Source: Euglena gracilis (lineage: Eukaryota). Taken from it: a stretch of DNA of 64,000 nt. The notes beneath the pieces are model-generated. The model was not told the origin of the DNA. It saw nothing but the letters and a program-made list of their open reading frames with translations, and did no database searches. The DNA is taken from contig CP154954.1 of NCBI GenBank assembly GCA_039621445.1, positions 21,650,954 to 21,714,953 on the forward strand, given 5' to 3'. The position numbers and the translations under genes are program-made. The first letter of the stretch is position 1; the number at the start of each line of letters is the position of its first letter. Below, one piece after another: positions 1-64,000 of the stretch.

Positions 1-1005
1 TCCCACAAGCACACCCACTTGGAACCCGGTCAGGCACCCCCCCTCCTGGGGGCAAAGGCGAACCTAATTTCAGCTGCCGGGTCCACCCCCCTGGGTCTCC
101 TTCACCGCTCCCAGCCGGCTACTCTAGTCCACGACCCAGGAAATGGCGTTCATCGGTTTCCAGCACCTCCCAACCTGGTTCGACTCTTCAGGCTATGGGG
201 AGGCAGGGGACGCGAGAGCCCCTCTTTTGCTGGCGGACACGCCCTTCCGAGCCTCCTTCACTGCAGTTTTTCCGGCCTGCTCGTGCCTGCAGCTACTCTA
301 GTCCACGGCCCAGGTCTCTCCTCTTTCCTCTCTTGTCTGTATGGTCTGTGTGGGGGTCTACTGCTCCAAGACCCCAAGGGTGGTCATCGGTTTCCAGCAC
401 CTCCCAACCTGGGTCGACTCTTCAGGCAATGGGGAGGCAGGGGACGCGAGAGCCCCTCTTTTGCTGTCGGACACACCCCTCTGAGCCCAAGTTGCTACAT
501 TTTTAAGGCCGACTCATGCCTGCAGCAACCTGGGTCCCAGGAAATGCCACGCGAGTGCGTGGCCCCACGGCCGGCGTGGGTGGTCCGGTCCCCCTGTGTG
601 CACTGTGGCTGTTGTTTTGGTGCCTTTTATCCCTTCTTCTGGCCTGGCGCTGTTGTTCGCCTCTGGCTCATTTTGTCTGTGTATGTGGAGGTGGCCGGAG
701 CCTGGCGGGACTTACCTTGTTTACGACGCCGGCCACCAAGCGCCCGCCAGGCACATACTCCACTTTAGTTAGGGGGGGTCTCCTTCACCGTGACGACGCA
801 CCGGTTACTCCAGTCCACGACCCCAGCAGGTGTGGTTCCCAACTCAGTGGACAGGTCCACTCAATTGGGAACAAACTCATGGGTAGGTCTGTTCCAGGCC
901 CGGAGGCACCTCCCGGGGCAGCCCTGTCCCACAAGCACACCCACTTGGAACCCGGTCAGGCACCCCCCCTCGGGTCAGGCACCCCCCCGGTCAGGCACCC
1001 CCCGG
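1..1005. repeat. Complex direct-repeat region, probably a TE end truncated by the window
   Basis: tcccacaagcacacccacttggaacccggtcaggcaccccccc at 1 and ~927. A ~100-bp duplication at ~150 and ~384. Confidence 0.6.
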
Positions 1006-3452
1006 GGTAAGAACAGAGCATACTGCCCATCACCCCCCACCAAAGCAGTATCCGGAGACAATCAACACAGGGGTGAGACTCGACACTGTGAGGACACGGC
1101 TTCTCTTATTCAGCCTTTGAAACTCCATACCCCAACGTTGACAGGCACAGGGGGCAGAGATTTTTTTTAAAGCTTTCGTGACCCGGGGTGGGTGGGTGGG
1201 GGGTGGGTCCCAGCCGAGTCCCCCCCCCCCTGTCGGTCGGAGTCGGCCAAGTGGATACCCTGCCGAAGGCAGGGTCTTCCTCTATTTTCGGCGCAAAACA
1301 CCGAAAAATTTTAGACCCAAAATTTGACCCAAAGCGTCCCAAAAGCATCCCTCCAAGCGCCTCCCTCCCCAGGCCCCCAGAGGGTGGGTGGGTGGGTCCG
1401 GAACCAAAAACCTCCAACAGGGGGATGTTTTCGGTTTGCCAGAAGGGTTTTGCTAATTTCCCTATCAAACCCTTCCAGCCGGTACCAAGCGCCCTGGCCA
1501 ACTCCCCAACCGCTTTCGTGAGCGGTCACCTACCCCATGTTTTTTGATGTTTCGAGTTTCGACTGACACCCGCAGTTTCTGTACAACCAGGAATCAGCTT
1601 AAGGATTTGCAGTTCCGGGGCAGCGGGGGGGGGGGAGTGGCTGGACTGCAGCCAGTCCAAAAGCATCCAGTGGAATTTTGAGTGTACCACCCCCCTAAGA
1701 GGCGATCTGTTAGCAGCCCCAGTTTGTGAAAATTTTCAAGTGACCAGCACAGAGCACTGGAAAAATTTTCCTGCCACGCAAAAAACCTGGAAGGAACCTG
1801 CCAGAAATGTCTGTTTTTTTTGCATTTTTTGAATTTTTGGGAACAAAACCCAGAAAATACCGTGTTAAAACCCTCATTTCCACATCGGCGCGCAGCGCCA
1901 AAGAGAATTTTTTTCCCAGTCAGGGGGACCCCAGGACCCTCCCCTCGGGGAGAGGGGGGTCCTGGGGTCCCCCTCGGTTTTTTTCCATCTGGTGACTTTA
2001 TGCAGTTATTCCAAAATTCCCAGCCAGTGGACCCACCTGGAGTCTTTAAGCCGAGGCCTATGTGCGACTCCAGCCACCCTGCCAGGTCAGAAGATTGTGT
2101 GTCTGCCCTTGTCTTCCTTGTTCCCCCTGTCGTCTGTGTTGACGCCATTTGATGACCCGTTCTGCCGGGCGCGGCGTCTCCTGCAAGCCTCTGTAAATAG
2201 GCGGACCAACCTGGGCTGTACACGGCTCACCCAGTGCCGCGCAACGTTCACAACTTTGAACATTTTCCTGATAATTTACAATACCTCCACACTGGTATTG
2301 GTCCTGACCAAGGGCGAATGCGAAATGGTTATTTTGGGGCCAAGTTTGCACGTTAGGAACCTCTTGTAGGCCAAACGCAAATGGGTCAGCAAAGTCAAAG
2401 TATCAGTGGGGTCAAGGTTGCAAGCTTAGCACAAGAGGCAAACTCTGAGAGGATGACCGGCACACGATATAACGTTCCAGAGTCATAACCTTTCATAACC
2501 TTTCAAAGAAATATGTATTCAGTTTGGGGCTGCCGACCCATTCCAATCAATCACCACAGCAACCTCACTGTTTGACAAATGCTGCAATGGACATTTTGAC
2601 ATCATCATCCAATGATAAAATCCAGTCCCTGCAATTCCACCATTGTGCAAACCGTTTCTCTGTTTGTCCGTTTCGCTGTGCTCACCATTGTGTAGGCATC
2701 TTTGGGTTTTGAGATTGGTGGAAGGGGGACTGTCCTGACCCCCCCTCCCTTTCGAGGTGTTGGGAGGGGTGGTTCGACCCACCCACTCCCCATAGCCAGA
2801 AGCCGGGTTTGCAAGATATTTTCTTCCCACGCTGTGCACTGGAGATAAGGAAAACATATTTTTCAAATATTAGTATTTAATTTTCAATGTTTCAAATTTT
2901 CTTTTTTCGCACTTTGCTGCATCTTCATTTATATTTCTCAGATTTGTATTTTTCATTTTCTGCAAAATCAATTTTTTTGTATTTTTTAAAAACAACAACA
3001 ACAAATTTTTCCCTTCATGCGCATTCCAGCACATTACAAAGGAAGTTTTTCCTCGTTCTAAAGACACACCAAGCCTCCGAAGGTAACGAGACACGCCATA
3101 CTGGGCGAAATGGGCAAGTTTCAGGTCAAGAATTGCATTTTTTTGCTAATATTCGGGCATTTTTTCCAAGTTGGTGAATGCGTGCCTTGAGGCCAGCTTC
3201 CGGGGGGGGGGGGCATGCTGATCAGGCCCTCCCGGGATGGGGTTCTTCAGCCCTTCAACGACTCCCGGGTCAAACCAGCAAAGAAACAATTTTAAAACAA
3301 CAAAAATCATATGAATGCGTCACAGTTGATTGTGTTTTTTTTGATCCCCTCATCCCCACTGTTGATTCCCCCAGCACAGTGTTGCGTTAAGACCCCCTTC
3401 AGGCGTGCTGGCTACAGCTGCAAATTGAGGGCCACCAAATGGAGATCAGGCT

Positions 3453-3758
3453 CAGGCCGTATTTTAGTCGGGTGCCGATCCCACCTCGGGGGGGGGGGGG
3501 TGCCTGCCTGGGCAGGCACCCCAAGGCACTCCAAATCCGACCCGGGGGGGGGGGGGTAGGGCACACGGCCAAAAGTTCCCTTGCACAGACCCCGGCGCCA
3601 AAGGCACCGGGGAGCCAAAAATGGCCTATTTTCAAAGGAATGTGCCTGGGCACAGGCCGACATCCGACCCCCGGGGGGGGGGGGGGGGTAGTGCCTGCCT
3701 GGGCAGGCACCCCAAGGCACTCCAGACCCCCCCGGGGTTGGTAAAAAAAAACAGCCTG
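3453..3758. mobile_element. hAT-like MITE, family A
   Basis: TIR caggccgt/acagcctg, degenerate TSD atcaggct/atccggcc, internal repeats of gtgcctgcctgggcaggcacccca. Confidence 0.8.
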
Positions 3759-4919
3759 ATCCGGCCGAAGGGCAGCTGGACAGCTGGGGGAATTCTTTTG
3801 AAACAAATGTGATAATGAAAAGGCAACGTCCCGAAAACCACCTTCAAAATGGGTCGAAAGGGGGCTGTTCAACGCAAAGTATTCAAGTGTTGTCGTTTTG
3901 AAAAGCAGGCTGTCTCGGACTATTTAGGCTCGTTTTAATTCTTCCAGGTCTGTTTCGACCCACCCCCCAGAGTACCCCAAGGGGTTTCGCCAGCCTAAAT
4001 GTTCTGCCCCCCTCCGGACGCTTGGGCCTCCTTCTCCTCCCTCTTTTGTATGCAGAATATGCAGAATTTGGCCCCTCAGAAAATGGTTTTCCGCCTTAAC
4101 TTGCTGTCTTGCCCCCCCCATTTTTTTCAGGCATTTTGGCCTACCACATGACCCGCCGAAATCCTCACATACAAACTTGGCCGACCACCCCAAGGTTGGC
4201 CCCCCACGTTTGCCTTCAATCAGGGCCAAGCGTAGCGCTTGAGCCAAAACCCCCGAGATCACCAAAGCAGTTCCTTTGCCTGACTGAGCGGTGGTTCTCC
4301 CTGGCACCCCTGGACCCTGCGGACCACCTCCGGGGTCTTCTTCGGGACACGGCCGCGGGGAACGGGCTTCGGGTTCCAGTCCGCCCCACCAGCACTGCCG
4401 GTCCCCCAGTGCTGCCTGTGCTCCCCCAGGGGTGCGGATGGCGCGGCGCCCAACAAACAAGGGCCCGGTGGCCCGCCACCGCTAGCTGCATGCGGGGCCC
4501 CTCCGAGGCGTGAGCTCGCCCCCTCCCCCGCAATGGAAACCGTTGTTTGCTGGGAGCTTGGCGTGTTTGTTCGTTGTTGGCACTTGTCGCGCAGCAGGGA
4601 AGGGGAAATGCGCATTGTGCAGTTTTTTTTGCAGTTTTTGTGACGCGATTTTTTTCAGTGCTTGTTTGAGAAAACACTTCGCGTGAGAAATTTTTGCACA
4701 TTTTTTTGTAAAGGGTTTTATATTGCAAAAAAGCGTTTTGGTGAGTTCCTTTCAATAGAATTGTGCATGGTCTAAGAATTCTCATGTATGTGCAAGTTTT
4801 TTTTGCACACACAAGTGAAGTTTTCCACTTGACCGTGACTTGACCCCCCCCCCCCCCGTGTGCACGGCTTTGTTTAATGGCGAATTGCTCCTCATATCGC
4901 CCCCTCCCTGTCCCCACAG

Positions 4920-29206
<24,287 letters not shown>

Positions 29207-29336
29207 TGTGGCGTATGCCCCCGCTGCCCGTTGGGCCGAGGAAGGTTCAGGGGCCAAGTGGGTGGGAGGGAGGCAGCGACGGGGGCAGGTTGTATGGGAA
29301 GCTCCGCAGACATGAGGTAGGTGGCAGGGGGGGGTC

Positions 29337-30794
29337 GCTGAGCTCTTATCCTTATGGGTAAGAGCGAAGCTTACCCCTGGGGAAAAGGGGGGGTCGGACC
29401 CCCCCCGCCCTCCCCCTCCTCGGGTCGGGGCCACCAGGAGAACCGGCAGATTATCACCATGATCCCGGCTCCATTCCCGGAATTTTTTTCAGTCGCGAGC
29501 GACTGGATTTCTGGTTTCCGAATAACCTCCGTTTGACCCGCCTGAGTTATTCACGCGCGAAGGGGTCCAAACTTGGTAGGATTGTCCCCCCCTTCTTCCA
29601 ACTCTGCCATTTCGCCGGGTCCAAAAATGGGTCAAAAATCAATTTTCGAGAATATCTCGAGAAAACGTACATTATTTCCGGAAATGTCGGTCTGACGGAA
29701 TGTACCCCCGGAGGCCCCCCATTGCCCCCCATTCGCCGTTTTGGCCGCCGACACGCTTTTGCAGCCCAAAACGGCCATTTTGGGGTGTTTTTGGGGCCGC
29801 TTTTCGGCCAAAAAAATCGGTTTTTCCAAAATATCTCGACAATGAATCAAAATCAAAGAAAATTCCCGGAGAGCAGAAATGAAGCCCTTGGAATGCCCTA
29901 TCCAACCATGGTTCATTTTCCCCCAACTCTTCATGTAGCCCAAGTTACAGCTATTTTTCGGCCATTTTTGGCCCATTTCAGGGGCATTTTGAGCTGTTTT
30001 CGGGATCAAAAAATCGATGTTTCCAAAATATCTCGAAAATGGACCAAAATCAAAGAAAATGTCCGGGGACCTAAAGTGAAGCTCTTGGAACGCCCAATCT
30101 ATCCATATTTTGATTTCCCTGCAACTCCCTGCCAAGCCCGAAATATGGCCGATTTATGGCCCAAAACAGCTCGGCAGCCTTGCAACTTAGCCGTTTTCGG
30201 CCGTCATTTGGCTCAAAAAATCGATTTTTCTGAGATTTCTCAAAAAATGGTGGGGAATCAAAGGAAATGTCCGGATACCTAAATTGAAGCCCTTAGAATG
30301 CCCTATCTAACAGTATTTCAATTTCCCTGCAACTCCCCGCCTTGCCCGAGTTACGACCATTTTTCGGCCAATTTTGGCTGAAAAATGGACATTTTTGGTC
30401 ATTTTGTACAGTTTTGGCCTGTTTGACTTGGCTGTTTTCGGCCATTTTTTCGACTTTTTGAAAGTCGAATTTCTTTGCCCGAAACCATGTTCTTTGGCCT
30501 CCCGGACCCGGAAAAACTGTGTTTTGAGCCGAAAATGAGCGTTTTTTGACCTGCCGACCCCCCGTTTGGCCTGAAACCCATGGATTTTGGGTCAAAAACG
30601 AATAAAAACAGTCGAAAAAATCCACAATTTTTTTTTGCCCAAAACGATGTTTTTTGGCCGTCCGGACCCGGAAAACCTGTTTTTGAGCCGAAAATGAGCA
30701 CCAAAACGTACCGAAAATTTCTTCCCATAACCCCTGCGTCCAAGCCACGTTTTCTGTTTTACAGTGGAAAACCGCGCAAGGTAAAGAGCTCAGC
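29337..30794. mobile_element. Satellite-carrying element, copy B
   Basis: Same termini as copy A, three ~205-bp repeats and only ~2 copies of the 162-bp unit. Confidence 0.7.
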
Positions 30795-33700
30795 ACGATT
30801 CAAAACCTGGTTACCCACCCCTCCTGGGGGGGGTCCCCCCACCCTGCCCTCCTCCTCTGCGGGGCTTCCGGCGCTTCGCGGCGGGTGTGTATTTTAGGAC
30901 CCTCTTGAGGCTCAATATGAAATTTTGGCAAAATGACCAAAATTGGCAAGAAGAAATGGTCGTAATTCGGGCTAGGCGGGGAGTTGCAGGGAAGTCAAAA
31001 TACTGCTAGATGGGGCATTTTAAGGGCTTCAATTTAGGTCTCCAGACATTTCTTTCGATTCCCCACCATTTTTGAGAAATCTCAAAAAAAATGTGACCCC
31101 AAAAACGGCCGAAATTTTTCACTCAACGGTGAGAATTTCCGGCGACTGAAAACTGGAGGCAGGAGGGGGTCCCCATGCAAGCCTGATGGGGGCATCGTGG
31201 GGGGGGGAGCCTCCCTATTTTATGCTCGGCTCCAAAGCTCCAAAACTGACACCCCAACAGTGTGTCCCCTGAGCTCCCCTCCCCGGCCGACCGGATCCAA
31301 AAAAAAAAAGCTCTGGTGCCAAATCCTCTGGAGCAGGGTAGGGTCACAATAGGCACAAATTATGCCTAATTCAGGTCTGTTTTTATTTGCCTTTCCGCAA
31401 AGCTTGTCCTGCCCGAGAACCATCAGTGCCCCCAGTCCTGGCCAACTTCAGATGGCAATTGCCTGTACATAGGGGACTGGGTGTGGGTTCGGTCAGGAGC
31501 CATGTAAGCCCGGTACGGCAAAGGGCATTGGCATGTTTCCAGTTCCGAAGCACATAACTAGGGCAGTCTGTAAGGGACCTATTTCCTTTTAAGCCACCTC
31601 TTAAGGGTGCCCCTTGCCCAAAGGGCAAGCAATGGGGGTCAACCTTGGGCTCGAACGGGCTGGAATTACGGAGTCAAAAAAAACTTGTTATTGATGTTTG
31701 GGATAGATGGTCTAATGATGCTTGAAATCAAATTTGCTTCGGGATCGATTTATTTCGCTGATAAATTTTGCAGGTAAATCAGGGGGATGGTTTATTGAGT
31801 CAGTGAGATTAGGTTTATTCAGCTGAGCTCCAAAGCAGGCTGAATAATAAGAAGGGTGGGTATACCTTGTCAACCAGGGGGGGGGGGGCAGAGTTCAACG
31901 TGAGAGCAGGGGGGTCTGACATCCCCCAAGGCTTGTGCAGGGGAGCCCTGTGCAGGGTATCGGGAACGACTGCAACAATTTCTCCCGATTTTTTTTGGCA
32001 GAGTCCGAACCACATTTGTTTGGAACAAGCTTTTAATGTTCATATCCTTTCTGATAACCTCTTAAATTTTTATTTTTATCCCCCCTGGGTGGGAGAAATA
32101 AAGAAGAAGCGCCAAGAAAACCCATACCCATTATTTGTTGCTGACAGAAATGTTTAAAATGCTTTGTGAAAGCAGTTTTTGCTTTTCTAGGCATACAATT
32201 ATCCTTATTTTTGTTTTTTTTCCTTCATTTTTTACACCTCTTCCCGGGGCCGACAACCCACCCGAATCTTAACGCCCCCAATATGGCATCTCACAATCCA
32301 ATGAAACAGTTGCCACCACCCTCCCAGGTTCTGAGATAAGACGCTACCCACCCATAACCGACCACGACCCAACTATTTGAAATTAGTGCACTGAAATTAA
32401 TTATGATGGAAATTATATGTGTGCAAACCGCCGTCTTTTTTGGGGGGTGCTGGTTCCTAGAAACAAATTGCAACGGGTGTGGTTTCCTCGCAGCCCACCG
32501 TTCACATACAAGTACGACAACCCCGCCACCACCCTCAATAGACTCTACACTGTGAAGCACGGCCCCACCGGATAACCCGCACACAAAGGTCACAGTCTGC
32601 CCCATTCTTGAAGAAGGCCGTGTTTGTGCCTTGTGGGCCTCCAGCCACTGTCGTTGCCATGCTTTGTTGACTTTCACTCCAAACACACATCCAAGGATCA
32701 GAGTAGGGGCAGAGGTAATTGTTTAAAATGATTATTGCCATCAGTTCTTTGAATCTCGAAAAGAGCGATCCGGCAAACCAACAGTTCTGATGGGTCTATC
32801 AGTTGGATTGGTCTGATTGGTTCTGTGGTCAGGGGTTTTGCAGAGTGGGTGCCATGAGATCAATACTTTGGAAGGGCAAAGGTTTGACGCCACTTTTGCC
32901 CGGTTTGTGCTAAACGGCCTTCCTCCCCTTCCTTTTCCTCGATGTCTTGCACTGTTTGTGGATAGTGCCCAGGCGCATTCCGGTTTGTCGCCCCACAGTG
33001 GTTTCTTGCGCAGTTCGCTACCTCCCTTCCCTTGTCCACGGAACACGCCCTCTCCACTCATGCAGCTGAGCTTCGCGGGTTTTGGTGAGCCACAGAATTA
33101 GTGGCAACTGCTTTTTAGTGTGCTTGCTTTCTTATTTAAGAAAATAATAACAACCCGAGAGGGATCTCCACAACAATCAACACAATGTTTTTGCTTTGTA
33201 TTTCCTACCAACGCCGGATGGCGTTTTTGAGAATACAACAGTGCTTTGCCTTGAGAAATTGCAGCTCACCCTCAGATGTTTCGGCAAAAAAAACCTGGGA
33301 CACCCCTGCTTACCTGACCTCGGGCGCACAACCCACACCACACCTCCTTCTCCTGGGGCGATTTTGCCCCTGTGCTTTGTCAGCGCATATCTCTGACCCG
33401 TGTGACCGTTACCATCTGTGACCCCTGTCCGCGTTGCCCTGCTTATGTAGGCGCCACTGATTCTGACGAGCCTTTTCTCTGCAACGCGTGTCCCACTTTT
33501 GGAATTGGTCGGCGAGCAGCCTCCCGGAAGACAGGCAACATCAAAGGAAGGGGAGGTTTGGGAAGCCGCAGCTCTTGGACCCGGCGAGACGGTACAGCTG
33601 TGTGGCAGGGATATGTTGATATGTGCAGAGGAGGAATGCATTTCTCATTTTTTTTGCTTTTTCGCAAAAAAATGCATATTTTTGCGCATTTTTTTCAGTA

Positions 33701-35517
33701 CATTTTTTGCTTTTTTGGTGAAGTTTTTTTGTATTTTACCCAATTTTCGCATCTTTTTCACCATTTTTGCATTTTTTGCGTTTTTTTAAAATTGCAAGTT
33801 TTTGAGACTGATTTTCCCTCGTATTTCCGTAAAACTCTTGGTGGATTTGGTGCCATTTTTTGTATTTTTTAAGTAATTTTTGCATGTTTGTGTTTTTTTT
33901 GCATTTCTTCACTTAGATTTTTGCATTTTGCATTTTCGCATTTATTCACATTTTTTTTGTTTTTTTGCGCATTTTTGTATTTTTTGACGCCGGGCTAACG
34001 CTTTCTCCCCCCCTTGATGTGTGCATTTGTCTACCAACCCCCCCCCCCGGGCTAACGCTTTCTTCCCCCCCCTGATTTGTGCATTTGTCAACAAACCCCC
34101 CCTTCGGGAAATTGTCATGCCTGAGAACCTGCCAAGGTCCTGCTCAGGAAACTGTCAGGGTCCCTTCAACTGGCCAACCTGCCCGGTGACAGCTTCCTGG
34201 GGGGGGGGTAAGCAGGATTTTTCAATATTTGAACTCGTTGAAAAGCACTCCAAGAAAGTTTGACGACGGTTTGGGTTGGATTTTTCTTGTTCCAAAAGGG
34301 ATTGTGTGTGCTCGAGGAACACGCATCCGTATGAACCAAAGTCTACCCGCGTTAGCAGCAGTGGTTTTGTTAAGTTTTGTTTGGGATTTGGTTTGGGTCA
34401 GGGGTTTGGCGTGGATTTGTGGTGGGGTGTCAGTTGTGGTCTCCTCCAAAGCAGTTTCTAATCCTTTTTTTCGGTGTGTTGGAAAAGGGATTTTTTTGGG
34501 CCTAAAACTCTTTTCTGACACGCCGGAAAATAGGATCAGACACCTCTTTGGAGGAGACCACAACCTTTGTCTCCTGGATTTTGTACCCACAATAGCCTCT
34601 TCCCCCCAGGGGTGGTGGATGGGTACATTCTTTTCCACCATGAGGAAGAAGTTGCTTTGCACATTTGTTTTTCTAATGAAAATTTTTTATAAAAACTCAG
34701 AAATATGACAAATTTGTGAGAAATATGACACAAATGGTGCAAATTTGCACACATTTTGTATTTCATTGTGCAACAACTGAAAGAATTAACACAAGTGTAT
34801 AGAACTTCGATTTGTCTGTGGTTTCTGGTAGAAGAGAAACTTCCCTGTGCAACCCCTTAAAAAATGCAAAATTTGGGAGGCCAAATAAACAAAAATCAGC
34901 AAGAAATGCACATTTCCTCAAAATTTTTCATTGTTCAAAAATGCAAATTGTGCAACTTGCAACCCCCCCCCCCTGAACCACACAAACACCCCAAATTTTG
35001 AAGGAAATCGGCAAAAACCAGGCAAGCAAAATCCCAGAAGAGGTGCACACTGCAATCTGGGGCACTTTACATGTGAGTGTTTTCTGTGTGCAATGGACGA
35101 TGGGTGAATGGATCGATGAACATGCACACAAATATGAGCATACAGCGCAAATGGTTTTTTTTGGAAAAAGAGTGGGCGGCACCGTGTAAATGATTGTACA
35201 AATATGCACTGTGTTGCATGTCAGATAATGTTGCACAATGAAAATTTCCATGTTTATTTCGATCCTGCCTTTGTAACAGCCCCACTTCTATTGGGAGGGG
35301 TGGAGACGACACCAGGATGCCAGGGACCTTGCCAGCCCCATTTGCTGGAACATGTGTCTGGAAGCTGCGTTCCATTCCGTATTGCCCAGATGTGCCATAC
35401 TGCGACTGTTTGCCGTATCTTCCCTGTGTCCAGGTTCCTTCTTGCCTTGGGGTTTTGCAAATTCAGGGCAGAGTCCTGCCATACCTCGCTCGCCACCAGA
35501 GTGCGCTGTAACCCACG

Positions 35518-53546
<18,029 letters not shown>

Positions 53547-54634
53547 GCGCACCATACCCGTCGGGGGGCAGAGAGGGGCCCCAGATGTTAGGACTTTCTT
53601 TTGTTTGTTTCCGGTGCATCCACAATAGCCCGCTTAAACACCACGGCAAGTAGGGTGCACCCTCCTTCCCCCAAGATGGCAGCCAGTTGCATTTCGGGCA
53701 ATTGTGATTTGCTTTCTTGGGGGTTTAGTCGGAAGCTTCTCCACGCTTATTTTCCAGGAGAGAGGTTTGGTTGCTGGAGGAAGAGGGAAGGTTCTTCCCC
53801 CTTTTCTGTCCCCCGTGTCAACGGCACATTCTCGAACATTACCTGGTGTTTTTTTCCCTTTGAAGTTCTGTAATTCTTACACAGCGTGTCATTGGCACAA
53901 ATAATTCCCCCTGGCCCCAACTTCGGATGCCCAAATAAGTTACCCCGGGTATTATTAATTGTGGGGGTGGGGGTATTGGACTTAACAATATTCGCTTTTG
54001 AACTTTGAATAATTTGGGGGGACAATTGCCGAGTTTTTTTTTTTGGTTTTCAGGTGCAGATTTTTGTGCCACAGTTGGCTCCAATTCCAACCAGTCCAGC
54101 CATGCAGAAAACATTCATCCCATTCCCCCTCCCTGGTTGCTGACTTATTGTGACCTTTTCCTGTTGCATTGTCCATCTTCCATCGCTCTGCCAGCTGCAT
54201 ATTCATTGATGTGCAGCTGATGAAACCTGCCTCTGCTTCGCAGCTGACCTCTCGCTCCCTCTCTCGTCTTGCCCACTCCCCTGGACCACTACGTTGACGT
54301 ACGGTGCTTTGTGATGTGCCACGCTGTCCATTGGCCTCGAGCAGCACCTCACTCCCCGCCCCCCAAAGAAGATGAGCCCCAGCTCAGGTTTGTTTTGCTT
54401 TCCTGTTGACCCACGTGAGGGTCTCAAAGGCAGCCGCTTGAAGGTGCCCCAGAGGGCCGCCAGTCAATTGCACGGCCGCTTTGTTGGTTCCGCGCCGTCG
54501 AAGGAACGACCATCCGTGCCGTTTTCGTTGCATCCATGCCGCTGTGGTCATCCGGGTCGGGTGGGAGGCTGGCTTTCCGCCTCAATCTGTATTGGGGAAC
54601 CCAGTCCAGGCTTCTTTTGACAGAAAATCGCCCC

Positions 54635-54845
54635 CAGGGGTTTTTTTAGTCGTGGACCCGGGGGGGGGGTAGGGTGGGTGCGTCCGGCCAAGCCCCCCCC
54701 CCCCGGGGGATCCCCCCACAGAGGGGAGTGTATATACTTTTCGGCGCCGAAAAAAGTGCTATTTTTAGCACTTTTCGCGATTTTTCGGCCATTTTTTTTG
54801 TGGGTCCCCCGGGACCCCCCCCCCCCGGTCTTAAAAAATCCCCTG
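54635..54845. mobile_element. hAT-like MITE
   Basis: TIR caggggtttttt/aaaaaatcccctg, perfect 8-bp TSD atcgcccc. Confidence 0.85.
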
Positions 54846-55183
54846 ATCGCCCCCCCCCCAGGGATGGTGCTATGGGCAGCCAGGGCAGCAGCGGAGGGGA
54901 AGCATTTCCGTCGGGTTTTGGGGTGGGCAGTGCTATAACACAGCCTCCAGCGCCGAAGGCGCCGTGGCCCAAAGGCGGCCATTTGCGAGAAGGAAAATTT
55001 GGCTGGGTTGGCCGGAGCCAGAACCCAAAACCAACCGGGGGGGGGGGGGCGCTATAGGCAAGGCACCTCGCAGCACGAGGTCAGCACCCGCAGGCTTGGT
55101 CGAACCAAAATAGCCTGCCCCAGCGCCTCCGTGCGCCTCCGGACAGCCCAGCCCCCCCCCATGCCCGGGTGCCGCGGGGCGGG

Positions 55184-58100
55184 ATGGCCGCGGAGTTCGA
55201 CCCGGACGCCCTGCTGGACTCCCTCGTCCTGCCGCCCCCCGCGGACGACGTGGACGCCCTGCTGGAGGCGGCCCTGACGGAGTGCACCCCGGCCCCGGGT
55301 CCGCTGCCCCCACCCCCCTGGTCCATCGCACACGCAAACACCACCCGCGCCTAAACCAACCACTGGACCAGGCACTCCAAGCCCCCCCCCCCCCCGGGGG
55401 GGGTTGGTCGTGGGTACAGGCTGAATGATGGCACCATTGTATGGCCGGGTGTGGGAAGGGTCACCCCTGGTCCGGCCGGGGTCGCCAATGCATCTCGATG
55501 GAAGAACACAAATGGCGCAAAGACGGGAGGGGTGGAGCAGGACGGGGGGGGGGGGCTGTGACATACATTGTTAGAGGTTGCCGTTGAGGGCAGGGGTTCA
55601 GGTTTGGGATAGGATTAAGGCTTTGTATCCAGTTCAGGGTGAGGGACCAGGTTAGGGCTGGTGTGACGTCGGTGGTGGGAAGGAAGCGGCCACAGAAATC
55701 ATCCATAAATCTTCCGCCATTTCAGCCTCAATTCAACCTCTGCCAAATCGGGTTGGATTCCGTAATTCTTTGGGGCAAATCACAAATTGCTTTTCTGACT
55801 TCTGCGGTGTGTCACCACCTTGCAGACTGCATTGTGCTCGCCCAAAAAGCACACCGGCCAAAGAACCATCAATGACACCAGTTCGGCTGTGTTTACCTCT
55901 GTTTGTTGCTTTCTCAGACCCGCCGAAACCAGCAGTGCTCGATCGAGCCGTGTCGTCCACAACTCCACAGCCCAGTATTGCCCCCCCCCCACGCATTGTT
56001 GTTTTCGTGCTGGCTTCGGCTTCGGCTTCGGCCTTGCTTCGCTCCCCCCTTGGGGTCTGGTTTCCCTGCCCCCATACCCATCCATTCCCCCACCCAGTGG
56101 CAATCAGCCAAACCGTCCACTGCCCTCCCCAGGGCCCCTCGGCCAGGGCTTTCAAGAATCCCTGAAACCCCATGGTTGGGGGGGAGTCAGCCACCACCCC
56201 ACCCACGTCCTGATGAAGGGGGGGGGGGGGCGACAATCCCCACCCATAGGCTTTCCCATATTTCCCGGGCGACGATTTTTAGGTCAAAATTTCCTTGCTG
56301 TGGTGGGTGGGCGGGGTCGACCCACCCTCCCCCCACCTCCCGGTTGGCCACACCCCTGCCCCCCCCCCCGTCTCAGGGCCGGTGGCTGACCCTGTGCCCG
56401 ACGCCTTCGCCCCAGTGCCTCCTGACCCTCCTCCCTGGCTGACGGGTCTCTCCCTCCGCCGCCTTGACCCCCCATAATTTTTTTTTGGAAAATGGAAGGT
56501 TTTCGGACCGACCAAACCCCAGCACCTGACTCCCCACCAGCCTCTGACCACAGACACCTGAATGAAGTTTTCGCAAAAGCATCATTCTGGGGGAGGGTTC
56601 CTGCAATGAGGATTTCGGGTATCAACTCATAATGGTGATACGGTCGCGTATATTCTTCAAATTCAAGTATTTTATGGTTGGTGACCTGGGAAGGGGGGGT
56701 GGCGGCTGGGGGAGCATAAAGCACCAAGAAAAAATTGGACCCCAAAAATGCCCCGCAAAAGCAGGAGCGGGTGGTGCCCCCCACTTCCCCCGGTTCCTGA
56801 AAAAGAAAAGCTTTCGATCGAAACATATGCTCTGCCCCAACACAGTGCTCTTATGCCTGCAACCCCGGCCACCAGCAGCGAACCTTCTTTCGTTGCCCTC
56901 CCCCCACGTCTGCAGCCGACGAGTTCCACGCGGAGGATTTTGCGCCGCCGCTAGAAGATGTGCTGCAGGCCACCGCGGCTGCCCAGGGCCTCGCTCCTCC
57001 AACCCTGTATGGTGCTTTGGGGTTTGTTTTGGGTGTTTTTTTCTGGATTTTCTTGCTTCTTTTCAATTTGGCGAAGTTCACTGATTTGTTGTTGTTTTCT
57101 CCGCCAGGTTTTTTCCTCCTCGAATTTCGTATTTTGTCCAGTGAAATTGTTCCAATATCATCTATTCTATGAAAATTCGCATTGTGGAATTTTGATGAGT
57201 GGCAAAGCCACAAAGAAGATTTTGCAGTTCTTTTTGGCATATTTGGCTCCAAAGTCCTTGAAGACTGTTCTTCTTTTCCACTCGCGTTTTGGATCCCATT
57301 GTGTTTCTTCCCTCTTTGTGAATGTCATTATGCACATGCATATGAATGCACACCAGAGGGTCAGATCCAAACCATAAAGAATTTGTGAAGAGTACTGCGT
57401 GGTGCTGTGTTACTCGGTTGTGCATTCCATTGTGATGTGCATTAAAAACTGAAATGGAGCGGAGACAAGTGCATGAGGTACAGGACAGAACGGAGCTCCT
57501 CCCAGCTCTCTGCCTTGTTGTTCTGTGTTTAATTTCATTTCTGCTGCAGGCCTCCCGAGGCCCAGGGTGCAGCAGACTACGACCCAGTATTGCCCACACC
57601 TGAGGCTGCGGGGGACGTACCTGTTCACACCTACACCCGCACCGAGCCGGCTGGCCAGGCAGCATCGATCCGCTTTCCAGGTGTCACATCCCCCTCGTTC
57701 TGAACAGCCAATGTGCCGTGCATTTTCCAGTATAATACAGCAAGTTTCCCAGAGTCATATTTATGTTTATATAGAAGGATTACCATTTATTTTTTGCTGA
57801 TGGTAGAGCACAATCAGGCATGACAACAAGAACAAGCTGCACGCACACCGAAGAAAAAGTATTGGATATGATTGGGTAAATGAGAAAAAAGCAGTCTTCA
57901 GAATAATTGGTTATTTTTTTGGCAGAATGAGCCAGTATGGCACAGGATGCCAAAAGCACCCCGGTGGAGGGCTGTGTATTTGGAAACGTGGGGCTTGGCT
58001 TTGGGGAAGCATTTCATGCTGCCAGGTCTGCATCGCTTCTCTACCCTGGACGAGGTGCTGGGGCGTTTCCTGGTGCGCAGCATAGCGCTGGAGGTCTCTG

Positions 58101-61100
58101 TGGTGCCAACCAAGCTCCTGCACCGCCCCCGCTTCCCTCTGCCTCCAATCCAACGCCCGTTTTATCCGTGGCCTCTGAAATTATTCTTGTGCAGAGGAAT
58201 CCACACATTGCATTAATATGCCAACGCGTATTTAATTATGTGTTATGTGTTATTTTTCTCTCAATTTGAAGCACATTTTCTGATTCCAGGTGTTTCATCC
58301 CAAGTGACAAGTGTTTTCCCAACTCGCCCACACGCAAAGGCTTGATACCAGATATGGGTCTGGGGCTGAGGGTTGGCAGGGACATTGATGCAGGTGAAGT
58401 GATCTTTCACGAGAAGGTGTGTTGCACGAATGTCTTCTTTCTGGATATACGTTTAATTCCACCATTTGGATATGTTTTGAATGCATATTATATATTATAT
58501 ACAATATATTATATATTATTCTATTATATATGTCATATTTAAAAATGGTATATATATTATATTATACATATTATATTTTATATTATTATATATTATATAG
58601 TATATACACCACATGTTATAACATATACATGTTACACATATATTATATGATATATGTATATTATATATGTGTATGTGTGTTATTTGATGGGTGACAATAT
58701 ATCAGCAATAAGAACTCCACTGACAACCCTCTGGCAAGGCAGATAATGGGAAGGTAATATTGCATACAACCGGTGCCCCAGGCCGCCTTCGCGGTGGTTA
58801 GCAGCGACGCCAGCCCCGCCTCCTTCCTCCCCGCCTACCTCGCCCTGCGGGCCGGCCCCCTCCACGCCGCACTGGGGCCGCTGCTGGCCGGCCTGCCCCG
58901 CGATGCCAGCGTGTCTCCGGTATGTGTGTGTAATGTATGGTATGTACAGTATGTACGGCGCGTGTATGTAATGTATGGTATGTACGGTACGTGCCTTCAA
59001 CGGTCTCCAGTATATGTACGTAATGTACGGTATGTTCGGTAGGTACGGTATGTGTGGTACATGCACGCATGTATGTATGGCACGTGTCTCCAGCGTGTCT
59101 CCGTACCGCCCACCCCCTTTTTTGTGGCATCAAGACCAAATTTTGGTGACAAAATTATTGGCATATGTCATGCAGGCTTGCTTGTGCTTGAGTCAACCAC
59201 TTCATTTTCAGATCTGTGGTTCGATATTGAACATTCCCTTGGGAATTGATTATGGTTGTGCTGGAGGAGAGGGTTGCAAGCGGGCAAGTGGTGTGCCCAG
59301 GGTCCCGGGGTGTTCCAGGAATTGGTACCCAAAAAAATGACCTGACCCCAGGGTTTGATATAAGGAGGGTGTAAGGCTTTGGGGGGGCTGGGTCCTGACC
59401 ACTCCTCATTTCCCAAGGGGGGTCCTGACCGAACCCAGGGGTACCTGCTCCCCCCCAAGGTTTTCTTCCGGTTGGCAATTTGGACAAGTTTTTTTGCCAA
59501 AAGTGTCCAAAGTTATATGTTGGGTCTGCGTTGGGGGGGAACCGGCCCCTCAAAAAATATCATCCAGCCGCCCATCCCCTCCCCGGGGGGTCTTAGTGCC
59601 ATCCGTCATATCATTGCGGTCAGTGCCATACGCCATGTGGTTACAGTAAGTGCCATACCCCAAACGCCATATGGATGGTCAGCCCCCCTGGTCCAAGGAT
59701 CGATATAAGGAGGGCGTGCGGAATTTAGGTGGGTGTTGCCCCCACCCCCGGATCGGAGGGGGTCCAGACCACCCCCCTCCACCTGCCAGTAGGGCCTGGA
59801 CCGATCGTACCCAGGCCACCCCCAAAAAAGAGCACTTTTTTTTTCCTTCTAGCACTTCACGCCGAAGATCTTTTTTTTGCATTTTTGACAAATTTTTGCC
59901 CAAAATGTGCCCAAAATGGCACTTCTGGCGGTTTTGGGGGTCAGAATTTTTCGGCCCAGCACAAAGCGCTGGGCTGAAAATCGGACACCCAGATTGCGCA
60001 ATTGTTTAGGTGGGGGGGTCCCCCCCACCCCCCCTCCTGAACCGAATCCAGGAGTCTGAACCCCCACCTGCCCTCTTTACCCCTCCCAACACAGGCGGAG
60101 AGCCAGGCCCTGACGGCCGCGTTCAACGCCCTGCCTTTCGCCCAGCGCGGCGGGCTGGCCGCGGCGGACCTCCTCGCGGCGTACGGCGGGTTCCGCGGCA
60201 ACGGGCTGGAGAAGCGGGTGCAGTTTGTGGACGGCCGGCAGGAGCGGCCCGCCAAGGTGTGCAGGGGGGCTGGGCGGGGCCTGGAGTCTCCCCAATAACG
60301 TGGCTTGATCAAGCTTAATTTGAAGTTGAGGCCGACCCCCACCCCCACCAGGGAGAGCTGCAGGGGTTGCCCCGGGCAGGCACCCAAGGGGGGGGGGACA
60401 GCGAGACCCCCCGGGTGGTCGAATCAACCCGGTGTCCTTGGCCCCACGTGTCCGACAAAATGAATGTGATTTGCTACTGTTGTTAATCAGAAAATGGCAT
60501 TTGCTTTTTCTTTCCCGCCCTCTCGCTCCCCCCCCCCTATCTGTCGGTAGGATTTTCAGGAGCACTCTTCCCACCCCCCCCACCCCCCCGCCACAGGCCA
60601 ACGTGCATTGCCTCTTCCCCCTCGCCTCCCTGCTGAACCACAGCTGTGCCCCCACCCAAGCCGTAGCCCCCCCCCCCCCCTGGACTGGTTCCCCCCCCCC
60701 GTCCACAGCATGTGTGGCCTGGGGGGGGCAGGGGGCAACGGTCTGCCGACCCAACACGGGCTGCACGATCAACCTGCTGGACGTCCCAACCCCCGGCCAG
60801 GGGATGGCCAGCGAGTCGGTCCAACTTGTGTGCCGGGCGACCCGCCGCATCCCCCGGGTGTGATTTGGGGTTCACGTGGGGGAGGTGTAGGTGGGTGAGT
60901 GGGTGGGTATGTTGGAATAGGCGTTGAGTGCCGTTGATTTGCTTTTCGCCAGTTTTCTCATGTTCAGCATCAACGATTATCTCGTTTCAGAAGCAACTTT
61001 GGGAGTTTGTGTCCATATTCCGTTTTCCCTCATTATCTTGGCGTCCCATTCTTAAGGGTGAGGTGCTGCAGATGGTCAGAGCTGACAGTCAAATGAAAAA

Positions 61101-63024
61101 TGCAAAAAGCAGGTTTTTCACCAAAAAGGCATGATGTGTGAAATCTCATGAATAAATCAATCATGACCAGGCTTGTGCTTAGTCGGGTGCCTACCCCACG
61201 GGGGGGGGGGTGCTAGGGGCAGGCACCCCATAGCACACGATCCGACCCCCCCCCGGGGGGGTAGGGTTTTGGGGGGTGCCTGCCCCTAGTAGGCACCCCC
61301 CTCCGACCCCGGCGCCGGGGGTCCGGAAACGGCCATTTTCAATGAAAATTTCTGTTTCCGGCCCGGACCCCTATCCCCCCGGGGGGGGGGGGGTGCCTGC
61401 TAGGGGCAGGCACCCTATAGCACCCACCCCCCCTCCCCCCCTGGTTGGTAAGCACAAGCATGATCATGACCATGCAAGTCTATTCTTCCCAAAATAAATC
61501 ATGTCAAATCAAGTAAAAAAATTGTTATTGGGGTTTTTTGTCTGACAATTTTTTTTTAAGTTGAAGCGCAACAAAGCATGTAAAAGTGTCATTGTAGTTT
61601 TTACCTTCCTCCCCGTCTCACGTGTTGTCTGAACCACACATTTTCTTAATTATCACCATCAAGTAGTCGACTGCTGTTTTTTTGCCTCCCAATATGTATC
61701 CCAAGACGAAGATCATACATATGCTCTGGAATTGATAGTTTTGGAGCCAAGTCATACAGTTACCTCTGTCTTTCTACAGTACCAGAGAAAATTTTCCTCC
61801 GGGAAACCGTTTCAAACAACAAAAAGTTGCGTGAAAAATACAGAATGGAAATTCGTCCTTGACAGGGTAGAATGAAAGGCCATCCCCCCGCAGGGGTTGC
61901 CTGCTTGGGCAGGCACTCCAAGGCACCCAGATCCCCCCAGGGGGGTTGAGGCACATGGCCAAAAGTGCTTGGGCACTCAGCCAAGGCACTTCTGGCAAAG
62001 GTTTGTATACCTCCCCCTCTAAGTCCAGCGAGTGAGCTTGTCCAACGACCCCCCCCCCAGTCAGATGCGGTCTTTTTGGATAGCCTGTTCATTGGCATGT
62101 TTGTGGAAACAGCTCTGCAAAAAAGCGTGGCAAGAGGAAGATTGTGATTCGGAATCTTTTTCAATGACCGTTGATGGAGATCGCAAGGAATCATTTCGCG
62201 GCGTTGTTCCGAGCTTGGGCGGGGAGGACCTTTTGGATGAGAGGTCCTTCCGCTCTTCCAGGGGGCAGCGCTGCACATGAGCTACCTCGATCCCCAAGAA
62301 TTGCACGACCAGGGCTCGGTCTGAGGGGAATGCGGGAGTCAAATGGTTTTTGGTGGCCGAGTGTGTGGGTAGGTGGGTGGCTGAGTGGGTGGGAAAAGAG
62401 GGGGAAAATGGTCATGGGGGGGCAGTGGGGTTCTTCGAGGGTCTTCGGGGGTGAGGGATTGGTGCCAAGGGATGAGCAATGCCACGATAGGAAATTTTTT
62501 TGGGGCATGGGTTGTGGTGCCTCCGTTGAAGGCAAGTTCAGTAACTTCGTGCAGCTCTTTCATTTGTGTCGCATCAGCAACCCGTGTCCATCCACAACGG
62601 ACGCATTTCACGGCGTTTGCCCTTCCTGTGGCAATGTTCCCCCCTTTGGCACTCCCGGGGGCCGCATGCCCCTCACGTCCAGTGTGGGTTCAACCCCTCC
62701 CCATCCCCAGGGTTTGATATAAGGAGGGCGTACATGGTTTAGGTGGGGGGGTGTCCCCCCCACCCCCCCCCCTCCTGGCCTGCAGGGGGGGTCCGGACCA
62801 CCCCCCCCCACCTGTCTTTATATCGAACCCTGCCCATCCCCCCCCCCCACAGCCAACTGGGCCCGGTTTGGCTGCCACCAAGCCCTGGGCCCGGCCCCCC
62901 GGCCCAGCGCCGGGCGGCCCTCCTCTCCGCCCGGGGCTTTGACTGCCGGTGCGAGGCGTGCCGGGCGGAGCTGCAGCCGGGGGCCAGCACGGGCGGCCGG
63001 TTCCGCCTGTGCTGGCGCCGCTGA
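55184..63024 (+). CDS. SET-domain (SMYD-like split SET plus post-SET) lysine methyltransferase
   Basis: Exons 55184-55298, 56377-56445, 56916-57006, 57550-57680, 58026-58107, 58350-58416, 58782-58919, 60095-60256, 60597-60653, 60753-60857, 62262-62306, 62893-63024. Motifs: LEVSVVPDMGLGLRVGRDIDAGEVIFHE (SET-N), LFPLASLLNHSCAPN, VCRATRRIPRGAALHMSY, RRAALLSARGFDCRCEAC (post-SET). Confidence 0.88.
58108..58349 (+). other. Nonconventional intron, gene 3
   Basis: cc|aac CAAGCtccTGC ... GCAaagGCTTG atacc|a. 3+5 geometry, restores SET-N LEVSVVP|DMGLGL. Confidence 0.75.
60654..60752 (+). other. 99-nt nonconventional intron, gene 3
   Basis: ccc|acc CAAGCCGTAGCCCCC ... GGGGGCAACGGTCTG ccgaccc|aac. Removal yields the canonical SET motif NHSCAPN. 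Confidence 0.75.
61168..61462. mobile_element. hAT-like MITE related to family A
   Basis: TIR caggcttgtgctta/taagcacaagcatg, perfect 8-bp TSD atcatgac. Confidence 0.9.
62307..62892 (+). other. Nonconventional intron, gene 3
   Basis: cac|gac CAGGGCTcGGT ... ACCaAGCCCTG ggccc|ggc. CAG...CTG ends, 3+5 geometry, in-frame join ELH|GPPAQRR. Read-through hits TGA. Confidence 0.82.
62708..62832. mobile_element. 125-bp hAT-like MITE nested in a nonconventional intron
   Basis: TIR cagggtttgatataa/ttatatcgaaccctg, perfect 8-bp TSD cccatccc. Related 5' ends occur at ~59349 and ~59694. Confidence 0.85.
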
Positions 63025-63253
63025 GGCCAGCACCACAGCGACGCTTTGGGGGGGGGGGGGCACTTTGGTGGAGTTGGTCGGTTGCCAGGGAGGGGAGCCT
63101 GGTCAGGACAGAAGTATACAATTCATTATATAAATAATAATAATATAATACAATATATTTATATATTATTACAATTATATAATATCATGTAAATATAAGT
63201 ATGATATGTGGTAATACAATGCAAGGTGGTAATGCAATCCAGCAGGTACAACG

Positions 63254-63391
63254 TTGCCGTGCCACCTGCATGCGAGCATTTTACAGGAGGTCAAACAGTC
63301 ATTTAAGGTGTTTGAAGCTCCACATTTAGCAAAAAGATTCAATGGATCAATGAGAATTCAAACATCGTCCACCAAATCCACCGTTTGCCAT

Positions 63392-63490
<99 letters not shown>

Positions 63491-63654
63491 CACACACACT
63501 CACAAAGAAATGGCAATGATGGATTTGGTAGACGATGGTTGAGTTTTCAATGACCCATTGAATGTTTTGGTAAATGTGGAGCTTCAAACATTTTAAATCC
63601 CTCTTTGACCTCCTGTAAAATGGCTTTAAACAGCTTGAATGGTGCAAATGGCAA
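63254..63654. repeat. Foldback inverted repeat (~135-bp arms) enclosing a (CA)n tract
   Basis: cattttacaggaggtcaaa...tgtttgaagctccacattta versus taaatgtggagcttcaaaca...tttgacctcctgtaaaatg. (CA)n at ~63393-63499. Confidence 0.85.
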
Positions 63655-64000
63655 ATAATATGTGTCTTTTGATATGATGGGGATCCCATGCTCTTGGCTT
63701 CAGCAACTTCTCCAACAAGAACCTAAAACTGAGGCACCGGAATTGTAAATTACAATTGAATTGACAAAGGTTGTGATTTCCCCGCAGTTTCACCTTTTAG
63801 CATGTTCAATTTTCACATTCAGAGCAACTGTCCCACAATAGACATAGATTTTTTTTTAGATCCCACCTGTATTTTTTTAAATTTCTCTATGATTTTGTCA
63901 ACGCCATTGTATTTTCTCAAAAAGGTTTTTTGCATCCATCATTTTAACTGTCCTTTGAATTTTTTTGTCCAATATTTTTCGACAAAATTTTCTCGCAGTG

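Follow-up and report, generated by a model that had tools for sequence, protein, structure and literature searches.

The origin of the nonconventional introns of euglenids has been a question since the 1990s. In E. agilis, these introns represent 71.8% of all introns (PMC12501133), and their code has been genetically defined as 5'-N3CDG-/-CH'GN5-6|R, with a 5' spacer of strictly 3 nt, a 3' spacer that works best at 5 nt with 6 nt tolerated, and CGG-CCG, CGG-CTG and CTG-CAG as tolerated variants (Nomura et al., 2025; PMC12501133). The preliminary description of the DNA analyzed here took a transposon origin of such introns to have been already proposed in general, and a MITE origin and TSD-like repeats have indeed been published in general terms; we found no paper stating the exact 8-bp link developed below or naming source elements. 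The proposal is thus a sharpened, testable form of a known hypothesis.

Two described systems are among the closest to it. In the introners of Micromonas pusilla and other algae, a short TIR transposon enters an exon, and splicing takes it out along with one of the two target-site duplication (TSD) copies, the frame being intact from the first generation, as proposed here (Huff, Zilberman and Roy, 2016, reviewed in PMC11282704). However, introners are removed by the ordinary spliceosome, with one GT/GC or AG site brought by the element and the other by a 3-nt TSD, and they form thousands of near-identical introns, whereas no copy serving as an intron was found in our window; the proposal involves instead an 8-bp TSD and a non-spliceosomal euglenid excision guided by TIR pairing. 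The MITE-derived non-canonical introns of Fritillaria borealis and Amoebophrya are likewise taken to be of transposon origin and show TIRs and TSDs at non-GT-AG borders, but they depend on a modified spliceosome and have TSDs of 3-5 nt (PMC11282704), while the euglenid pathway yields circular introns and requires a CAG/CTG helix.

MITE families and target-site duplications

The window, that is, the whole stretch of 64 kb that was analyzed, contains at least eight MITE copies of three families (Table 1). At 125-443 bp they are within the size of MITEs, below about 800 bp, and have no coding capacity, and their TIRs match at 11-13 of 14 positions in the six intact elements. Family A is represented by four copies with 82-87% identity, one subfamily copy with 70% and one fragment, and families B and C by one or two copies each. 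A TIR element was present at all seven sites listed in the preliminary description, with the ends reported there: the starts, given as C(A/G)GG, are CAGG in six elements and CGGG in the one at 42632, and five of the seven end in CCTG (3758, 14591, 43074, 54845 and 62832). The two other ends are CATG at 61462 and GCCT at 5779, where a terminal G has apparently been lost. Three further features were absent from that first list: the fourth family-A copy (44718-45027) and the fragments at 59693-59785 and 61893-61976.

Table 1. MITE copies, host genes and non-GT-AG intron candidates in the window.
Feature	Position	Strand	Description
MITE A-1	3453-3758		306 bp; TIR CAGGCCGT.../...ACAGCCTG; TSD ATCAGGCT/ATCCGGCC (6/8)
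MITE A-2	5487-5779		Decayed right tip GCCT; TSD GTCCTGAC/TTCCTGAC, 7/8 if terminal G taken as lost
MITE A-3	14282-14591		310 bp; TIR 13/14; TSD GTTCCAAG, perfect
MITE B-2	42632-43074		443 bp; tips CGGGGGTTTT.../...AAAACCCCTG; TSD GTTGTATG/GTTGTACG (7/8); within a GT-AG intron of the UFD1-like gene (42512-43315)
MITE A-4	44718-45027		83-87% identity to A-1 and A-3; 5' tip decayed; right tip ACAGCCTG
MITE B-1	54635-54845		211 bp; TIR CAGGGGTTTTTT (13/14); TSD ATCGCCCC, perfect; about 1.1 kb past the stop codon of gene 2
Fragment akin to family C	59693-59785		Decayed; 71% over 108 nt
MITE A2-1	61168-61462		295 bp; about 70% identity to family A; TIR 13/14; right tip CATG; TSD ATCATGAC, perfect; within GT-AG intron 60858-62261 of the presumed SET gene
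Family A internal fragment	61893-61976		75-79% identity
MITE C-1	62708-62832		125 bp; TIR CAGGGTTTGATATA (13/14); TSD CCCATCCC, perfect; within GT-AG intron 62319-62907 of the presumed SET gene
Gene 1, UFD1 N-domain exons	42396-44204	+	Exons 42396-42511, 43316-43459, 43910-43981 and 44129-44204; three GT-AG introns between them
Gene 2, XAF1-like zinc-finger ORF	50743-53546	+	Complete, 157 aa; four exons, three GT-AG introns
Presumed SET-domain gene, 3' part	60131-63024	+	Motifs NHSC, MSYLD and FDCRCEAC; three GT-AG introns and a 99-nt candidate
Predicted nonconventional intron of gene 1	40892-41257	+	366 nt; N3(GAC)-CGG...CTG-N5(CCAGG)|GAC; 7-bp stem; prediction
Candidate non-GT-AG intron	60647-60745	+	99 nt; TG..TG, can be shifted by 3 nt; located in the SET domain between NHSC and RPN

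The TSDs had been described as 8 bp long, four perfect and three degenerate, and they were recovered as such: the flanks match at 8/8 positions at 14282, 54635, 61168 and 62708, at 7/8 at 42632 and, with the lost G allowed for, at 5487, and at 6/8 at 3453. For each of the six elements that retain both ends, the flanks matched best at k = 8 (6-8 of 8) and not at k = 2-7 or 9-12, and the TSD differed in sequence between their insertion sites, its length being 8 bp in every case. Applying a fixed criterion (TIR of at least 10/12 and CDG/CHG tips), three perfect TSDs were obtained in the window, and none of 40 windows simulated under a first-order Markov model gave one matching at 7/8 or more. When perfect flanking repeats of at least 7 bp were searched for with any termini and with tandem arrays masked, only the three CAGG elements with those perfect TSDs were retrieved, all of them with k = 8.

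The elements are called hAT-like here because of their CAGG...CCTG tips and exact 8-bp TSDs. With hAT MITEs of the hobo/Ac/Tam3 type they share the 8-bp TSD, short TIRs starting with CAG and a T at position 2 of the target; they differ in that no transposase or autonomous partner was found in the window (no Pfam match was obtained with 10 selected long ORFs outside repeat arrays) and in the tips of family A. The hAT TIR tip consensus is 5'-YARNG, with a G expected at position 5. Families B and C (CAGGG) fit it, while A and A2 (CAGGC) and the left tip of B-2 (CGGGG) do not. The hobo element generates 8-bp TSDs at the target motif NTNNNNAN or GTNCGNAC, and P elements also duplicate 8 bp, at a similar GTCCGGAC-like target (PMC3276498, Table 4). 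Against the preference nTnnnnAn given by that table, T was found at TSD position 2 in six of seven sites (binomial P = 0.0017) and A at position 7 in three (P = 0.20), the T2/A7 half-sites amounting to 9 of 14 in the seven TSDs (P = 0.0019); the excess of T2 and of T2/A7 fits the hobo motif NTNNNNAN with its 8-bp TSD. The label "hAT-type" is based on TSD length, CAG tips and T at position 2, and membership of these families in hAT is plausible rather than established.

Element ends and the nonconventional-intron code

The arithmetic on which the proposal was originally based proved correct: in an arrangement TSD8-CAG...CTG-TSD8, a cut 3 nt ahead of the stem and another 5 nt past it remove the element and exactly one TSD. 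Reading the TSD as spacer, N3-CDG...CH'G-N5|R was found in five of the six intact elements, two of which show it in both orientations and the others in one; the exception, A2-1, has the tip CATG, which breaks the code. The predicted end duplexes of five elements begin at the CAG/CTG tips. The window elements thus resemble euglenid nonconventional introns in having tips, CAG...CTG or CGG...CTG, that pair, spacers of 3 and 5 nt if the TSD is counted, and a purine next in 5/6 in one orientation or both. They differ from them in being multi-copy, in not lying between exons, and in their long TIRs (11-13/14) and intact TSDs, whereas the stems of typical nonconventional introns are short and, in the available text of PMC12501133, no family structure is reported for such introns.

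Published introns provide a second line of comparison. Intron 4 of gapC, a recent gain limited to a single E. agilis strain, has eight-nucleotide direct repeats at its junction (PMC4770533). Intron 12 of tubB in Lepocinclis (L. spirogyroides) can be placed at up to nine positions (PMC3935182), which implies an 8-nt repeat. At published junctions, a pyrimidine ends the exon and the intron in 49/55 cases each, a purine opens the intron in 51/55 and the next exon in 55/55, and A stands at exon position +2 in 43/55; against the proposal, no conservation is reported at intron positions +2 and +3. A Y|R consensus shared by both junctions is what would be expected if both copied TSD positions 5|6, and exon +2 A would then correspond to TSD position 7. 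In the window, Y|R spans TSD positions 5|6 in five of seven sites, and the triplet at positions 6-8 is GAC at two sites and AAG at another; the counts of Y5, R6 and A7 on seven sites are not significant (P = 0.08, 0.19 and 0.20).

Judging from these correspondences, a mechanism can be proposed. The MITEs of the window, small non-autonomous cut-and-paste elements, all sit harmlessly in conventional GT-AG introns or in intergenic or unmodelled DNA, their tip plus TSD reproducing the euglenid code N3-CDG...CH'G-N5|R. After insertion into an exon, the TIRs of such an element would pair in the pre-mRNA, and both cuts made by the nonconventional machinery would fall between positions 5 and 6 of the TSD. 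The excised segment, 3 nt plus element plus 5 nt, would equal the element and one TSD copy, and the reading frame would be restored.

Proposed origin of nonconventional introns and alternative explanations

The best explanation, which we hold with slight rather than strong preference, is that MITEs of this kind were the starting point of a large share of the nonconventional introns of euglenids, which would owe their 3+5 spacing to the 8-bp length of the TSD. We infer that the families of this window are a source of such introns. More tentatively, and possible rather than probable in our estimation, euglenid nonconventional splicing could be an RNA-level precise-excision system for one transposon class. 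In that case the code (CAG/CTG pairing, an upstream spacer of 3 nt and a downstream one of 5 nt, Y|R at both cuts) would be the ends of hAT-like MITEs plus an 8-bp TSD, the three families found here would be a still-active seed stock, and the Y|RAC consensus would be a fossil of transposase target preference. If 3+5 does reflect the 8-bp TSD, one mechanism would cover the asymmetric spacers, the identical Y|R, the frequent junction repeats and the 8-nt repeat of a newly gained intron, and, if the proposal is true, concrete candidate source elements would have been named. MITE ends and 8-base TSDs that fit the published rule give nonconventional introns a concrete, testable candidate origin.

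The claim that the splicing code is the transposon end signature stood in its arithmetic, in the fit of five of six elements and in the 8-nt repeats of published introns, but not in the behaviour of the window's own copies, none of which was found to serve as an intron. The copies whose host gene was modelled, B-2, A2-1 and C-1, are within GT-AG introns, and B-1 is found beyond the stop codon that ends gene 2. Deleting the element and one TSD gave no convincing ORF restoration in the five elements tested (A2-1 excluded), and no MITE-family member was found among 12 modelled or predicted introns (10 firm ones, 40892-41257 and gene 1 E1-E2). The predicted nonconventional intron 40892-41257 has no similarity to the window MITE families, and its flanking 8-mers match at just 4/8. 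These results speak for coincidence, namely that ordinary hAT-like MITEs are involved, that introns arise by double-strand-break repair or by re-insertion of intron circles, that the splicing machinery alone sets the spacers, and that 3+5 = 8 is numerology. Milanowski et al. (2016) favoured a double-strand-break repair footprint for the gapC repeat, and repeated intron families are unmentioned in the available text of PMC12501133. Conventional introns, too, often carry junction repeats: nine GT-AG introns of the window, taken in the same 5|3 register, show flank identities of 1-6 of 8 (mean 3.9) deriving from the AG|GT consensus, and 84.4% of all E. agilis introns, conventional ones included, can slide; junction repeats alone are for both reasons weak evidence. 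Nevertheless, coincidence requires several independent matches to be all due to chance: a TSD length equal to the sum of the spacers, repeats of exactly 8 nt in two published introns, the same Y|R consensus at both junctions, and CAG/CTG tips placed exactly as the code requires. We consider it rather unlikely.

Reversed causality appears improbable to us. Here the 3/5 machinery would have come first, genes would tolerate only transposons with matching tips and 8-bp TSDs, and the code would have selected the MITE families that persist. It would be in line with the CAGG, 8-bp type being the sole TIR/TSD elements found in the unmasked window, and with a code broader than one TIR, as seen in the tolerated CGG-CCG, CGG-CTG and CTG-CAG pairs. 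However, the copies found here are outside exons, so no such filter acted on them, and the window reads alike for either direction of causality. We take the window to be euglenid and consider it very unlikely that it comes from a non-euglenid, or from an organism that lacks the nonconventional code, in which case the comparison would not apply. Such a reading would agree with nine of the ten firmly modelled introns being GT-AG and with the lack of Rfam matches; the C-rich acceptor tracts and the (TG)n and (ACAT)n arrays described below speak against it.

Host genes and modelled introns

Introns were placed in three genes using Pfam-supported exons and reading frames, unbroken ORFs being required. 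The gene at 60131-63024 was named from recognised motifs, which we take to identify a SET domain; its single exons gave no Pfam match, and an Rfam search of the window gave none either. Ten introns were firmly modelled, nine of them GT-AG and one TG..TG (60647-60745). The preliminary description had counted 9 of 11 non-GT-AG introns of the form N3-stem...stem-N5, whereas the homology models of the three genes left at most two non-GT-AG candidates, one of which fits. This is the predicted intron 40892-41257, which conforms to N3-CGG...CTG-N5|G and belongs to the 5' half of the first gene; GT-AG solutions were obtained at four junctions of that half of gene 1. The candidate 60647-60745 showed no fit to N3-CAG...CTG-N5 in the SET frame, and it could be an in-frame insertion instead of an intron. 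All nine GT-AG acceptors are preceded by a C-rich pyrimidine tract, and the modelled genes contain and are surrounded by long arrays of (TG)n and (ACAT)n, part of them within introns of gene 1; both features have been described in E. gracilis (PMC11170887).

MITE families and their target-site duplications

Three families of MITEs (A, B and C) were defined in the window by self-BLAST and inspection of its sequence (see the table). Family A comprises four copies of ~300 bp that are mutually 82–87% identical, a more distant subfamily copy and a fragment. All seven elements listed in the preliminary description were recovered, and the flanking 8-mers bore out its division into four perfect and three degenerate target-site duplications (TSDs), with 8/8 identity in four cases, 7/8 in two and 6/8 in one; a further family A copy with a decayed 5' tip (44718-45027) and two fragments (59693-59785 and 61893-61976) had been overlooked. 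In each of the six elements with both ends intact, flank identity peaked at k = 8. Under one fixed rule (TIR of at least 10/12, CDG/CHG tips), TIR pairs with flanks matching at 7 or more of 8 positions occurred in none of 40 Markov-simulated windows, and three perfect ones in the real window. Finally, a generic TIR/TSD scan was carried out for any terminal sequence, with tandem and palindromic arrays masked, since the unmasked search was swamped by these tandem arrays and by a palindromic cluster at 7380-9330. Perfect repeats of at least 7 bp beside TIRs were found only at CAGG elements, all with k = 8. Together, the k = 8 specificity, the simulation and the masked scan indicated that the list of elements was right. 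Scanning metagenome sequence with a 19-nt internal MITE motif yielded 22 loci, each matching only 19–28 nt around the motif, and no further copies.

The attribution of these MITEs to the hAT superfamily is unproven, because no transposase was found in the window (10 long ORFs chosen outside the repeat arrays gave no Pfam match), family A tips read CAGGC, and 8-bp TSDs are made by P elements too (PMC3276498). T occupies TSD position 2 in six of the seven duplications (P = 0.0017), in agreement with the hobo target NTNNNNAN, which also yields an 8-bp TSD (PMC3276498, Table 4); counts of Y5, R6 and A7 were not significant, being small at n = 7. Within family A, a ~60-nt module with an internal palindrome (GCCTGCCTGGGCAGGC) and with G and C homopolymer runs of 10–16 at its borders is present in two direct copies, 90% identical (3488-3547 and 3677-3737, and likewise in other copies).

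MITEs, genes and candidate introns of the window
Feature	Position	Strand	Tips or evidence	TSD	Remarks
Family A copy	3453-3758		CAGGCTGT...ACAGCCTG	ATCAGGCT / ATCCGGCC (6/8)	
Family A copy	5487-5779		as above	GTCCTGAC / TTCCTGAC	7/8 if terminal G taken as lost
Family A copy	14282-14591		as above	GTTCCAAG (8/8)	
Family A copy	44718-45027		as above, 5' tip decayed		
Family A subfamily copy	61168-61462			ATCATGAC (8/8)	70% identity
Family A fragment	61893-61976				
Family B	54635-54845		CAGGGGTTTT...AAAATCCCCTG	ATCGCCCC (8/8)	
Family B	42632-43074		same tips	GTTGTATG / GTTGTACG (7/8)	
Family C	62708-62832		CAGGGTTTGATATA...	CCCATCCC (8/8)	
Family C, decayed relative	59693-59785				
Ubiquitin-like exons	36449-36631	+	GC3 scan, Pfam		followed by UFD1 exons
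UFD1_N1/N2 exons (gene 1)	41174-44294	+	Pfam; PDB UFD1 match		
XAF1/TRAF-type zinc finger (gene 2)	50725-53546	+			complete ORF 50743-53546; 157 aa, four exons
SET-motif gene	60131-63024	+	NHSC, MSYLD, FDCRCEAC		single exons without Pfam match
Predicted nonconventional intron	40892-41257	+	N3-CGG...CTG-N5|G		gene 1 5' half; 7-bp stem, GAC both sides
Candidate intron	60647-60745	+	TG..TG		99 nt; SET gene, after NHSC

Gene models and intron placement

Genes were sought with a sliding GC3 scan and with Pfam searches of single ORFs; the GC3 scan pointed to exons, and a period-3 scan gave a weak signal. Three genes were modelled, of which the third is presumably a SET gene, judging from the motifs that we recognised in it. 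The UFD1 N-domain exons are preceded on the + strand by ubiquitin-like exons and an exon encoding a coiled coil (35518-44204). The region may be a single Ubl-UFD1 fusion gene or a pair of neighbouring genes; joining the two parts depends on the predicted nonconventional intron of gene 1. No homologous protein matched exon 43296-43451 or ORF 53094-53543 at E <= 0.001.

Introns in the three genes were placed from homology, reading frames and splice signals. Ten could be placed so as to give unbroken ORFs, including the complete gene 2 product, and nine of them are GT-AG, all with C-rich acceptor tracts. Gene 2 contains three GT-AG introns, the last one (1589 nt) rich in (TG)-like repeats, and GT-AG solutions were obtained for four junctions in the 5' half of gene 1. 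The preliminary description had counted 11 non-GT-AG introns, nine of them of the form exon|N3-stem...stem-N5|exon; in the three genes there are at most two non-GT-AG candidates, and one of the two is predicted to fit N3-stem...stem-N5. This is the predicted nonconventional intron of gene 1, which has no MITE relative in the window. The other, in the SET frame, does not fit N3-CAG...CTG-N5, and it may be an in-frame insertion instead of an intron. Translation through this stretch yields NHSCAPT plus a proline-rich insert, and its removal leaves NHSCRPN. A CAG/CTG pair lies directly outside its inferred junctions. The signature N3-CDG...CH'G-N5-6|R was also searched for ab initio, as stems that connect open frames rich in GC3, but with 482 plus-strand and 490 minus-strand hits this approach was unspecific and was dropped.

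Target-site duplications and the nonconventional splicing code

The proposal under study was that cuts placed 3 nt upstream of the stem and 5 nt downstream of it remove such an element together with one TSD copy. The arithmetic proved sound on [TSD8][CAG...CTG][TSD8]. Euglenid nonconventional introns follow an experimentally based code, 5'-N3CDG-/-CH'GN5-6|R, which requires exactly 3 nt as 5' spacer and has its optimum at 5 nt for the 3' spacer (PMC12501133). With the duplication counted as spacer, this full code was satisfied in at least one orientation by five of the six intact elements. Nevertheless, none of the MITEs in the window is itself an intron: three (at 42632, 61168 and 62708) lie within GT-AG introns, the one at 54635 lies ~1.1 kb past the gene 2 stop codon, and the others are in DNA outside the three modelled genes. 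Removing the element and one duplication restored a convincing ORF in none of the five elements tested.

Published junctions that the preliminary description did not cite are consistent with the model. A junction with 'eight nucleotide direct repeats', interpreted by the authors as repair, was reported for gapC intron 4, which a single E. agilis strain carries (PMC4770533). Lepocinclis spirogyroides tubB intron 12 allows 'as many as nine positions' (PMC3935182), which corresponds to an 8-nt repeat. Y|R is common to both junctions (49–55 of 55 introns), and A is found at position +2 of the next exon in 43 of 55 (PMC4770533); under the model this A would be TSD position 7, and the T at TSD position 2 leads one to expect a T at position -4 of the exon. 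Junction repeats are unspecific, with 84.4% of all E. agilis introns able to slide (PMC12501133). When exon -5..-1 plus intron +1..+3 was compared with intron -5..-1 plus exon +1..+3 in the nine GT-AG introns, identity ranged from 1 to 6 of 8 (mean 3.9) owing to the AG|GT consensus at both sides, as exemplified by TCAGGT at either end of intron 43982-44128. This identity confounds any flank-identity test. As for causal order, the code may have followed the transposon, or it may have selected which transposons persist.

A transposon origin of these introns, said in the preliminary description to have been proposed in general terms, was indeed put forward in 2014, with MITEs as the source (PMC3935182). 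TSD-like junction repeats were noted in a 2024 review (Fig. 3D legend), where introners are likewise described as spliced out with their TSD, in parallel to the removal proposed here (PMC11282704), and in the 2025 paper on the code, nonconventional introns are still said to be of unclear origin (PMC12501133). Among open-access papers and preprints, none was found that equates 3+5 with an 8-bp TSD, names hAT-like elements as the source of nonconventional introns, or describes CAGG...CCTG-type MITE families with 8-bp TSDs in a euglenid. We rate the idea as a known hypothesis in sharper, testable form.

Composition and repeats

The window has a G+C content of ~52%, and neither a tRNA gene nor an Rfam match was found in its 64 kb. 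Microsatellites and satellites are abundant, and long tandem repeats lie within and around the genes; such repeats and C-rich acceptor tracts are both known from E. gracilis (PMC11170887), and the two features together point to a euglenid origin of the window. The interval 20339-22524 is a satellite array whose 162/325-bp unit is repeated 7.9 times with 91% matches, and diverged relatives of the array lie at 29322-30699 and 49931-50128. Palindromic units of ~45 bp (TTTGCGCAAATGCGCAAA-like) form the cluster at 7380-9330. Very long microsatellites, namely an (ACAT)339 tract together with several (TG)n/(CA)n arrays 100–300 units long, are found at 25489-26839, 35822-36307, 36627-36818, 37986-38594, 42007-42364 and 49069-49554, those at 35.8–38.6 kb being within introns of gene 1.
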